A program made the position numbers and the translations under genes. Of a stretch of DNA of 53,673 bases, positions 1 to 53,673 are shown in pieces. The stretch is taken from the sequence record NC_079183. One strand, 5' to 3'. The notes under the pieces are model-generated. The model saw only the letters and a program-made list of their open reading frames with translations, ran no database searches and was not told where the DNA came from. Origin of the DNA: Escherichia phage vB_EcoM_SA91KD. Positions within the stretch are counted from its first letter, which is position 1. The number at the start of each line of letters is the position of its first letter.

Positions 1-153
1 CGATTATATGCGAGAAGAGATTCGATGCGTTAGCGTCGTTTCTCTTTGAGCTAGAATAAAACAAGTAAATTAAATATTTATTTATTCCCAATATTGCTAC
101 AATATTAAGAGTAATATTAGGAATGCGTAAAGTTAAAACCAAATGGTACATGG

Positions 154-224
154 TCGGTCAACTGTATCTCCTTCGGAGAAGGTACTTGGACCAATCTTCG
201 TTCACGGTCGGTCAGCTGTATCTC
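154..224 (+). repeat. Two 19-bp direct repeats (ggtcggtca[a/g]ctgtatctc) about 52 bp apart in the 5' leader
   Basis: Read directly; a third partial copy (tacatggtcggt) lies near 3414 downstream of the RNAP gene. Confidence 0.6.
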
Positions 225-263
225 GCCGAAATTTGTTCGAACAGTGGTCCGACTATGAAATAA

Positions 264-294
264 TTTTTTTTTTTTATAATTTTTTTTTTATTTT
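264..294. repeat. T-rich homopolymer tracts (T12, ATAAT, T10)
   Basis: Read directly in the leader. Confidence 0.8.
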
Positions 295-570
295 CAATAT
301 TGCTACAGAATTAATGAGACTAGAATTCGTAACAAAGCTACGAGACTCGAATTGTTTCAATATTAACGAGACTCAATCTGTGACAATATTATAATTTTTT
401 ATTTTGAGGCGGCGGGGAGGGGAAGCCCAACGTCCTATCGGACTTAAAATACGGTCCCTACCCCCAACTTTTTCTACAGCCTATCGGCTTAATGATAACA
501 CCAAGTTAGGCGCTTCGCTTATGAGTCAAAGTCAACAGCCCGTGCTGTGCTAACATTGGCACAGGTTTGT

Positions 571-589
571 GATATTAGTTGGACGTGAA
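571..589 (+). promoter_or_regulatory. Variant copy of the recurring promoter-like box (gATATTAGTTGGAcGTGAa)
   Basis: Matches the ACATTAGTTGGATGTGA consensus seen at 10 other sites; about 160 nt upstream of the RNAP start. Confidence 0.35.
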
Positions 590-748
590 TTGTGTAATGG
601 CTACGCTATTATAATCCGTTTCAGTTAAATCATACACAATCTTGGAGACTTACAAATTGACTAGACTACTATCACCACTCAAACTATCAAATCCGTTGTT
701 CCTGCTATCACTGCTCTGGTATACCGTGCCAAAGAGAAACAGAACTAT

Positions 749-2602
749 ATGCAGCCCCAGACTTGTGCTATTGCTGCCTTAGCCATCTTCAAGATGATGA
801 CGTCTTTCACTCGTGATGACGTTGTTCCTGCCATCGCGATGGTTGAACTGGCTTCTGCTTCTATTGCTGATGCCAACCGTTATAACAACGATTTGAAAGC
901 AATGCACTATGTTGACCCAGCTATCAACCTGATTGGTTTGGCTAAGCACTTTGGCTTCATCACCATGAACGAAGACAAGTCATTCCAACAAACTGATACA
1001 TGGGTTGAACTGGTTACAACCAAAGATACCGCAGTGCCATTCACTGAGCGTGTCACTACTGAATCTCGTCGCAAGCCTTTCGTTAAAGGTGGCAAAGTTA
1101 AGCCATCCAAAACTCTGAAAGCTGCAATCGAATTCCTGCAAGATACTGAGTACCATGTGGAGACTGAGATGGTTCGCATCATTCAGTCCATGCTTGAGCA
1201 ACGTACTTATGGTGGCTTGCAGATGCCAGAAGCTATCCAGACTGAACTCCATGTTTGGAACAATGCTGTAGCAATGATGAATCAGGACACACTGTATTCT
1301 GACTACTTTGCTGACAACCGTGGTCGCCTGTATCATGTAGCATGTGCTGGTCCTAACCCACAATCATCTGACTTTGCTCGTTGCTTGTATTCTCACAATG
1401 TTGAGAACATCGTTAAGAAGTTTAACGAAGATGGTTCTACTACCATTGCATACAATATGTTCATGGCAGAGCTGGAAGATATTTCCGGTGGTGAATGGTG
1501 CACTGCTAAGCGTTTGACTTATGTTGCTCAGAATCCTGCTGGTTCACTTGCTCGCATGATGAACATGCCTAAAGCTGAACGTCCTTCCAAGCCATTCACT
1601 TATGTTCGTCTGGCTCTGGATTGGTTCAAGTTTGAGACTACAGGTGAATGCGATTCTCGTGTAGGCTTTGGCTTAGATGCTAAATGCTCTGGTACTCAAT
1701 ATCTGGCATTCATTGCTGGTAATATGGAAATGGCTCGTGCTACAGGTCTGGTTGATTCTGAGACTAAAGCATCTGACCCATACCAGCTATCTCTTCGTGA
1801 ACTGTTGAAGTTATTAGACCGTTCTTCAATGAAACCATCTCCTGAAATCATGGATGAATTCTTGAATCCGAAAGCTGGTCGTAAGTTTATCAAAACTCCA
1901 TACATGGCTATCCAATATGGTGGTGGTAAAGCTGCATTAACTGGTTCTTCTGACTTCATTAGCTACATGACAGAAGCTCTCCAGATTCCTATGGAGAAAG
2001 CTGAGGCATTTGCTGAACTGTGTGTAGAAGCAATCCATAACGCATTGGGTGCTAAGATTAACATGTTCATCGAGAAAGCTGCTGATGCTGCATACAACCG
2101 TTGTGTTGAACTTGGTAAAGAGTACATCACATACCGTCACACTGATGGTCAGGTTGTAATGAAGCCTTGCTTCCCATCTCGTGAAATCTGTGAGGCATTC
2201 AGCATTCGTGTTGACTCTCAAACTCGTGTCATCTTTGGTCAGATTCAGGAGAACAAGCCTTGGACCATTCGTGAGTCCAACCCAACTAAAGAAGAGTTCA
2301 AGCGTACCTTCGTTGTTAACTACATTCAAGGTATTGACGCATTGGTTGCTCGTACTGTTGCAGTTAAAGCTAAAGAAGCTGGTCTTCGTGGCTTTACTTC
2401 AATCCATGATTGTTTCCGTTGCTGCTTAGCTGATGCTCCACGTATGATGGAAGTTATTCGTGCAGCATATGTTGAAATCTTTGTAACCAACAATCAATTC
2501 GAGAATCTGTCTAAGCAACTTGGTGGCATTCAGATGTATCATGAGAACATCGTAACCGAAGAGCTTCTGATGAGCGAACACGCTTACTACTTCTGTCAAT
2601 AA
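749..2602 (+). CDS. T7-family single-subunit RNA polymerase, compact form (617 aa)
   Basis: Motifs DNRGR (T7 DWRGR), GLDAKCSGTQ (motif A), RKFIKTPYMAIQYGG (motif B), SIHDCF (motif C). In-frame stop at 662-664 blocks any upstream extension. Confidence 0.85.
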   Translation: MQPQTCAIAALAIFKMMTSFTRDDVVPAIAMVELASASIADANRYNNDLKAMHYVDPAINLIGLAKHFGFITMNEDKSFQQTDTWVELVTTKDTAVPFTERVTTESRRKPFVKGGKVKPSKTLKAAIEFLQDTEYHVETEMVRIIQSMLEQRTYGGLQMPEAIQTELHVWNNAVAMMNQDTLYSDYFADNRGRLYHVACAGPNPQSSDFARCLYSHNVENIVKKFNEDGSTTIAYNMFMAELEDISGGEWCTAKRLTYVAQNPAGSLARMMNMPKAERPSKPFTYVRLALDWFKFETTGECDSRVGFGLDAKCSGTQYLAFIAGNMEMARATGLVDSETKASDPYQLSLRELLKLLDRSSMKPSPEIMDEFLNPKAGRKFIKTPYMAIQYGGGKAALTGSSDFISYMTEALQIPMEKAEAFAELCVEAIHNALGAKINMFIEKAADAAYNRCVELGKEYITYRHTDGQVVMKPCFPSREICEAFSIRVDSQTRVIFGQIQENKPWTIRESNPTKEEFKRTFVVNYIQGIDALVARTVAVKAKEAGLRGFTSIHDCFRCCLADAPRMMEVIRAAYVEIFVTNNQFENLSKQLGGIQMYHENIVTEELLMSEHAYYFCQ

Positions 2603-2718
2603 GAGAAACAGGGCTGTCATCGAAAGGTGATGGCCCTTTCTTTATTCTTTATTAATTAAATCCTTTAATTCCCAATATTCAAGCAATATTGCTGCATGTA
2701 ATATTGTTTCAATATTCG

Positions 2719-2736
2719 ACATTAGTTGGATGTGAA
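2719..2736 (+). promoter_or_regulatory. Promoter-like box ACATTAGTTGGATGTGAA
   Basis: Exact consensus copy, intergenic. Confidence 0.45.
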
Positions 2737-3568
2737 GTAACAGAATACGGAGAAGTATTCCGCATGTCATGTTGAAATCATTCTAGAAACATTTCAGCAT
2801 GTCAACTAAACATACAGTGTTGTAATGATGTGGCAATCATTGAACTCCCTGTCTTTGGCCGGACAAAGTTCCAACAACCATGTGTGAAGTAGGAATTAGA
2901 TTCGAAACTGTTCTTCAACTAAAGCATGTTCAATTGCGACAATATTGCTCCATCTCCTATTATAAAGGCCCACCCACAAGCCGGGAGATAACTTTAGCAA
3001 GACTGGAACTTTTGGACATGCTTCTTTCTTTCAATCAGAATTCGAAAGAAGAGCAGAGTCGGAGCAAAGCCGCGAAACTAATCCCGTAGCCCGCCCCGAT
3101 TTTGAGCAACAAATATTGTGACAATATTGTCGCAGTATGGCATGTAAATATTGCTACAAATTGGCATGTTGGAATGTGGCAGAATTGTTAGAGGACTAAT
3201 CACCTCGAAGATACAATCGTCTACCAATCTGGCATGTTAATTTTGTAACAGTATTTGTGCCAATTTCGCATGTAATAGCTGTATCAGTATTGACCCAATA
3301 TTCTTGCAACCCGCATGAATACTGGCTTCCAGCCAAGCGAAGGCTTTATCATCGCATGTAATATTGTGACAATATTGGGATAAAACCCTTTATTTAATTG
3401 GTTTTATTATGCTGTACATGGTCGGTTTTCCGTACCTGCTTGCTCCAATCTTAATGTGCCAAATACGTTAAGTATGGGAGTAAACCTGTAATTAATGACG
3501 CATGTTTAATTGTGACAAAATTCGTCTATTTGGCAGATGAATTAGTTGCAATTAAGCATGTCCATTTA

Positions 3569-3590
3569 TCATTAGTTGTATGTGAATAAG
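3569..3590 (+). promoter_or_regulatory. Promoter-like box variant (tCATTAGTTGtATGTGAa)
   Basis: Close match, about 280 nt upstream of the first early gene. Confidence 0.35.
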
Positions 3591-3873
3591 ACCAAATCTC
3601 TGTAAATTCTGCTGAAATTGTGTGACAGATTTTAGAGAGATTATGTCTCCAAGCTAATCATTGTAGTTTTTAGACACTTTGTGTGTCACATATATAGCCT
3701 GTGAAAAACGTGTGGTATATTGCTGGATTGCGACGCGCCCACCAGACTAGGAAGTCACTGACGGCGGCACACAGGAATACTATATAACTCCCTACAACTT
3801 TAAGGTGGATTGAGGTAAGACAAGACCTCCACAATCGTTCTGTAGGGAGTTTTCTTTAACTTAGGAGAATAAA

Positions 3874-4092
3874 ATGACTCGTTTTAAAGATTTGGAAGAT
3901 GGTGCAATCTTCTTTACGCGTGGCGGAGAACATCTGCAAAAAGTTTTGGAAGATGACATTAATGTAAATGCTGTATTCGTTGGTGATTCTAGCATTGGTG
4001 TTTTATTAAATGACAATGAAAGAACTTTTACAGAAGAGGAGTTTAAAGAAATCTCAGCTTCTGATTCAGTTCAAGAGCCAATTTCAGTTTAA
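3874..4092 (+). CDS. Hypothetical early protein (72 aa, acidic)
   Basis: ATG preceded by aggag RBS; first gene after the non-coding region. Confidence 0.6.
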   Translation: MTRFKDLEDGAIFFTRGGEHLQKVLEDDINVNAVFVGDSSIGVLLNDNERTFTEEEFKEISASDSVQEPISV

Positions 4093-4130
4093 TATGGGGG
4101 GGGGAGTAACCCTCCAACTTCGGAGCTATA

Positions 4131-4382
4131 ATGGACACCATCAACAAACGTGTAAAATTTGCTGACCTGTATGAAGGTCAAATATTCACTTATAATTCTA
4201 TCAAGTGTATTAAGGTAGTGGGTGAGTGTGGTTTATACAACACTGTAAGATTTCACGACCCAAGCCGGGCATGTAAACTTAAAGACAGTGATGTTGTTGA
4301 AATCGAAATCGCATTAGAGCCAGATGGTTCAAATGATGAAATCATTCTGCGTAAAACTGTTGGATACACTAAAGGATTCTAA
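4131..4382 (+). CDS. Hypothetical early protein (83 aa)
   Basis: ORF with RBS; tightly packed operon. Confidence 0.55.
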   Translation: MDTINKRVKFADLYEGQIFTYNSIKCIKVVGECGLYNTVRFHDPSRACKLKDSDVVEIEIALEPDGSNDEIILRKTVGYTKGF

Positions 4383-4384
4383 TC

Positions 4385-4573
4385 ATGGACTTCATCGTCT
4401 ACTTTAAGTTAAATGGTGTAGAGCAAAGATTGTACTTCAATTCTTTACTTCGTTTGCAACAGTGGGCGGAGAAGTTTGTTGGTTATGACTTTGAATACAT
4501 CAATGCGTGTACACCCGACGAACATGAGGAAATCGTGTTCAGTTCTTTAAATCAAATTCTGGAGGCCAAATGA
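4385..4573 (+). CDS. Hypothetical early protein (62 aa)
   Basis: ORF abutting the previous stop. Confidence 0.5.
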   Translation: MDFIVYFKLNGVEQRLYFNSLLRLQQWAEKFVGYDFEYINACTPDEHEEIVFSSLNQILEAK

Positions 4574-4836
4574 GCCAGTTTAAGTTAAAAGCAGATTTAA
4601 TCGAGTTGGCCTCTTATGAAGAGAAAGTCGAATTCATCCAAGAACGTTTGGTTGTCAACTACGGTGGTTGGATTGATGTTTCTACAGATGAGTTAGTGGT
4701 TCGTATCAAGGAAGAGTTTGGTATTGAAATCACTAACAAACAGTTTTATGAAGATGTTCTCACAGATAAAGTTATTCGAGGCATCACAAACAATTTCATG
4801 TCCAGCTTTATGGAAGGTGGGCCACGTTTAAAATGA
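4570..4836 (+). CDS. Hypothetical early protein (88 aa)
   Basis: Start overlaps the previous stop (ATGA). Confidence 0.55.
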   Translation: MSQFKLKADLIELASYEEKVEFIQERLVVNYGGWIDVSTDELVVRIKEEFGIEITNKQFYEDVLTDKVIRGITNNFMSSFMEGGPRLK

Positions 4837-4997
4837 AGAAGCTCAAATATATGACCAAAACGGTTACATACATGGCTATGTATGGTGCTTCAAAGCGTAA
4901 GGCTAAGAAATTGGCAAGAGCTGCAAATCCTCGTATGCCAGCACGTAAAGTGGCTAAAATCGTTAATCTAGTCTTTGGGAATTGGAGTATGAAATGA
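4833..4997 (+). CDS. Small lysine-rich basic protein (about 54 aa)
   Basis: ATG overlaps the upstream stop; below the ORF-track size cut-off, found by hand. Confidence 0.35.
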   Translation: MKKLKYMTKTVTYMAMYGASKRKAKKLARAANPRMPARKVAKIVNLVFGNWSMK

Positions 4998-5176
4998 GCA
5001 GGATTCTGACGTCAGCAATGTACAACCTGCATTTAGGATTCAGCTACACTACAGTAAAGCGTCAGGAGAAACGGCACTCTCGATTGCCTGCACGAACTGT
5101 TGCCAAAGAAGTGGGAAAAGCAGTCGAGATTCTAAAATTCTGCGGAACGTATTGTGATAATTTGGAGAGAAAATGA
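4982..5176 (+). CDS. Hypothetical small protein (60-64 aa)
   Basis: Track ORF; likely start is the ATG near 4994 after a ggag RBS. Confidence 0.4.
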   Translation: MEYEMSRILTSAMYNLHLGFSYTTVKRQEKRHSRLPARTVAKEVGKAVEILKFCGTYCDNLERK

Positions 5177-5346
5177 ACGACCAGCAATTCAACACATTCA
5201 TGCAGCAGATTAATCATCAAGAATTAATGGACACTCTCAAAGGCAAGAAGCCCGTTGAACGTAAATATCGTAAAATTGATAATTATATGCCAACAATCAT
5301 TGCATGTGTTGGATTCCTGATTGTTCTTTACTTCCTGGTGAAATAA
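5173..5346 (+). CDS. Small protein with C-terminal transmembrane anchor (57 aa)
   Basis: ggagaga RBS then ATG; C-terminal hydrophobic segment IIACVGFLIVLYFLV. Hand-derived. Confidence 0.4.
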   Translation: MNDQQFNTFMQQINHQELMDTLKGKKPVERKYRKIDNYMPTIIACVGFLIVLYFLVK

Positions 5347-5440
5347 TGTCGATTATTAAGAAATTAGTATTCTGTGCTTTAATGTTCCCTTTGGTGCTGC
5401 TCGTTGTGGGCAGCTTCATAATCTAAACTAAGGTAATTAA

Positions 5441-5749
5441 ATGGCTTCTTTACTCGAATTCTCGAATATTGCAAATGTTGCTAAGAATTCCATCCCTGCA
5501 AATACCGACGTAATTGCGTACATGCGTGTTGATGTAAGTCTGTTAGCTTTTGTAATGGACCACATCAACCTAATCGAAGCGCAGTTGTCTCAGTCTTATG
5601 AAACAGTTGACACTCTTCGTGAACTTCGTAAGGCAGAACAAAGCGCCTACGATGAATTAATGGAGCAGAAGAACAAGCTCCAAGAACAGTTGGCAGACGC
5701 ACTTCAACAAATTGAAGACATGAAGCCACCAGCAGAACCAACCGAATAA
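5441..5749 (+). CDS. Hypothetical protein with predicted coiled-coil C-terminus (102 aa)
   Basis: ORF with RBS; heptad-like charged C-terminal half. Confidence 0.55.
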   Translation: MASLLEFSNIANVAKNSIPANTDVIAYMRVDVSLLAFVMDHINLIEAQLSQSYETVDTLRELRKAEQSAYDELMEQKNKLQEQLADALQQIEDMKPPAEPTE

Positions 5750-5767
5750 TCAAACTTAGGAGTTATT

Positions 5768-6028
5768 ATGGCTACCAAAACAGGCATGATGATTGTCCCA
5801 AGCCGTAATAACTCTTTAAGCGGCTTTACACCATATAAAATCTATGAAGTGATTTCTGGCACTGGTGAAGCAAACCTGTCAGAAGTTGCTTTGAAGTTGG
5901 GCCGTATGGTCCACTCCGAAATCTCCTGTAACGTAGTTGATGATGAAGGTAAAATCCGTTTTGTAACAATGGATTTCTTTCGTGAATTTAACCTCAAATC
6001 TGAATTAGGAGTTCTGTACCATGAATGA
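5768..6028 (+). CDS. Hypothetical protein (86 aa)
   Basis: aggag RBS before ATG. Confidence 0.55.
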   Translation: MATKTGMMIVPSRNNSLSGFTPYKIYEVISGTGEANLSEVALKLGRMVHSEISCNVVDDEGKIRFVTMDFFREFNLKSELGVLYHE

Positions 6029-6203
6029 GGATGATGTTGTCTGCCCAAAGTGTGGCAGCAATAACGTAGACCATGTAGCACACGAAGCAGTGGGAATGTA
6101 TGGTCCAGTAGTTCTGGATAGTGCATTCTGTGTAGATTGTGGTTTAAACATTTATCGTGGAAAACTTATAGACAATAGTGGGAATATCCCGCCAAAAGGA
6201 TAA
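6021..6203 (+). CDS. Zinc-ribbon small protein (60 aa), first of a tandem paralog trio
   Basis: CPKCG...CVDCG pairs; C-terminus NIPPKG echoes the NIPLKG of the 6433 gene. Confidence 0.5.
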   Translation: MNEDDVVCPKCGSNNVDHVAHEAVGMYGPVVLDSAFCVDCGLNIYRGKLIDNSGNIPPKG

Positions 6204-6205
6204 TC

Positions 6206-6433
6206 ATGAAATTTAAATGTGTTGCTTCAACCAAAGACTACGTTCCAGTTGGCCTAATCATCGAGGGTGAAGCTGTTTCACCTTTGGAATTTAAAGTTAC
6301 CAAATCTGCTGAGAGTATTTCTCCAGCATTTCGTAAAGGTGCTGTCGTTCCCATGAATGGTGCATTCTGGACATGGCAGCGTGACCATCGCGCAGAGTTT
6401 GCAGATATTTGTGAACAAGGGAGCTTGCAGTAA
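6206..6433 (+). CDS. Small protein (75 aa), paralog pair with 6433-6639
   Basis: Both start M(A)KFKCV.ST. Confidence 0.5.
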   Translation: MKFKCVASTKDYVPVGLIIEGEAVSPLEFKVTKSAESISPAFRKGAVVPMNGAFWTWQRDHRAEFADICEQGSLQ

Positions 6434-6639
6434 TGGCTAAATTTAAATGTGTAAAATCAACATCCTATGGAGATTGCTCTCCTAAAGTTGGTGACGTGAT
6501 TGAGGGGAAACTCAAACATGGCCGAATCTTAATTTCGAAGGACAGTGACTGTAAGAATGTGTTTGGAAACCCGTATTGGGTTGATGGAGAAAATATTCCG
6601 CTAAAAGGCAGTATCTGGTCCTGGGAAGAAGTTGAATAA
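6433..6639 (+). CDS. Small protein (68 aa), paralog of 6206-6433
   Basis: N-terminal MAKFKCVKST matches the neighbour; start overlaps its stop. Confidence 0.5.
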   Translation: MAKFKCVKSTSYGDCSPKVGDVIEGKLKHGRILISKDSDCKNVFGNPYWVDGENIPLKGSIWSWEEVE

Positions 6640-6645
6640 TTTCCT

Positions 6646-6672
6646 CAACCACTTTTGTAATGAGAGTGGTTG
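6646..6672 (+). terminator. Hairpin (caaccact...agtggttg), possible intrinsic terminator
   Basis: 8-bp perfect stem with 11-nt loop right after the 6433-6639 stop; followed by AT-rich sequence, not a clean U-tract. Confidence 0.35.
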
Positions 6673-6702
6673 CTGAATATTATTAATTAACTTGGAGCAT
6701 TT

Positions 6703-6993
6703 ATGAAACAACGTACTCGTTTACAACGTGACCCAGCCACAGGTCGCTTGTTGCCAGCATATTTGAAGGTTGGTGACTTAGTTTACACTCGCGACTTTGC
6801 TTTTGACATTTGCCCAAGCAAAGCGTATGAAGTTCTTGCCACCAGCTTATCTGGTCCTAAGGTGATATTTGGTGCGCTTGAGCCCATTCAATTAACCGGA
6901 ACTCAGTTTGTCATTAAAGACGAATCTGGTTGCAACCGAATCTTCAATCTTGAAGGCGGCTTATCTAAATGGGAGAAGGTGAAGCGTGGGTAA
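6703..6993 (+). CDS. Hypothetical protein (96 aa)
   Basis: ggagcatttATG RBS context that recurs before several genes. Confidence 0.55.
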   Translation: MKQRTRLQRDPATGRLLPAYLKVGDLVYTRDFAFDICPSKAYEVLATSLSGPKVIFGALEPIQLTGTQFVIKDESGCNRIFNLEGGLSKWEKVKRG

Positions 6994-7219
6994 GAATTAT
7001 ATCGAAATGTTTAAGCAATTGTCTATAAATGGGCAGGAGTTCTTGTTAAACGATGTAAGACAAGATATTGAATTGTCTGACAAGTATTCTTATTTTGCCC
7101 AAAAGACAATTGTGAAGTGGACATTCTCTTACGTGTCCGCCAGTATTCCAGTAGAAACGCTTGTGATTAGCGGTTCTGGTGGTTCCGCATTATCCGCTTT
7201 GGAGAAACTAAAGCAATGA
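6986..7219 (+). CDS. Hypothetical protein (77 aa)
   Basis: Overlapping start/stop in operon. Confidence 0.5.
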   Translation: MGKNYIEMFKQLSINGQEFLLNDVRQDIELSDKYSYFAQKTIVKWTFSYVSASIPVETLVISGSGGSALSALEKLKQ

Positions 7220-7503
7220 ACAAGAATTCAATCTTACGCTATGTTGGTAAAACAAACTACAACTTTACCAACGGTAAGAAATACAAAATCGTCGCAGGTC
7301 GTGGCGACGGAGTTCCTCGCAACAACGGTACACTCGGTGCGTATATTCAATCTCCTTTGGGTTTTGTCGTTAATGACGATAACCGCAATTTATGTTATCG
7401 TACATTCTCCGATAATTGGGAACTTGTGAAAGATTCTGGCGAAGTTAGTTGGTATAAACCTGAATCAAACATGGACCCAATTCCAATTTCAAAGGTGATG
7501 TAA
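7216..7503 (+). CDS. Hypothetical protein (95 aa)
   Basis: ORF in operon, overlapping junctions. Confidence 0.5.
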   Translation: MNKNSILRYVGKTNYNFTNGKKYKIVAGRGDGVPRNNGTLGAYIQSPLGFVVNDDNRNLCYRTFSDNWELVKDSGEVSWYKPESNMDPIPISKVM

Positions 7504-7736
7504 TGAATTGGGTTATGAGAGATATTGTAATACCTTTCGTACTAATGTTGTTGTCTGTTCTGGTTGTCATTGGTGTGCCTACATACTTTGTTTACCAGTA
7601 TGAGTGTAAAACCTTTGCAGAATTGCAACAAACTGAATTCAAATACACTATCAATGGTTCCTGCTACGTCAAATCCAAAAGTGGCGAATGGATAACCAAA
7701 AATATGTGGTACTTTGATAAAGTACTTGGAGGATGA
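7503..7736 (+). CDS. Small membrane protein (77 aa, N-terminal TM helix)
   Basis: Hydrophobic segment IVIPFVLMLLSVLVVIGVPTYFVY. Confidence 0.5.
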   Translation: MNWVMRDIVIPFVLMLLSVLVVIGVPTYFVYQYECKTFAELQQTEFKYTINGSCYVKSKSGEWITKNMWYFDKVLGG

Positions 7737-7737
7737 A

Positions 7738-7935
7738 ATGCGTGTAAATACACATTTGTACAGCCACAAAAGCCACAGTCCTATGAACATCTTTGCTGGA
7801 TGGACTTTATGGTTTGTTGGTGAAGAATGCAGTCCTTGGCACAACGTTGAATGCAAATTCTTTCCAGCGAAGCCAACCAAAAAGCAAGTGCGCAAATTGC
7901 GTAGAAAGTTTATAAACGATTGTAAGTCCTGTTAA
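7738..7935 (+). CDS. Cys/His-rich small protein (about 65 aa)
   Basis: ATG 5 nt after ggagg RBS; the track ORF starts at an upstream TTG (7714). Confidence 0.45.
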   Translation: MRVNTHLYSHKSHSPMNIFAGWTLWFVGEECSPWHNVECKFFPAKPTKKQVRKLRRKFINDCKSC

Positions 7936-7975
7936 ATTAACAAGGAGCATTCATTGAGTGTTCCTGATTAATTCA

Positions 7976-7992
7976 ACATTAGTTGGATGTGA
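7976..7992 (+). promoter_or_regulatory. Promoter-like box ACATTAGTTGGATGTGA
   Basis: Exact consensus, intergenic, about 75 nt upstream of the SSB-like gene. Confidence 0.45.
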
Positions 7993-8064
7993 GAGACAAA
8001 GCTATTCCGTGGTTAGCAATGTCACTGAAACTTAAACTGTAATTAACTTAAGAGAATCTTAATC

Positions 8065-8436
8065 ATGGCACAATATTCAGATGTAAACACTGGCATCATC
8101 GGTCCTAACGGCTTCAAGAAAGACCCAAAACATCCCGACATTCGTGGACGTATTAACGTTGACGGAATCTGGTATTGGGTATCTGGTTGGAACAAGCAAG
8201 CAAATGGTAATGAATTTACCTCGCTGGCACTCACCATCATGACCCAAGAACAGGTCGATGAAATGATGCGCAAGCGTGAAGAGAAAGCTAAAGCCAAAGC
8301 TCAACCTCAAGCCGCTGCACAACAGCAACGTCAGCAACCTTCTGCTGCACAGCAACAGCAAGCTCCTGCTCAACAACAGCAGAGTAATTACAATCCAAAC
8401 GAGCCGAAAGACTTCGACGACGACATTCCATTCTAA
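8065..8436 (+). CDS. SSB-like protein with Gln-rich linker and host-type acidic tip DFDDDIPF (123 aa)
   Basis: C-terminus PNEPKDFDDDIPF matches the conserved SSB tail of enterobacterial SSB; compact N-terminal beta-rich domain. Confidence 0.65.
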   Translation: MAQYSDVNTGIIGPNGFKKDPKHPDIRGRINVDGIWYWVSGWNKQANGNEFTSLALTIMTQEQVDEMMRKREEKAKAKAQPQAAAQQQRQQPSAAQQQQAPAQQQQSNYNPNEPKDFDDDIPF

Positions 8437-8558
8437 TTGGAGATGCCCTATGAAAATTCTATGTTTTATAGGGCTACATAATTGGGAAATTTCACATGAA
8501 AACGATTATGTAACCTTTTGGGTTTGTAAGCATTGTTCAGCAATGCGTGAGGAATATC

Positions 8559-9455
8559 ATGGCAACTAACGTTATTGAAATACCTGCCAACTTGGTCAAA
8601 ACTGGCGACGTTGTAATTCATGAAGGTAAAGAGTATCTGATTGGGTATGTCTTCAGAATGGGTGTAGTTCAACTGCAATATTCTGGTGGATGTTTCAATT
8701 TTGAGTGGGACCAGGCAGTCAAAATCTTGGATAAACGTCCTACTACAGACTCCTTTGCAAAACCGGGCGCAACAACACGCGCAGTATTGGCAAGTCAAGT
8801 TCGACCCGGCAACACCTTATCTTATGGAATCAGGTTCTTTAAGATAAAGGAAGTTAAAGACCTGGGGGAAAGTGAGGTTCGCTTAATCCACGAAACAGGC
8901 TACTTTGACTTTTTACACAACCGCGTAGTCCATATTGTTAACGAGCCACCAGCTTTGGAAACTCCAACAATGGCATTCAACACCGAGATAAAGCCAGTGT
9001 TCCTTCCTTACGAGGGAGCAGTGAAACCATTCTCAGATGAAGAAGATGTTAAAGGTGCTGATGTTGAAGTTGGCGATGTTATCCGGTATAAAGGTGATTG
9101 GGCAACTGTCACAAATGCGTACAAACACCCAAATTCACCATACAATAAAATCAATATTAACTACGGCGACGTAAAAGGTTTGCAAGTACGTCTGATATTA
9201 ACTGGAACTTATTCGAGAAAGGTAAGAGCAGTAATGGAAACATTAAATATTCAAAATGCAATCGAAGCACAACGCATTCTTCTGCAAAAGCTGGAGCAAA
9301 TGTTGGAATTAACCCAGCTGCCTCCAACAGAAGATGGCAAGATGGCAATTGGCAATGCGTCAATTCGCGTGGACAAGGCAACAGTTATTAAAGCCGCACG
9401 CGATGAAATGAAAGCTGCCGCAAGCAAATCCGCAGAGCTTATCAAGAAGCTGTAA
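8559..9455 (+). CDS. Hypothetical early protein (about 298 aa)
   Basis: ATG 6 nt after gagg RBS (track ORF starts at GTG 8547); no recognisable motif. Confidence 0.55.
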   Translation: MATNVIEIPANLVKTGDVVIHEGKEYLIGYVFRMGVVQLQYSGGCFNFEWDQAVKILDKRPTTDSFAKPGATTRAVLASQVRPGNTLSYGIRFFKIKEVKDLGESEVRLIHETGYFDFLHNRVVHIVNEPPALETPTMAFNTEIKPVFLPYEGAVKPFSDEEDVKGADVEVGDVIRYKGDWATVTNAYKHPNSPYNKININYGDVKGLQVRLILTGTYSRKVRAVMETLNIQNAIEAQRILLQKLEQMLELTQLPPTEDGKMAIGNASIRVDKATVIKAARDEMKAAASKSAELIKKL

Positions 9456-9507
9456 TTAACAGAGGTCATTCCACTTCGAGTGGCCTCGATTAATTATAGG
9501 AGGAATT

Positions 9508-9717
9508 ATGGAAATACATATGTCTGGGGGTTTCTCCGGAGCAAAGATGCAAGGTGTAGTTTGTCCTGATTGCGGTCATGGTGGTGGCTCAAGCTATCCA
9601 TGTTGGTGCAGTAAATGTTACGACAAAGGTAGTAAAGTTTTAATGCTACCCTCTGTAAACAAATTCACTTATGTTTGCAGTTGGTCTGAATCTTTAAAAT
9701 TCCAACAGGGCAAGTAG
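9508..9717 (+). CDS. Cys-rich zinc-finger-like small protein (69 aa)
   Basis: CPDCG...CWCSKC...C pattern; taggagg RBS. Confidence 0.5.
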   Translation: MEIHMSGGFSGAKMQGVVCPDCGHGGGSSYPCWCSKCYDKGSKVLMLPSVNKFTYVCSWSESLKFQQGK

Positions 9718-9729
9718 TCTGGAGCATTC

Positions 9730-10080
9730 ATGAAAACTTTATACATTGCACTCACAATTTTGTTTGGGGTATTCGCATTCAAATCAGAAGCATCTGTTCG
9801 CAGCTTCCAGTGTGGCGGGTACAAAATGTCCGTTGAAACAATAACAATGAGCCAGCCACTCATTGCAACAATTTCTTTGCACGAGGGTACTTGGATTGAG
9901 ATTCCAGACAACGGAAATCCTAACCCAATGTCCACAGTGTTCTACAATACACAGAGCAGTAAGCTGGCCTTAGTTGGTGTTGACGCTGAGGAACGTTTGG
10001 TGCTACAGATTTATCGTGACATTGACTTCTTTCATGCCAAATTTCCATTGTTATCAACCTATTGTAAGGAAGTTAAATGA
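9730..10080 (+). CDS. Predicted secreted/periplasmic protein (116 aa)
   Basis: Signal-peptide-like N-terminus MKTLYIALTILFGVFAFKSEASV. Confidence 0.5.
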   Translation: MKTLYIALTILFGVFAFKSEASVRSFQCGGYKMSVETITMSQPLIATISLHEGTWIEIPDNGNPNPMSTVFYNTQSSKLALVGVDAEERLVLQIYRDIDFFHAKFPLLSTYCKEVK

Positions 10081-10310
10081 CGTCATCCGAATTTACCATT
10101 GATGGAGTACCATACTTACTTGAATCCAGTTGCGAATATCGTCACTGGTCAGTAATTCGCGACCGAGTAGTCAAATTCTTGGAGCGAGTAGGGAAAGATG
10201 CAGCTATTCTGACTACCGCCACAGTAGAAGGAACAACCGAAATCAATCGGGAGCTTGTATCTTTTAAATTAACCATCAACCCAACAGGAAATCCATTCCG
10301 TGAAAGTTGA
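10077..10310 (+). CDS. Hypothetical protein (77 aa)
   Basis: ORF in operon. Confidence 0.45.
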   Translation: MTSSEFTIDGVPYLLESSCEYRHWSVIRDRVVKFLERVGKDAAILTTATVEGTTEINRELVSFKLTINPTGNPFRES

Positions 10311-10569
10311 AGAACTGGCTGACCAACTTAAGGCAGCAAAACGAGAGTCTGCAAATCAATCAGAACGTGTTGCAAAACTGAAAGGGCAAGGCTCAACGTC
10401 CGAAGAAATCCAGTTATTTACAGATAATGTCTGGTTTTCAATGAATCGTGCACAATTTATCGAGATTCAGGAAGAACGTCTTACTGAACTGGAGAAGCGT
10501 GTAGAAACACTTGAGAGCTTGCTTGTAACACTGCAAGAAACTCTGGACCAGGAACTGAAAAATGTCTAA
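10300..10569 (+). CDS. Hypothetical coiled-coil protein (89 aa; start uncertain)
   Basis: Track ORF with GTG start overlapping the upstream stop. Confidence 0.4.
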   Translation: MKVEELADQLKAAKRESANQSERVAKLKGQGSTSEEIQLFTDNVWFSMNRAQFIEIQEERLTELEKRVETLESLLVTLQETLDQELKNV

Positions 10570-10978
10570 CGTTAAGCTGGGCCAACGCTCCCTTGACCGA
10601 CTCAAAGGTGTAAATCCTTCATTGGTGGCAGTTTTCAAGCGTGCATGTGAAACAATGCCGTTTGACGTAACTGTTCTTGAAGGATTGCGCACTTATGAGC
10701 GTCAACAAGAGCTTTTAAAGCAAGGTGCAACCAAAGTTCCAGTTAGCCGACACATGTCAGGCAACGCTTTAGATATTGCACCATATCCAATTGACTGGAA
10801 TGACCTCGAACGATTCAAAGTTTTAGCTCATCATATGTTCAAAGCTGCAAAAGAGCTTGGAATTACCATTCGTTGGGGTGGGAACTGGAGCCGTATTGAT
10901 GAAAATCAGCCGTATCCACCACTTGCACCAGGTAAGAAGAAGCTGATTGATATGCCGCACTTCGAACTTCCAGCATAA
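10562..10978 (+). CDS. Peptidase M15 (L-alanyl-D-glutamate peptidase type, T5-endolysin-like), 138 aa
   Basis: Zinc-site motifs SRHMSGNALDI and DMPHFE; region DIAPYPIDWNDLERF...KELGITIRWGGNW resembles the phage T5 endolysin (recalled from memory). Confidence 0.7.
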   Translation: MSNVKLGQRSLDRLKGVNPSLVAVFKRACETMPFDVTVLEGLRTYERQQELLKQGATKVPVSRHMSGNALDIAPYPIDWNDLERFKVLAHHMFKAAKELGITIRWGGNWSRIDENQPYPPLAPGKKKLIDMPHFELPA

Positions 10979-10986
10979 CTTCATCA

Positions 10987-11277
10987 ATGGAGCATCCGAT
11001 GAATTACGAAGATATCCCAAGAGAGTTGAATGCACTAGAGGCAAGGACCAGACGTGCAGAATCTGTTCTCCACCAGCACCTGTCACTTAATGTAAGTGAT
11101 GAAAAAAGGATGCGGTATACTTTGGAACTTGACGAAGTGGTTTATACTGTCAGCTACAACGAGAAGGCCGCTATTCTAAGTGCGCTTGTCAAAAGCGGAG
11201 AGGAGCGAATCAATCAGCTTAAAATTCTGGACACAGAATTGAAAGGTACTTGGGAGAAACTCAATGCAAAACGATAA
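10987..11277 (+). CDS. Hypothetical protein (92-96 aa)
   Basis: Likely ATG near 10999 after ggagcatccg RBS. Confidence 0.5.
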   Translation: MEHPMNYEDIPRELNALEARTRRAESVLHQHLSLNVSDEKRMRYTLELDEVVYTVSYNEKAAILSALVKSGEERINQLKILDTELKGTWEKLNAKR

Positions 11278-11812
11278 CATCGCTAAAGCAGTAGAACAGC
11301 TAAAGTCCTGGCGTAGAGATGAAACCTTACTGGTTCGTTTCTACACAGGCGAAACTAATTCTGAATTTGTAGATGCGTGGATTGATGGCCTATCTTGGCG
11401 TCACTATGATTTCGACATGCGAGATTATTTGCATGAAGAATACGGCATTGAATATCCAGAAGACGGCACATATGACGTAATTGAATCAAACGAAGAAGAT
11501 GTTACCGAAGTTTGTTTTGTTGACGGACTGTTCAGCATTCGTAAGTATGATAAGTTCAATGAGCTGCTTGTTGACACCGATTTGGATGTAATTCTTGCAG
11601 CATTCCGTAGTGGTGATATTGATATTTTCACTGTGGATGACTTGAACGACAAGGTTATTGCCCGATGTGATTCAATTGCGGAATATTTCCAACAATATGA
11701 TGGCATAGAAGTTCCAGACCACCTTCGTCCATATATTGATTGGGATGCAGTTGTAAGAGATTACGGAAGTGATTACACTTTCTCCGAAGGAATACTATTC
11801 TCAAATGCGTGA
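11264..11812 (+). CDS. Highly acidic protein, ArdA-like antirestriction (DNA-mimic) candidate, 182 aa
   Basis: About a quarter Asp/Glu; C-terminal EVPDHLRPYIDWDAVVRDYGSDYTFSEGILF resembles the conserved ArdA C-terminus as I recall it. Confidence 0.5.
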   Translation: MQNDNIAKAVEQLKSWRRDETLLVRFYTGETNSEFVDAWIDGLSWRHYDFDMRDYLHEEYGIEYPEDGTYDVIESNEEDVTEVCFVDGLFSIRKYDKFNELLVDTDLDVILAAFRSGDIDIFTVDDLNDKVIARCDSIAEYFQQYDGIEVPDHLRPYIDWDAVVRDYGSDYTFSEGILFSNA

Positions 11813-12044
11813 TTTAAATATTGCTGAACTTGAGGCTGGATTGATTGTTCACCACCAGACTCGAAACACTTTCTATCGTATTCTTGGACCCACAAAGATT
11901 AAAACTCACTGCGGAAGTTGGGTGGATGGGTTTGCTTACCAAGAGGTGAAGAAGTACGGGGACCATACTTTCTTAAGCATTGATTCTTCTACTATCTACA
12001 CACGACCGAAAGAGCTATTTGACTCGGATTGGAAAACACTGTAG
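11769..12044 (+). CDS. Hypothetical protein (79-91 aa; start GTG 11769 or ATG 11805)
   Basis: ORF overlapping the end of the acidic gene. Confidence 0.4.
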   Translation: MITLSPKEYYSQMRDLNIAELEAGLIVHHQTRNTFYRILGPTKIKTHCGSWVDGFAYQEVKKYGDHTFLSIDSSTIYTRPKELFDSDWKTL

Positions 12045-12110
12045 TTCCAGGCGGGTTTCTTCGAAGTGCCAAGCGGGTTTTGTACTCGCATTGGCCTTCT
12101 GCTTTAGTCT

Positions 12111-12130
12111 GAAACATTAGTGGGATTTGA
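12111..12130 (+). promoter_or_regulatory. Promoter-like box variant (gaaACATTAGTgGGATtTGA)
   Basis: First of three tandem copies in a non-coding kilobase. Confidence 0.4.
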
Positions 12131-12254
12131 TTCTGACCACTTAGGGAAGAAAGGCATTATACACTTATCGCCAAATGGGTGTCAAGCACTTTCTTCATTT
12201 ATTTTAATTTATTCTTATTATTCTCTTTGTTTGGAATATTGGAATAATTCTGAA

Positions 12255-12271
12255 ACATTAGTTGGAATTGA
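12255..12271 (+). promoter_or_regulatory. Promoter-like box (tctgaaACATTAGTTGGAaTTGA)
   Basis: Second tandem copy; shares the tctgaaac prefix with the 12111 and 14552 copies. Confidence 0.4.
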
Positions 12272-12391
12272 ATTAGTGTAATTCTGTCTGTACTCTTTTC
12301 CATTAGCAATTGTAGAGGGAGTCCACTGCAATAAGCGCAGCCTCAAACAACCAAGTCTGGACAACTTGGGAAGAGAGTGCAGCACAAAATT

Positions 12392-12408
12392 ACATTAGTT
12401 GGAGTTGA
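12392..12408 (+). promoter_or_regulatory. Promoter-like box (tACATTAGTTGGAgTTGA)
   Basis: Third tandem copy. Confidence 0.4.
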
Positions 12409-12690
12409 AGAAACAACATCAGATAATAACTTTGTAACTCGGTAGACCGTTGCGGCCGCATCGTGCGAGAATGTTCGACTCATTCTACAAAGTTATTTTC
12501 GATGGAATGTTTCCATCATATACATTTATCTTTTAACATAGGCCAAAGGGCCGGAATACTTATTCGCAGAAAAGCTATTCACTTGTTATAGGCGATGTAT
12601 TGGGATGAATTGGAACTAAATAAGCAAGCTGTTAGGGCTGAATAATTAGAGGGTTATGCCTCATGCTTATGTTAGTCATTCGAAAATAGG

Positions 12691-13024
12691 TTTGTGCCAC
12701 AAGCCGCTGGTGCTCTGAGGGAGTCGGACAAACAGGGCTTAGAGTGGCATAATCCGCACAAAACCGCGCCACCAGCTATGCCAAAGCGGGTGGTTTGGGT
12801 GAATGTATTGGGAAGGGTTGCAAAGCCTCTGTGGCCTCCGCAGCTTGCCAGGCTGCTATGCAGATATGATGCGTAGGTCGCACCCTAACGGGAGTAACCC
12901 TTCGCCAATGCAGTTATCCAGAATTGACACAAACGGTAGGCAGCGGCCCGATTTTCGGCCTTCCTGCGCTACTCTGTGGCCTGTTCCTGGGCCAAAAGAT
13001 GAGAAGAGAAGTCACAAACACTGA
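12691..13024 (+). ncRNA. GC-rich non-coding island; candidate structured RNA or small inserted element
   Basis: Visibly GC-richer than flanks; track ORFs here translate to Pro/Arg/Trp-rich nonsense; internal repeat ctctgtggcct twice; flanked by imperfect direct repeats (attcgaaaatagg / aatcgaaaattgg). Confidence 0.3.
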
Positions 13025-13045
13025 ATCGAAAATTGGAGAGTTCCT

Positions 13046-13255
13046 ATGGTTCAAAAATATGGCGTAATTAATCACGAAAACTTTCAGTTTAAGGGATACA
13101 CAATTGAAGAATTGTTAGAACTTATTGAAGGCTGGGAGATGAATGCGGAAGCAATAGGCAGTGACCTTGGTGATATGACTGGTGACTTAGCTATTGGCCC
13201 CAAAATTATGCGCGACTTGATTGCCAAAATTAAGGAGTTGCAAAATGGTTCGTAA
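13046..13255 (+). CDS. Hypothetical protein (69 aa)
   Basis: ggagag RBS then ATG. Confidence 0.55.
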   Translation: MVQKYGVINHENFQFKGYTIEELLELIEGWEMNAEAIGSDLGDMTGDLAIGPKIMRDLIAKIKELQNGS

Positions 13256-13565
13256 GCATTCTGCTAAAGTTTTGACGTTAAGAAATGTACTAATGTTTCC
13301 GTCAAGTGGGGAAGGAGAGGAAGAAACAATCCACTTCGTTCTCGTTGGTGGGCGTTGGTATTACAACGGGACCAATAACTTCACCGTAGGAATTTCGGAG
13401 AAAGACGGGTTCTGGAAGCACACTTTCAAAGACATACTCGAAAGCAGTGCTAAATACACCCTTACAGAAATTAAGAAATATTTCTACTACGGCCCAAACA
13501 AGTCCATGCAAATCGCAACCCGCGAATGGACAACAAACCAACCAGTTTACGGAGTTCCATTTTGA
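13245..13565 (+). CDS. Hypothetical protein (about 106 aa)
   Basis: ATG 7 nt after aaggag RBS; track ORF starts at an upstream alternative (13221). Confidence 0.55.
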   Translation: MVRKHSAKVLTLRNVLMFPSSGEGEEETIHFVLVGGRWYYNGTNNFTVGISEKDGFWKHTFKDILESSAKYTLTEIKKYFYYGPNKSMQIATREWTTNQPVYGVPF

Positions 13566-13852
13566 ACTTACAAGACAAATCTAAAGAAGAGTTGATTGAG
13601 ATTATCCAGAAAGAGCACGAACTCGCTGGCATCACAATTAACTTTGAACTCCAGGCAATGCAAGCTGTTGCTTTGGGTCATGGTCTAATGGCTACACTCA
13701 TTCATGCCAAGAATGTGTTAGGCGTTGACAACGAAAAATACCAAATTCTGGAGAAAGCTGCGCAAGAGCGGATTTCGCAGTGCTTGGTGACATTAGTTGA
13801 TTTGGGAATCGACGCAGAAACTGCGAACAAACGTATCCTACAAGGCCACTAA
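13526..13852 (+). CDS. Hypothetical protein (96-108 aa; start ATG 13526 or TTG 13562)
   Basis: Track ORF; a promoter-like box (gACATTAGTTGAttTGgg, 13788-13805) lies inside its 3' end. Confidence 0.45.
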   Translation: MDNKPTSLRSSILNLQDKSKEELIEIIQKEHELAGITINFELQAMQAVALGHGLMATLIHAKNVLGVDNEKYQILEKAAQERISQCLVTLVDLGIDAETANKRILQGH

Positions 13853-13853
13853 A

Positions 13854-14528
13854 ATGTCTTATCATGATGATGACAAAGAGATTGCACTATCAACGTGTAA
13901 GCAATGGCTCAATGATAATGATGCCGTCTATCTTGCCAAGGAAGATGTTATCATTATGTGGGTCCATTTTAATCCAGAATCGAAGCGCGGTGAGTGGCAA
14001 CGCTACAAGATGAAAGAGGCTTGTCGCATAATTAAAGCCACACGCGCTGGCTTCTCTGCTATGAAATACATCAAGCCAGAGATGCTGATGCTTGCTGCAC
14101 AGGAAGAAGAACGTGCATATAAGCAAGCTGTTAAATCTCGTTCAACTGTTCCTCCAGAGTTCTTTAATTTGGAGCGCGCTGGACACTTCAACAATTTAGA
14201 AATGTTGACACTGTGCCTGTTGCAAGAATTAGTTGGAAGAGGACAAAACATTGAAGCTGTTTGTCTTGGAGAACTCATGAAAGAGTTGTTCTCGGCAAAG
14301 GGCTTTGCTGTGCCAAACCGGACTTTACGCTGGAAATTGTTGCGAGCAGTCGCGCAAGAAGCTGGTGTAGTTGTTCGTGACAGAACAAACCGATTCACTG
14401 TAACTGGAGTTGGGCGTTTTGTAGCAATCCAGATTGAGGGTTATGACGAATCAATCATCACTGAACTCACTGTCGCTGAGACAAAGGATTTAGTAAACAA
14501 AACACTAGAACGATTCAATAGATATTGA
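13854..14528 (+). CDS. Hypothetical protein (224 aa)
   Basis: ATG 2 nt after the upstream stop (track ORF starts at TTG 13797); no recognisable motif. Confidence 0.55.
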   Translation: MSYHDDDKEIALSTCKQWLNDNDAVYLAKEDVIIMWVHFNPESKRGEWQRYKMKEACRIIKATRAGFSAMKYIKPEMLMLAAQEEERAYKQAVKSRSTVPPEFFNLERAGHFNNLEMLTLCLLQELVGRGQNIEAVCLGELMKELFSAKGFAVPNRTLRWKLLRAVAQEAGVVVRDRTNRFTVTGVGRFVAIQIEGYDESIITELTVAETKDLVNKTLERFNRY

Positions 14529-14557
14529 GTCGTTTGACGAATCAGAGCAGTTCTGAA

Positions 14558-14575
14558 ACATTAGTTGGATGTGGA
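14558..14575 (+). promoter_or_regulatory. Promoter-like box (tctgaaACATTAGTTGGATGTGgA)
   Basis: Near-exact consensus about 80 nt upstream of the 14652 gene. Confidence 0.45.
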
Positions 14576-14651
14576 AAGAGAAAGGCTCTTTAATTTTATC
14601 TAAGTCACGTCACCGTGGCGTGCAAAACTATTCAATATAAGGTATATACAA

Positions 14652-14990
14652 ATGGCTAAGATTGTAACCGTAACTCAGTACGAAGCTAACGATGGTTCCC
14701 TGTTCCTGACCGAAGCAGAGTGTAATGCACATGACTTCAAACTGGAAAACGGTGCTAAAATTGAGAAAGCTGCCGAAGCGTACCTGAACACCGTTGGCGC
14801 TATCGACCGTTCTCGCTCCATGCAGAAGAACACCATCGAGCAGTTCCTGGCATTCTACCTGCCGTGGGTTGAAGCTGGTGAGCCGGAAGTTGAGCGTACT
14901 AAGTTCGATACTCCGAAAGAAGCTAAAGTTGCTGACGCAAGTGTTGCCGAAGCTGCCGAAGCTGCTGTTGAAGAAGCTCCGGTATTCTAA
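14652..14990 (+). CDS. Acidic small protein, apparently highly expressed (112 aa)
   Basis: aagg RBS; strongly biased codon choice (ctg, ccg, cgt, ggt, ttc, aac) like the capsid and SSB genes; acidic Ala/Glu-rich C-terminus ending EEAPVF. Confidence 0.6.
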   Translation: MAKIVTVTQYEANDGSLFLTEAECNAHDFKLENGAKIEKAAEAYLNTVGAIDRSRSMQKNTIEQFLAFYLPWVEAGEPEVERTKFDTPKEAKVADASVAEAAEAAVEEAPVF

Positions 14991-15129
14991 GTTGCCGATG
15001 GCAAACTTGAGAGACTAAGCTAAATCGATCTGGCATGCACTGGAAGATTTCCGGTGCTGCCTTGAATCCCATTCCAGAGTGAGTGGGCTTCAATGAGCAT
15101 TCTTGTGATTAGAGTTGGGAGGTAGGCCG

Positions 15130-15336
15130 ATGCCCAAGCTCATGGCCCAGACAAGAGTGTTCATTGAAGTTACTTCAATATGGATTGTCGCCAAGTTGTG
15201 GAAGGACGTGCACACAGATTTAACGAAGAAAAGTAACAGCCTGAGAACTGTGAAAATTTCCCGTTATGTCGTGGGGAAGTGCACCATAACTTGGGTTCTT
15301 CACGTAGATATTACTCAAATATTTGCGGCTCGCTGA
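15130..15336 (+). CDS. Possible small protein (about 68 aa)
   Basis: Strong gggagg RBS 7 nt before ATG; odd composition, could be non-coding. Confidence 0.3.
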   Translation: MPKLMAQTRVFIEVTSIWIVAKLWKDVHTDLTKKSNSLRTVKISRYVVGKCTITWVLHVDITQIFAAR

Positions 15337-15878
15337 ATGTGAGCATCCATATTGAAGTAGTTTTCTGAGTCTTACGACGGGCCTAAACTGCCTGAAGTTA
15401 TTGCGACTGTTTTATTCATTTAAAATAAATGCAAATGATTCTGAAATGCGAGTTGCGGCTTAATTAAATTTAAGTCCTCTCCGTGGTCTTCCAATCCCAC
15501 GTAACCAAATTTGGCGCATTGTGGCTTCGAGATGTGATTAATAAATCGGAGCATTAATTAATTTGTATTCTGCGATGTAATGCAGACTTAAGTCCCTCAG
15601 TGCGCGTAGGGATGTGACAGAGTACAAACTTAATTCATTTAAAGTGAATTGCCCTGAGCATGGAAATAAACTGCTCAAACCGATGGTATCTACAAAGGTA
15701 GATTAAATCAGGTTGCCTGTTGGTACTTGGGTTCAACACCTGCTTGCACTCGCAAAGTAGTGCCTCGTACCTGAGATGAAGTGAGTCGGGACCATCAATC
15801 CCACGTTATGTCAAAACACAGTAGGCGACTCACGGATTCTACAAGCCTCGCAGTTCGGGAAAACCTGCGTTATCAAAA

Positions 15879-15888
15879 CCCCCCCCCC
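15879..15888. repeat. C10 homopolymer tract
   Basis: Read directly, 8 nt upstream of the tRNA-like element. Confidence 0.85.
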
Positions 15889-15895
15889 ATTATTT

Positions 15896-15982
15896 GGACG
15901 AGTAGCTCAGAAGGTCTGCTCCAGAGCTGGTAGAGCAATCTGTTCGACAGATGTGTCGTTGGTTCGAATCCAACCTCGTCCA
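15896..15982 (+). tRNA. tRNA-like element with atypical internal structure (possible pseudo-tRNA or non-canonical tRNA)
   Basis: Canonical 7-bp acceptor stem (GGACGAG / CTCGTCC) and T-arm (GTTGG-TTCGAAT-CCAAC) with discriminator A; the 55 nt between them cannot be folded by eye into standard D and anticodon arms. Anticodon not assignable. Confidence 0.35.
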
Positions 15983-16015
15983 CCCACTTTAATAATTCGC
16001 AATACTGGAGTCCTT

Positions 16016-16156
16016 ATGGATTTTGATGCACTTGATAACTTAGACTTCGGTGCTGCCGAAGAAGCAATTGAAGAACTTAAGAAGAAGCAGGACGAAGAAG
16101 CAATCGTTCCTGGTGAGGGCGATAACGACTGCTCAAGCGGTGCTTGCGCCATCTAA
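16016..16156 (+). CDS. Small acidic peptide with Cys/Ser-rich C-terminus (46 aa)
   Basis: ATG after ggag RBS; acidic N-terminal part then ...CSSGACAI-stop. Confidence 0.35.
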   Translation: MDFDALDNLDFGAAEEAIEELKKKQDEEAIVPGEGDNDCSSGACAI

Positions 16157-16164
16157 GGTGATTT

Positions 16165-16401
16165 ATGCAACAGCTTAAATCAATAATTCTTGGCGTCCTG
16201 ACTGCATTTGGCATTATCATTGCAGTGTTCCTCAAAGGCAAAAGCTCAGGCAAAGCCGAGGAGCGTCAGGAAGCCACAGAGAAGCAACTAGATTCATTAA
16301 AAGAATCTATCGAGATTAAGTCGCATGTTCAGAAAGAAGTGTCTAGCAGTTCTGATAGCAATGTCGATAGTGAGTTGCTCTCAAAGTGGGTTCGTAAGTG
16401 A
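16165..16401 (+). CDS. Membrane protein with N-terminal TM helix and charged helical periplasmic domain; i-spanin-like (78 aa)
   Basis: TM segment IILGVLTAFGIIIAVFL; aaggtg RBS; the next gene overlaps out of frame. Confidence 0.45.
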   Translation: MQQLKSIILGVLTAFGIIIAVFLKGKSSGKAEERQEATEKQLDSLKESIEIKSHVQKEVSSSSDSNVDSELLSKWVRK

Positions 16402-16534
16402 TTATTGCTTAATTGCACAACCAATCTATTTGGATGTTGCAGAAGTGAAAATATTATCACGCGAAACCAAAACACAGATTTTAGTCCACAATGAAACGTG
16501 GGCACAAAAGTGTTCGAAACTTACCCGACAGTGA
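16325..16534 (+). CDS. Predicted lipoprotein overlapping the 3' end of the preceding gene in another frame; o-spanin-like (69 aa)
   Basis: Signal/lipobox-like MFRKKCLAVLIAMSIVSC. The overlapped architecture is typical of Rz/Rz1. Confidence 0.4.
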   Translation: MFRKKCLAVLIAMSIVSCSQSGFVSDYCLIAQPIYLDVAEVKILSRETKTQILVHNETWAQKCSKLTRQ

Positions 16535-17521
16535 GTGAACAAGACGGACGTCTATAACTTCCCACATGGCCTAGCTAGTTGGTGGTGTAAAAGACTGACC
16601 AAGGTGACGACAGCCAAAGTCGAGGGAGTGCGCGACTTTAAATAACGAGACTCTAGCAACTTGTTGCGATGATGGTGTAAGCCCATGCGTTTGGAAGCAG
16701 GACTCCAACTCAAACAAACCTGCAAGTTGCTCTGGGCATAACAATTGAAATTGCTGCCTCGTATTGAACGCGAGAAAGTTCAGGTAGTCACTTCCTAGAA
16801 CAGTGGCCGGGAACACACCTAGACAAAAGTGCTTGAGAACGTTAGCTCTGTCTTGCCAGCATTAATGGCACGTTGGCCGCGTAAAGGCCACAGCGTCTGA
16901 CCAACGTATCGGTCACTAAATTCAATGGATTCGTAGAGTTAATTAAACCTGCACGATGGGATAGGGATGTAGCATCCGAGGCCGACTGTGTAATTGTGAA
17001 CTTCGCGTTCGCCGAATCCGCCAAATCAATGGGCTAGTGCAAATGTCAGTCACTAGAAGATGTGTTGCAAAACGTCTTCCATGATGTGCAAAGTGTCAGT
17101 CACGTGCCCGCCAATTTACCTCCAACAGTTATGCCTCTGTTCAAAAGGCTCAAGAGAGCGTCTGGCATACCGTAGCGATACGGCTTAGTTGCGCTGATTG
17201 TGTTGTGCAGAAAGAAAGTTCAGGCTTTCGTTTGGGTTACTCCTCATCCCGAAGTTAGCTGGATTCAAAATCCAGACTATGTTCCTATACACATGAAATA
17301 TGCAAGTCGAGGGTTCTTAATGTTCAAACATGATGCGAGCATTAAGCGGGTTTATACTTTTCCCCGATGGTCCCCATAAACAAGTCTGATTCACTTGGGC
17401 GGTTCGAATCAAATTTAATAAGTGTCTTGGCCGCAGTGGAAACATCATTTAAGCCAATGTTTTGTAATGTTCGTAATAGTCCACGTCAGGACACTTACTT
17501 AAATTTTAACTGGAGAGAAAC

Positions 17522-17743
17522 ATGAAAACTGCTGAAATTGCCGAAGAGATTTATAAGGCCGTAATAGCCAGCCAAATCACAAGTGAAGTCCTGCACATGG
17601 ATATTGAAGAAGTTCGCAATGCCTTTGGTGGTTTTGCAATCTTGTCAATAGAAGCTGCGGAAGCACTGACAAACACGTACAATCAACGCGAGTATGAAAA
17701 GCGTTCTGTACTAAATGCGTCATTACAGGCGTCATTAAAATAA
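17522..17743 (+). CDS. Hypothetical protein (73 aa)
   Basis: ggagag RBS then ATG; first gene after the non-coding region. Confidence 0.55.
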   Translation: MKTAEIAEEIYKAVIASQITSEVLHMDIEEVRNAFGGFAILSIEAAEALTNTYNQREYEKRSVLNASLQASLK

Positions 17744-17783
17744 TACCATTATCATGGTGCGGAGCTAATTAATCTCCCACCAT

Positions 17784-18254
17784 ATGAACCGGAGTCCAAC
17801 ATTGACCAAGCTGTCTAAGAAGTTTGTGTTAGACTGTGCTGCAAAAAGGTTTGACCAAATCAATTGGACTTGCAGTGGCAGATATGCGAGAACGGCAATA
17901 TATCTTAGTGGAAGACACTACAGTGTATGTAGGCACGTACTTGTATTCTACATGCACACAGGAAAGGTTGTTGACAAAGTTGACCATATTGATGGAAACA
18001 CCTTCAACGATGTTCCAGGCAATTTGCGGGAAGCAACACAACTTCAAAATTGCCACAACAGAAAGATAAACTCAAACAACTCATCTGGAGTTAAAGGTGT
18101 GCACAAAGATTCCAGAGGGAAATTTGTTGCAAGGTTGCGAGTAGGTAATGGTAAAAGAATTTTCATAGGCAACTTCGATAAACTAGAGGATGCCGAAATA
18201 GCTATCAACAAGGCCAGAACATTTTATCACGGAGAATACGCGAACAATGGCTAA
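17784..18254 (+). CDS. HNH homing endonuclease with AP2-type DNA-binding domain (156 aa)
   Basis: HNH_3-like HIDGNTFNDVPGNLREATQLQNCHN, then AP2-like GVKGVHKDSRGKFVARLRVGNGKRIFIGNF. Confidence 0.7.
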   Translation: MNRSPTLTKLSKKFVLDCAAKRFDQINWTCSGRYARTAIYLSGRHYSVCRHVLVFYMHTGKVVDKVDHIDGNTFNDVPGNLREATQLQNCHNRKINSNNSSGVKGVHKDSRGKFVARLRVGNGKRIFIGNFDKLEDAEIAINKARTFYHGEYANNG

Positions 18255-18906
18255 ACAAATTACTGCCACACTAGTAGATAGTATGGGGAACGACCTTACA
18301 ACGGTCAATGCAGCACGAGTTTCCTATGGTGCGCAATCCTTATCTTTAACAATGCGGGACGAGAAGTTAATTGAGTTTCTTGCAAAGCATAAGCACATTA
18401 CGCCGTTTCGCCACGCACAGGTAACATTGCGTTGTAAAGCTCCAATCTTTATTGCACGTCAGCTTGGCAAACATCAAACTGGCTTTAGCTGGAATGAAGT
18501 TAGTCGTCGATACAAAGATGGTGAAGCAATCGAGGTCGAATTCTTCATTCCAGACACTGTATTTGGTCGTCCTGAAAAGTTGATGACTCAGACTGCACAA
18601 CCGTTGCCACAAGATTTTGCCGATGACATTAAGTACCGTATGGAAGGCCATAACATGGCTTGCATCGCAGAATATGAGATGTTAATTGGTTTGGGGATTG
18701 CTCCAGAGCAAGCTCGCATGGTTCTTCCACAATCCATGATGACTGAATGGATTTGGACTGGCTCACTTTATGGCTGGGCATCTATGTATAATCAACGTTC
18801 CTCCGAACATGCGCAATACGAAGTTCGCTTGTTTGCGGAAGAAGTGAATAAAATCATGTCAGAACTATTCCCAATTTGTTGGAAGGCTCTGACCAACCAG
18901 GAATAA
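18247..18906 (+). CDS. thyX: Flavin-dependent thymidylate synthase ThyX-like (219 aa)
   Basis: Collinear with ThyX (VDSMGNDL...AARVSY...HITPFRHAQVTL.CKAPIFIARQ...SRRY...RSSEHAQYE); the RHR signature reads KHQ here. Confidence 0.7.
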   Translation: MAKQITATLVDSMGNDLTTVNAARVSYGAQSLSLTMRDEKLIEFLAKHKHITPFRHAQVTLRCKAPIFIARQLGKHQTGFSWNEVSRRYKDGEAIEVEFFIPDTVFGRPEKLMTQTAQPLPQDFADDIKYRMEGHNMACIAEYEMLIGLGIAPEQARMVLPQSMMTEWIWTGSLYGWASMYNQRSSEHAQYEVRLFAEEVNKIMSELFPICWKALTNQE

Positions 18907-18910
18907 ATAA

Positions 18911-20674
18911 ATGAACGTCAAGCAATGTGTGGCTAAGATTAAGCACGATGTACCAGACTGTAAATCCACATCTGGCAAGTCTTTACAGGTTTGGTTGAAT
19001 GTCGATGAAGCTGGTAATAAGAACTTCTCTGGTTACTGCTTTGCGTGTGGCGTTCTAGTACCAAATCCTTATGGTAATAATCCGGAGAACATTCCAGAGA
19101 TTAAGGTCAAAACTCCAGAAGAGATTCAGGAAGAAGTTGATGAAATCACTGCTTGTCCCCCGTTTGACTTAACTCATCGCAGCATTGAGCCGGAGTTCTG
19201 GAAAGCTGCTGGTGTTCGACTTCTGTATTCAGAGTATGATGGGAAGACTCCAAATGCTTTGGCGCATGGCTACACCAAAAATGGTAAACTTGTTCGTTGG
19301 AAGATTAAACTTCTGAACAAGAAAGTTATGTGGTCAGTTGGTGACACCCAGGGTAACGACCCTTACAACTGGATGGCTGCAAAAGCAATTGGCGGTAAGA
19401 CACTGTTCATCACAGAAGGTGAAGAAGACTGTATCGCATTGCGTCAAATCCTCAAGACCATGAACCGTGGTGGTGCATACGAAGATTTGGATTTTGCTGT
19501 AATTAGTTTGAGCGATGGGAGTGATTCCGTACACAAATGTCTGTCACCAGTTGCAGAAGAAATTAAGCAACGTTGGGAACAGGTTGTTATCGTATTTGAT
19601 GATGACGAACCTGGACGTAAAGCTGCAAAAGAAGCGTGTCGATTGTTGCCTGGTGCAATGATTGCAACACTTCCAGCTAACGATGCCAACGATTGTTTGA
19701 AGCGTGGCTTGCTCAAAGCTACTCAATCTGCTGTTGTGTTCCGTGCTGCTCGTCCTCTACCTACAGCACTTGTCAACAAAGAGCTTCTTATGGAAGAGCT
19801 TGATGACGAGGTTGAACAGGGTGTGGATTATCCTTGGCCCAAGCTAACCGACTTAATGTTTGGTCAACGTCGAGCCGAAGTTATTACAATCGGTGGTGCA
19901 GAAGGTGGTGGTAAAACTACACTATCCCGTCAGATTGTGCATCACAACATTACCAAGCATGATTGGGGAGTGTTTACTGCATACATGGAGGAAACTCCTA
20001 CAGAAACACTGCGCCGAATGGCTGGCCTCAATGACAACTTGCCATATTGGGAACCTGCGTTTACTCGTGAAGACCCTCGATATGATGAAGCTAAGTTCCG
20101 TCAAACTGCTGCGAAGATGCTTCGTAACATGGAGATTTGGGACCGCAAGCAAGCTGGAGAAGACCCTTATGAAACCTGGGATGGGTTAAAGACGATTCTT
20201 CGTCAGATTGGGCCAGACATTGATATGTTTGTCCTTGATAACTTAACCTACTTATCGGAAGGGATTTCTACCTCAGAGAAGAACGACTTCTTAGGTAAGC
20301 TGTATGCAGATATTACCAAACTGGCAGACCAATACCAGTTCCATGTAAATATTCTGTCGCACCTTAACCCTGTGGCAAAAGGTCAACGACCTCATGAAGA
20401 TGGCGGACGAATCAAGAAGTCAGACTTTACTGGCTCTCGTGCTGCTGCTAAATATTCTCATGGTATGTTCGGCTTTGAGCGTAATAGCCAGGCAGTTGAC
20501 CCAAACTGTTCTATCATTCGTTCCATTAAGGCTCGTAAGAGTGGTAAAACAGAAGGCTTCAAGACGTACTACGACACCGAATCCGGTCGAATCATTCAAC
20601 GTTCTTGGGATGACTCGCTGTTCGAAACTAAAGAGATTGTTCAACTTACTAAGAAGAACGGTCCTCATCAATAA
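18911..20674 (+). CDS. Bifunctional DNA primase-helicase (T7 gp4-like), 587 aa
   Basis: N-terminal Cys4 zinc ribbon, TOPRIM-like EGEEDCIAL, Walker A GGAEGGGKTT. Confidence 0.85.
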   Translation: MNVKQCVAKIKHDVPDCKSTSGKSLQVWLNVDEAGNKNFSGYCFACGVLVPNPYGNNPENIPEIKVKTPEEIQEEVDEITACPPFDLTHRSIEPEFWKAAGVRLLYSEYDGKTPNALAHGYTKNGKLVRWKIKLLNKKVMWSVGDTQGNDPYNWMAAKAIGGKTLFITEGEEDCIALRQILKTMNRGGAYEDLDFAVISLSDGSDSVHKCLSPVAEEIKQRWEQVVIVFDDDEPGRKAAKEACRLLPGAMIATLPANDANDCLKRGLLKATQSAVVFRAARPLPTALVNKELLMEELDDEVEQGVDYPWPKLTDLMFGQRRAEVITIGGAEGGGKTTLSRQIVHHNITKHDWGVFTAYMEETPTETLRRMAGLNDNLPYWEPAFTREDPRYDEAKFRQTAAKMLRNMEIWDRKQAGEDPYETWDGLKTILRQIGPDIDMFVLDNLTYLSEGISTSEKNDFLGKLYADITKLADQYQFHVNILSHLNPVAKGQRPHEDGGRIKKSDFTGSRAAAKYSHGMFGFERNSQAVDPNCSIIRSIKARKSGKTEGFKTYYDTESGRIIQRSWDDSLFETKEIVQLTKKNGPHQ

Positions 20675-20739
20675 CAGAGCTGCTACGCTGCATGGTTCGC
20701 CCACCAGCGTAGCCCTCACCAATCCATTGGAGCCATACT

Positions 20740-22674
20740 GTGTTGTATCCTTGGGAGAACATGTACGCCAGTGACATTGAAACAACTGGCCTGTTGGAGC
20801 AAATGCGTAAGCAAGCTGCACCACGTCTTCACAACATTGGATATATTGATGTTCTAACTCGTGAAGAAACTGTAATAGAGTGGACCGACAGAAAATCTAT
20901 CCAGGCATTTCTGGATACAGGCCCAACGCTAATCATGCACAACGGCGCAACCTTTGACTTTGAAGCACTGAGGTTCCTTGGTTACGACGTTTCAAAATGT
21001 ACCTTAATTGATACTTTGTTTATCAGTTGGTATCTGCAACCTCGTCGTGTTAAGCACGGCTTAGAAGGTTACGGCGAAGAGTTTGGTGTACCAAAACCAG
21101 TCATCGAAGATTGGGAAAATCAAACTCAAGAAGAGTACAACCATCGTGTGATGGAAGACTGCAAGATTCAGTTGAAGCTGTGGGAACAGCAATACATTCA
21201 ACTCTTGAAGATTTATAAATCTCCTAGCGAAGTTAAGCGCTTCGTTGAATACCTGATGACAAAAGCTCGTCAGCAAGTTATTCAGCAACGTACTCGCTGG
21301 AAGTTAAACATTGAGAAGGCATTGGCATTTAAAGCCAAACTGGAGCCAATGATTAAAGAGAAGACGGACGCATTGGAAGCATCAATGCCGCGTGTTCCGG
21401 AATATGTTATCAAGACCCGTCCAGCTAAATGCCACAAAATGAACGGGCAACTGTCTGCCACTGGAATTAAGTGGAAGGCTATTTGTGATGCAAACGGTTT
21501 GGACTGGAAAGACCCAGACCTGGCTATCAAAGTTCTTAAAGGTTATAAGAAGCCTAATGCTGGTTCACATGTTCAAATTAAGGATTGGTTGTTCAGCCTG
21601 GGTTGGGAACCGGAAACCTTTAAGTTTGACCGTAACAAGGAAACAGGTGAAACTCGCCAGATTCCACAAATCACTGTGAAGGATGAAGATGGCAATCCTG
21701 AAATATGTCCGAGCTTGCATAAGCTGGCGGAAAGAAACCCCGACTCTGGTATTCAACATCTTATTGGGATGGGCGTGTATAAACACCGTCTGTCTGTTGT
21801 TAATGGCTTCCTTCGCGACGTCGATGAAGATGGGTTCCTTACTGCACGATGCGGTGGCCTTACCAATACTTTACGCCTTAAGCATCGCGAACTTGTTAAC
21901 CTCCCTTCTATTCGTGTATTTGGCGGTGAAGAACTGCGTTCAATGCTGGAAGCGTGGCGTGAAGACTACGAACAGTTAGGCTCTGATTTGTGTTCTCTGG
22001 AAGACCGATGTAAGCACCACTTCCAGTGGATGTATGACCCTGAATACGTTAAGAAGCAGTTGGCACCAGACTATGATGCTCACCTTGCAATCGGCGTAAT
22101 TGGTGGATTTATTACAGAACAGGAGTCTCAGGACCACAAGGACGGAATTAAGAAGTGTAAACAACGTCCAATGTTTAAGACCACAAACTATGCTTGTCAG
22201 TATGGTGCTGGTATACCAACTGTAGCCCGTTCTGCTGGTTGCGACCAGAATACTGCTGCACGACTGCATAAAGCATATTGGGACTTGAACTGGTCTATTA
22301 AAGAGATTGCTGCAAACACCAAAGTTGTAACAATTGATGGTCAGATGTGGCAACAGAATCCGGTAAACAAATTCTGGTATTCATTGCGTACAGAGAAAGA
22401 CCGATTCTCCACATTGTGTCAGGGTACTGGTGCATATGTGTTTGATATTTGGTGTAACAACATCATTGCAATTTGTAATGAGCGTTGGGGATGTGACCCA
22501 CTTCTGTCCGGGCAATTCCACGACGAATTGATTCTCCAAGTTAAGAAAGGTTTCCGTGATTTGTGGACGGACTTGCTTAATGAGGCAATGGACCGAACCA
22601 ACAAAGAACTTAAACTTAACCGCGATTGTGCATGTGATGTGCAGTTCGGTGATAACTACGCAGAGATTCACTAA
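20740..22674 (+). CDS. Family A DNA polymerase with 3'-5' exonuclease domain (T7 gp5-like), 644 aa
   Basis: Exo I DIETTGL; polymerase motif B KTTNYACQYGAG; motif C QFHDE. GTG start per track; ATG at 20761 possible. Confidence 0.85.
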   Translation: MLYPWENMYASDIETTGLLEQMRKQAAPRLHNIGYIDVLTREETVIEWTDRKSIQAFLDTGPTLIMHNGATFDFEALRFLGYDVSKCTLIDTLFISWYLQPRRVKHGLEGYGEEFGVPKPVIEDWENQTQEEYNHRVMEDCKIQLKLWEQQYIQLLKIYKSPSEVKRFVEYLMTKARQQVIQQRTRWKLNIEKALAFKAKLEPMIKEKTDALEASMPRVPEYVIKTRPAKCHKMNGQLSATGIKWKAICDANGLDWKDPDLAIKVLKGYKKPNAGSHVQIKDWLFSLGWEPETFKFDRNKETGETRQIPQITVKDEDGNPEICPSLHKLAERNPDSGIQHLIGMGVYKHRLSVVNGFLRDVDEDGFLTARCGGLTNTLRLKHRELVNLPSIRVFGGEELRSMLEAWREDYEQLGSDLCSLEDRCKHHFQWMYDPEYVKKQLAPDYDAHLAIGVIGGFITEQESQDHKDGIKKCKQRPMFKTTNYACQYGAGIPTVARSAGCDQNTAARLHKAYWDLNWSIKEIAANTKVVTIDGQMWQQNPVNKFWYSLRTEKDRFSTLCQGTGAYVFDIWCNNIIAICNERWGCDPLLSGQFHDELILQVKKGFRDLWTDLLNEAMDRTNKELKLNRDCACDVQFGDNYAEIH

Positions 22675-22946
22675 TGCAAACTGTATATTCTATTTTCGAT
22701 ATGCAGGAATTAGAGCACCATATGTTTGCTGCTGATTCCGAAGTTCCAGCAAAGGACGCCGTAATGGCGTTCCTTGAAAAGATTAAGGACGAGGTGTTCG
22801 CTTCGTCTGACCCACAGTCTCAAGCATTCAACGACGAGACATTCAAAAACATCCAAACTTTAATTTCGGCAACGTCTTCAATTGAAGAGCTGTCCGAAGC
22901 ATTAGTTGGATATGACTTCCGGCTTGCTATGTTGCAAGTCGACTAA
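22674..22946 (+). CDS. Small acidic protein (90 aa)
   Basis: ATG overlaps the polymerase stop; a promoter-like box sits in its 3' end. Confidence 0.5.
   Translation: MQTVYSIFDMQELEHHMFAADSEVPAKDAVMAFLEKIKDEVFASSDPQSQAFNDETFKNIQTLISATSSIEELSEALVGYDFRLAMLQVD
22899..22916 (+). promoter_or_regulatory. Promoter-like box (gCATTAGTTGGATaTGAc) embedded in coding sequence
   Basis: Consensus match about 60 nt upstream of the 22977 gene. Confidence 0.35.
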
Positions 22947-22976
22947 CTCCTAAACTGAAATTTAAAGGTACTCAAA

Positions 22977-23843
22977 ATGGCATTTGCTGCTCCTACACTG
23001 GCCTCGAACAAGACTCCTTCTGCTGCACCATTACTGGAAGCGGGTGGTTATCCTGCTCGTGTTTGCCGTATTATCGACCTGGGCTTACAGCCTGGTTCTG
23101 CTAAATATCCTACCCCGTCCCTGAAACTTCTGGTGACTTTCGAACTGCTCGACGAGTACATGAAAGAAGTTGACAGTGAAGGTAAAATGGTCATGGTTCA
23201 AGACCCAGACGAAGATGACGGCATCATGATGGCGAAGAATCTTGAAGACAAGCCGCGTTGGTTTGACTTTGAGTTTACCTATAATGCTGATGGTTTCATG
23301 GGTGAGAACTCCCACATCTACAAATTCGCTAAGGCGATTGATGCACTGGAAGTTAAACCTAATCTGGAACAAGGTATTCAGGGCCATCCTGCCAAGAACC
23401 TGCCGGATTGGTTGGGCGAACCTCTGATTGTTGGCATTGTTCAATATACCAAGCAGTCAGGTAAGAATGCTGGCCAGGTTGCAAACAAAGTTGCTACCTT
23501 CTCTCCGATGAAATCTAAGGAGAAGAAAGAAGCTAAAGCTCTGGTTAACCCGACTGTCTTCTTTGACATGTCTGAGCCGGACTTAGAAGTATTCAACAAA
23601 CTGCCAGGTGGCGAATCTCCGTATGCAATCAAGAACCGTATTACTTCCGGTGTTGATTTCTACAAGACTAAGCTGTCTGCACTGTTAGGCGGTAAACCTG
23701 CCGATGAAGGCGCTGTACCGAATCAGGCTTCTGATGAAGAAGTTGATGCAGCTATGAAAGCTGAACTGGAAGCACAGGCTGCTGCAAAAGCACAGCGTGA
23801 AGCGGAAGGTGGTGCTGCTGGCGGTACGGGTATGCCGTTCTAA
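22977..23843 (+). CDS. Abundant DNA-metabolism protein, putative ssDNA-binding/annealing protein (288 aa)
   Basis: Between polymerase and exonuclease, as gp2.5 sits in T7-like modules; high-expression codon choice; Ala/Glu-rich tail ending in Phe. No firm motif. Confidence 0.4.
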   Translation: MAFAAPTLASNKTPSAAPLLEAGGYPARVCRIIDLGLQPGSAKYPTPSLKLLVTFELLDEYMKEVDSEGKMVMVQDPDEDDGIMMAKNLEDKPRWFDFEFTYNADGFMGENSHIYKFAKAIDALEVKPNLEQGIQGHPAKNLPDWLGEPLIVGIVQYTKQSGKNAGQVANKVATFSPMKSKEKKEAKALVNPTVFFDMSEPDLEVFNKLPGGESPYAIKNRITSGVDFYKTKLSALLGGKPADEGAVPNQASDEEVDAAMKAELEAQAAAKAQREAEGGAAGGTGMPF

Positions 23844-23851
23844 TTATAAAT

Positions 23852-24913
23852 ATGGCTCCTTCGGGAGCCTTTAATTTGGAGCTTACCAAAGTGAGTAAGA
23901 AACGAGTTTTGTTGCTGGTTGACGGCGACATGGTTGCATTCAGTCACTGTGCTGCTGAGGAATACGGCAAAGATTCAGAAGATATTAACTTTGCTAAGAT
24001 TCAAATGTCAATGGATTCCAAGATGGAATTCCTCGCGAAACGTGTAGGAGCTACAGAAGTAGTTACTTGCATTTCACCATCCAAAACATTCCGTAACGTT
24101 CTTGCCGAGAATTACAAAGGCAATCGTGATGATGTTTGGCGACCAGAAAACTTGAAGAATGCGAAAGCACATCTTATGGTTGCCTGGAATGGCGTGTGGA
24201 TGAAAGGCCTGGAAGCAGATGACCTTCTTGCCGTATTCGCACGACATGAATATGAAATGACAATGGGTAAACGTAATGAGATTAAGAGCCTCAAGCGCAT
24301 TGGTCCTTGCACATATGATGAAGTCTGGATTGCGTCGCTGGACAAAGACTTGCGACAAATCGGGCAGAATGGTGGTGCTGGTCCAGTAATTAAACATTAC
24401 CAATGGGAACGAGAAACCCAGGGTATTGGTGAGAAGGTTGTAACTCCGCAGGATTACGGAGAACTCAAATTAATCATCAAGGACAATGGCAAATCGAAAA
24501 AGAAAGAAGTTAAAGGCAATGGCCCCAAATTCTTCTTGCATCAATTGCTTATTGGCGACTCAACGGATAACGTTATGGGTTGCGGAGTTCTTGAAGAAAG
24601 AATTTACAAAACTGGTGCCAAAGCCGGAGAAACTTATTTCCGTCGTGATGGCATTGGTGCAGTTGCTTCATTCGAGATGCTGGATGGTACAACATCCTAT
24701 GCAGAAGGTTTGAAGAAAGTTATTGGTGCATACATTATGCGCTTCGGAGATGGTTGGGAACAAGAGCTGCTCAAAGTGGGCCGTCTTGTTTACATGCACC
24801 ATCAAATTGAAAAGGGTAATTGTGTTCGCTTGTGGCATTACAAGAACATTAACGAATACTTTGACCTTAAAGAGAATCGTATCCTCACTCAAGAAGAGTA
24901 CCTCCAGAAATAA
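23852..24913 (+). CDS. 5'-3' exonuclease (T7 gp6 / FEN-like), 353 aa
   Basis: N-terminal LLVDGDMVAFSHCAAEE resembles T7 gp6 LVMDGDWLVFQAMSAAE. Confidence 0.7.
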   Translation: MAPSGAFNLELTKVSKKRVLLLVDGDMVAFSHCAAEEYGKDSEDINFAKIQMSMDSKMEFLAKRVGATEVVTCISPSKTFRNVLAENYKGNRDDVWRPENLKNAKAHLMVAWNGVWMKGLEADDLLAVFARHEYEMTMGKRNEIKSLKRIGPCTYDEVWIASLDKDLRQIGQNGGAGPVIKHYQWERETQGIGEKVVTPQDYGELKLIIKDNGKSKKKEVKGNGPKFFLHQLLIGDSTDNVMGCGVLEERIYKTGAKAGETYFRRDGIGAVASFEMLDGTTSYAEGLKKVIGAYIMRFGDGWEQELLKVGRLVYMHHQIEKGNCVRLWHYKNINEYFDLKENRILTQEEYLQK

Positions 24914-24924
24914 TTGGAGTTGGA

Positions 24925-25449
24925 ATGGCTTACGGTTATTGTGGAACGGAAGCCAAGTTTGTATCTTGGCTCCAATCTGCTATTCGAAGTGTTTGGTCTA
25001 AACACCCAAGCAAACTCGCGCTAATACAATCTCGACGCATTGCATTGAAGGTCGGTGACTCAAAGAAACCAATCTTCCACATTCAGTGCTACCATTGTAA
25101 GAAGTTGTATAAGCTCAAAGAGATTGAAGTAAACCACAAAGTTCAAGTTGGTGGCCTCCTTAAATTGGAAGACCTGCACCGCTTTGTGGACAACCTTCTA
25201 CTGGTTCAGCCAGAAGATTTGGAATTGCTGTGTAAAGATTGTCACGGCATTATTACATACATGGAACGATATGGTGTATCACGACGTGATGCAGTCATTG
25301 AGAAGAAGTGTATTGCATTTGCCAAATTGTCTGACGAAGAGCAAATTGCCAAGTGCAATCTTGCTAAAATAGAGCCAGTTCCTAAAACCAAAATCGGACG
25401 CAAGAATGCTGTTCGAGAATACCTGAGAAAGAATCTTAATGTCTATTAA
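24925..25449 (+). CDS. Cys/His-rich putative HNH-type nuclease or zinc-binding protein (174 aa)
   Basis: CYHC ... NH ... CKDCH spacing is consistent with an HNH zinc finger. Confidence 0.4.
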   Translation: MAYGYCGTEAKFVSWLQSAIRSVWSKHPSKLALIQSRRIALKVGDSKKPIFHIQCYHCKKLYKLKEIEVNHKVQVGGLLKLEDLHRFVDNLLLVQPEDLELLCKDCHGIITYMERYGVSRRDAVIEKKCIAFAKLSDEEQIAKCNLAKIEPVPKTKIGRKNAVREYLRKNLNVY

Positions 25450-26194
25450 GCTCCTCGCTGATGGTACAAGATATACAAAGGCTCACGCACATGATTGGGA
25501 AGACCCAAACTGTCTTATTCGTGGTCGATGCGAATTGTACATCAAAATTGACGGCATACGAGCGATTCGTAATGCTTCTGGTGAGGTATGGAGCCGCAAC
25601 TCTAAACCTCTCCCTCACTGCGACCATCTCAAATTTAAAGATGCGGAAATCTTTCGCGGTTCCTGGAACGAGACTTCATCTATCCTTGGGCGTATCGACC
25701 CTCCGACCGTACCGTTATCGCAAGAAAACGTTTATGAGTTGAGCGATGGTGCTGTTGACCCACGCTTGTACATCGGCTGGTGCAAAGACCCAAGCAATGA
25801 AAACCTTAAGGCATTGATGGATAAATATCTGGCGCTTGGTCATGAAGGTATCATTGTCCGTGATGCAAAAGGTAAATGGTGGAAGATTGTACCATATAAA
25901 TATGCCGATGTGAAGATTACTGGTATGAAAGAAGGTACTGGTGCTCTTAAAGGTATGTGTGGTTCTATCTCTTCGAACTACGGCAGTGCTGGTTCAATGG
26001 TGAAAGATTGCCTGGCAGACCACGGTATTCCAGAATCTAACACATTGATTCGTAAGTGGTTGTGGGAACATCGCCACGAGCTAATTGGTTCGATTATGCA
26101 AGTTCGATATCGTGAGAAGACAGAAGCTGGTAAGTTCCGGTTCCCGTCACTCGTTCGTTTACGTGCAGACAAAAGTGAGGAAAGTTTTGATTAA
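25439..26194 (+). CDS. ATP-dependent ligase, nucleotidyltransferase superfamily (251 aa)
   Basis: Motif I KIDGIR; later EGIIVRD and K-rich motifs. Unusually short for a DNA ligase. Confidence 0.6.
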   Translation: MSIKLLADGTRYTKAHAHDWEDPNCLIRGRCELYIKIDGIRAIRNASGEVWSRNSKPLPHCDHLKFKDAEIFRGSWNETSSILGRIDPPTVPLSQENVYELSDGAVDPRLYIGWCKDPSNENLKALMDKYLALGHEGIIVRDAKGKWWKIVPYKYADVKITGMKEGTGALKGMCGSISSNYGSAGSMVKDCLADHGIPESNTLIRKWLWEHRHELIGSIMQVRYREKTEAGKFRFPSLVRLRADKSEESFD

Positions 26195-26813
26195 GCGACT
26201 AGCTGTTATTCTCAATGGACCTCCTGGCTGCGGTAAAGACACCATTGCAAATAAGATTGTTGCTGCCGAGGAACCTTACTTTCTTGGCAGACGCAAATTC
26301 ATTAAACACCAGTTTAAGGATGCACTGTATGAGCATACTGCCAAACACTTTCAAGTTGATGTGGACAAGTTTATCCACTACGCTTCGGACCGTGACCTCA
26401 AAGACTCTATCTCCCTTGCAGGTCTTGGTGGCAGAACACCTCGTCAGGCTCTTATTCACGTTAGCGAAGATGTGTATAAACCTCGCCACGGACAAGACTA
26501 CTTCGGTAAGGTTGAAGCTGCTCGTGTTGAAGAACTCGCGGGGCGTATGGGTGGCATTATTAATGTCATTTATCCCGATGGCGGTTTTGGTGATGAAGTC
26601 GTTGCCATTGAGTCTGCTTATGATTTTGTCCTCATTGTGCGTTTGCATCGTGATGGTTTTGATTTCACGGGCGATTCTCGCAGATACATCAACCTCCCAG
26701 ACACACCTACCCGCGTAACAGTGGATGAACATCTAGTTGATGGTAAAGTGGGTGATTCTGTATTCAAAGTGTTCAACTGGATTGAACGCGTAACTTATCA
26801 AGTAGAGAAATAA
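26187..26813 (+). CDS. Deoxynucleoside monophosphate kinase (T4 gp1-like P-loop kinase)
   Basis: P-loop ILNGPPGCGKDT. No ATG available: start is probably TTG 26187 after a gagg RBS (or GTG 26175), overlapping the ligase stop. Confidence 0.6.
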   Translation: MIKRLAVILNGPPGCGKDTIANKIVAAEEPYFLGRRKFIKHQFKDALYEHTAKHFQVDVDKFIHYASDRDLKDSISLAGLGGRTPRQALIHVSEDVYKPRHGQDYFGKVEAARVEELAGRMGGIINVIYPDGGFGDEVVAIESAYDFVLIVRLHRDGFDFTGDSRRYINLPDTPTRVTVDEHLVDGKVGDSVFKVFNWIERVTYQVEK

Positions 26814-26815
26814 TC

Positions 26816-27409
26816 ATGTCTTGTATGACCCAAGTTGTTGCAGTTAAACGAGTGCATCCTAATGCGAAATTACCTGTGTACGCTACTGCTGGCGCTGCTG
26901 CTGCTGACGTTTGTACTATCTCCGATAGCACTGTTGTTATCAACCCCGGCTGCTCTGTTGCTTTCGATACTGGCCTCCAATTCGAGGTTCCAGTTGGATA
27001 CGAACTCAAAGTACATAGCCGTTCTGGTCATGGCTTTAAGTCTGGCATCCGCTTGGCAAATTGCACAGGAATTCTGGACTCCGATTATCGTGGCAATCTT
27101 ATGGTTAAGCTGCACAACGACTCGGACACAGCCTTTGTGGTTCAGCCAGGTGAACGTATTTGTCAAGTGCAAGTTAGTAAAGCTACTCAACACCATTTCG
27201 TTGAAGTTGACCGCTTGAATGCAACTGGTCGTGGTGAAGGTGGCTTTGGCTCAACTGGTCGTGTGGAGCTTGGTCAGCACGAAAGACCACATATTCCTGA
27301 TGGTTCACACTCGCACAGCATGTCTGTTGTTGGCGAAGGCACAACGGCCTTTGTTTCAGGAACAACTTCAATTGGTGCCCACACTCACGGGGCCGAACGT
27401 TACAAATAA
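26816..27409 (+). CDS. dut: Trimeric dUTPase with about 47-aa His-containing C-terminal extension (197 aa)
   Basis: dUTPase motifs RSGHG, GILDSDYRG, RGEGGFGSTG; then extension ...DGSHSHSMSVV...GAHTHGAERYK. Confidence 0.8.
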   Translation: MSCMTQVVAVKRVHPNAKLPVYATAGAAAADVCTISDSTVVINPGCSVAFDTGLQFEVPVGYELKVHSRSGHGFKSGIRLANCTGILDSDYRGNLMVKLHNDSDTAFVVQPGERICQVQVSKATQHHFVEVDRLNATGRGEGGFGSTGRVELGQHERPHIPDGSHSHSMSVVGEGTTAFVSGTTSIGAHTHGAERYK

Positions 27410-27427
27410 ATCTGGAACCTATCTGAA

Positions 27428-27757
27428 ATGAAACTGTCCTCACCTGTTGTAGTAAATAACCGCAAAGTTAAATTTGCATATCTCAAGTCTAATGTCACCT
27501 CCACTGGTGGCGGGACTTATCTCACCCGTGCACTTGCAGTTCGCAACGAAACAGGTGCGGATGTTATCGTTTTCATGCTCCCTCATGGTGAAAACACAAT
27601 CAAGAACGTCGAACGTATCAAGCGTGGGCGCGAAGATTTAATGTCGGCTGTCAAGCCGCTGATACTGCCATTTAAGATTGTGGTGGTTGTTGGTTCTACC
27701 CAAGCATATCTTGAAGATTTCTATAAAGATATGGCCTGGAGCGATATTAAATATTAA
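27428..27757 (+). CDS. Hypothetical protein (109 aa); small-terminase position
   Basis: ORF upstream of TerL; no motif. Confidence 0.45.
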   Translation: MKLSSPVVVNNRKVKFAYLKSNVTSTGGGTYLTRALAVRNETGADVIVFMLPHGENTIKNVERIKRGREDLMSAVKPLILPFKIVVVVGSTQAYLEDFYKDMAWSDIKY

Positions 27758-27774
27758 GCGACACGCATAATTAG

Positions 27775-27792
27775 GGAGGCTATCTGGCCTCC
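27775..27792 (+). terminator. Hairpin ggaggc-tatctg-gcctcc followed by T-rich sequence
   Basis: 6-bp GC-rich perfect stem then tatcttatt. Confidence 0.5.
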
Positions 27793-27812
27793 TATCTTAT
27801 TCGGAGTCGCTT

Positions 27813-27998
27813 ATGCGCACAATACAATGTCCTAACTGCCATTATGAAATTGCAGAAGATGATTTCATAACGCAACAATGTCCTATCTGTGATTCATATA
27901 TGCCACTAAATCGCCTGTATTTAAAGGCCGATTCTGGTTTAGGCAGCATCATTCGCATCAATCCCGTGCAAACTCAGCCATTAGTGGATTGTGATTAA
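27813..27998 (+). CDS. Zinc-ribbon small protein (61 aa)
   Basis: CPNCH...CPICD; ggag RBS. Confidence 0.5.
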   Translation: MRTIQCPNCHYEIAEDDFITQQCPICDSYMPLNRLYLKADSGLGSIIRINPVQTQPLVDCD

Positions 27999-28017
27999 AA
28001 ACAAAGAGAACGAATCA

Positions 28018-30036
28018 ATGTCAAAGACTGATGACCTCGGACCGGAGTTTAATGATACAGTAGCCTCGTATCTTGCCAAACACTACGGTGACGTATTAAA
28101 AGTCTCAAGAGAAAGATTCTGTATTCTATCTTTGCCATTGCTCCGTCGATATATTTCAGAAAATACTGCAATAGTTGACAGCTATGAAGAACAAATTCAA
28201 GCAGAGTTAGAAGGCCAGGGTCTTGAAAACGATGCTGTATTGCGTTCCGTTTTCAGAGCACAACTTGAGCGTCTTCGCTCTGGCGACAAGAAAGACTCAA
28301 CTGCCTATGCAGACGAGTTGAAGAAAGGTATTCAAGCTGGTGTTACTGACCGTGTTGTGGGTTCTACTTTGGAAGAGCCAAACTCGGAATACGATAACAC
28401 CGACGAACTCGTAGACAAGATTCTGCATGACCCACATAACGTGGACCCAACTGTAATCCCTGCCAAGGTTGCAGAACGTGTTCGCAAAATCTTGATGAAA
28501 AGTTTCGAAGCCTTTGGTAAATGGCAGTTCCATATCCAAATGGGATTTCCATTTCAAGCACAAGACTTTCACGATGTGATATTTAATGTTGGGCAAAAGG
28601 TTGTTGATGGTGAGATTGACCGCTTAATAGTGACCATTCCTCCACGACACTCTAAGACCCAGCTTATGAGTATTGCGTTGCCCTTGTATTCATTTTGCCA
28701 CAATGAATCAAGCCATAACATTATCACCTCGTATGCAGAAGACGTTGTTCTTGAATCGAGTGGTTACATCCGTGCTGTAATGATGGACCCACTGTTCCAA
28801 CGTATATTCCCGAAGGTGAGAATCGACCCCAACAAACGTTCTCTTGAACGCTGGGGTACAACCAAAGCTGGAGTTATGCACGCAGTACCTACTGGTGGTA
28901 AGCTAACTGGTAAAGGTGCTGGACTTCTTGTTGCAAAATACTCTGGTTGTTTCGTGGTGGATGACGTTATCAAACCGAAAGATGCCTACTCTGACACAGT
29001 TCGAGCAGAAATCAACGACCGATTTGATAACACCTTTATGTCCCGTCTTGCCAACGATGGTTGCATAACTGATTCGCACGGGAACCAAATTAAGTGTGCC
29101 CGTACACCAATGGTTATCATCATGCAGCGAGTTCATGACCAGGATTTAGTTGGTTACATACTCCGTGGTGGCTCTTCTGACAAATACCATTATCTCAATA
29201 TCCCAGCGATTATTGAGAAAGGTGTTGGAAGTGCTGAATGGTATGATAAGTTAATCAAGAAGCAGAACTACACTCATGCTATCCCCATTCTGTATAATTT
29301 GAACAGGAAGGAAGAGAAGTCTGCATTATGGCCTTCACGTAAGAGCTTAGAATCTCTGGAGGCAATGAAAGAGTCTAACCCATACACATACAATTCACAG
29401 TATGCTGGCGACCCATCTGCACAAGGCCACGGCCTTATCAAAGAAGATTGGTGGCAAGAGTATGAACCAGACGTTTTCGACAGAAGTCGCATAGTCAGAA
29501 GTTTTATCACAGCGGATACGGCATCAACTGCCAAATCTTATTCTGATTATTCGGTCCTTAAGCATTGGGGCGTGACTAAAGAGCGTGATGTTTATTGTTT
29601 AGATATTATGCTTGGTAAGTTTGAAACTCCAGAACTCAAGACTGCTATTATCGACTTCTGGAACAAATGCAACAAGTTGGACTTGAAATGTGTAGGTTGT
29701 ATTCCTCGTGCATTGTACATGGAAGACAAGTCTGCTGGACAATTCTTGAACCAACAATTCATTAGAGATGGGAGTGTCCGAGTTTTACCGCTGCCTCGTG
29801 ATGGCATTAATGGTAATGACAAGGTAACTCGATTCCTTAACGCAATCCCATATTTCTCGCAAAAGAGAATATTCTTCCCTGCTGGTCATGAACACATTGA
29901 CCACGTTAGACGTGAAATACTTGGATTCACTTCTTTGGGTAGTGGTACTGGACACGACGATTGTGTCGATAACGTTTCAGATATGGTTGCAATCGAATTC
30001 TCTGGCCCAAGTGCCAACTACTCCGCATGGATGTAA
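28018..30036 (+). CDS. Terminase large subunit (about 672 aa)
   Basis: Walker-A-like VTIPPRHSKT, Walker-B-like CFVVDD, C-terminal nuclease-like region; lambda gpA-like size and position. ATG at 28018; track ORF starts at GTG 27991. Confidence 0.7.
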   Translation: MSKTDDLGPEFNDTVASYLAKHYGDVLKVSRERFCILSLPLLRRYISENTAIVDSYEEQIQAELEGQGLENDAVLRSVFRAQLERLRSGDKKDSTAYADELKKGIQAGVTDRVVGSTLEEPNSEYDNTDELVDKILHDPHNVDPTVIPAKVAERVRKILMKSFEAFGKWQFHIQMGFPFQAQDFHDVIFNVGQKVVDGEIDRLIVTIPPRHSKTQLMSIALPLYSFCHNESSHNIITSYAEDVVLESSGYIRAVMMDPLFQRIFPKVRIDPNKRSLERWGTTKAGVMHAVPTGGKLTGKGAGLLVAKYSGCFVVDDVIKPKDAYSDTVRAEINDRFDNTFMSRLANDGCITDSHGNQIKCARTPMVIIMQRVHDQDLVGYILRGGSSDKYHYLNIPAIIEKGVGSAEWYDKLIKKQNYTHAIPILYNLNRKEEKSALWPSRKSLESLEAMKESNPYTYNSQYAGDPSAQGHGLIKEDWWQEYEPDVFDRSRIVRSFITADTASTAKSYSDYSVLKHWGVTKERDVYCLDIMLGKFETPELKTAIIDFWNKCNKLDLKCVGCIPRALYMEDKSAGQFLNQQFIRDGSVRVLPLPRDGINGNDKVTRFLNAIPYFSQKRIFFPAGHEHIDHVRREILGFTSLGSGTGHDDCVDNVSDMVAIEFSGPSANYSAWM

Positions 30037-30251
30037 ATATGGCGGTTATCACTCGATTAGATGCCCGCTCACGCAAGAACAATTCCTTCCAGATTCAAGA
30101 TTTGGAAGGAAACATTTTGTGTGTGATTGAGGCAGTTTCTACCACAGAGAGCGACTGTGTTAAGTTAAAGCACGAGTCAAATCTGCGACTCCACACCTCC
30201 GACAACATTCAAATTGTTAAGGGTAATGGAACTATTCTAAGGAAGAAATAA
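30027..30251 (+). CDS. Small protein between terminase and portal (gpW-like position), 70-74 aa
   Basis: Same position as lambda W. Confidence 0.4.
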   Translation: MDVNMAVITRLDARSRKNNSFQIQDLEGNILCVIEAVSTTESDCVKLKHESNLRLHTSDNIQIVKGNGTILRKK

Positions 30252-31567
30252 TGACTTCCAAGAAGAAAAACAATCTTTCTGTTAAAGTTGCAGATGGGTT
30301 AGAAAACCTTGTAACGGGGTTGGGCGGTCAGGCAGATAAGTCCACTTTCAACCAGTGGACTTTCTCAAACAAGAACGCGAATTATCGCGAACTTATGAAC
30401 CGCTTCCGTGAGGACTGGGTTGCACAGAAAGTGTGTACCGTCATTCCTCAGGATATGACGCGTAAGTGGCGACATATTGATAGCGAAGAAGGACGCAAGG
30501 CGGATAAGAAACTTCGTATTCGTAAGCTGTTCCGTGAAGCATATCAATGGGCCAGATTGTATGGTACTTCATTTGTTCTGCTCGACCTGAAAGGTACGGG
30601 TAAACTTGATACGCCGTTGCGACTGGATAACTTGAAGACTGGATGTATTAAATCCATGAGAGTTATTGACCGCTCACGCTTATTTGCCGCAGGAACTATG
30701 GTTCTGGACCCTTTGAGTCCTCACTATGGTTTGCCAGAGTATTACACTTTGGCTGGGTATCCCGGCTATATCCATTACACTCGTTTCCTTCGGTTCGAGG
30801 GTACTGAACTACCACTGTTCGAATTTCAACGTAACATGTGGTATTCCGATTCGGTACTTATTCCACTGCTGAAAACGATTGACCAATTCTATACAACTGC
30901 CGCTGCTGCTGCCAGCCTTGCCCAAGAAGCCACCATTGATGTGGTAACTGTTGAAGGCTTGCAATCTTTGCTTACATCACCGGAAGGTGAAGCTGCTGTG
31001 ATGAAGCGCTTCAAACTTATGAAGCTGGCAAAGAGTATTTATAACGTCTTAATTCTCGATAACACTGAGAAGTATGACACCAAGTCAATTGCACTATCTG
31101 GTGTGAAAGATTTGATTTGGGAATACTTGAAGATAGTTGCTGCCGCAGTTGGTATTCCGGCTACACGTTTCCTTTCTGCATCTCCAGACGGTATGAACGC
31201 TACGGGCGAATCTGACCTCGTAAACTATATCGACTTGTTGACTGGCTTGCAGACTTCTGTGTTCGACCCTCGTTTAGATGTGGTAGACAAGATTGTCCAG
31301 GCGCACTTTGGCATTGAAGAATATAACTACGAATGGTTAGATATCTTCCCTGAATCCAATGTTGAGAAAGCGAAGCGAGCTAAAGATTTGGCATTTGCTG
31401 TTGACCTGCTGGTTAACAACGGTACTATCACTACCGAAGTTGCAAACGAAGTTATGTTCCATTCGGGCGTGTTCGGAACTTGTGACCTTGGCAAACCAAA
31501 TCCTAATCCTCCTAACATCCAAAAGGGTAACGCAAGTGAAGCAAAACCAAAACCTGGTTCAGCTTAA
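30251..31567 (+). CDS. Portal protein (438 aa)
   Basis: aagga RBS; position immediately after TerL/W; size fits portals. Confidence 0.6.
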   Translation: MTSKKKNNLSVKVADGLENLVTGLGGQADKSTFNQWTFSNKNANYRELMNRFREDWVAQKVCTVIPQDMTRKWRHIDSEEGRKADKKLRIRKLFREAYQWARLYGTSFVLLDLKGTGKLDTPLRLDNLKTGCIKSMRVIDRSRLFAAGTMVLDPLSPHYGLPEYYTLAGYPGYIHYTRFLRFEGTELPLFEFQRNMWYSDSVLIPLLKTIDQFYTTAAAAASLAQEATIDVVTVEGLQSLLTSPEGEAAVMKRFKLMKLAKSIYNVLILDNTEKYDTKSIALSGVKDLIWEYLKIVAAAVGIPATRFLSASPDGMNATGESDLVNYIDLLTGLQTSVFDPRLDVVDKIVQAHFGIEEYNYEWLDIFPESNVEKAKRAKDLAFAVDLLVNNGTITTEVANEVMFHSGVFGTCDLGKPNPNPPNIQKGNASEAKPKPGSA

Positions 31568-32600
31568 CGACGAAGATACCGTGAATGAAGTAGTTTTGTT
31601 GAACGACAAGGCTACTTTAACGACCCGTCGTTTACGTGACTCTGGCGAAATGATTGCAGAATGCACCATCGCTCGTACTGGCATTATGCTGTACAAGGCG
31701 AAAGAACTTGGTGAAATTGCAAAACATCTGGACCCAGAATCTATTTGCCGTGTTCGTACCAAGCCGGAAGTATTATTTGACGAAGCAACCATCGAAGGCT
31801 GTCGTTCAATTCCGGTTACTATCGGCCATCCGAAAAATGATGTTAACATCAAGAACAACAAAGAACTCCAGAAAGGGTTCATCGAAGGGCGTCCAGTTGC
31901 AGACGGTTCTTTCTTGGCTGCATCAATCGTTTTGAATGACGAGCAAGCTATTCGATTAGTTGATTCTGGCGTTGACCAAATCTCCTTGGGCCATAATGCT
32001 GAACTGGCTGTGTCAGAAGATGATGAAGCTGACTTCGATAAAGTTCGCATTATCCCTAACCATGCTGCAATTGTTGTTCGTGGTCGTGCTCAGACTACTC
32101 GCATTGGTGACTCTGGTGAAGAGATTGCCATTGTTGATAAGGCAACCTTTGACGTTGTTGAAGCAGAGCGTGATGCAGCGCTTGACAAGATTAGTGTCCT
32201 TGAGCAGAAACTTGCTGATGCAGAAACTGCACGACTATCCGATGAAGCCATTCAGGCTGAGGTAGACAAACGTGTAATTGCTCGTACAGCACTGCTTGTT
32301 GATGTGGCACGTCTTGGCGACGAGTTCTCCAACCTCGATTTCTCCGGCAAGACCGATGCAGAAATTAAGTTGGCTGTAGTTAATAAATTGCATGACAAGG
32401 ATTTCAGCGATAAGAGCGAGGACTATATCTCCGCCCGTTTCGATGCAGCTCTTGAAGATTGCGATTCCATTACTTTGGGAGATGCCCTGAATCAGTCTAT
32501 GCAATTCTCTGCTAAGAAAGATTCAGAAGCTCGTAAACCTAAAGTTTCTATTTCCGAAGAAGCTAACAAACGTCGTTTAGAACGCTTCAACTCTTTATAA
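31536..32600 (+). CDS. Putative prohead protease / scaffolding protein (start uncertain)
   Basis: Between portal and decoration/capsid (lambda C/Nu3 position); C-terminal coiled-coil-like region ERDAALDKISVLEQKLADAETARL. GTG 31536 or ATG near 31645. Confidence 0.45.
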   Translation: MKQNQNLVQLNDEDTVNEVVLLNDKATLTTRRLRDSGEMIAECTIARTGIMLYKAKELGEIAKHLDPESICRVRTKPEVLFDEATIEGCRSIPVTIGHPKNDVNIKNNKELQKGFIEGRPVADGSFLAASIVLNDEQAIRLVDSGVDQISLGHNAELAVSEDDEADFDKVRIIPNHAAIVVRGRAQTTRIGDSGEEIAIVDKATFDVVEAERDAALDKISVLEQKLADAETARLSDEAIQAEVDKRVIARTALLVDVARLGDEFSNLDFSGKTDAEIKLAVVNKLHDKDFSDKSEDYISARFDAALEDCDSITLGDALNQSMQFSAKKDSEARKPKVSISEEANKRRLERFNSL

Positions 32601-32609
32601 GGTAAGACA

Positions 32610-33083
32610 ATGCCAAAGCAAGATTGGTCTATTAATACTGGTGAAGCATATGCAGGTGAACAATATGGCCTGGCTACCACCAACTCCCAGCGCCTGACTT
32701 ACGTTGCCGAAGAAGAAATGGCAAACTTTGGTCTGGCTGTTGTTCAAGGCACGGCTTCTAATCAGGTTAAACCTGGTATTGAATCTGATGGCACTGTTCT
32801 GGGCATTACTATGCGCCAGATTAACATCGAATCTGCTACTCGTCCTGGCGACGGCACTGTTGCAATCAAAGTTGGCTGGCCTCTGGGCGTTATGTTGTCT
32901 GGCCCAATCATGGTCAAACTGAAAACTGCAATCACCGACAAGAACATTGGTGTATCCACTGAAGGTGAATTTGGTGGCGTTGGTGCTGGCTATACTAAGG
33001 CAACCAACCTGACTGCACTTCGTTATCCGGCTTCCGCTGGTGATGTTGTCCCGGTCATGATTAACGTAGTCCCAAAGCCGTAA
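32610..33083 (+). CDS. Putative head decoration protein (157 aa), zero-frame product
   Basis: aaggtaag RBS; lambda gpD-like position just upstream of the capsid gene; ends ...VVPKP-stop with a slippery heptamer in the last codons. Confidence 0.55.
   Translation: MPKQDWSINTGEAYAGEQYGLATTNSQRLTYVAEEEMANFGLAVVQGTASNQVKPGIESDGTVLGITMRQINIESATRPGDGTVAIKVGWPLGVMLSGPIMVKLKTAITDKNIGVSTEGEFGGVGAGYTKATNLTALRYPASAGDVVPVMINVVPKP
33071..33077 (+). other. Candidate -1 programmed ribosomal frameshift site C_CCA_AAG
   Basis: Canonical X_XXY_YYZ heptamer with zero-frame codons CCA AAG, 4 nt before the stop; the -1 frame is open into the Ig-like ORF; inverted repeat cctaca/tgtagg lies 20 nt downstream. Confidence 0.55.
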
Positions 33084-33658
33084 CGCCACCTCCAGCTCCT
33101 ACAGTATCTGCTGTTGTAGGGGCTGTAACTGCGGACGCATCTGCCTCTGATGCTACTGTAACTGTGGACAAACTGTTTGAATTTGAGAACTCCGCAGCAA
33201 CAGATTATAACTTCGCTGTTACACCTCCTGTGACTGGTGTTTCTGTGGCGGCAAACGGCACTGTGACTGTACTTAGTGCAACGACTACAGCCACTTCTGC
33301 GATAATCAAGGCAACGAATAAAACAGAATCTGGTGTAACTGCATCTAAACAGATTACGATTAAGCCTAAACCTCCTGCACCTACGGTGTCTGCTGTAGCT
33401 GGAGTTGTAACGGCTGATGCGTCTTCTACTGATGCCACTGTAACTGTAGACAAGCTGTTCAAGTTTGGTAACTCTACAGCAACAGACTACACCTACGCTA
33501 TTACGCCTCCTGTGACTGGCGTTTCTGTGGCTGCAAATGGTACTGTAACCGTCTTGAATGAGGCAACTACCGATACCTCTGCCACGGTTAAGGCAACAAA
33601 CAAAACAACCTCCAGCGTGACTGCAACTAAAGAAATTGCTATTACGCCGAAGTCTTAA
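33077..33658 (+). CDS. Frameshift extension ORF encoding two tandem Ig-like (BIG-type) domains
   Basis: Open in the -1 frame from the slippery site; no ATG or RBS of its own; two about 95-aa repeats (PPAPTVSAV...TVDKLF.F.NS.ATDY...ITPPVTGVSVAANGTVTVL...KATNKT). Confidence 0.55.
   Translation, partial: AVTPPPAPTVSAVVGAVTADASASDATVTVDKLFEFENSAATDYNFAVTPPVTGVSVAANGTVTVLSATTTATSAIIKATNKTESGVTASKQITIKPKPPAPTVSAVAGVVTADASSTDATVTVDKLFKFGNSTATDYTYAITPPVTGVSVAANGTVTVLNEATTDTSATVKATNKTTSSVTATKEIAITPKS
33086..33655 (+). repeat. Tandem duplication, two units of about 285 nt each
   Basis: Units at about 33086-33370 and 33371-33655 are clearly homologous at nucleotide and protein level. Confidence 0.8.
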
Positions 33659-33680
33659 GTTGTGATGGCGCAATTAATAG

Positions 33681-34721
33681 TTGCGCCTCACCAAACAAAA
33701 CGGATTAATTTACATGCCTAAGATGATTAAACTGGCGGACGGTTCTGAATTCGAACTGAACGACGCTATCACCCGTATTCAGGATTCTGGCACTGTTGTC
33801 CTGAATGACGACGATGCAGTATTCTTTCAACGCCAGCTTGAGTACATTGAAGCTCAAACTTACGACACTCTGTATCCAGAACTGGAAGCTCGTGCTGCTT
33901 TCGGTGTGGACACTACTGGCGGTGCTGGCGTAAACACTCTGACTTATCGTTCTTACAACCATGTTGGTAAAGCTCAGGTAATTAACGCCCGTGCAACCGA
34001 CCTGCCGAAGTCCAGCATTTCTGGTAAAGAATACAGCATCCCTGTTAAATCTGTTGGTACTGCATTTGACTACGATATTGATGAAGTGGCGTCTGCTGCT
34101 GTTACTGGCCTCCCGCTGGAAACTCGTAAAGCAAATGCTGCTATTCGTGGTTACGAACAGTATGTCAACTCTGCTGCATGGTACGGCGATAAAGCTAACG
34201 GTTTTGTTGGCTTCTTCGAAAACCCAGACATTACCAAAGCAACTGTTGCTCAGGGTGCTGGCGGTTCTACTAAGTGGGCCGAGAAGACTCCGACCGAAGT
34301 TATTGCCGACCTGACTGCTGCTGTGTCTGCAATGTATTCCTCTACTCTGAAAATCATGCGCCCGGATGAAATCTGGATGCCTGTTGAGCATGAGCAGTAC
34401 ATCTTCAACACTGCACGTTCTGAGCAGTCTGATAAGACGATTGGTCAATTCTTCATTGACAACAACCAGTTCATCAACTCCCGTGATAAAATCAAGGGTC
34501 TGAACGCAATCAAAGGTCACGGCGATGCTGGCTCTGACTGCTTCGTTGTTGTTTGCCGCAATGCAATGGGCAACCGTACTTTCCGTCTGCGTGAACCCCT
34601 GCCGCTGACCTGGCAACCAGTACAGCTTCATGGTCTGGTTTATGAAGTTCCTGGCCGTGGTCGTTTCGCTGGCTTCCAAGCGATGTATCCGGCAGCAATC
34701 TCCATCAACTCCGGCATCTGA
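33681..34721 (+). CDS. Major capsid protein (about 335-346 aa)
   Basis: Lambda gpE-like position and size; high-expression codon choice. Start TTG 33681 per track, or ATG 33714. Confidence 0.65.
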   Translation: MRLTKQNGLIYMPKMIKLADGSEFELNDAITRIQDSGTVVLNDDDAVFFQRQLEYIEAQTYDTLYPELEARAAFGVDTTGGAGVNTLTYRSYNHVGKAQVINARATDLPKSSISGKEYSIPVKSVGTAFDYDIDEVASAAVTGLPLETRKANAAIRGYEQYVNSAAWYGDKANGFVGFFENPDITKATVAQGAGGSTKWAEKTPTEVIADLTAAVSAMYSSTLKIMRPDEIWMPVEHEQYIFNTARSEQSDKTIGQFFIDNNQFINSRDKIKGLNAIKGHGDAGSDCFVVVCRNAMGNRTFRLREPLPLTWQPVQLHGLVYEVPGRGRFAGFQAMYPAAISINSGI

Positions 34722-34767
34722 TAAATAGGGCGGGATTATTCTCGCCCATAACTTAAGAGAAATAGTA

Positions 34768-35208
34768 ATGCAGATTAAGAACAACGAATCACGCAACCTT
34801 CAATTCTTCTTCTATAAGAAGGGAAAGTCAGGCAAAGCTGAACTGGACTTTGTTCACATTCCTGGTGGCGCAACTGTAGAAATCGACGATGAAATCTACA
34901 AATCTCTTACGTCATCTCTGACGGAAGTTGAAGAACTGCGCGAAGAAGTGGTTCCGCTTGATGACGAGAATATCGGTGCTTCTGTTAAGACCGGTAAAGA
35001 AGCTCTTGTCATTAAAGAGTATTACAGCACTGGCAAAACTCGCAAAGTCAACCTGGTTAAAGAGGCAATCAAAGCTGGTTCTCTTACCATTGTTGAACGT
35101 GTGAAAGTTGGTATGCCTGACATTGATGCTATTCTGACTAAGAATGGTATTGATATTAAGGGTATGCCGGAAGACGTTAAACTGGCACTCTACGATAAGT
35201 TGGCGTAA
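34768..35208 (+). CDS. Hypothetical head/neck protein (146 aa)
   Basis: First gene after capsid. Confidence 0.5.
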   Translation: MQIKNNESRNLQFFFYKKGKSGKAELDFVHIPGGATVEIDDEIYKSLTSSLTEVEELREEVVPLDDENIGASVKTGKEALVIKEYYSTGKTRKVNLVKEAIKAGSLTIVERVKVGMPDIDAILTKNGIDIKGMPEDVKLALYDKLA

Positions 35209-35598
35209 ATGATAACACTGACCGATTTGGTTAAACGTTATCCGGCAATGGCTGACATGACCCCAGAGCGTTTTGATATTCTAGTTGAAGATGCAAAACT
35301 CATCATGGGGACAATCGAATCGCGTTGGTGTGGGTTTTATGACCCAGCTATGGCATCACTAATAGCGCATTGGTCTGCAACAATTGATGACCTAATGCCT
35401 GGTGATGCCGCAATGCCAGCTATGCCTGTTAGTCGTACCGATGTGGACGATGTTCAGGTAGAGTTTAGCGACCGAATCATTTCAACAATTCCTTATGTTG
35501 AAGCTGATTTCATGTCTACTGTGTACGGTCAACGTTACTTGCAATGGCGGCGAATGGCATTTGCTGGGCCGAGGGTTAGCCCTGGGTCGCAGTTTTGA
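35209..35598 (+). CDS. Putative head-tail connector / head completion protein (129 aa)
   Basis: Position only. Confidence 0.4.
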   Translation: MITLTDLVKRYPAMADMTPERFDILVEDAKLIMGTIESRWCGFYDPAMASLIAHWSATIDDLMPGDAAMPAMPVSRTDVDDVQVEFSDRIISTIPYVEADFMSTVYGQRYLQWRRMAFAGPRVSPGSQF

Positions 35599-35957
35599 TT
35601 AACCAACGTCGAGCATTTAACCGCTACACAACCACTCGTATGTATCTTGAGGTATATCAAGAAGGTTACTACGATGACAAAAATAATTGGGTTGGTGATT
35701 CATATGCTCCAAAGAAACCCATCCGATGTACTCCCATACCTTATGGTGACAGGGATTCTGGCGTAAGCGGCCAATCGCTTAAAGCTACAGAAGTCGGAGA
35801 GCGCCAACCTGCATTCATGCAAGTACATTCCCGAACTGAAATGCCGATGAAGTCTATCCTAACTATCTACGGCCTTCGTTATAAAGTTATTTCTGTTTCT
35901 GACTATAAGGCAGCTGGATTCTTTGAAGTCATTGCTGCAAAGGAGCTAGAGAAATGA
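35595..35957 (+). CDS. Putative neck / tail completion protein (120 aa)
   Basis: Position only; overlapping junctions. Confidence 0.4.
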   Translation: MINQRRAFNRYTTTRMYLEVYQEGYYDDKNNWVGDSYAPKKPIRCTPIPYGDRDSGVSGQSLKATEVGERQPAFMQVHSRTEMPMKSILTIYGLRYKVISVSDYKAAGFFEVIAAKELEK

Positions 35958-36466
35958 TTTATGATGAAGATATTCAGGCGATGAAGGATATTGTGGACGT
36001 CTGTGTTGGCGTCCCACGCTTTTCTTATGAGATGCAGATAAACGCACCCCGACCATCTGATAACTATGCCGCAATAAAATGTGTGTCGTCAGTTAATCCA
36101 GGCTTTGATGAAACTCGAATCGAAGTACGCGATGGTGAGGAGGTATTTGTTACGAGAGGGATTCGAATCTTAACCTTCTATATTCTCTTCTCACGTCGTG
36201 GGAGTGAATATGTTAAGTTTGATAATTCCTTCTTCCGTCCAGATGTTCAGGCCATGCTTAAGAGCAAGGGCTTTGCAACACTTGACAAAAATCCACTGAA
36301 TCTTGCCTCGTTAACTCTTGAGACGAATTGGGAATTCCGAGAAGGAATCCAAATCAAATTCAATGTTTTGCGTGAAGACGTGATGAGCATTGGTACAATG
36401 TCTGACGCCAGTGTTGGCGGCAAATTCTACGACGGTGGTGAACCCATCCTAATTAAGGGAATCTAA
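35954..36466 (+). CDS. Putative tail completion / sheath-terminator protein (170 aa)
   Basis: Position immediately upstream of the sheath gene. Confidence 0.4.
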   Translation: MIYDEDIQAMKDIVDVCVGVPRFSYEMQINAPRPSDNYAAIKCVSSVNPGFDETRIEVRDGEEVFVTRGIRILTFYILFSRRGSEYVKFDNSFFRPDVQAMLKSKGFATLDKNPLNLASLTLETNWEFREGIQIKFNVLREDVMSIGTMSDASVGGKFYDGGEPILIKGI

Positions 36467-37915
36467 ATGGCAATTCCAATTTCCGACATCATCCAGGTCA
36501 ACATTGCGGTAAGTCCTAACGCTGTTGCCGTGGAAGGTTTTGGTCCTCTTCTGTTTCTGAGTAAAGAGTTTACTCCGACTTTGGGCGAAGCTGTTCCTGT
36601 TCGCCAGTACACCAGCATGGCTGCTGTATCTACTGATTTCCCATCTGGTGAAATCTATCAAGCTGCATTAGCGTGGTTCTCTCAGAAGCCAACTCCAAAG
36701 TATTTCCTCGTAGGTGCTATCACCCATGAAGATGTTACTCTGGCAACTCCTGGTACTGTAACCGCATCTTCTGCTGCGACCCTGGAAACCATTACTGCGT
36801 TAACTAATGGTGTTCTGTCCATTAATATTAATGGCGTTGATAAGTCCACTGCACCTATCAACTTCTCGTCTGCAAAAGACTTTAATGCTGCTGCATCAAT
36901 GCTTAATGCTGCATTTGTTACTGCTGGCATTCCTGCAACTGCTTCGCAGACCACAGGCACTTTCAAAATCACTACCAACGAAACTGGTTCCACTGCTATC
37001 ATTGGTAACGTGTATGGTTCTGCTGCTGAGGCATTTGAATTAGATTCTGCTTCAAGCCCTGTACATGTTCAAGGTACTGATGAAGTGTCTATTGGCACCG
37101 ACCTCAATGCAATCTTGAACTCTGCGTTCGACTTCTTCTTTGTTGCTATTGACCGCAAATATCGTGGCAGCGCTGATGGTAATAACCAGATGACTGTTGC
37201 CAAGTGGGCAGAAGCAAACGGCAAAGTGTTTGGTTGGGCTGATAGCGACCCGCAGATTCTGGTTCCTGGTGCTGAGTCTAGCTTTAAGCGTGCCAAAGAG
37301 CAGAACCTCCAACGTACTCTGTTGGTGTATGATGCGTCTGACAATGGTGACGAGTATCCAGAAGTTTCTATCCTGGGCCGTGCATCGACTGTTAACTTCA
37401 ACGTTGCAAACTCTTCGCTCGTTCTGGCATTTAAACAAGGTCCAGCTATCAAGACTGCTGACTTGTCCCCGAACCAGCTTGCTGCACTTGAGCGTGTGAA
37501 TGGTAACGCATTCATCAACGTCGGCGGTAACACTATGTTCTACAACGGCAAGATGGCTGACGGTACTTGGTTCGATACCGTGCAGGGTGTTTCTTGGTTA
37601 ACCTCCAAGATTCGTGCTAACGTGTTCAACCTGTTCTACACCTCCACTACCAAGATTCCTTGGACGGACACTGGTGTTGCTCTGGTGAACCAGCAAGTAA
37701 CCCTGGCTCTGGAACTGGCAGTGACCAATGGTCTGATTGCTCCAGGTTACGACAATGAAGGCAACTTCTATCCAGATGGCTACAAAGTCTTGGCTACCGA
37801 CTTGGCTCTGATGCAATCTCAGAAAGGTGCTCGTATCTGGGAAGGCACTTCCTTCATTGCAATTGGCTCTGGCGCATTGCAGGGTGCAGTTATCTCTGGC
37901 AACTTCGTTCAGTAA
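36467..37915 (+). CDS. Tail sheath protein (482 aa)
   Basis: About 480-aa protein followed by a 151-aa tube-sized protein, chaperone and tape measure (Mu gpL/gpM order). Confidence 0.6.
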   Translation: MAIPISDIIQVNIAVSPNAVAVEGFGPLLFLSKEFTPTLGEAVPVRQYTSMAAVSTDFPSGEIYQAALAWFSQKPTPKYFLVGAITHEDVTLATPGTVTASSAATLETITALTNGVLSININGVDKSTAPINFSSAKDFNAAASMLNAAFVTAGIPATASQTTGTFKITTNETGSTAIIGNVYGSAAEAFELDSASSPVHVQGTDEVSIGTDLNAILNSAFDFFFVAIDRKYRGSADGNNQMTVAKWAEANGKVFGWADSDPQILVPGAESSFKRAKEQNLQRTLLVYDASDNGDEYPEVSILGRASTVNFNVANSSLVLAFKQGPAIKTADLSPNQLAALERVNGNAFINVGGNTMFYNGKMADGTWFDTVQGVSWLTSKIRANVFNLFYTSTTKIPWTDTGVALVNQQVTLALELAVTNGLIAPGYDNEGNFYPDGYKVLATDLALMQSQKGARIWEGTSFIAIGSGALQGAVISGNFVQ

Positions 37916-37925
37916 GGTGCGATAA

Positions 37926-38381
37926 GTGAAACAATATTCTTTCTATAATACCGACCTCATTATCGACGGTGCTCGTGTAGATGGTTTTACCTCTGGTAAT
38001 TCCATCATCACTGCTCGTCGTAACGCACCTCAACACCTGCCTGTTATTGACGCGTATGGTAAGTTGGCTGTAGCTACTACGGCTGACTTATCTGGTACTA
38101 TTACTTTCCCGCTTCTGCAAACCGCAGACTGGAACGAAATCCTGTACAGCCGTGCTCAGTTAACTCAGGCAACTGGCCTGTCTGGCAACAAATCTCTGTG
38201 GCAACCACTCCAGATTCAGATTGTTGACAAGATGGGTGATGTGCTGGTCAATGGTGTAAACGGCGCTATCTTGCAGCAACCTGCAATTCAGCGTGGTGTG
38301 TCCTTCACGTCTAACGTGTGGTCTATCTTTGTAGAGCGCCTCCAGATTAAGACTGGCTCTTATCCGGAAATTGGCGTTTAA
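37926..38381 (+). CDS. Tail tube protein (151 aa)
   Basis: Position and size; GTG start. Confidence 0.5.
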   Translation: MKQYSFYNTDLIIDGARVDGFTSGNSIITARRNAPQHLPVIDAYGKLAVATTADLSGTITFPLLQTADWNEILYSRAQLTQATGLSGNKSLWQPLQIQIVDKMGDVLVNGVNGAILQQPAIQRGVSFTSNVWSIFVERLQIKTGSYPEIGV

Positions 38382-38392
38382 TTGGAGTAAGT

Positions 38393-38851
38393 ATGGCTTG
38401 TGAATTGCTTCAACGTGAATTCACAAACTCCAAAGGAGAAACAGTGTTAGTCGTTGTTCGACAATTGTCGGCTTCGGCTGCACTGTCTCTTCACGCGGAG
38501 TTGGTAAGCAAGTTAGGCTCACGAGTATTTCCATTCATCGAAGGTAAATATAACTTCGCTGATATTATATACTTGATGCAGCAAGTAGAGCATACCGTAT
38601 TCACAGAATTGTTTAAGCGTGTTATCAGCATGCACTCGTCCATAGATGGACAAGAAATCAAACCTGCATTATATGATATGCAGTTCAATGGCGAATTGAT
38701 GTTGTCTTGCCATGTCTTTGCTTTCGTGCTCGAAGCAAACTTCCTTGATTTTTTCAAGCAAGGGCTCGAAATCAACGAACAGAGACGATTGGAGGCGGAG
38801 GAAGCATCCAAGCTGGCAGAGCAGAAGAATTCGAGTCCGGAGACAGTTTAG
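38393..38851 (+). CDS. Tail assembly chaperone (152 aa)
   Basis: Position between tube and tape measure; acidic C-terminus. Confidence 0.45.
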   Translation: MACELLQREFTNSKGETVLVVVRQLSASAALSLHAELVSKLGSRVFPFIEGKYNFADIIYLMQQVEHTVFTELFKRVISMHSSIDGQEIKPALYDMQFNGELMLSCHVFAFVLEANFLDFFKQGLEINEQRRLEAEEASKLAEQKNSSPETV

Positions 38852-39010
38852 TATCCCTGTTCCCCGACATAAAATATTTTCTGCATCGTCCTATAATCGA
38901 AGACAGTTCTCTCTGCAAGTTACGTGAATTGCAAGATGGAACCTATTCGATTATGGACTTATTGCTATTCCACGACATTCTCGATTTGCGTAAGAAACTC
39001 GAACCAGTAG

Positions 39011-42000
39011 ATGAAGACAATGGCTAATCAAAAAGATTTAATGAAGTTGAGCGTTAATGAGTTAATTGCATTAGGCTCTCAAAGCGGTCTGACTTTCCAT
39101 GCTGGTATGAAGAAGTCGCACATGGTTCAACAACTTAGTGCGAGCGCTGCTTCGGGATGGCTGGATACAAATGCAGAATTAATGGGTGGGTCGTTCGAAG
39201 ATGACAGTTTAATTACTGAATCTTTGGGTGACTCTTCCATGATTTCAGACGCTGCCCACATTGCACAAGTGCTTTCAAGTGCTGGCTACACAGAAGCATT
39301 TCATGCAGCAATGAATGGCCCATCACACCATGTAGAAGCTGTTCACGCATACATGGAAAGGCTTGGCGTTAGCACAGATGATGTGTGGATGCACATGCCA
39401 AAGCCAAATCCGAACTTACCGCAAGGTAGCTTCAACATGCTTAATGCCTATATGCGAGATACTTTGCAAGGGCATCAAGATATTATGCCAGAAATCCCAG
39501 GTCACTATTCTGGTGATATTATGGCAGAATACTCCACCAACCGTGGAAACATTGCTGACTCCTACAACTACATGGCTCACATGTATGTTGACCGTGAGCA
39601 ATACAGCAATCATGAACAATACGCAAGAGACATTAGTCGAGTTGCCAAACGTCTGGAACGAGAGTTACCCTCAGCCTTTAAGGAAGTTGGGTATACATCC
39701 GCATCTAATGTAGGAAATAAATCGGCCCCACATATTTCTTACATGGATGCACTACCTCAAATTGGTTCTCCTTCAATTGTTTCTGGCATTGCACATCCTC
39801 GTGCACCACTTAACGCATCTGGACTTCCTCTTGGTTCTTATGGTTCTGGCATAAATCCAGAATACTCCCTCACCGCATCACTAACTGGTGGCACAGGTTG
39901 GAGCGAGCCAAGCAAGGCTTTGTATTCTTCTATTAGTGAAGCTGTTAAATCTGCTGCCAAAGTTTATTCTGGCTCCAAAGGGATGCTGAATACTCGTCAT
40001 GAAGTATCTGACCGTGACATGATTATGGACAGCGCAACTCGCTATACAGATTTGGAAGAAGCCAGAAGCGGATACGAAAACCTCCGTTCTGAACTTGCAG
40101 ATGAGCCAGCTTATTCTGCATCAAGTGTTCGAGCTATCCTCGAAAACACTTATGATAAAATGGATGCCGAACCTGTTCGCATTCCAAAGATGAAGGGAGC
40201 TTCACAGCGAGTCGATAAAGATTCACTGTCAACATCTACAGATTTTACAGCACAACTTGGAGAGGCCACCAATTGGAACTCTGCAAGAATGCGTCGTGAG
40301 GAACTTGCGATTGCAAACATGGATAGTGCTGGATTCCGTGATGTATCAGACTATGGTACAGGACGTTCCGAGTCCCCCGTCCGATTCCATGACTTAGAAC
40401 AGGGTAGCCAAGAGTGGCTAGACTTCCGTAAAAATTATGACATAACTGGCTCAACTGTTGGAACCTTCTTAGGAAACAACCCATACACCCGACCTTGGGC
40501 TGGGATGATTGATAAGATTGGCCTATCTCGTAGTAAAGAGCACAGCGATTTCACCAAGAAGATGTTCGCTGATGGTCACAGGACGGAAGAAGAAGCACGC
40601 GCCCGTGTTAGCAAGGAATTTGGATTTGATATCAAACAAACTGGCGCTATAACAAATGACAACTATCCCGCCTTCATGTATTCTCCTGATGGTCTTATTG
40701 GGGATGATGCCATTTGGGAGCACAAGAATCCGCAAAGGGCTGGTAAGTTTGCTGACCTTCTTAAAGGCGACCATCCAGACTACATGGACCAAATTCAATT
40801 TGGTATGCACGTTTCTGGCCGTTCTCGTGCTTTGTTCTCACAAACCATCAACGACGAAACACGTTCACAGTGGATTGAGAAGGACGAAGGATGGTACGAA
40901 AGAAACCGAAATCGCCTTGATTCTGTGCTTGGCCGTCTTGATGCTGGGCGAGAGTTTGTTAGAAACAATGCTGGATTAGAACGAGAAGAGCTGATTGCTG
41001 GTGCAAGAAGTGCAATGACTGGTGATGGAATCTGGAAAGATATTCGTCAAAGGTCTACTCGTGGCTATTCTGCTGCTGCTGGCACTCCAGAAGACCCGTT
41101 TATTGGTTCACGTTCTTCGTACAATCCAGGGGCATCTTACTCTGACTACAAGCCAAACTTTGTAATGCACGAGCAAAACTTTCCGGCAACCACTGGAAAT
41201 GGTGACACCGGAAATGACTCGATGGCATTGTCTGTTAAGAAAGGTATTCTTGCTGCCCAGGAAGAAAACAGGCAGAAAGGTATCGGTGCAGATGCAGACT
41301 TTGATGGCAAAGCCGACTCAATGGGTTGGAACCGTGAAAGATTTGATGCTGCCAATGGCGGTGGATATTCTGGCGGTGGCGGTGGTCGTGGCGGCAACTT
41401 CACAAGTGGTGGCAACTACTATGATGACTACGGTCGCATGGGTGGTTCGTTAGCTGCTGGCATTGCTGGTGGCAGTATTGGTTCAGCAACCAACGGAGTT
41501 ATGCAAGCATTGATGGCAACTCCTGCGGGACGTATGGCTGCTGTAGGCATTGGTGCTATTCAGATTGGCAATGAAGCTGCTGAATACATGAATGACTTTA
41601 TCGGCAACTCGCTTGATGCTGGTGTGATAAATCCTAATGAATACTCTTCTATGTCGCAAGGCTTGGAGATGTTAGGACTCAACTCACAACAAGCGGCACG
41701 TCTGAATCAAACCACACATAGTGCCTATAACACCATGCTTAACGGCGACCCTAGCGCCGCTGTGAACATCGTTCGCGGCAGTAGGGGATTGCTCACCATA
41801 GGTGATATTCGTGCGACAGGCGGCGACCCTGTGGCCCTGGCTCGCATCATGCAGGAAAGGGGCAAGGAACGTGGCTGGAGCCAGGCCCGTATCGCAGGTG
41901 CTGCCGAAATGGCTGGCCTGAATGGGATGGCGCGAGCCTACGACCGCACGGAATACAGCCATGAGCAAGCTGGCTCGGTGGTAGAAGCAGGTAGAAACTC

Positions 42001-42736
42001 CGACTTTGCCGAAGGTATGGCCCAATCGGAAATGTTGCAGGGAAGCCGCGCACGGGTGCTGCCAAGCTACAACGTGCCACAAAGTGTCTTATCTAATGGT
42101 GCTTCTGTATTTGAGGCTGGCAGTGATGCACTTGATGGTGTACGCACTGGATTCAACAGGACACGAGAGTTTGCTGGAAGTGTTTACGACTTTATTGCTC
42201 AGGAAGAATCTGGTGGTCGTGAATACAACAAAGATGGTTCTCGTGTAACAAGTCGCACTGGTGCTCGTGGAGTAATGCAGATTCTCCCTTCGACTGCCCG
42301 TGACCCAGGATTTGGAATCAGGCCGTCTGATGGAACTCCAGAAGATGATGCACGAGTTGGTCGTGAATACTATGACGCAATGTACAAGCGTTATGGCGAC
42401 CACGAAAAGGCAATGGCTGCTTACACAGATGGTCCTGGCACTGTTGACAAAGCTGTTGATAAGAATGGATTGGATTGGCTGACTGCTGTTCCTGTACAAG
42501 CACAGAATCGCGTCAAAGCATTCCGTGAATGGTCCAAGTCTTCTCAATCTTTGGAAGAAGGTGCTACAGGGTTTACTCGTAATGGAATGTCATACGGCCA
42601 AACCCAAACTGTTGTTAATGTTAAGATTGATGCTAAGGTCAACAACCAGACTGCTTCTGCTACAGTTGCAATTCCTGGTGGTCAGACTGTGACTCAACAA
42701 ATGAACATGAATAACGGTGCGCAACAAAGAAGGTAA
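39011..42736 (+). CDS. Tape-measure-position multidomain virion protein with embedded YqaJ-like nuclease domain and C-terminal lytic transglycosylase domain (1241 aa)
   Basis: Central YqaJ motifs: W..FRKNYDITGSTVGTFLGNNPYTRPW, FMYSPDGLIGDDAIWEHK (D...E.K), YMDQIQFGMHVSG. Gly-rich segment GGGYSGGGGGRGGNF. C-terminal SLT-like EESGGREYN...GARGVMQILPSTA. Confidence 0.7.
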   Translation: MKTMANQKDLMKLSVNELIALGSQSGLTFHAGMKKSHMVQQLSASAASGWLDTNAELMGGSFEDDSLITESLGDSSMISDAAHIAQVLSSAGYTEAFHAAMNGPSHHVEAVHAYMERLGVSTDDVWMHMPKPNPNLPQGSFNMLNAYMRDTLQGHQDIMPEIPGHYSGDIMAEYSTNRGNIADSYNYMAHMYVDREQYSNHEQYARDISRVAKRLERELPSAFKEVGYTSASNVGNKSAPHISYMDALPQIGSPSIVSGIAHPRAPLNASGLPLGSYGSGINPEYSLTASLTGGTGWSEPSKALYSSISEAVKSAAKVYSGSKGMLNTRHEVSDRDMIMDSATRYTDLEEARSGYENLRSELADEPAYSASSVRAILENTYDKMDAEPVRIPKMKGASQRVDKDSLSTSTDFTAQLGEATNWNSARMRREELAIANMDSAGFRDVSDYGTGRSESPVRFHDLEQGSQEWLDFRKNYDITGSTVGTFLGNNPYTRPWAGMIDKIGLSRSKEHSDFTKKMFADGHRTEEEARARVSKEFGFDIKQTGAITNDNYPAFMYSPDGLIGDDAIWEHKNPQRAGKFADLLKGDHPDYMDQIQFGMHVSGRSRALFSQTINDETRSQWIEKDEGWYERNRNRLDSVLGRLDAGREFVRNNAGLEREELIAGARSAMTGDGIWKDIRQRSTRGYSAAAGTPEDPFIGSRSSYNPGASYSDYKPNFVMHEQNFPATTGNGDTGNDSMALSVKKGILAAQEENRQKGIGADADFDGKADSMGWNRERFDAANGGGYSGGGGGRGGNFTSGGNYYDDYGRMGGSLAAGIAGGSIGSATNGVMQALMATPAGRMAAVGIGAIQIGNEAAEYMNDFIGNSLDAGVINPNEYSSMSQGLEMLGLNSQQAARLNQTTHSAYNTMLNGDPSAAVNIVRGSRGLLTIGDIRATGGDPVALARIMQERGKERGWSQARIAGAAEMAGLNGMARAYDRTEYSHEQAGSVVEAGRNSDFAEGMAQSEMLQGSRARVLPSYNVPQSVLSNGASVFEAGSDALDGVRTGFNRTREFAGSVYDFIAQEESGGREYNKDGSRVTSRTGARGVMQILPSTARDPGFGIRPSDGTPEDDARVGREYYDAMYKRYGDHEKAMAAYTDGPGTVDKAVDKNGLDWLTAVPVQAQNRVKAFREWSKSSQSLEEGATGFTRNGMSYGQTQTVVNVKIDAKVNNQTASATVAIPGGQTVTQQMNMNNGAQQRR

Positions 42737-42741
42737 GGAGT

Positions 42742-42757
42742 TGGGGAGAAATCCCCA
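42742..42757 (+). terminator. Hairpin tgggga-gaaa-tcccca followed by ctttccttt
   Basis: 6-bp stem, GAAA tetraloop, T-rich tail just after the tape-measure stop. Confidence 0.55.
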
Positions 42758-42768
42758 GCTTTCCTTTA

Positions 42769-42784
42769 CATTAGTTGAATATGT
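42769..42784 (+). promoter_or_regulatory. Promoter-like box variant (ttACATTAGTTGaATaTGta)
   Basis: Only copy noticed in the late region; about 25 nt upstream of the baseplate gene block. Confidence 0.4.
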
Positions 42785-42808
42785 ATTAATTTCAATAGGT
42801 ATATCGCA

Positions 42809-43918
42809 ATGCCGTGGCTACGCAGAGTTGAAGTAATAGTTTCACGTAAAGAAGACCCAAGCATTCGAACAGTATTTAAATCACATCGTATTGATTTTGA
42901 AGTCCGTTCTACTGTTGGGTGGCCCGCCGATACAGCAAACATAACTCTGTTTAACTTGTCATTAGAAGAAGTTAAGTTCCTCCAGGACAAGACCTACGGA
43001 GATATGTATATTGAAATTCGTGCAGGGTATGCAGAAGATGAACGCTCCGATTCTGGTGGCGGGACTTCTAGTGGCGGTGTTAAGAAGTTTGGTCAGAAGG
43101 CCGAACAGAGTGACCGCGTAACAGTGTCTACATCACTGCCAACCATCTTCTCCGGAATTATTACAAACGCAGTTGGCTATAGAAAGCCTCCTGAACATGT
43201 AACACAATTGTTTTGTATTTCCAAGGCGTATGGTGCATCCACTGATTTCAAACAGTTGACTGCAATCAAGCCTGGAACCAAGCTCATTGATGCAATGCGC
43301 TCAATGTGTTCTGACTATGGATTCAATACCATCTCCACATTTGGTGTTGAAGATTCAGTCCTTGAAACAGTGATGCCTCGTGGGCGTGTGTTTCATGACA
43401 CATTCTTAAACGAATTTCGTAACATGCTTGGCGAGTATAACTTGCTATACACTGTTACAACTGGTGAAGTTCAAATCTTCCCAGACACCTTTGGTGATAA
43501 AGATGCAGTAAACAGAATGTCTAAAGACAGAGAGCCAGTTAAGCTGGATGCCAACTCAGTCATTGGAAACCCTGTTGCTGGAATCTGCACCTACACTTTA
43601 AACACATTCCTAAACCCATCTTTCCAACCAGGGATGATTCTTGATGTATCTCCTTTGCTTGGAGATGAACTACTTGCCAATGGTGTGACCTCTGTTTCAG
43701 GGGAAGGTATTGTACTTAATACAGACCAGTCCGTATTCCGGTGGGCTGTTGAAGACAAATACTTTATCATGGAAGTTGTGCATAAAGGTTCGACTCACAC
43801 AACCACTTATCAAACATCAATCACTGCAATCCTGGGTGGCAATACAATGATGGGTGGTAAGGAAGCTGCGTGGCAGGAAATGTATGCTAACAGTGGAATG
43901 GCAATGGAGTCATTTTAA
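42809..43918 (+). CDS. Tail protein, Mu gp43-like (DNA circularisation protein) position (369 aa)
   Basis: Synteny with Mu/P2-type tail modules. Confidence 0.5.
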   Translation: MPWLRRVEVIVSRKEDPSIRTVFKSHRIDFEVRSTVGWPADTANITLFNLSLEEVKFLQDKTYGDMYIEIRAGYAEDERSDSGGGTSSGGVKKFGQKAEQSDRVTVSTSLPTIFSGIITNAVGYRKPPEHVTQLFCISKAYGASTDFKQLTAIKPGTKLIDAMRSMCSDYGFNTISTFGVEDSVLETVMPRGRVFHDTFLNEFRNMLGEYNLLYTVTTGEVQIFPDTFGDKDAVNRMSKDREPVKLDANSVIGNPVAGICTYTLNTFLNPSFQPGMILDVSPLLGDELLANGVTSVSGEGIVLNTDQSVFRWAVEDKYFIMEVVHKGSTHTTTYQTSITAILGGNTMMGGKEAAWQEMYANSGMAMESF

Positions 43919-44805
43919 TGTCTATCTTTGATACCGACCTCATTGGTGGTGTGTCCTCTGGCTTGAAGAATTTCAGTTACGGGCATCATCCATCTATTGT
44001 TATGTGGTCCAATGGGCCTGCAACACAGAAGGAAGAGGAGTCAGGACTATTTGGTGGGTTTGCTAAATCTCTTGAGAGCTTGCCTGTTGTTGGTGAGTCT
44101 GCCACCGAAAGTTTTAACTCCTTCAAATTCGATGCTATGGTTAGTGAAGAACACGCATCGGAAACAACTGTAACCAAGTTCCCTGTTAGTTCTGGGTTCC
44201 TGGTTAGCGACCATGTTATTAACCAGAACAGGGTGCTTAAGTTAACCGCTGTTGCTGTCAACATGCAGAACTCCTCCATGTGGACTGCATCTGTACAAGG
44301 TTTGTCTGTTGCTTCTGGTGCAATCTTCAATAGTCCGGTTATCCCAATTCTTGGTGGAATTGCTGGTGGCGTTGCTTCCGCATTTGAGACAAGCAACCGA
44401 ATCCAGTCTACTTATGATTTGTTTAACAGCTTCCGTGTTACGGGGCAGAAGTTATACATCTCCACCATTCTGGGACCCTATTTGAATTGTGTAGTAACCT
44501 CAATCAAAACCAAACATGATAAGATGACTTCTGCAATGTTGTCGGTTGAAATCTTGTTTGAAGAGTTGCAAACAGTAGGAGAAGACGTTCTTGCCAGCGA
44601 GGCTCGTAAGGCAATGGAATCAATGTCTGATTACTCCGAATTTGCAAAGGTTGCTCAGAGTTTGGGGATGGGTGTTCTTGGAGGTGTTCCACTTCCGGGA
44701 CTTGGTGCTCTTGGCACTCCTCCAACCAAACAGTTATCCAACTTGAAAGGTAAGTTGAGCAAACTCGCTTCTCCACTTTCTTCTATCAAGGGGCGTATTC
44801 TATGA
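43918..44805 (+). CDS. Baseplate hub / tail protein, Mu gp44-like position (295 aa)
   Basis: Synteny; Gly-rich C-terminal region. Confidence 0.45.
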   Translation: MSIFDTDLIGGVSSGLKNFSYGHHPSIVMWSNGPATQKEEESGLFGGFAKSLESLPVVGESATESFNSFKFDAMVSEEHASETTVTKFPVSSGFLVSDHVINQNRVLKLTAVAVNMQNSSMWTASVQGLSVASGAIFNSPVIPILGGIAGGVASAFETSNRIQSTYDLFNSFRVTGQKLYISTILGPYLNCVVTSIKTKHDKMTSAMLSVEILFEELQTVGEDVLASEARKAMESMSDYSEFAKVAQSLGMGVLGGVPLPGLGALGTPPTKQLSNLKGKLSKLASPLSSIKGRIL

Positions 44806-45164
44806 TTGAGCAGGAACATCAAGCTCTAAAACAAATTGCTGACCTTCTGCCCACCGGATACGTTAAAAGTGTTCCTTACAACATAAGGAAAGATGTGTCG
44901 TTTGAGTTTAATGGTGTGACAGTTAAAATGTCTGCACTGTACTTAAACGAACCTTTAAACTGCTACATGTTTGACTTAGCTTGGGGAGCCACGAATAAAA
45001 TATTCGGAATCCCTATTCGATGCGGTATTGATATTCTTAAGCAATACAAGACTCCGCTTCCAAACATGTACGCAGCTAACACAGTATTCCCTGGTGAAGA
45101 AGTAACAAGCTACCGACAACTCTACCTATTCATTATTGACGAGAGTGTACTCGAACGTGGCTAG
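44802..45164 (+). CDS. Hypothetical baseplate-module protein (120 aa)
   Basis: Position only. Confidence 0.4.
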   Translation: MIEQEHQALKQIADLLPTGYVKSVPYNIRKDVSFEFNGVTVKMSALYLNEPLNCYMFDLAWGATNKIFGIPIRCGIDILKQYKTPLPNMYAANTVFPGEEVTSYRQLYLFIIDESVLERG

Positions 45165-45951
45165 TCATAACAATAACCAAAATGCTCCTGACATTAACAC
45201 AAGTTATCCAGGACACATCTACAATTTCGATGCCGTAACACAGACTTGCGAAGTCCAGCTTGCAATCGAAAACTTGTTCGTGGGTTATGCCGAAGCCTAC
45301 ACCTTGCAGCCAAAACAAAGGTTGCAGGGTGTTCCTGTTCAGTTTATTCAGGGTGGCGGCTGGAGCTTAACCCATCCGGTTCCAGATGGAACTCCCTGTT
45401 ACGTCCATTTCTCCCAACGAGGAATAGACCATTGGTTGTCAGAAAACAAGAGCAGTGCTGGCTTAATAAATGGGCGACCTGCCCCAGAGTTCAGCCAACT
45501 GTTCTCACACAATGCTGCCGTATGTACCATTGGGACTCAGCCTTTGACTAAAGTTATTCCAGGATTTAATGGTGGAGTAGCAGAACTGCGTAATGCAGAC
45601 AGGAGCCAAAGACTAACACTGCATGGTGATGGTTTAATTGAAATCATTACTGGTGCTGCGAAGATTCAAATCACAAAAGATTCGGAGATTCTCGTTGAAG
45701 TTACGTCGCAAGCTACAGTTAAAGCGCCGCAGATTACATTGGATGGTGATACGACCGTTACAAAATCTTTAACAGTGATGGGCGGCATGGCTGTATCTGG
45801 GACTAAAGACGGCTCCACTGCAACGTTCACTGGTAACTTTAAGATGGATGGTAACATGGTCCAAACTGGTTCCCTCACTCTTAATGGTATTAAGGTTGAT
45901 GGCCACACTCACACTAACCCAGAAGGCGGCGATGTTGGGCCGATGAAATAA
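45136..45951 (+). CDS. Baseplate spike / assembly protein V-like (271 aa)
   Basis: C-terminal repeats then HTHTNPEGG metal-binding-like apex motif typical of gpV/gp45 spikes. TTG start per track. Confidence 0.6.
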   Translation: MTRVYSNVASHNNNQNAPDINTSYPGHIYNFDAVTQTCEVQLAIENLFVGYAEAYTLQPKQRLQGVPVQFIQGGGWSLTHPVPDGTPCYVHFSQRGIDHWLSENKSSAGLINGRPAPEFSQLFSHNAAVCTIGTQPLTKVIPGFNGGVAELRNADRSQRLTLHGDGLIEIITGAAKIQITKDSEILVEVTSQATVKAPQITLDGDTTVTKSLTVMGGMAVSGTKDGSTATFTGNFKMDGNMVQTGSLTLNGIKVDGHTHTNPEGGDVGPMK

Positions 45952-46322
45952 TGGCTGGAAATTTAGCTCTTGATTCAAACCACGACATTATTATTGGTCG
46001 TGGAACAACTCGTATTTCAGGTGCTGCTCAGGTCGCTCAATTGGTTAAGTGCCGATTGCTGACAATCTTCGGAGAATGGAAGCTCGACAATTCGTTGGGC
46101 TTACCGTGGTTCGAAGCAATCTTCACAAAGCAAGTGCGTCCCTCGGACATTGAGGCAGCAATAGCCAATATCATTCGTGGAACTGCTGGTGTTCAGCAAC
46201 TAATATCTATAGATATTGATGCAGACTACCGAGCCAGAAAACTTGGAATCTCCTTTACTGCATTGTCTGACTATGGCGACATTACGGAATTCTTAACATG
46301 GCAACAATCAAATACGGCGTAA
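45951..46322 (+). CDS. Baseplate wedge protein (gpW / gp25-like), 123 aa
   Basis: Size and position just upstream of the gpJ-like gene. Confidence 0.5.
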   Translation: MAGNLALDSNHDIIIGRGTTRISGAAQVAQLVKCRLLTIFGEWKLDNSLGLPWFEAIFTKQVRPSDIEAAIANIIRGTAGVQQLISIDIDADYRARKLGISFTALSDYGDITEFLTWQQSNTA

Positions 46323-47455
46323 CAGAGAACGGCTTTGTTCGTAAGCCTGTGGCCGACGTTGTATCAAGCCTTAATAACAAATTTATTGCCGCATTTGGTT
46401 CCAACTTTGATATAAGTCCGGAATCTCCCGATGGGCAGTATATTGGAATTATGGCAGACGAAATAGCTTCGTGCTGGGAACAGGCCGAACAAGTATTCAA
46501 CGCATTCCGTCCAGGTGCTGTATCTGGTATTGGGCTGGATAACGTTTGTGAGTTAACAAACACTGTTCGATATGTTGATAAACCTTCACAAGCAACTGTT
46601 CTATGCAAGGGTGATACGGGGACTATTGTTCCTGCTGGCTCTGTTGTAACTGACGGAACAATGCGCTTCGTGCTGGACACAGACGTAACACTACCAGGTG
46701 ACGTAACTGTTATTGCAGAAGAGCCGGGTGAGTATTATATCGCACCTAACACCATCAACAAAATTGTAACTCCTGTTGCTGGTTGGGCTTCTGTTAACAA
46801 TGAAACAGCTGGTGAGACAGGTATTAACTATGAGCCAGACCCACAACTTCGAGCACGTCGAGAAAAGACTACGGCAGTCAGTAGCACAGCCACAGTCGAA
46901 GCCATCTATGCTTCACTCGCTGACCTCGATATTAATTACATTCGTGTTCGTGATAATGATACCGGCTCTCCTATTGGCAATCAGCCTTCGGGCACTGTAT
47001 TTGTTGTAGTTGATGGCGGCACCAATAACGATATTGCCCGTCGAATCTACAATGCCAAAACTGGTGGCGTTCCTACGCACGGTAATATCACAATCACTGT
47101 GGCAGACTCAAAAGGCTATCCGCACGATATTCACTTCAGCCGACCAACCTACACAGACATTTATGTCAAAGGTACGTTCCGTCGCCGTGCAAATGCCAAC
47201 TTGAGTTCTAACGATGCTATTCGTCAATTGACCGAAGCAACTGTTAACTATCTCAACTCCCTGCAACCAGGGCAGAGTGTAGTATGGTCTAACATGTTTG
47301 CTCCCATCATGGCTGCAACACAGTCGCTTGAAATTGATTCTTTGTTTATCGGTATTGCTCCAAACCCAACTGGAACAGCAACTATCGATTTAGATATTGA
47401 TAAGCGTGCTCGTGGCGTTGCTGCCAATATAACCTACACTGACGTAACGGTATAA
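46298..47455 (+). CDS. Baseplate J-like protein (385 aa)
   Basis: Size and synteny (W-J-I order). Confidence 0.55.
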   Translation: MATIKYGVTENGFVRKPVADVVSSLNNKFIAAFGSNFDISPESPDGQYIGIMADEIASCWEQAEQVFNAFRPGAVSGIGLDNVCELTNTVRYVDKPSQATVLCKGDTGTIVPAGSVVTDGTMRFVLDTDVTLPGDVTVIAEEPGEYYIAPNTINKIVTPVAGWASVNNETAGETGINYEPDPQLRARREKTTAVSSTATVEAIYASLADLDINYIRVRDNDTGSPIGNQPSGTVFVVVDGGTNNDIARRIYNAKTGGVPTHGNITITVADSKGYPHDIHFSRPTYTDIYVKGTFRRRANANLSSNDAIRQLTEATVNYLNSLQPGQSVVWSNMFAPIMAATQSLEIDSLFIGIAPNPTGTATIDLDIDKRARGVAANITYTDVTV

Positions 47456-47456
47456 T

Positions 47457-48098
47457 ATGGCTGGTAAACATGGCTTAGACATGCTGCTTTCGCAGTATGC
47501 ACTTTCACCAAACCTTCGCAAGTATATCTCCATTTTCTTGGAAGAGTTTGCAGAAGTTAAACAAGCCATGACTGACTCAATCAAGTACAGATACTTAGCA
47601 GACTCATTCGGCATCATGGTTGATGACCTTGCATATATTGTAGGGGCTTCTCGTGTAATTCACGGTGCCGCAGCACTTGGGTACTTTGGCTTTTATGCCA
47701 ACCCAGGTGCATTCTCTGCTGGTGATGACAATGACCCGAATGTCGGTGGTATTCTGAAATCAGATTACGACAGAGACTCTGGCGACTTTGTTCGAACAGA
47801 TGCACAGTTGAAGGCTGCAATACGTGCCCGAATCATTAAGATAACTGGCAACTGTACTATCGAACAAATCATCACGTACATTGAGTTAGTTGTGGGAAGG
47901 GAACTAAAACTCCAAATCATCGAAGGATTTCAGACAATGGATTATGTTGTTCATGAAATGTTGTCTGTACCTGAGAAAGTTCTTATGGCACACATGCTTC
48001 CGAACTTTAAACCTGTTGGTGTCAAGATTACCCTCAAAGATGCTGGAGGCAATATTGCCTTGGTTTATGGTTCCAAAGATTATCCTCCGGAGAAATAA
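47457..48098 (+). CDS. Baseplate/tail protein I-like (213 aa)
   Basis: Synteny. Confidence 0.5.
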   Translation: MAGKHGLDMLLSQYALSPNLRKYISIFLEEFAEVKQAMTDSIKYRYLADSFGIMVDDLAYIVGASRVIHGAAALGYFGFYANPGAFSAGDDNDPNVGGILKSDYDRDSGDFVRTDAQLKAAIRARIIKITGNCTIEQIITYIELVVGRELKLQIIEGFQTMDYVVHEMLSVPEKVLMAHMLPNFKPVGVKITLKDAGGNIALVYGSKDYPPEK

Positions 48099-49246
48099 TG
48101 ACTCAACGTCTTAAGTTTAATTTTCCCTGGGCGCAAGATGGTGAAGTTAAAGACCCGGACTTGGACACCACTGCGCCAAGTTTTATCGCAGACAGGTATG
48201 CCAACTTAGGTTGGGAAGTTGAAAAGCCACCTAACGAGTGGCAAAACTTTTTATCTCAAATTAGCGATTTAAAGATTATATCCCTCCTGTTTAGCGGTAT
48301 TGCTGAGTTTGATTCAAGTGTAACTTACCAGGTTGGTGCAGTATCCTCGCTTGATGGTGTTGTTCGTGTCTACACTCCCAAAGGTTGGGAAGAAGTATTG
48401 GACCTCAAAAAGGTTGAGTATCTTAACAACGTAAGTAACTTAAAGTCTATTTACGATGGGCACTTGGCTGCAACCAATCCTCATAAAGAAACTGTAGACA
48501 CCATCACAGACAAAACTTATAGCAAAGCTGCCATAGATGATGCCTTTGGTAGCAAGACAGACCCGAGAACTATTGTGTATCATAAGCTGCAAACTGGACG
48601 TGTCCACCAAGAGACTCCACAGCAGCTTGGAACACTGCCAACATCTGGCGGTAAGTTTTCTGGACCTGTGTCACTATTGGGTGGGATGAAGTTTGGGACA
48701 AACATCACAATTCAAATGAACCCAGGAAATGGGAGAATTGAGATGCGAGCAGGTAATAGGATTCTGTCCATCGATGCGCTTGGCAATGTTTTGTGGAGCA
48801 TAGTTGGTGGTGAAGAGTATCCAGTGATGACAGAACTGAACTACTCAGAGTTCCAGATGCGCTGGGGAAGCAGGTTCGCACTTCCTGTGCCGTACCTGGA
48901 CATGAATATTACCAAAACTTTAAATGACGCATCCTCCGTAAATGGTTGGACTATTTCAACATCTGCGCCTCCTGTTTTCCAGGCTGTAGACGGAGGACTT
49001 AGGGTAGATAACAACACAGTAACTTTCGAAGGCTTTCAGAACGCAGCACCAGGAACTTTTGTGGTTTATGCTATGGATGGCACAGGCAAGAAGTTGCGAG
49101 CTGTAGTAGACGCCCCTAGTGGAAACTACGCATCAATGAGCACACTTCTAACAAACCTAGGCCTGACAAATGCAACGTATGTTTCAAGGATAACATACTA
49201 CCCAAGACTGACAGCATACAACAAATCAATGTTAGCGAGCGTATAA
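48098..49246 (+). CDS. Tail fiber protein (382 aa)
   Basis: Follows the baseplate genes; Gly/Thr/Ser/Asn-rich beta-type composition. Confidence 0.5.
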   Translation: MTQRLKFNFPWAQDGEVKDPDLDTTAPSFIADRYANLGWEVEKPPNEWQNFLSQISDLKIISLLFSGIAEFDSSVTYQVGAVSSLDGVVRVYTPKGWEEVLDLKKVEYLNNVSNLKSIYDGHLAATNPHKETVDTITDKTYSKAAIDDAFGSKTDPRTIVYHKLQTGRVHQETPQQLGTLPTSGGKFSGPVSLLGGMKFGTNITIQMNPGNGRIEMRAGNRILSIDALGNVLWSIVGGEEYPVMTELNYSEFQMRWGSRFALPVPYLDMNITKTLNDASSVNGWTISTSAPPVFQAVDGGLRVDNNTVTFEGFQNAAPGTFVVYAMDGTGKKLRAVVDAPSGNYASMSTLLTNLGLTNATYVSRITYYPRLTAYNKSMLASV

Positions 49247-50605
49247 ATGGCAATTCGTCCTAAACTGAACCGAGTGTGGACTTCAAACAACTCTGTTGCA
49301 AGACGTGACCCAGGGGATGAAAAATACCTCAAGGGTTGGGTTGCGGAGATTCCGACCTATCAGGTTCTTAACTACCTGCAATACAAGATTGACACCACAA
49401 TGCTTGCACAAGCAGAGCGTGGAATCTTTGAGTGGGGAAATGATGTAAGTTATGGCGTTGGTAGTTTGGCTTGGGACGAAACAGACAAGACTATTTATGT
49501 TTGTACTGTCGCCAGTCCTAACAAAACACTACGCCCAAGTGCAAACTCTGCACAGTGGAGTCCAAGCTCCATCCAAGTTTCTCGTGCAAACTACGACTCA
49601 ATTGTTGCAGCAATCAATGCGCACATTGCAGACGTAACCACAAACCCGCACAAAGTAACTGCTGCACAAATTGGCGCATACAACAAGTCCGAGCTTGATT
49701 CGATTGTTGCCAACTACCGTGCAATGGTTCAAGCACACGTAGCGGACTATGACAACCCTCACAAACTTACTGCGGTCCAGGTTGGTGCTGTTCCTGTAAC
49801 TGGTGGTGCATACACTGGTGAAGTTACTTTCACGACTGTGTACCTGAATGACTCCAAGACTGCCCAGATTGTTAACGGTGGAGGTCTGTATCTTCGTAAT
49901 GGGAGCTACTACCTTGGAATTAACGGAACCACGGGAAATCCAGAGGCAGGTACTGCTGCAAGTAAGTCGCGCATTGTAACGGAACTAAACTTCCCAGATG
50001 TTAAGGCAGCACAAGAACCTGGGTATGCCACGCCACTTGAGTCGTTTCAAATGGGGCTTATCAATTCGATAAACATCCAGCGCGGGACTGGTACTGCATC
50101 CACCACAGGCGAGCCAGCATTCGACCCAAGTACCGGTATGTTAGGTATTAACAATGTGGAGTTTAAGTTGGAGATGTCTGATATTGTTCGGCTCCCCAGC
50201 AACTATGAATTCACCATTTGTTTTGATTACCTCCACACATTTCTGCCAGACCGCTCCGATTGGAGTATCGCCGCAGGAACAAACCTTGCCAGAATCTTGG
50301 TTCGTAAAAATGGCACATTGGCTATATATGTGTATATCCCATCTGCCAATAAAAATGCAATTTTTGCTTCTGCGACAATTCCAGCGTCCCTTAGCGGAAC
50401 AATTGTTCGGATAGTCGGTGTATATGATGGGTCTACATATAGGTTGTATATAAACGGCGTGTTGGCTGCATCACAGGCTGGGGCACCTCCTGCCGACAGC
50501 TCTGCACCAAGCATCTATATTCCAAAGTATCCTGATACAGTTCGTATCAGAAACTTTAGGCTGTGGCCTTCCGCGCTAACTGCCAAACAGATTTCAACTT
50601 TATAG
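49247..50605 (+). CDS. Tail fiber protein with NPHK(V/L)TA(A/V)Q(I/V)GA repeats (452 aa)
   Basis: Short conserved fiber-like repeats. Confidence 0.55.
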   Translation: MAIRPKLNRVWTSNNSVARRDPGDEKYLKGWVAEIPTYQVLNYLQYKIDTTMLAQAERGIFEWGNDVSYGVGSLAWDETDKTIYVCTVASPNKTLRPSANSAQWSPSSIQVSRANYDSIVAAINAHIADVTTNPHKVTAAQIGAYNKSELDSIVANYRAMVQAHVADYDNPHKLTAVQVGAVPVTGGAYTGEVTFTTVYLNDSKTAQIVNGGGLYLRNGSYYLGINGTTGNPEAGTAASKSRIVTELNFPDVKAAQEPGYATPLESFQMGLINSINIQRGTGTASTTGEPAFDPSTGMLGINNVEFKLEMSDIVRLPSNYEFTICFDYLHTFLPDRSDWSIAAGTNLARILVRKNGTLAIYVYIPSANKNAIFASATIPASLSGTIVRIVGVYDGSTYRLYINGVLAASQAGAPPADSSAPSIYIPKYPDTVRIRNFRLWPSALTAKQISTL

Positions 50606-50613
50606 GATTCAAA

Positions 50614-51651
50614 ATGGCTAAAGGTTATTCTTTAGATGCATTGGTTAAGGAGAAGTGGTCAAGGTACACCACTTCCGTGACCACTGGTACAGACTTCGAC
50701 AACCTAAATACTGTAGAGCTTAGTGGAATATATTACATTCCATCAATATCTCTTGCGAACAGTCTTCTTAATATCCCGGTTAAGGTCGCTGGCATTGTAG
50801 AAGTTCTTCCGTGGTCCAACTCCACAGGGTGCGTCATACAAAGGTTTACCACATACAGCGATGGGACTGAGTGGAAGAGGTCATATGATGGGGTTAAGTG
50901 GTCCCCGTGGAGCCAGACACTAACATCGTTAAACGTATTTAGTGTAATGTACCCAATAGGCATTGTCGTCCAGTTTGATAACGCCACTAACCCAAACAAC
51001 TCCTTCATCGGAACTGTGTGGGAACAGATTGTAGATGGCCGCTCTGCCCGTGCTGCCACTGGTCCGGAAGCTGGTACGGCTGATGGTCAGATTGGTTCAG
51101 TAGCTGGGTCTGATACAACCACGATTGCTGTGACAAACATGCCAGGCCACACGCACGGTATGCAGAACCACACGCACGGTATTGCATCTCACACCCACAC
51201 GATGGCTCACACCCACACCATTAACCATGACCACGGTGCAGTGACGTCAAGCTCTGCTGGTGCACACACTCACACAGTATCTGGTACTGCTGCAAGTAAT
51301 GGCAACCACACTCACACTGTGCCGTCGGTTAACGGTGGTAACTCAGGTGGTAGCATACCACTCCGCTCAGGCCGCAATGACGTAGAATCAAACTCTACAA
51401 ACACTGGCACTGCTGGTGCACATACTCACTCAGTAAGCGGAACTGCTGCCTCTTCTGGCGCTCACACGCACTCTGTTGACTTACCCAACTTCACAGGTAC
51501 AAGTGGTGGCTCCAGTGCTGGTAACACAGGCGGTACGGCACTGACCACTGGTGGCCCCAGCAATAACGAAACAACCTCAACTGGTGGCGGGACCGCACTC
51601 AATGTGCGCAACTCTTCACACTATTACGCCTTCTGGAAACGGGTGGCTTAA
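50614..51651 (+). CDS. Tail fiber / collar-domain protein with multiple H-T-H triads (about 345 aa)
   Basis: ATG after agga RBS (track ORF starts at 50563); repeats PGHTHG, NHTHG, SHTHT, AHTHT, GAHTHTV, NHTHTV, GAHTHSV (x2); Gly/Ser/Thr-rich. Confidence 0.55.
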   Translation: MAKGYSLDALVKEKWSRYTTSVTTGTDFDNLNTVELSGIYYIPSISLANSLLNIPVKVAGIVEVLPWSNSTGCVIQRFTTYSDGTEWKRSYDGVKWSPWSQTLTSLNVFSVMYPIGIVVQFDNATNPNNSFIGTVWEQIVDGRSARAATGPEAGTADGQIGSVAGSDTTTIAVTNMPGHTHGMQNHTHGIASHTHTMAHTHTINHDHGAVTSSSAGAHTHTVSGTAASNGNHTHTVPSVNGGNSGGSIPLRSGRNDVESNSTNTGTAGAHTHSVSGTAASSGAHTHSVDLPNFTGTSGGSSAGNTGGTALTTGGPSNNETTSTGGGTALNVRNSSHYYAFWKRVA

Positions 51652-51659
51652 GGAAAACA

Positions 51660-52001
51660 ATGGAACGACTATCCATTCAGATGTTTGTGGACCTGATGCA
51701 CCAATATGGCGTATGGCACGGATTATTGGCTGGTCTTACGGCTTTAATTCGTGGGGCATATGAGAGTGAAGGCTTAAGCAAGGCGCTGCTGGATGCGGCG
51801 CTGTGCAGCTTAATCGGCTTGTTTGCCTTTCATGTTGCTGGCACATTTGAAACCTTCACGACTAACGTCACTATGCAGTTAGTATTGGCTATCGTGATTG
51901 GTGTCATCGGTGCAAACCTCATTATTACAACTGTCAGGGAAAGTTTCTCTGGCGCAATCAAACAACTTAATCCTTTGACGTGGTTCAAGAAGGCACGATG
52001 A
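51660..52001 (+). CDS. Holin-like membrane protein (113 aa)
   Basis: Two to three hydrophobic helices, charged C-terminus, immediately upstream of a cell-wall hydrolase. Confidence 0.55.
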   Translation: MERLSIQMFVDLMHQYGVWHGLLAGLTALIRGAYESEGLSKALLDAALCSLIGLFAFHVAGTFETFTTNVTMQLVLAIVIGVIGANLIITTVRESFSGAIKQLNPLTWFKKAR

Positions 52002-52018
52002 AATGATAAGGAACTCGA

Positions 52019-52573
52019 ATGCTATCATTCAAAGTCCTTGCAGTTCTGGCAGCTTTAGTTCACATCAACGCCCCAGCTTCGGTTGGGGCAGTGAATTCTG
52101 CTATTACAGATTTTGCAAGTCATTCTTATTTAAATGGAAGTCTGAAACTATCTTCTTCACAACGCAAAGAGCTAGAATGCTATACTAAAGTTATCTGGTA
52201 TGAAGCTCGCGGAGAAGACAAACATGGAAAGATTCTGGTAGCTAATGTCGTCCGTAATAGAACAGAGTTCGGGAAGCCATTCGCTAACACCGTTTGTGAT
52301 GTTGTCTATCAACGCAATCAATTTGCATGGACACGAGAAGCAAAGAAGAAGAATGCCCAATGGAAGCATGTAGCAAAGATTAATTATGCCACAGAACAAC
52401 AACAAGTTCTGGACACCATTAATGTTGCAATCTCTTTTGTACTATTTAATCAACCCTCTGTCACCAAAGCAACCCACTTTTGTACAGCATCGGAGAAGTG
52501 CAACTTCAAGAATGTTAAAGGTTTGGGTCGTTATGGTGGCCATAAATTCTATGAGTATCTAGGAAATCTGTGA
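52019..52573 (+). CDS. Cell-wall hydrolase, SleB / Hydrolase_2 family, with N-terminal signal sequence (184 aa)
   Basis: Signal-like [24 protein letters not shown]; core [24 protein letters not shown]...[17 protein letters not shown]. Confidence 0.7.
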
Positions 52574-53673
52574 TGGCTTACACTACCTTTTCGCAAACCA
52601 AGAATAACCAACTACTAGAGCCAATGTTCTTTGGTCAGAATGTTAACGTTGCTCGATATGACCAACAGAAGTACAGCATCTTCGAGAAGTTAATCGAGAA
52701 GCAGTTATCTTTCTTTTGGCGACCTGAAGAGGTTGATGTTAGCCAGGACCGAATTGACTATGCTGGTCTTCCTGAATGTGAGAAGCACATCTTCACCAGC
52801 AATTTACGATACCAAATCCTGCTTGACTCCATTCAGGGACGCGGGCCAACTACAGTTTTGCTGCCAATTGTGAGCATTCCTGAACTGGAAACTTGGATTG
52901 AAACTTGGTCATTCTCAGAGACAATTCACTCCCGTTCTTACACGCATATTATTCGTAATATCGTGACAGACCCAAGTGTAATTTTCGATGAAATTGTGGA
53001 GAATGAGCACATTAAAATGCGTGCAATTGGCATATCACAATATTATGATGAGCTTCAACATCTAACTTCCATGTGGCATCTGCATGAAGATAAAGTTTCT
53101 CTTCGTGAGCTTAAGAAGAAGCTATATTTATGCCTCATGTCCATTAATGCACTAGAAGCAATCCGCTTTTATGTCAGCTTTGCTTGCTCATTTGCCTTCG
53201 CTGAACGCAAGTTAATGGAAGGAAATGCCAAGATTATTCGCTTAATTGCTCGTGATGAAGCACTCCATTTGACTGGAACTCAGCACATGCTGAACCTTCT
53301 TGCAAGCGGTGTTGATGACCCAGAAATGGCAGAAATTGCTAAAGAATGCCGCCAAGAATGCCAAGAAATGTTCGAAAATGTGGCCCAACAAGAGAAAGAT
53401 TGGGCTGATTATTTGTTCAAAGATGGCTCCATGATAGGCTTAAATAAGCAAATTCTGTGCGGATATGTGGAATATATTACAAATATTCGTATGCAAGCAG
53501 TTGGATTGGATGCTCCATTCAAAGGTGCTACTAACCCGATTCCTTGGATTAACGCATGGTTGAATTCGGATGCTGTACAAGTTGCTCCACAAGAAACGGA
53601 GATTAGTTCGTACCTTGTCGGGCAGATTGATTCCGAAGTTGACACCAATGCTCTGGGCGGATTTGAGCTTTAA
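52570..53673 (+). CDS. nrdB: Ribonucleotide reductase class Ia small subunit NrdB (367 aa)
   Basis: Long stretches match enterobacterial NrdB as I recall it ([109 protein letters not shown]). ORF ends at the last base of the window. Confidence 0.85.

What the first reader, a model, noticed from the sequence alone, without database searches (positions are those of the whole stretch)
32610..33658. Candidate -1 programmed frameshift (C_CCA_AAG) appending two Ig-like domains to a head decoration protein
The 157-aa gene upstream of the capsid gene ends ...gtC CCA AAG ccg taa, giving a canonical X_XXY_YYZ slippery heptamer at 33071-33077. The -1 frame is open from there through two tandem Ig-like repeats to 33658. 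The downstream ORF has no ATG and no RBS of its own, and a possible stem (cctaca/tgtagg) lies 20 nt downstream. Ig-like domains added to phage structural proteins by frameshifting are a known theme; here the target is a decoration-position protein and the repeats are a recent tandem duplication.
Basis: partly seen in the sequence, partly recalled or inferred. Interest (0 to 1): 0.65.

Follow-up and report, generated by a model that had tools for sequence, protein, structure and literature searches.

The report
Frameshift adds surface domains to capsid cement
This E. coli phage very probably makes a minor, longer form of its capsid "cement" protein when ribosomes slip back one base at a conserved C_CCA_AAG site, adding two surface domains; this is a known phage trick that is unannotated in this phage family.

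Summary
The window is a Carltongylesvirus (Chaseviridae, 97% identical to phage flopper). Gene 32610-33083 encodes a 157-aa Pfam Phage_cement protein. It ends GT C_CCA_AAG CCG TAA, and the -1 frame stays open from 33065 to 33658.

Comparison of 32 loci strongly supports a programmed -1 frameshift:
- Every locus with a 93-193-codon -1 ORF has C_CCA_AAR, or at least N_NNA_AAG, 0-1 codons before the cement stop.
- Seven of the eight loci without the ORF lack the site.
- Of 55 invariant amino-acid columns, only four keep an invariant codon, and two of these are the CCA and AAG of the heptamer.
- No relative has an ATG or a ribosome-binding site near the ORF's 5' end.
- Substitutions fall mainly on -1-frame third codon positions.
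- At least three unrelated domain cassettes, some clearly Ig/Hoc-like, follow the same slip site.

- The two repeats are only 74% identical, so the duplication is not recent.
- The hairpin is not conserved and lies 15 nt downstream.
- The Ig fold of this particular domain type is unproven.

No record or paper I could search annotates the frameshift. It is a new member of a known kind.

The parts
32610..33083 (+). Cement (head decoration) gene, 0-frame product of 157 aa (16.4 kDa), ending ...VVPKP*
   Evidence: ORF. Pfam PF22758 Phage_cement (E217 gp24/Pam3 gp6), E 2e-17, 64 bits against cut-off 27. PHROG 563 virion structural protein. The 69%-identical homologue AC4HA13_0057 was found in purified 4HA13 virions with 100% coverage (PMC9699118 Table S2).
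33071..33077 (+). Slippery heptamer C_CCA_AAG, in frame as X_XXY_YYZ
   Evidence: Sequence. The nucleotides are invariant in all 19 compared loci that have C_CCA_AAG, and one further locus has C_CCA_AAA. CCA and AAG are 2 of only 4 invariant codons among 55 invariant amino-acid columns, and the preceding codon always ends in C although it encodes V, G, A, L or I. C_CCA_AAG is among the most efficient E. coli motifs (PMC4066793; PMC5009743).
33081..33083 (+). 0-frame stop TAA, one codon after the heptamer
   Evidence: In every relative with the slip site, a 0-frame TAA or TAG lies 0 or 1 codon after it.
33078..33089 (+). Invariant 12-nt spacer CCGTAACGCCAC after the heptamer; role unknown
   Evidence: Alignment A6. 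It is almost invariant in the 12 loci with the window-type domain, with C or T at its first base and a 3-nt offset in Y2. This includes -1-frame third positions and bases past the 0-frame stop.
33077..33658 (+). -1 frame extension: 193 codons plus stop. The predicted trans-frame product is 156 + 193 = 349 aa (35.4 kDa)
   Evidence: Translation; size. Substitutions are concentrated at -1-frame third positions, for example 47 of 74 between the repeats. PHROG 13745 'Ig domain containing protein', E 2.8e-11.
33077..33106 (+). Proline-rich linker AVTPPPAPTV
   Evidence: Comparable Pro-rich linkers follow the slip site in all cassette types.
33083..33364 (+). Domain repeat 1 (94 codons)
   Evidence: 88% nucleotide identity to the single ST32 domain; 95% to flopper repeat 1.
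33365..33646 (+). Domain repeat 2 (94 codons)
   Evidence: 74% nucleotide identity to repeat 1; 98% to flopper repeat 2.
33093..33125 (+). 14-bp hairpin 15 nt downstream of the heptamer; a doubtful stimulator
   Evidence: -23.4 kcal/mol, z -1.2. Not conserved. Only a weak 7-bp core is shared within the same-cassette group, with consensus energy -5.7 kcal/mol and covariation term +0.55.
33714..34721 (+). Major capsid protein gene (context)
   Evidence: Pfam PF09950, E 6.8e-48. Relatives annotate the equivalent ATG as the start.

Best explanation
The cement gene 32610-33083 is decoded in two ways. Most ribosomes read ...GTC CCA AAG CCG and stop at TAA, giving the 157-aa cement protein. By homology with E217 gp24, this protein forms beta-tulip trimers on the threefold and quasi-threefold axes of the capsid.

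A minority of ribosomes, with tRNA-Pro on CCA and tRNA-Lys on AAG, slip back one base to CCC and AAA (tandem -1 slippage on C_CCA_AAG). They then read GCC GTA ACG CCA... in the -1 frame. The result is a 349-aa protein: the cement core, a Pro-rich linker (AVTPPPAPTV), and two about 94-residue all-beta, probably Ig-like, domains.

I infer that the long form co-assembles with the short form, so each virion displays a sub-stoichiometric number of outward-facing domains. These domains probably mediate weak adhesion to carbohydrate-rich surfaces, as proposed for other phage Ig-like domains.

The slip site plus linker acts as a fixed port across Cleopatravirinae, behind which different domain cassettes have been exchanged or duplicated.

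Shown here: the site, the open frame, its conservation, the synonymous constraint, the absence of independent starts, and purifying selection on the -1 frame. Inferred: the frameshift product itself, its efficiency, its incorporation into capsids and its function.
For: - Anatomy. The in-frame heptamer sits inside an 18-nt overlap window, followed by 193 open codons.
- Co-occurrence in 32 loci. All 20 loci with C_CCA_AAR 0-1 codons before the cement stop have a -1 ORF of 93-193 codons. Four more have N_NNA_AAG plus the ORF. Of the eight loci without the ORF (Nefertitivirinae, Shantouvirus and four metagenomic relatives), seven lack the site and one has a GAA_AAG that looks like chance.
- Synonymous constraint. 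Among 55 invariant amino-acid columns in 12 cement genes that are 59-100% identical to the window's, only 4 codons are invariant. Two lie at the start of the gene and two are the heptamer's CCA and AAG. The preceding codon always ends in C although it encodes five different amino acids.
- No independent start. Across 19 loci there is no ATG in the first 40 codons. The first start-like codon lies anywhere from codon 6 to codon 80, essentially never with a Shine-Dalgarno match. GenBank annotators chose inconsistent internal starts or annotated nothing.
- The -1 frame is under purifying selection. Differences are biased to its third positions.
- At least three unrelated domain types follow the same slip site, including Pfam Ig_2/Ig_3/I-set and Hoc-like PHROGs.
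- C_CCA_AAG is among the most shift-prone heptamers in E. coli, reaching 54% with a strong stimulator (PMC4066793; PMC5009743).
- The cement homologue is an abundant virion protein in phage 4HA13 (PMC9699118).
- None of 131 cement homologues (124-187 aa) carries the domain in frame.
Against: - There is no direct protein evidence. The 4HA13 virion proteome was searched only against annotated proteins, and only proteins with at least 50% coverage are listed, so it neither shows nor excludes the long form.
- No conserved RNA stimulator was found. The window's hairpin has a 15-nt spacer, z -1.2, and is not conserved. No Shine-Dalgarno-like element lies within about 30 nt upstream.
- Without a stimulator, heptamers in the E. 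coli reporter study gave at most about 10 times a roughly 0.05% background. The efficiency here could therefore be very low.
- Four relatives have non-canonical P-site codons (G_GCA, G_GTA, A_GTA, G_TTA before AAG).
- The Ig fold of the window's domain type is unconfirmed: mean pLDDT was 49-51 and there is no Pfam hit.
- The loci compared are phylogenetically related, so counts and the Fisher test are descriptive only.
Confidence: 0.85

Rival explanations
1. The downstream ORF is an independent small gene, as current GenBank records annotate it. It would be translated from an internal GTG or TTG start, or by termination-reinitiation after the cement stop codon, giving a free Ig-like protein.
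For: Several records annotate separate CDSs here, for example ST32 gp56, Y2 gp67 and BSBP01 'Ig protein'. The window has a GTG at 33164. The 0-frame stop is always close to the 5' end of the ORF, as coupling would need.
Against: The annotated starts are inconsistent between records. No ATG and no Shine-Dalgarno match is conserved. In some relatives the first start-like codon is at codon 56-80 of a 95-100-codon ORF, which could not yield the domain. The 29 codons before the window's GTG are conserved as protein and stay open in all relatives. This model does not explain the synonymous invariance of NNC CCA AAG. A free 94-aa domain would have no evident capsid-binding part.
Confidence: 0.06
2. 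The ORF is a decaying remnant or an assembly indel. The cement gene would once have been fused in frame to the domains, or the reading frame would be a sequencing error, and nothing beyond the 157-aa protein is made.
For: Frameshifted ORF pairs often are pseudogenes or homopolymer errors. The extension is absent from some relatives without obvious harm.
Against: The same frame arrangement appears in more than 50 independently sequenced phages and metagenomic contigs. The -1 frame has stayed open for 93-193 codons across lineages whose cement proteins are only about 60% identical, with third-position-biased substitution. The heptamer has only three-base runs, which are not error-prone. No in-frame ancestor exists among 131 homologues.
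Confidence: 0.03
3. The fusion is made by transcriptional slippage: RNA polymerase adds or drops a base at the CCCAAAG tract, and the ribosome does not shift.
For: According to the literature, this phage family encodes its own single-subunit RNA polymerase. Transcriptional slippage is a known alternative route to trans-frame proteins (PMC5009743).
Against: The runs are only CCC and AAA. From general knowledge, slippage needs homopolymer runs of about 7 or more. The conserved pattern is precisely the codon-phased X_XXY_YYZ, including the phase of the preceding NNC codon. That is a ribosomal signature, not a polymerase one.
Confidence: 0.02

Closest known systems
-1 frameshift C-terminal extensions of phage major capsid proteins: T7/T3 gene 10A/10B and Lactobacillus phage A2 gp5A/5B (described in PMC5009743)
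   Same: A late structural gene ends with a slippery site. A minority -1 product carries a C-terminal extension, Ig-like in T3 and A2, and co-assembles into the capsid at sub-stoichiometric level. As I recall it, A2 uses the near-identical C_CCA_AAA, which one relative here (L027) also uses.
   Different: The carrier here is not the HK97-fold major capsid protein but a separate trimeric beta-tulip cement protein (PF22758). No conserved downstream stimulator was found. Two tandem domains are appended, and the cassette differs between relatives.
Promiscuous Ig-like domains on phage structural proteins (Fraser et al. 2006, as summarised in PMC5009743)
   Same: The domains are small, beta-rich and accessory. 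They sit at the C-terminus of virion proteins, are patchily distributed, are sometimes reached by +1 or -1 frameshifting, and are thought to move by non-homologous recombination.
   Different: The examples named in the review are capsid and major tail proteins. I found no report of a cement or decoration protein extended this way. In this family the domain is always out of frame: 0 of 131 homologues are fused in frame.
T4 Hoc and Hoc-like head decoration proteins
   Same: They display Ig-like (I-set) domains on the capsid surface. Cassettes in relatives (Orgeat, L027) hit Hoc-like PHROGs 2973 and 4069.
   Different: Hoc is a separate, fully translated protein with its own capsid-binding domain and a fixed site at hexamer centres. 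Here the display domains ride on the cement protein through recoding. The window's own domain type does not hit Hoc models.
Cement proteins E217 gp24 and Pam3 gp6 (PF22758); see PMC10329688
   Same: The 157-aa core belongs to the same Pfam family and occupies the same gene position, between the protease/scaffold gene and the major capsid gene.
   Different: E217 gp24 is described as a 211-residue protein with no frameshift extension. The recoding site is specific to Chaseviridae subfamily Cleopatravirinae and its metagenomic relatives.
Tail assembly chaperone G/GT -1 frameshift of long-tailed phages
   Same: It is a conserved -1 slip near the 3' end of a short structural-module gene that produces a fixed ratio of short and long products. 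This window has a candidate for it as well, T_TTT_TTC at 38749.
   Different: G/GT products are assembly chaperones that are not retained in the virion. The product here is expected to be a virion surface component.

Membership tests
Bacterial -1 programmed ribosomal frameshift site (tandem-slippage type) | In-frame X_XXY_YYZ heptamer that allows both tRNAs to re-pair in the -1 frame | tested here: met
   C_CCA_AAG at 33071-33077 is in phase with the 32610 ORF. The motif ranks among the most efficient in E. coli.
Bacterial -1 programmed ribosomal frameshift site (tandem-slippage type) | The -1 ORF overlaps the slip site and extends well beyond the 0-frame stop | tested here: met
   The -1 frame is open from 33065 to 33658, giving 193 codons after the slip. 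Only 1 of 20,000 shuffles stays open.
Bacterial -1 programmed ribosomal frameshift site (tandem-slippage type) | Nucleotide-level conservation of the slip site beyond what the protein requires | tested here: met
   CCA and AAG are 2 of only 4 invariant codons among 55 invariant amino-acid columns. The preceding codon is always NNC. The site and the ORF co-occur.
Bacterial -1 programmed ribosomal frameshift site (tandem-slippage type) | Stimulatory element: a hairpin or pseudoknot about 5-9 nt downstream, or a Shine-Dalgarno-like element about 10 nt upstream | tested here: inconclusive
   The window has a 14-bp hairpin, but with a 15-nt spacer and z -1.2, and it is not conserved. I saw no upstream Shine-Dalgarno-like sequence. 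A nearby 0-frame stop and an invariant 12-nt spacer are conserved, but their effect is unknown.
Bacterial -1 programmed ribosomal frameshift site (tandem-slippage type) | A trans-frame protein is actually produced | not testable with these tools
   The published 4HA13 virion proteome was searched only against annotated ORFs.
Phage Ig-like accessory domains appended to structural proteins | The domain has an Ig-like beta-sandwich fold (I-set, Big_2 or FN3 class) | tested here: inconclusive
   For the window's type there is no Pfam Ig hit at E<1, no solved-structure sequence hit and hhalign probability 0.2 to the I-set cassettes. AlphaFold gives mean pLDDT 49-51 but all-beta models, with about 6-8 strands per repeat in the two-repeat model. 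Foldseek on the low-confidence model hits cadherin-like and Ig domains at TM 0.4-0.5. The PHROG 13745 and RefSeq labels say 'Ig domain'. For relatives' cassettes the feature is met: Ig_2/Ig_3/I-set down to E 1e-8.
Phage Ig-like accessory domains appended to structural proteins | C-terminal attachment to a virion structural protein | tested here: met
   The carrier is a PF22758 cement protein. Its homologue is abundant in virions. The attachment itself is inferred through the frameshift.
Phage Ig-like accessory domains appended to structural proteins | Patchy, dispensable distribution and modular exchange | tested here: met
   The ORF is absent from Nefertitivirinae, Shantouvirus and four metagenomic relatives. 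Relatives carry one or two copies, and at least three unrelated cassette types.
PF22758 Phage_cement (E217 gp24 / Pam3 gp6) | Profile match above the curated threshold over the full domain | tested here: met
   64.1 bits against cut-off 27; residues 4-152 match profile positions 4-146 of 146.
PF22758 Phage_cement (E217 gp24 / Pam3 gp6) | Trimeric beta-tulip protein bound at the threefold and quasi-threefold axes of the capsid | not tested
   This is known for E217 gp24 (PMC10329688). I made no structure of the Chaseviridae protein. phmmer against PDB sequences found nothing significant.

The most novel reading that the evidence does not exclude
The heptamer, the nearby stop, the invariant 12-nt spacer and the Pro-rich linker together form a conserved 'display port' on the cement gene. 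Recoding sets a low copy number that a crowded trimeric cement lattice can tolerate, which would explain why no in-frame fusion exists in 131 homologues. The conserved joint would also serve as the recombination point where unrelated surface-domain cassettes are swapped or duplicated between phages of different hosts. Frameshifting would be driven without a classical RNA structure, by the spacer sequence and/or slow termination at the adjacent stop (Pro-stop in most members).
Probability: 0.3. Interest if true: 0.6.

Novelty: new member of a known kind. Interest (0 to 1): 0.45.

Why it matters
- **Annotation.** It corrects more than 50 Chaseviridae genomes, several of them proposed biocontrol or therapy phages. 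These currently list a start-less 'hypothetical' or 'Ig domain' ORF, or nothing, after the cement gene.
- **Known theme, new carrier.** It extends the theme of Ig-like domains added by recoding from major capsid and tail proteins to a trimeric cement protein.
- **A natural experiment.** One invariant slip site is followed by several interchangeable domain cassettes. Some relatives have non-canonical P-site codons, and some have a stop directly after the slip site. This makes the family useful for studying how frameshift efficiency is tuned without an obvious RNA structure.
- **Practical use.** The site could be a ready-made low-copy capsid display position, analogous to T7 10B.
- **Function.** If the domains mediate surface or mucus adherence, they would bear on host range and persistence.

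Tried and rejected
- **Structure of the extension.** AlphaFold on the 193-aa extension alone, and on repeat 2 with a 4-row alignment, gave mean pLDDT 51 and 49. I do not trust the folds. The Foldseek hits to cadherin and Ig domains are only weak hints.
- **Deepening the alignment.** The search for homologous proteins with the extension returned only 2 hits, because T/A/V-rich words saturated the candidate list. I could not build a deeper alignment.
- **Sequence-level fold evidence.** A profile of the window-type domain against PDB sequences and Pfam gave only chance-level hits. hhalign to the I-set cassettes gave probability 0.2.
- **In-frame fusions.** I looked for in-frame cement-Ig fusions among 86 close and 45 distant cement homologues. 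None exists; all are 124-187 aa.
- **Conserved stimulator.** RNAalifold on 14 diverse loci gave no structure. On 12 same-cassette loci it gave only a weak hairpin with no net covariation support.
- **Tandem Repeats Finder** missed the 282-nt repeat. The repeat finder and a direct alignment found it.
- **Antisense ORFs.** The minus-strand ORFs 32595-33089 and 33023-33673 are shadow ORFs. Substitutions fall on + strand -1-frame third positions, which are first positions of the antisense frame.
- **Literature.** Searches for Chaseviridae or phiEcoM-GJ1 with frameshift, cement protein with frameshift, and decoration protein with Ig-like and frameshift found no report of this site.
Full report
**What the window is.**
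The 1.5 kb around the finding is 97% identical to Escherichia phage flopper and 82-96% identical over the full stretch to 28 other records, such as DE15, JL1, ST32 and phiEcoM-GJ1. The window is therefore a Carltongylesvirus (Chaseviridae, Cleopatravirinae). The local gene order is:

| Coordinates | Gene |
|---|---|
| 30251-31567 | portal |
| 31359-32600 | DUF2213 protease/scaffold |
| 32610-33083 | the 157-aa gene of the finding |
| 33077-33658 | the start-less ORF |
| 33714-34721 | major capsid protein |

**The observation.**
All stated features are present.
- The 157-aa ORF ends GTA GTC CCA AAG CCG TAA. C_CCA_AAG lies at 33071-33077, in the X_XXY_YYZ phase.
- The -1 frame is closed by a stop immediately upstream and open from 33065 to 33658. 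The shift window is only 18 nt and contains the heptamer.
- After the slip the frame reads AVTPPPAPTV... for 193 codons. Only 1 of 20,000 shuffles of the stretch stays open, and the other two frames carry 15-16 stops.
- The window's long ORFs contain 37 in-frame heptamers. None is followed by a comparably long -1 ORF.
- The extension has no ATG. Its first start-like codon is a GTG at codon 30, and no start-like codon has a Shine-Dalgarno match.
- The predicted trans-frame product is 349 aa and 35.4 kDa, close in size to the 36.7-kDa capsid protein.

**The carrier protein.**
The 157-aa protein matches Pfam PF22758 Phage_cement (E217 gp24/Pam3 gp6) at 64 bits against a cut-off of 27. E217 gp24 is a trimeric beta-tulip protein on the threefold and quasi-threefold axes of the capsid (PMC10329688). 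In phage 4HA13 the 69%-identical homologue AC4HA13_0057 is one of the most abundant virion proteins and was recovered with 100% coverage (PMC9699118).

**Comparative evidence for recoding.**
I compared 32 loci: the window, 19 GenBank stretches, 4 IMG/VR contigs and 8 metagenomic contigs. They were analysed.
- All 20 loci with C_CCA_AAG (19) or C_CCA_AAA (1) placed 0-1 codons before the cement stop have a -1 ORF of 93-193 codons that fills the gap to the capsid gene.
- Four further loci have the ORF behind a non-canonical site: G_GCA_AAG (Proteus phage Myduc), G_GTA_AAG, A_GTA_AAG and G_TTA_AAG.
- Eight loci have a gap of only 15-90 nt and no such ORF. These are Shewanella Spp001, Aeromonas pAh6-C, pAh6.2TG and ZPAH14, Vibrio VPs20, and four metagenomic relatives whose cement proteins end differently. 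Seven of them lack any A_AAR site. The eighth (pAh6.2TG) ends GAA_AAG, which looks like chance.
- L021's long '-1 ORF' is simply the capsid gene's own frame.
- The loci are related, so these counts are descriptive.

The synonymous-site test does not depend on those counts. I aligned 12 cement genes that are 59-100% identical in protein to the window's. Of 55 columns with an invariant degenerate amino acid, only 4 keep an invariant codon. Two are codons 2 and 4, at the start of the gene, and two are the heptamer's CCA and AAG. The codon before them always ends in C although it encodes V, G, A, L or I.

**Against independent initiation.**
Across 19 loci there is no ATG in the first 40 codons of the extension. 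The first GTG or TTG lies anywhere from codon 6 to codon 80, almost never with a Shine-Dalgarno match. GenBank annotators either skipped the ORF or chose different internal starts. The segment before any possible start is conserved as protein. Differences between repeats and between phages fall mostly on third positions of the -1 frame, for example 47 of 74. This also rules out the antisense shadow ORFs listed.

**What is appended.**
The window-type domain occurs in 53 phage records, all or nearly all of them Chaseviridae to judge by organism names and the taxonomy lines I read. RefSeq and PHROG 13745 label it 'Ig domain'. I could not confirm the fold:
- No Pfam Ig hit and no PDB sequence hit.
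- No profile similarity to the I-set cassettes.
- AlphaFold confidence of only 49-51, although the models are all-beta, with about 6-8 strands per repeat in the two-repeat model.
- Foldseek hits to cadherin-like and Ig modules at TM 0.4-0.5.

Other relatives carry different cassettes behind the same slip site and a Pro-rich linker. These include clear Ig_2/Ig_3/I-set domains that also hit Hoc-like and major-tail-protein PHROGs. A third type has no family match (L015 and L017).

**The repeats.**
The two 94-codon units are in register, and each begins with the PPAPTV linker. They are only 74% identical in nucleotides. Each is closer to ST32's single domain (88% and 81%) than to the other repeat. 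Flopper, DE15 and JL1 share the same pair. The two-domain state therefore predates these phages. It may have arisen by unequal recombination between already diverged genomes; that is my inference. 'Recent' is not supported.

**Mechanism and open points.**
- C_CCA_AAG is among the three best E. coli heptamers. It reached 54% with the IS3 pseudoknot, but heptamers without a stimulator gave at most about 10 times a 0.05% background (PMC4066793; PMC5009743).
- I found no conserved stimulator. The window's 14-bp hairpin (33093-33125) starts 15 nt downstream, has z -1.2, and is not conserved.
- What is conserved is a 0-frame stop 0-1 codons after the slip site, and an almost invariant 12-nt spacer, CCGTAACGCCAC, in the window-type group. 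Their roles are unexplained.
- None of 131 cement homologues carries a domain in frame. This fits the idea that only sub-stoichiometric display is tolerated on a trimeric cement lattice. That is an inference.

**Comparison with what is known.**
Frameshift-appended Ig-like extensions are described for T3, Lactobacillus phage A2 and Listeria phages A118, A500 and PSA, on capsid and tail proteins (PMC5009743). I found no report for a cement or decoration protein, and none for Chaseviridae. No record annotates a joined CDS. The library searched holds open-access papers only.

**Verdict.**
The frameshift site is real and strongly supported, but it has no protein-level evidence. It is a new member of a known kind, of moderate interest.

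Noticed in passing
window 38393-39027 (heptamer 38749-38755): Gene 38393-38851 lies just after the sheath gene (36467-37915) and the putative tail tube gene (37926-38381). It contains an in-frame T_TTT_TTC. The -1 frame stays open for 90 codons, 57 of them past the stop. This is probably the tail assembly chaperone G/GT-type frameshift.
   Followed up: partly
window 33659-33696: A strong hairpin lies in the gap between the extension's stop and the capsid gene, with core GGCGCAA...TTGCGCC (-17.9 kcal/mol, z -3.7). No T-tract follows it, and the terminator scan did not call it. By eye, relatives have a hairpin of different sequence at the same place, including those without the Ig ORF (Faunus, Y2, Spp001, L021, L022). 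It could be an RNA processing, stability or attenuation element ahead of the capsid gene.
   Followed up: partly
window 33078-33089: The 12 nt after the heptamer (CCGTAACGCCAC) are almost invariant across 12 loci. This includes synonymous positions and bases beyond the 0-frame stop, while third positions further downstream vary. This is unexplained.
   Followed up: partly
L019 (Proteus phage Myduc) 2460-2806; L024, L025, L026 (metagenomic): These relatives keep the -1 Ig ORF but have non-canonical slip sites: G_GCA_AAG, G_GTA_AAG, A_GTA_AAG and G_TTA_AAG. Only the A-site A_AAG can re-pair perfectly. In Myduc the ORF overlaps the capsid gene start.
   Followed up: partly
window 32595-33089 (-) and 33023-33673 (-): Long antisense ORFs of 164 and 216 aa, the latter Cys/Arg-rich, cover the cement gene and the extension. 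They are shadow ORFs produced by the Thr/Ala/Val-rich coding strand.
   Followed up: yes
GenBank PP952070.1 (hits H23, H54, H116): 'Staphylococcus phage Pel53' (host given as S. hyicus) is 88% identical in DNA to this E. coli phage module and carries the same cement-frameshift arrangement. The host label looks doubtful.
   Followed up: no
window 33681-33716: the ORF listing starts the capsid ORF at TTG 33681, but relatives annotate the equivalent of ATG 33714 (MPKMIKLADG...). The capsid gene most likely starts at 33714.
   Followed up: partly
BFVD hits A0A5B9N681 (Escherichia phage Paul, 894-aa 'major capsid protein') and A0A5C1K9C0 (Shigella phage SGF2, 'Bacterial Ig-like domain protein'): Foldseek reported 33-34% sequence identity over about 185 columns between the window's two-domain extension and these proteins. 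This hints that the same domain type is fused in frame to other structural proteins elsewhere. The query model was low-confidence, and tblastn at E<=1e-5 did not recover them.
   Followed up: no

Follow-up and report, generated by a model that had tools for sequence, protein, structure and literature searches.

A SleB-type hydrolase with a predicted cleavable Sec leader beside a lambda-S-family holin in Escherichia phage vB_EcoM_SA91KD

Exported endolysins and SleB-type enzymes of phages

Endolysins that are exported by the Sec system independently of a holin are represented by R21 of phage 21 and Lyz of phage P1, where the respective holins, S21 and LydA, set the timing of lysis. The P1 pair illustrates that an exported endolysin may also be combined with a holin that is not a pinholin. 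The SAR domains of these enzymes are Gly/Ala-rich, membrane-spanning segments of 20 residues that remain uncleaved, and their catalytic domains are lysozyme-type. The hydrolase discussed here, whose export would likewise be Sec-dependent and holin-independent, has instead a 9-residue core with a conserved predicted cleavage site, and its catalytic domain belongs to the Hydrolase_2 family. Lys44 from the Oenococcus phage fOg44 has a typical signal peptide and is exported before lysis, with the holin gene adjoining the enzyme gene. Contrary to fOg44, the phage analysed here has a Gram-negative host, an enzyme of a different family, and a second, cytoplasmic hydrolase together with spanins.

The catalytic fold of the phage hydrolase is shared with the Bacillus SleB/CwlJ enzymes (4F55, 4FET), as is the motif block E-x-R-G-E...V-x-N-R...Q-F. 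Even so, the identity to Bacillus SleB is only about 20%, the phage enzyme lacks the N-terminal peptidoglycan-binding domain, and its conserved Cys pair and N-terminal helix have no counterpart in SleB. Muramic delta-lactam, the substrate determinant of SleB, is not known to occur in the host wall.

Enzymes of the same subfamily, with one domain, a classic signal peptide and the Cys pair, are encoded by T5-like (Demerecviridae) and rV5-like (Vequintavirinae) phages, although the T5-like versions lack the 30-residue N-terminal extension found here. In T5-like phages and in one rV5-like phage (CB7), the genome that encodes the SleB homologue also encodes an M15 L-Ala-D-Glu peptidase; in the T5-likes, it is the M15 enzyme that adjoins the holin, whereas the SleB homologue lies away from it. 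A Vequintavirinae homologue with a signal peptide has been described as toxic when expressed in E. coli (PMC7344957). The family also includes a leaderless enzyme, that of the Pseudomonas phage PAJU2, which occupies the canonical endolysin position after Q and the holin.

The closest described systems are those of the phiEcoM-GJ1-like phages themselves. gp73/gp74 of phiEcoM-GJ1, ORF77/78 of ST32, 079/080 of Mangalitsa and orf78/79 of PP101 correspond to this pair gene for gene, and their order and their place behind the tail fibres agree as well. Within Carltongylesvirus, the identity of the hydrolase is 96-100%, and in other Chaseviridae genera 56-74%; the M15 gene and the distant spanin are likewise common to these relatives. 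Mangalitsa, DE15 and 4HA13 carry the annotation 'SAR endolysin', the PP101 paper speaks of a 'holin-SAR endolysin', and the SKA49 paper of a 'SAR endolysin ... pin-holin'; the presence of a second, M15 hydrolase in addition to the holin-SAR endolysin module has already been noted in published papers. There is no structural difference between those modules and the present one, and only the interpretation differs, the published one being SAR/pinholin and ours favouring a cleavable signal peptide and a lambda-S-type holin. Our literature search turned up no experiments on lysis proteins of Chaseviridae. The paper on the endolysin of the Pantoea 'Chaseviridae' phage PA1 was discarded as a precedent, since it deals with an unrelated SPN1S-type lysozyme, as was the one on the Acidovorax phage AP1, whose endolysin has a C-terminal TMD; the phage Tiny paper contains no lysis data.

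Layout of the locus, the holin and the distant lysis genes

The window analysed, a stretch of 53,673 nucleotides (sequence record NC_079183), is the complete genome of a phiEcoM-GJ1-like myophage of the genus Carltongylesvirus (Chaseviridae); positions are counted from its first letter, and all features located below are on the + strand. The holin gene (51660..52001) is followed by the hydrolase gene (52019..52573), exactly as the initial annotation had placed them within 51660-52573. This is an ordinary late lysis gene pair, already annotated in phiEcoM-GJ1-like coliphages. As a sequence feature it is equally ordinary, an annotated lysis cassette of a described genus with identical proteins in GenBank, the hydrolase sharing 100% identity with the protein annotated as endolysin in phage vB_EcoM_JL1.

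On reading the sequence, each gene is preceded by a Shine-Dalgarno AAGGA, at 51650..51654 for the holin and at 52008-52012 for the hydrolase, and the two genes are tightly spaced by 17 nt. Since the holin Shine-Dalgarno overlaps the stop codon of the tail-fibre gene (51649-51651), no space is left for a promoter of the holin, and a scan of 49000-53673 for sigma-70 promoters and terminators gave nothing above chance. A motif scan located a phage promoter-like motif, CATTAGTTGGATGTGA, at 11 sites, where 0.82 would be expected by chance, and all 11 are on the + strand. Its last copy before the lysis pair, at 42769..42784, lies about 9 kb upstream of it, and the pair represents the distal end of the late structural operon, after the tail fibres. 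On the other side, the start of nrdB (52570..53673), encoding the small subunit of ribonucleotide reductase (Pfam Ribonuc_red_sm, 3.8e-49), overlaps the stop codon of the hydrolase gene (GTGATG / TGA); this neighbour is outside the lysis function and is not present 3' of the hydrolase in PP101.

The ORF, Pfam, PHROG and BLASTP results assign the holin, of 113 aa, to the lambda-S family (class I). It matches the Pfam family Phage_holin_3_1 (PF05106, the lambda S family) with an E-value of 6.8e-8 and 33.3 bits (cut-off 23.8), PHROG 126 'holin/anti-holin' at 1.2e-17, and lambda S itself by BLASTP, with 26% identity across residues 22-94 (E 6e-7). Since its score against NCBIfam holin_lambda, 30.6 bits, is under the stricter equivalog cut-off of 55, it would be a distant lambda S-type member. 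The hydropathy minima define three hydrophobic segments (approximately 18-34, 47-63 and 74-90), which align with the TMDs of lambda S in the BLASTP comparison, and the C-terminal tail is basic (...WFKKAR). The predicted topology of this lambda-S-type holin is thus one of three segments. These segments and the homology to lambda S set it apart from a two-TMD pinholin of the phage-21 type (S21, class II), in which TMD1 is SAR-like, and Pfam Phage_holin_2_1 gave no match at E up to 0.1. In a search for a dual-start holin/antiholin motif, the N-terminus showed two methionines, M1 and M8, with E2 and R3 in between (net charge 0); no Shine-Dalgarno precedes M8, and the Met positions are not alike in the relatives, PP101 having M1/M5 and Fifi44 a different arrangement as well. 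The holin is conserved and adjoins the hydrolase in PP101 and Fifi44, and the adjacency of the two genes is kept in three other Chaseviridae genera.

The M15 enzyme that the initial annotation had set against the SleB-type hydrolase is real. It is encoded at 10562..10978 and is a peptidase of 138 aa resembling the L-alanyl-D-glutamate peptidase Lys of T5 (Pfam Peptidase_M15_4, 1.5e-8), with no export leader, there being no hydrophobic window and the best dG being +11.7. The gene is labelled as an endolysin or an L-Ala-D-Glu peptidase in the relatives. In PP101, a CHAP-domain hydrolase replaces it at the same position; with M15 in Carltongylesvirus and CHAP in PP101, a slot for a leaderless peptidase is kept by non-orthologous replacement. 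Large holin holes would be required, because a leaderless cytoplasmic peptidase has to reach the wall. The initial annotation had invoked a pinholin-type logic, which, if meant of the holin itself, does not suit this protein, with its lambda-S family membership and three segments, nor the retention of a cytoplasmic peptidase.

A putative spanin pair lies apart from the lysis genes. ORF and sequence inspection point to an i-spanin of 78 aa with an N-terminal transmembrane segment (16165..16401), and a lipobox scan of all ORFs to an o-spanin, a lipoprotein of 69 aa with the lipobox IVSC (16325..16534), whose gene overlaps that of the i-spanin in a different frame. phiEcoM-GJ1 has been counted among the phages with two-component spanins (PMC6139136).

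The SleB-type hydrolase and its leader

The product of the second gene, of 184 aa, is identified as a SleB/Hydrolase_2-type peptidoglycan hydrolase by its ORF, Pfam, PHROG and fold. The match to Pfam Hydrolase_2 (PF07486) covers residues 65-178 with an E-value of 1.1e-15 and 58.5 bits (cut-off 27), so that the Hydrolase_2/SleB core proposed beforehand is borne out, and the motifs quoted for it, including QRNQFAW, are present. The protein also matches PHROG 938 'endolysin' (4.3e-20). Among solved structures, only 4F55 and 4FET, both of them catalytic domains of SleB, match, whether by sequence or by fold. Foldseek retrieves them from the PDB with a probability of 1.00 and a target-normalised TM of 0.64-0.66; the mean pLDDT of the AlphaFold model is 87.5. 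Against the SleB equivalog TIGR02869 of NCBIfam, the score is 29.4 bits (cut-off 236.5), the match being confined to residues 45-105, and the Pfam search found no PG_binding domain in the protein. A true SleB orthologue, that is, a spore cortex-lytic enzyme, was rejected on these two grounds.

The invariant columns of the homologue alignment (A1) delimit a catalytic core segment from C54 to C93 (52178..52297), which contains the invariant motif Y61-E62-A-R-G-E66 (52199-52216). Both E62 and E66 are invariant in the 25 homologues aligned (25/25) and align to GESRGE of SleB; one of these two glutamates of the E-x-R-G-E motif is, we presume, the equivalent of the SleB catalytic acid. The hydrolase is probably a lytic transglycosylase. 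Ahead of the core, the mature protein would begin with an N-terminal extension (residues 21-50, 52079..52168), delimited by alignment A1, the AlphaFold model and the Bf23 homologue, which is conserved, forms a helix at residues 22-38, follows the pattern FASxSYLxGxLxLSxxQ, and is missing from the T5-type homologues.

Two cysteines of the enzyme, C54 (52178-52180) and C93 (52295-52297), are invariant in the alignment, while C155 and C161 are gained and lost jointly among the homologues. An equivalent of C54 is present in 122/122 motif-bearing representatives, 110 of which also have a leader, and the leaderless PAJU2 enzyme lacks C54, its Cys pair being incomplete; the conserved pair accompanies the exported forms of the subfamily. 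Conservation and co-variation of the cysteines, the sole basis of this prediction, suggest that the hydrolase probably has one or two disulfides, C54-C93 and C155-C161.

The leader was typed by an additive window on the Hessa scale, the length of the apolar run, the -3/-1 rule and conservation in the family, these measures being calibrated on the sequence-verified SAR domains of P1 Lyz and R21, and on T4 RI. Leader properties and conservation predict a cleavable Sec signal peptide at residues 1-20 (52019..52078), with an n-region containing K5, an h-region from V6 to V14 and a c-region from H15 to A20, and with A18-P19-A20|S21 as the cleavage-site residues under the -3/-1 rule; an alternative cleavage site follows A24 (through 52090). 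Its apolar run is of 9 residues and its best 19-residue dG is +5.1 kcal/mol, as compared with a run of 20 residues and a dG of +0.46/+0.78 in the verified SAR domains of P1 Lyz and R21, and a run of 15 residues and +2.2 in T4 RI, on an additive scale that is crude enough to give +0.4 for the otherwise classic signal peptide of Fifi44, which makes dG alone unreliable. T4 RI has been shown by experiment to possess a cleaved signal peptide, overturning its earlier 'SAR' assignment. Across 60 homologues of the hydrolase, the median dG of the leader is +4.7 and the median apolar run 11.

The predicted cleavage site is also conserved in the family, with A/V at position 18 and A/S at position 20, followed by S/T. 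This is despite the leader being the quickest-evolving part of the protein, with a pairwise identity among homologues of 37% vs 74% in the core. The pLDDT of residues 1-19 is below 50 in the AlphaFold model, and the ordered domain starts at about residue 22. Textbook signal peptides are found in distant members of the family, such as Fifi44 (MRKLFCIMLLIFAWNTSALA|T) and Bf23 (MKAALLLVAALTFSFSSQA|S), and also in the homologues P0060 and P0062. Among the 149 nearest cluster representatives, a hydrophobic leader is present at the N-terminus of about 88%. With a single Lys, the n-region of the hydrolase bears little charge, and in several homologues it bears none. A SAR domain is a Gly/Ala/Ser-rich segment of about 20 residues that spans the membrane and has no signal-peptidase site, whereas this leader offers a 9-residue run and a conserved predicted -3/-1 site, and it shows the n-h-c layout expected of a Sec-exported endolysin. 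By sequence, it resembles cleaved Sec signal peptides rather than the verified SAR domains of P1 Lyz and R21. The leader thus does look like the cleavable Sec signal peptide that had been proposed for it, and export independent of the holin, the other part of that proposal, is for a leader of this type the most likely route. The 'SAR endolysin' call of the curators presumably stems from the uncharged N-terminal stretch of 25 residues and from TMHMM-type tools.

Other possibilities for this N-terminus were considered and rejected: a lipoprotein leader, since there is no Cys in it; a Tat signal, since there is no twin arginine; a leaderless isoform from an internal start, for which an internal Met is lacking; and a virion-associated entry lysin, since a protein with a Sec leader could not be packaged in the cytoplasm.

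A proposed order of lysis and its alternatives

We regard it as moderately probable that the late lysis cassette combines a lambda-S-family holin with a SleB-type enzyme carrying a true cleavable Sec leader and not a SAR anchor. From what is seen directly, namely the ORFs, the family and fold assignments, the properties and conservation of the leader and the homology of the holin, we infer export and cleavage, disulfides, timing and cooperation of two enzymes as follows. Transcription of both lysis genes would take place at the distal end of the late tail-fibre operon, and Sec would export the hydrolase without the holin. Cleaved after A20 (or A24), the enzyme would fold in the periplasm and probably form one or two disulfides (C54-C93, C155-C161). 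Upon triggering, the holin would breach the membrane and let the leaderless cytoplasmic M15 peptidase reach the wall, so that the glycan-cutting and peptide-cutting enzymes could jointly destroy the sacculus, while the spanin pair (16165-16534) would disrupt the outer membrane. The activation by depolarisation known from SAR endolysins is not directly transferable to this scheme, because a cleaved soluble enzyme has no membrane tether to release.

One argument against the cleaved-leader reading is that an active muralytic enzyme, if soluble in the periplasm, should lyse the cell too early, and the sequence of the hydrolase shows no mechanism of restraint. It is here that the published interpretation has its appeal, since an uncleaved weak anchor, tethering the inactive enzyme to the inner membrane until depolarisation by a pinholin, would account for the avoidance of early lysis. 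The annotations of Mangalitsa, DE15 and 4HA13 and the papers on PP101 and SKA49 favour it, as does the 25-residue uncharged stretch, with its several Ala, Ser and Gly. However, the apolar core is of 9-11 residues and is broken by His, Asn and Pro, with a dG of +5.1 where the verified domains have +0.5/+0.8; the -3/-1 site is conserved family-wide, and the signal peptides of distant members are unmistakable. Moreover, the leader falls outside the confident AlphaFold fold, the holin with its three segments belongs to the lambda-S family and not to the S21 type, and T4 RI provides a precedent of a 'SAR' assignment overturned experimentally, all of which makes the tethered enzyme improbable. At the other extreme, the leader might not be used at all and the hydrolase would be cytoplasmic and released by the holin like a canonical endolysin, as its weakly basic n-region and the existence of leaderless Hydrolase_2 endolysins (PAJU2) would allow. 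This we find scarcely credible, given that the n-h-c profile and the -3/-1 site persist despite the rapid sequence turnover, that about 88% of the nearest relatives have leaders, that the conserved Cys pair is typical of oxidising compartments, and that an internal Met for a leaderless form is missing.

A different question, prompted by the alternative in the initial annotation of a role other than end-stage lysis, is whether the SleB-type enzyme is the endolysin of this phage. The true endolysin could be the leaderless M15 enzyme (CHAP in Suwonvirus), acting through the large holes of a lambda-S-type holin, with the SleB-like protein as a non-essential periplasmic helper that may speed the breakdown of the sacculus or handle particular wall states, as perhaps in T5-like and rV5-like phages. 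The lysis genes of T5-like phages are a holin and the M15 Lys, with the signal-peptide SleB homologue encoded elsewhere, and Vequintavirinae carry their homologue beside other hydrolases; since the T5-like homologue is not the endolysin partner of the holin, the SleB-type family does not necessarily provide the primary endolysin. Furthermore, a large-hole holin family is required only for a cytoplasmic enzyme, the slot of the cytoplasmic hydrolase has been maintained through non-orthologous replacement, and M15 orthologues are regarded as endolysins in the literature. Nevertheless, the SleB-like gene directly follows the holin (17-nt spacing here) in all the Chaseviridae examined, and its product is 96-100% identical within the genus. 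The position of the PAJU2 enzyme indicates that the family can provide a primary endolysin, and a homologue expressed alone has been reported as toxic. On balance, a purely accessory role appears rather unlikely.

Judged by the sequence, the 'SAR endolysin / pinholin' label that is in wide use for this phage family appears to be mistaken. If the cleaved-leader reading is true, a cleaved and soluble endolysin would be present in the periplasm of E. coli, and what prevents early lysis would be a question that current Gram-negative models leave unanswered; this phage would be a genetically easy coliphage for asking what restrains a periplasmic endolysin. The stronger claim, that this is the first fully secreted and processed endolysin of a coliphage, waiting soluble in the periplasm and restrained by its substrate or by the energised envelope rather than by a tether, seems to us quite unlikely.

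Chaseviridae, T5-like phages (with M15) and the rV5-like CB7 all combine a glycan-cutting enzyme that is secreted with a peptide-cutting one that stays in the cytoplasm, which hints at a division of labour. Within the same quite unlikely reading of a restrained soluble enzyme, there could be a two-key relay, in which the SleB-type enzyme would be efficient only on strands whose peptides have already been cut by the M15 or CHAP enzyme, echoing the preference of SleB for peptide-free muramic residues. If true, such a relay could explain the co-occurrence of the SleB homologue and M15 in T5-like phages. For antibacterial cloning, the mature hydrolase would probably start at about S21, and disulfide formation is probably needed.

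The lysis pair and its hydrolase

Both open reading frames of the lysis pair lie exactly where the initial annotation had placed a holin followed by a SleB-type hydrolase, with Pfam and PHROG matches and, for the hydrolase, SleB structure matches; the feature is real, far beyond chance. It is also already known, several papers having described the module as an export-signal endolysin with a holin and noted a second hydrolase. The holin ORF (113 aa; 51660-52001, + strand) begins 8 nt past the tail-fibre stop and the hydrolase ORF (184 aa; 52019-52573, + strand) 17 nt past the holin stop, each with an AAGGA ribosome-binding site, and the hydrolase stop codon is overlapped by the gene for the ribonucleotide reductase small subunit (nrdB; 52570-53673, + strand). 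Megablast with 51400-53673 matched 45 phage records, the best being Escherichia phage vB_EcoM_JL1 (up to 96.4% identity, full length), followed by DE15, Bp7, flopper, SKA49, ST32, Mangalitsa and phiEcoM-GJ1; the taxonomy line of a relative's record places these phages in Carltongylesvirus, family Chaseviridae. The locus is annotated in relatives as tail fibre, holin, endolysin and ribonucleotide reductase small subunit, and one annotated endolysin is 100% identical to the window hydrolase, with labels for this gene varying among 'SAR endolysin', 'spore cortex-lytic enzyme' and 'lytic transglycosylase'.

Upstream of the holin, the tail-fibre gene (50563-51651) matches Gp10_C and phage-fibre repeat models and contains two stretches of note (51251-51320 and 51407-51476). 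Downstream, nrdB is missing altogether from Pectobacterium phage PP101 (Suwonvirus), and the annotation of Mangalitsa, a close relative, lists no gene for the large subunit. GC content falls from 0.52 (51001-52000) to 0.41 (52001-53000), so that a mosaic junction may lie between holin and hydrolase.

The hydrolase matches Pfam Hydrolase_2 (E 1.1e-15) and PHROG 938 'endolysin'. Among solved structures it matches by sequence only 4F55 and 4FET, both SleB catalytic domains, in a block that holds YEARGE...VANVVRNR; these two are also the only meaningful PDB fold matches (probability 1.00) of its AlphaFold model, which was built with 25 homologues (mean pLDDT 87.5). No aligned sequence lacks C54 or C93, and C155 and C161 occur jointly in 20 sequences and are jointly missing in 5. 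Between leader and catalytic core lies a conserved helix-forming extension, FASxSYLxGxLxLSxxQ (residues 21-50; 52079-52168), which could be structural or regulatory; all Chaseviridae versions have these 30 N-terminal residues, whereas none of the T5-type homologues does.

The leader and export across the family

In curated annotations and in two papers the hydrolase is labelled a SAR (signal-arrest-release) endolysin, that is, an enzyme tethered by an uncleaved N-terminal domain. Its leader (residues 1-20) was judged by apolar-run length and by the best 19-residue additive Hessa dG, against P1 Lyz, R21 and T4 RI as controls, whose sequences were confirmed in the phage database (P1 Lyz with a 100% match). 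T4 RI was long taken for a SAR domain, until experiment showed a cleaved signal peptide (PMC8385771). The longest apolar run of the window leader is 9 residues (VLAVLAALV) and its best dG +5.1 kcal/mol, against 20 residues and +0.46 kcal/mol for the SAR domain of P1 Lyz, 20 residues and +0.78 kcal/mol for that of R21, and 15 residues and +2.2 kcal/mol for T4 RI. Textbook E. coli signal peptides have apolar runs of 7-18 residues and best dG values of +2.4 to +8.1 kcal/mol. The 60 full-length homologues give medians of +4.7 and 11 residues. The Hessa scale alone is not decisive, since it returns +0.4 for the short, very hydrophobic core of the Erwinia phage Fifi44 leader.

Alignment of the leaders gives mostly Lys at position 5, hydrophobic residues at 6-14, polar residues at 15-17, A/V at 18, A/S at 20 and S/T at 21, which on sequence grounds is the profile of a classical n-h-c signal with a -3/-1 site. 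In the window hydrolase H-I-N-A-P-A, S-V-G-A and V come directly after the apolar run; predicted cleavage is most likely after A20, at the end of the first of these, a site that all members of the family share in alignment, with A24, at the end of the second, as the alternative. Signal peptides are unmistakable in more distant members of the family, namely those of Fifi44 (MRKLFCIMLLIFAWNTSALA before TAD), two metagenomic homologues (MKYFKVLAFVLVLFTQHALA before HS and MKKFMCLLFLLFSFQSHA before NF) and that of T5-like phage Bf23 (MKAALLLVAALTFSFSSQA before SHD); the leader in Acidovorax phage ACP17 resembles these. Mean pairwise identity is 37% in the leader, where conservation is lowest, versus 74% in the catalytic core, and in the AlphaFold model residues 1-19 have pLDDT < 50, with a confident fold from about residue 22. 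The leader is thus quite probably a cleavable Sec signal peptide, as first proposed from its appearance, with a short apolar core, a conserved -3/-1 site and canonical leaders in distant homologues; a non-functional leader is very unlikely.

Searched with a profile, 1.84 billion cluster representatives yielded 20,511 relatives (E up to 0.001), and among the best 149 of these about 88% begin with a hydrophobic leader and half satisfy simple criteria for a signal peptide, so that export would be the rule in this subfamily. All 122 representatives in which the catalytic motif can be recognised have the equivalent of C54, and 110 have a leader. By contrast with the window enzyme, which has both, the Hydrolase_2 enzyme of lambdoid Pseudomonas phage PAJU2 lacks leader and C54, and its gene comes after those for antiterminator Q and a membrane protein, the canonical endolysin position. 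This leaderless form beside a leader-bearing majority suggests that the family includes cytoplasmic, holin-dependent versions and exported ones; the window hydrolase would be among the latter, and disulfides formed in the periplasm probably stabilise it.

Holin, peptidase, spanins and transcription

The holin is assigned by Pfam to the lambda S family (Phage_holin_3_1; E 6.8e-8, score above the curated threshold) and also matches PHROG 126 'holin/anti-holin', and its residues 22-94 align with lambda S at 26% identity (E 6e-7). It has three hydrophobic segments (18-34, 47-63 and 74-90) and then a basic tail. Because its score lies below the strict NCBI lambda-holin equivalog threshold, it is best described as a distant member of the family. 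Its sequence has no detected similarity to the S21 pinholin type, which has two transmembrane domains, and no convincing dual-start motif. As a description of the holin, the pinholin-type logic suggested in the initial annotation is therefore not upheld, and, given the homology with lambda S, the 'pin-holin' label of the SKA49 paper is without sequence support, even if hole size is not predictable with certainty from such data.

The M15 peptidase named in the initial annotation was located at 10562-10978 (+ strand; 138 aa; Peptidase_M15_4, E 1.5e-8). It has no hydrophobic segment, and its T5 orthologue is the L-alanyl-D-glutamate peptidase. Both it and the SleB-like gene were annotated 'endolysin' by the ST32 authors, the SKA49 paper explicitly remarks on two hydrolases, and the two genes occur together throughout Carltongylesvirus, Faunus and Loessnervirus phages. 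In PP101 the place of M15, immediately before the antirestriction gene, is taken by a leaderless CHAP-domain hydrolase (PP101 9739-10215), so that a cytoplasmic peptide-cutting enzyme is kept by non-orthologous replacement between M15 and CHAP. Near the M15 gene, a 116-aa ORF (9730-10080) begins with a typical signal peptide (MKTLYIALTILFGVFAFKSEA before S) and would be another exported small protein of the early/middle region.

A lipobox scan of all window ORFs found a spanin pair: a putative, unusually short i-spanin with an N-terminal transmembrane domain (78 aa; 16165-16401, + strand) and, overlapping its gene, a putative o-spanin lipoprotein with lipobox IVSC (69 aa; 16325-16534, + strand). 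Some 35 kb separate the pair from the holin. It closely follows tRNA-Ser (15895-15986), the only tRNA gene of the window, and agrees with a survey that counts phiEcoM-GJ1 among phages with two-component spanins (PMC6139136).

All large ORFs are on the + strand, and so are the 11 copies of the 16-nt motif CATTAGTTGGATGTGA (at 573, 2720, 3570, 7977, 12115, 12256, 12393, 14559, 22900, 27979 and 42769; 0.82 expected by chance), probably the promoter consensus of a phage-encoded single-subunit RNA polymerase, whose copies would define transcription units. The last copy upstream of the lysis pair is that at 42769, and a local scan found no sigma-70 promoter or terminator signal near the pair, which points to holin and hydrolase as distal genes of a late structural operon. 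Motif positions would likewise assign the M15 gene to the unit that begins at 7977 and the spanins to the one that begins at 14559. In the head-gene region, a tandem duplication (282-nt unit, 75% identity) lies at 33088-33651, within or near the ORF at 33164-33658.

Models of lysis

To the published descriptions the present analysis adds a leader that behaves like a cleavable signal peptide and not a SAR domain, a holin that is lambda-S-like rather than a pinholin, and a conserved leaderless peptidase slot; together, these findings make the accepted SAR/pinholin label doubtful. That model, a SAR endolysin working with a pinholin, fails, on the sequence, two tested defining features and is improbable. 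A less unlikely but still doubtful alternative makes M15 the true endolysin and the SleB-like enzyme an accessory: T5-like phages share the signal-peptide SleB homologue but encode it apart from their lysis genes, holin and M15, and the Vequintavirinae do the same. This sits poorly with the strict holin-hydrolase adjacency across Chaseviridae genera, with the toxicity reported when a homologue was expressed by itself (PMC7344957) and with the primary endolysin position of the Hydrolase_2 member in PAJU2.

We lean towards a mechanism combining a secreted, cleaved hydrolase with a lambda-S-type holin, M15 and spanins. The hydrolase would be made late in infection, exported by Sec, cleaved and folded in the periplasm, while the holin would build up in the inner membrane; on triggering, the breached membrane would give the cytoplasmic peptidase access to the wall, glycan and peptide bonds would be cut jointly, and the spanins would finish the outer membrane. 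The sequence shows no restraint against early lysis by the periplasmic enzyme; such a restraint might lie in low, late expression, in activity dependent on the energised state of the envelope, or in a substrate preference met only once the peptidase has acted. The secreted Lys44 of Oenococcus phage fOg44 reportedly depends on the energised envelope state. A reading in which the endolysin is soluble in the E. coli periplasm and is gated by energy state or by a relay of the two enzymes is rather improbable.

Two GenBank entries also stand out, PP952070.1 'Staphylococcus phage Pel53' and PP763568.1 'Aeromonas phage phiA050'. One labelled as a phage of Staphylococcus hyicus shares 88.5% DNA identity with the window at the lysis locus and has the hydrolase (95.7% amino-acid identity) and the M15 enzyme (97.1%) of this coliphage group. 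Its host attribution looks doubtful, because the phage has Gram-negative spanins and an exported periplasmic enzyme.
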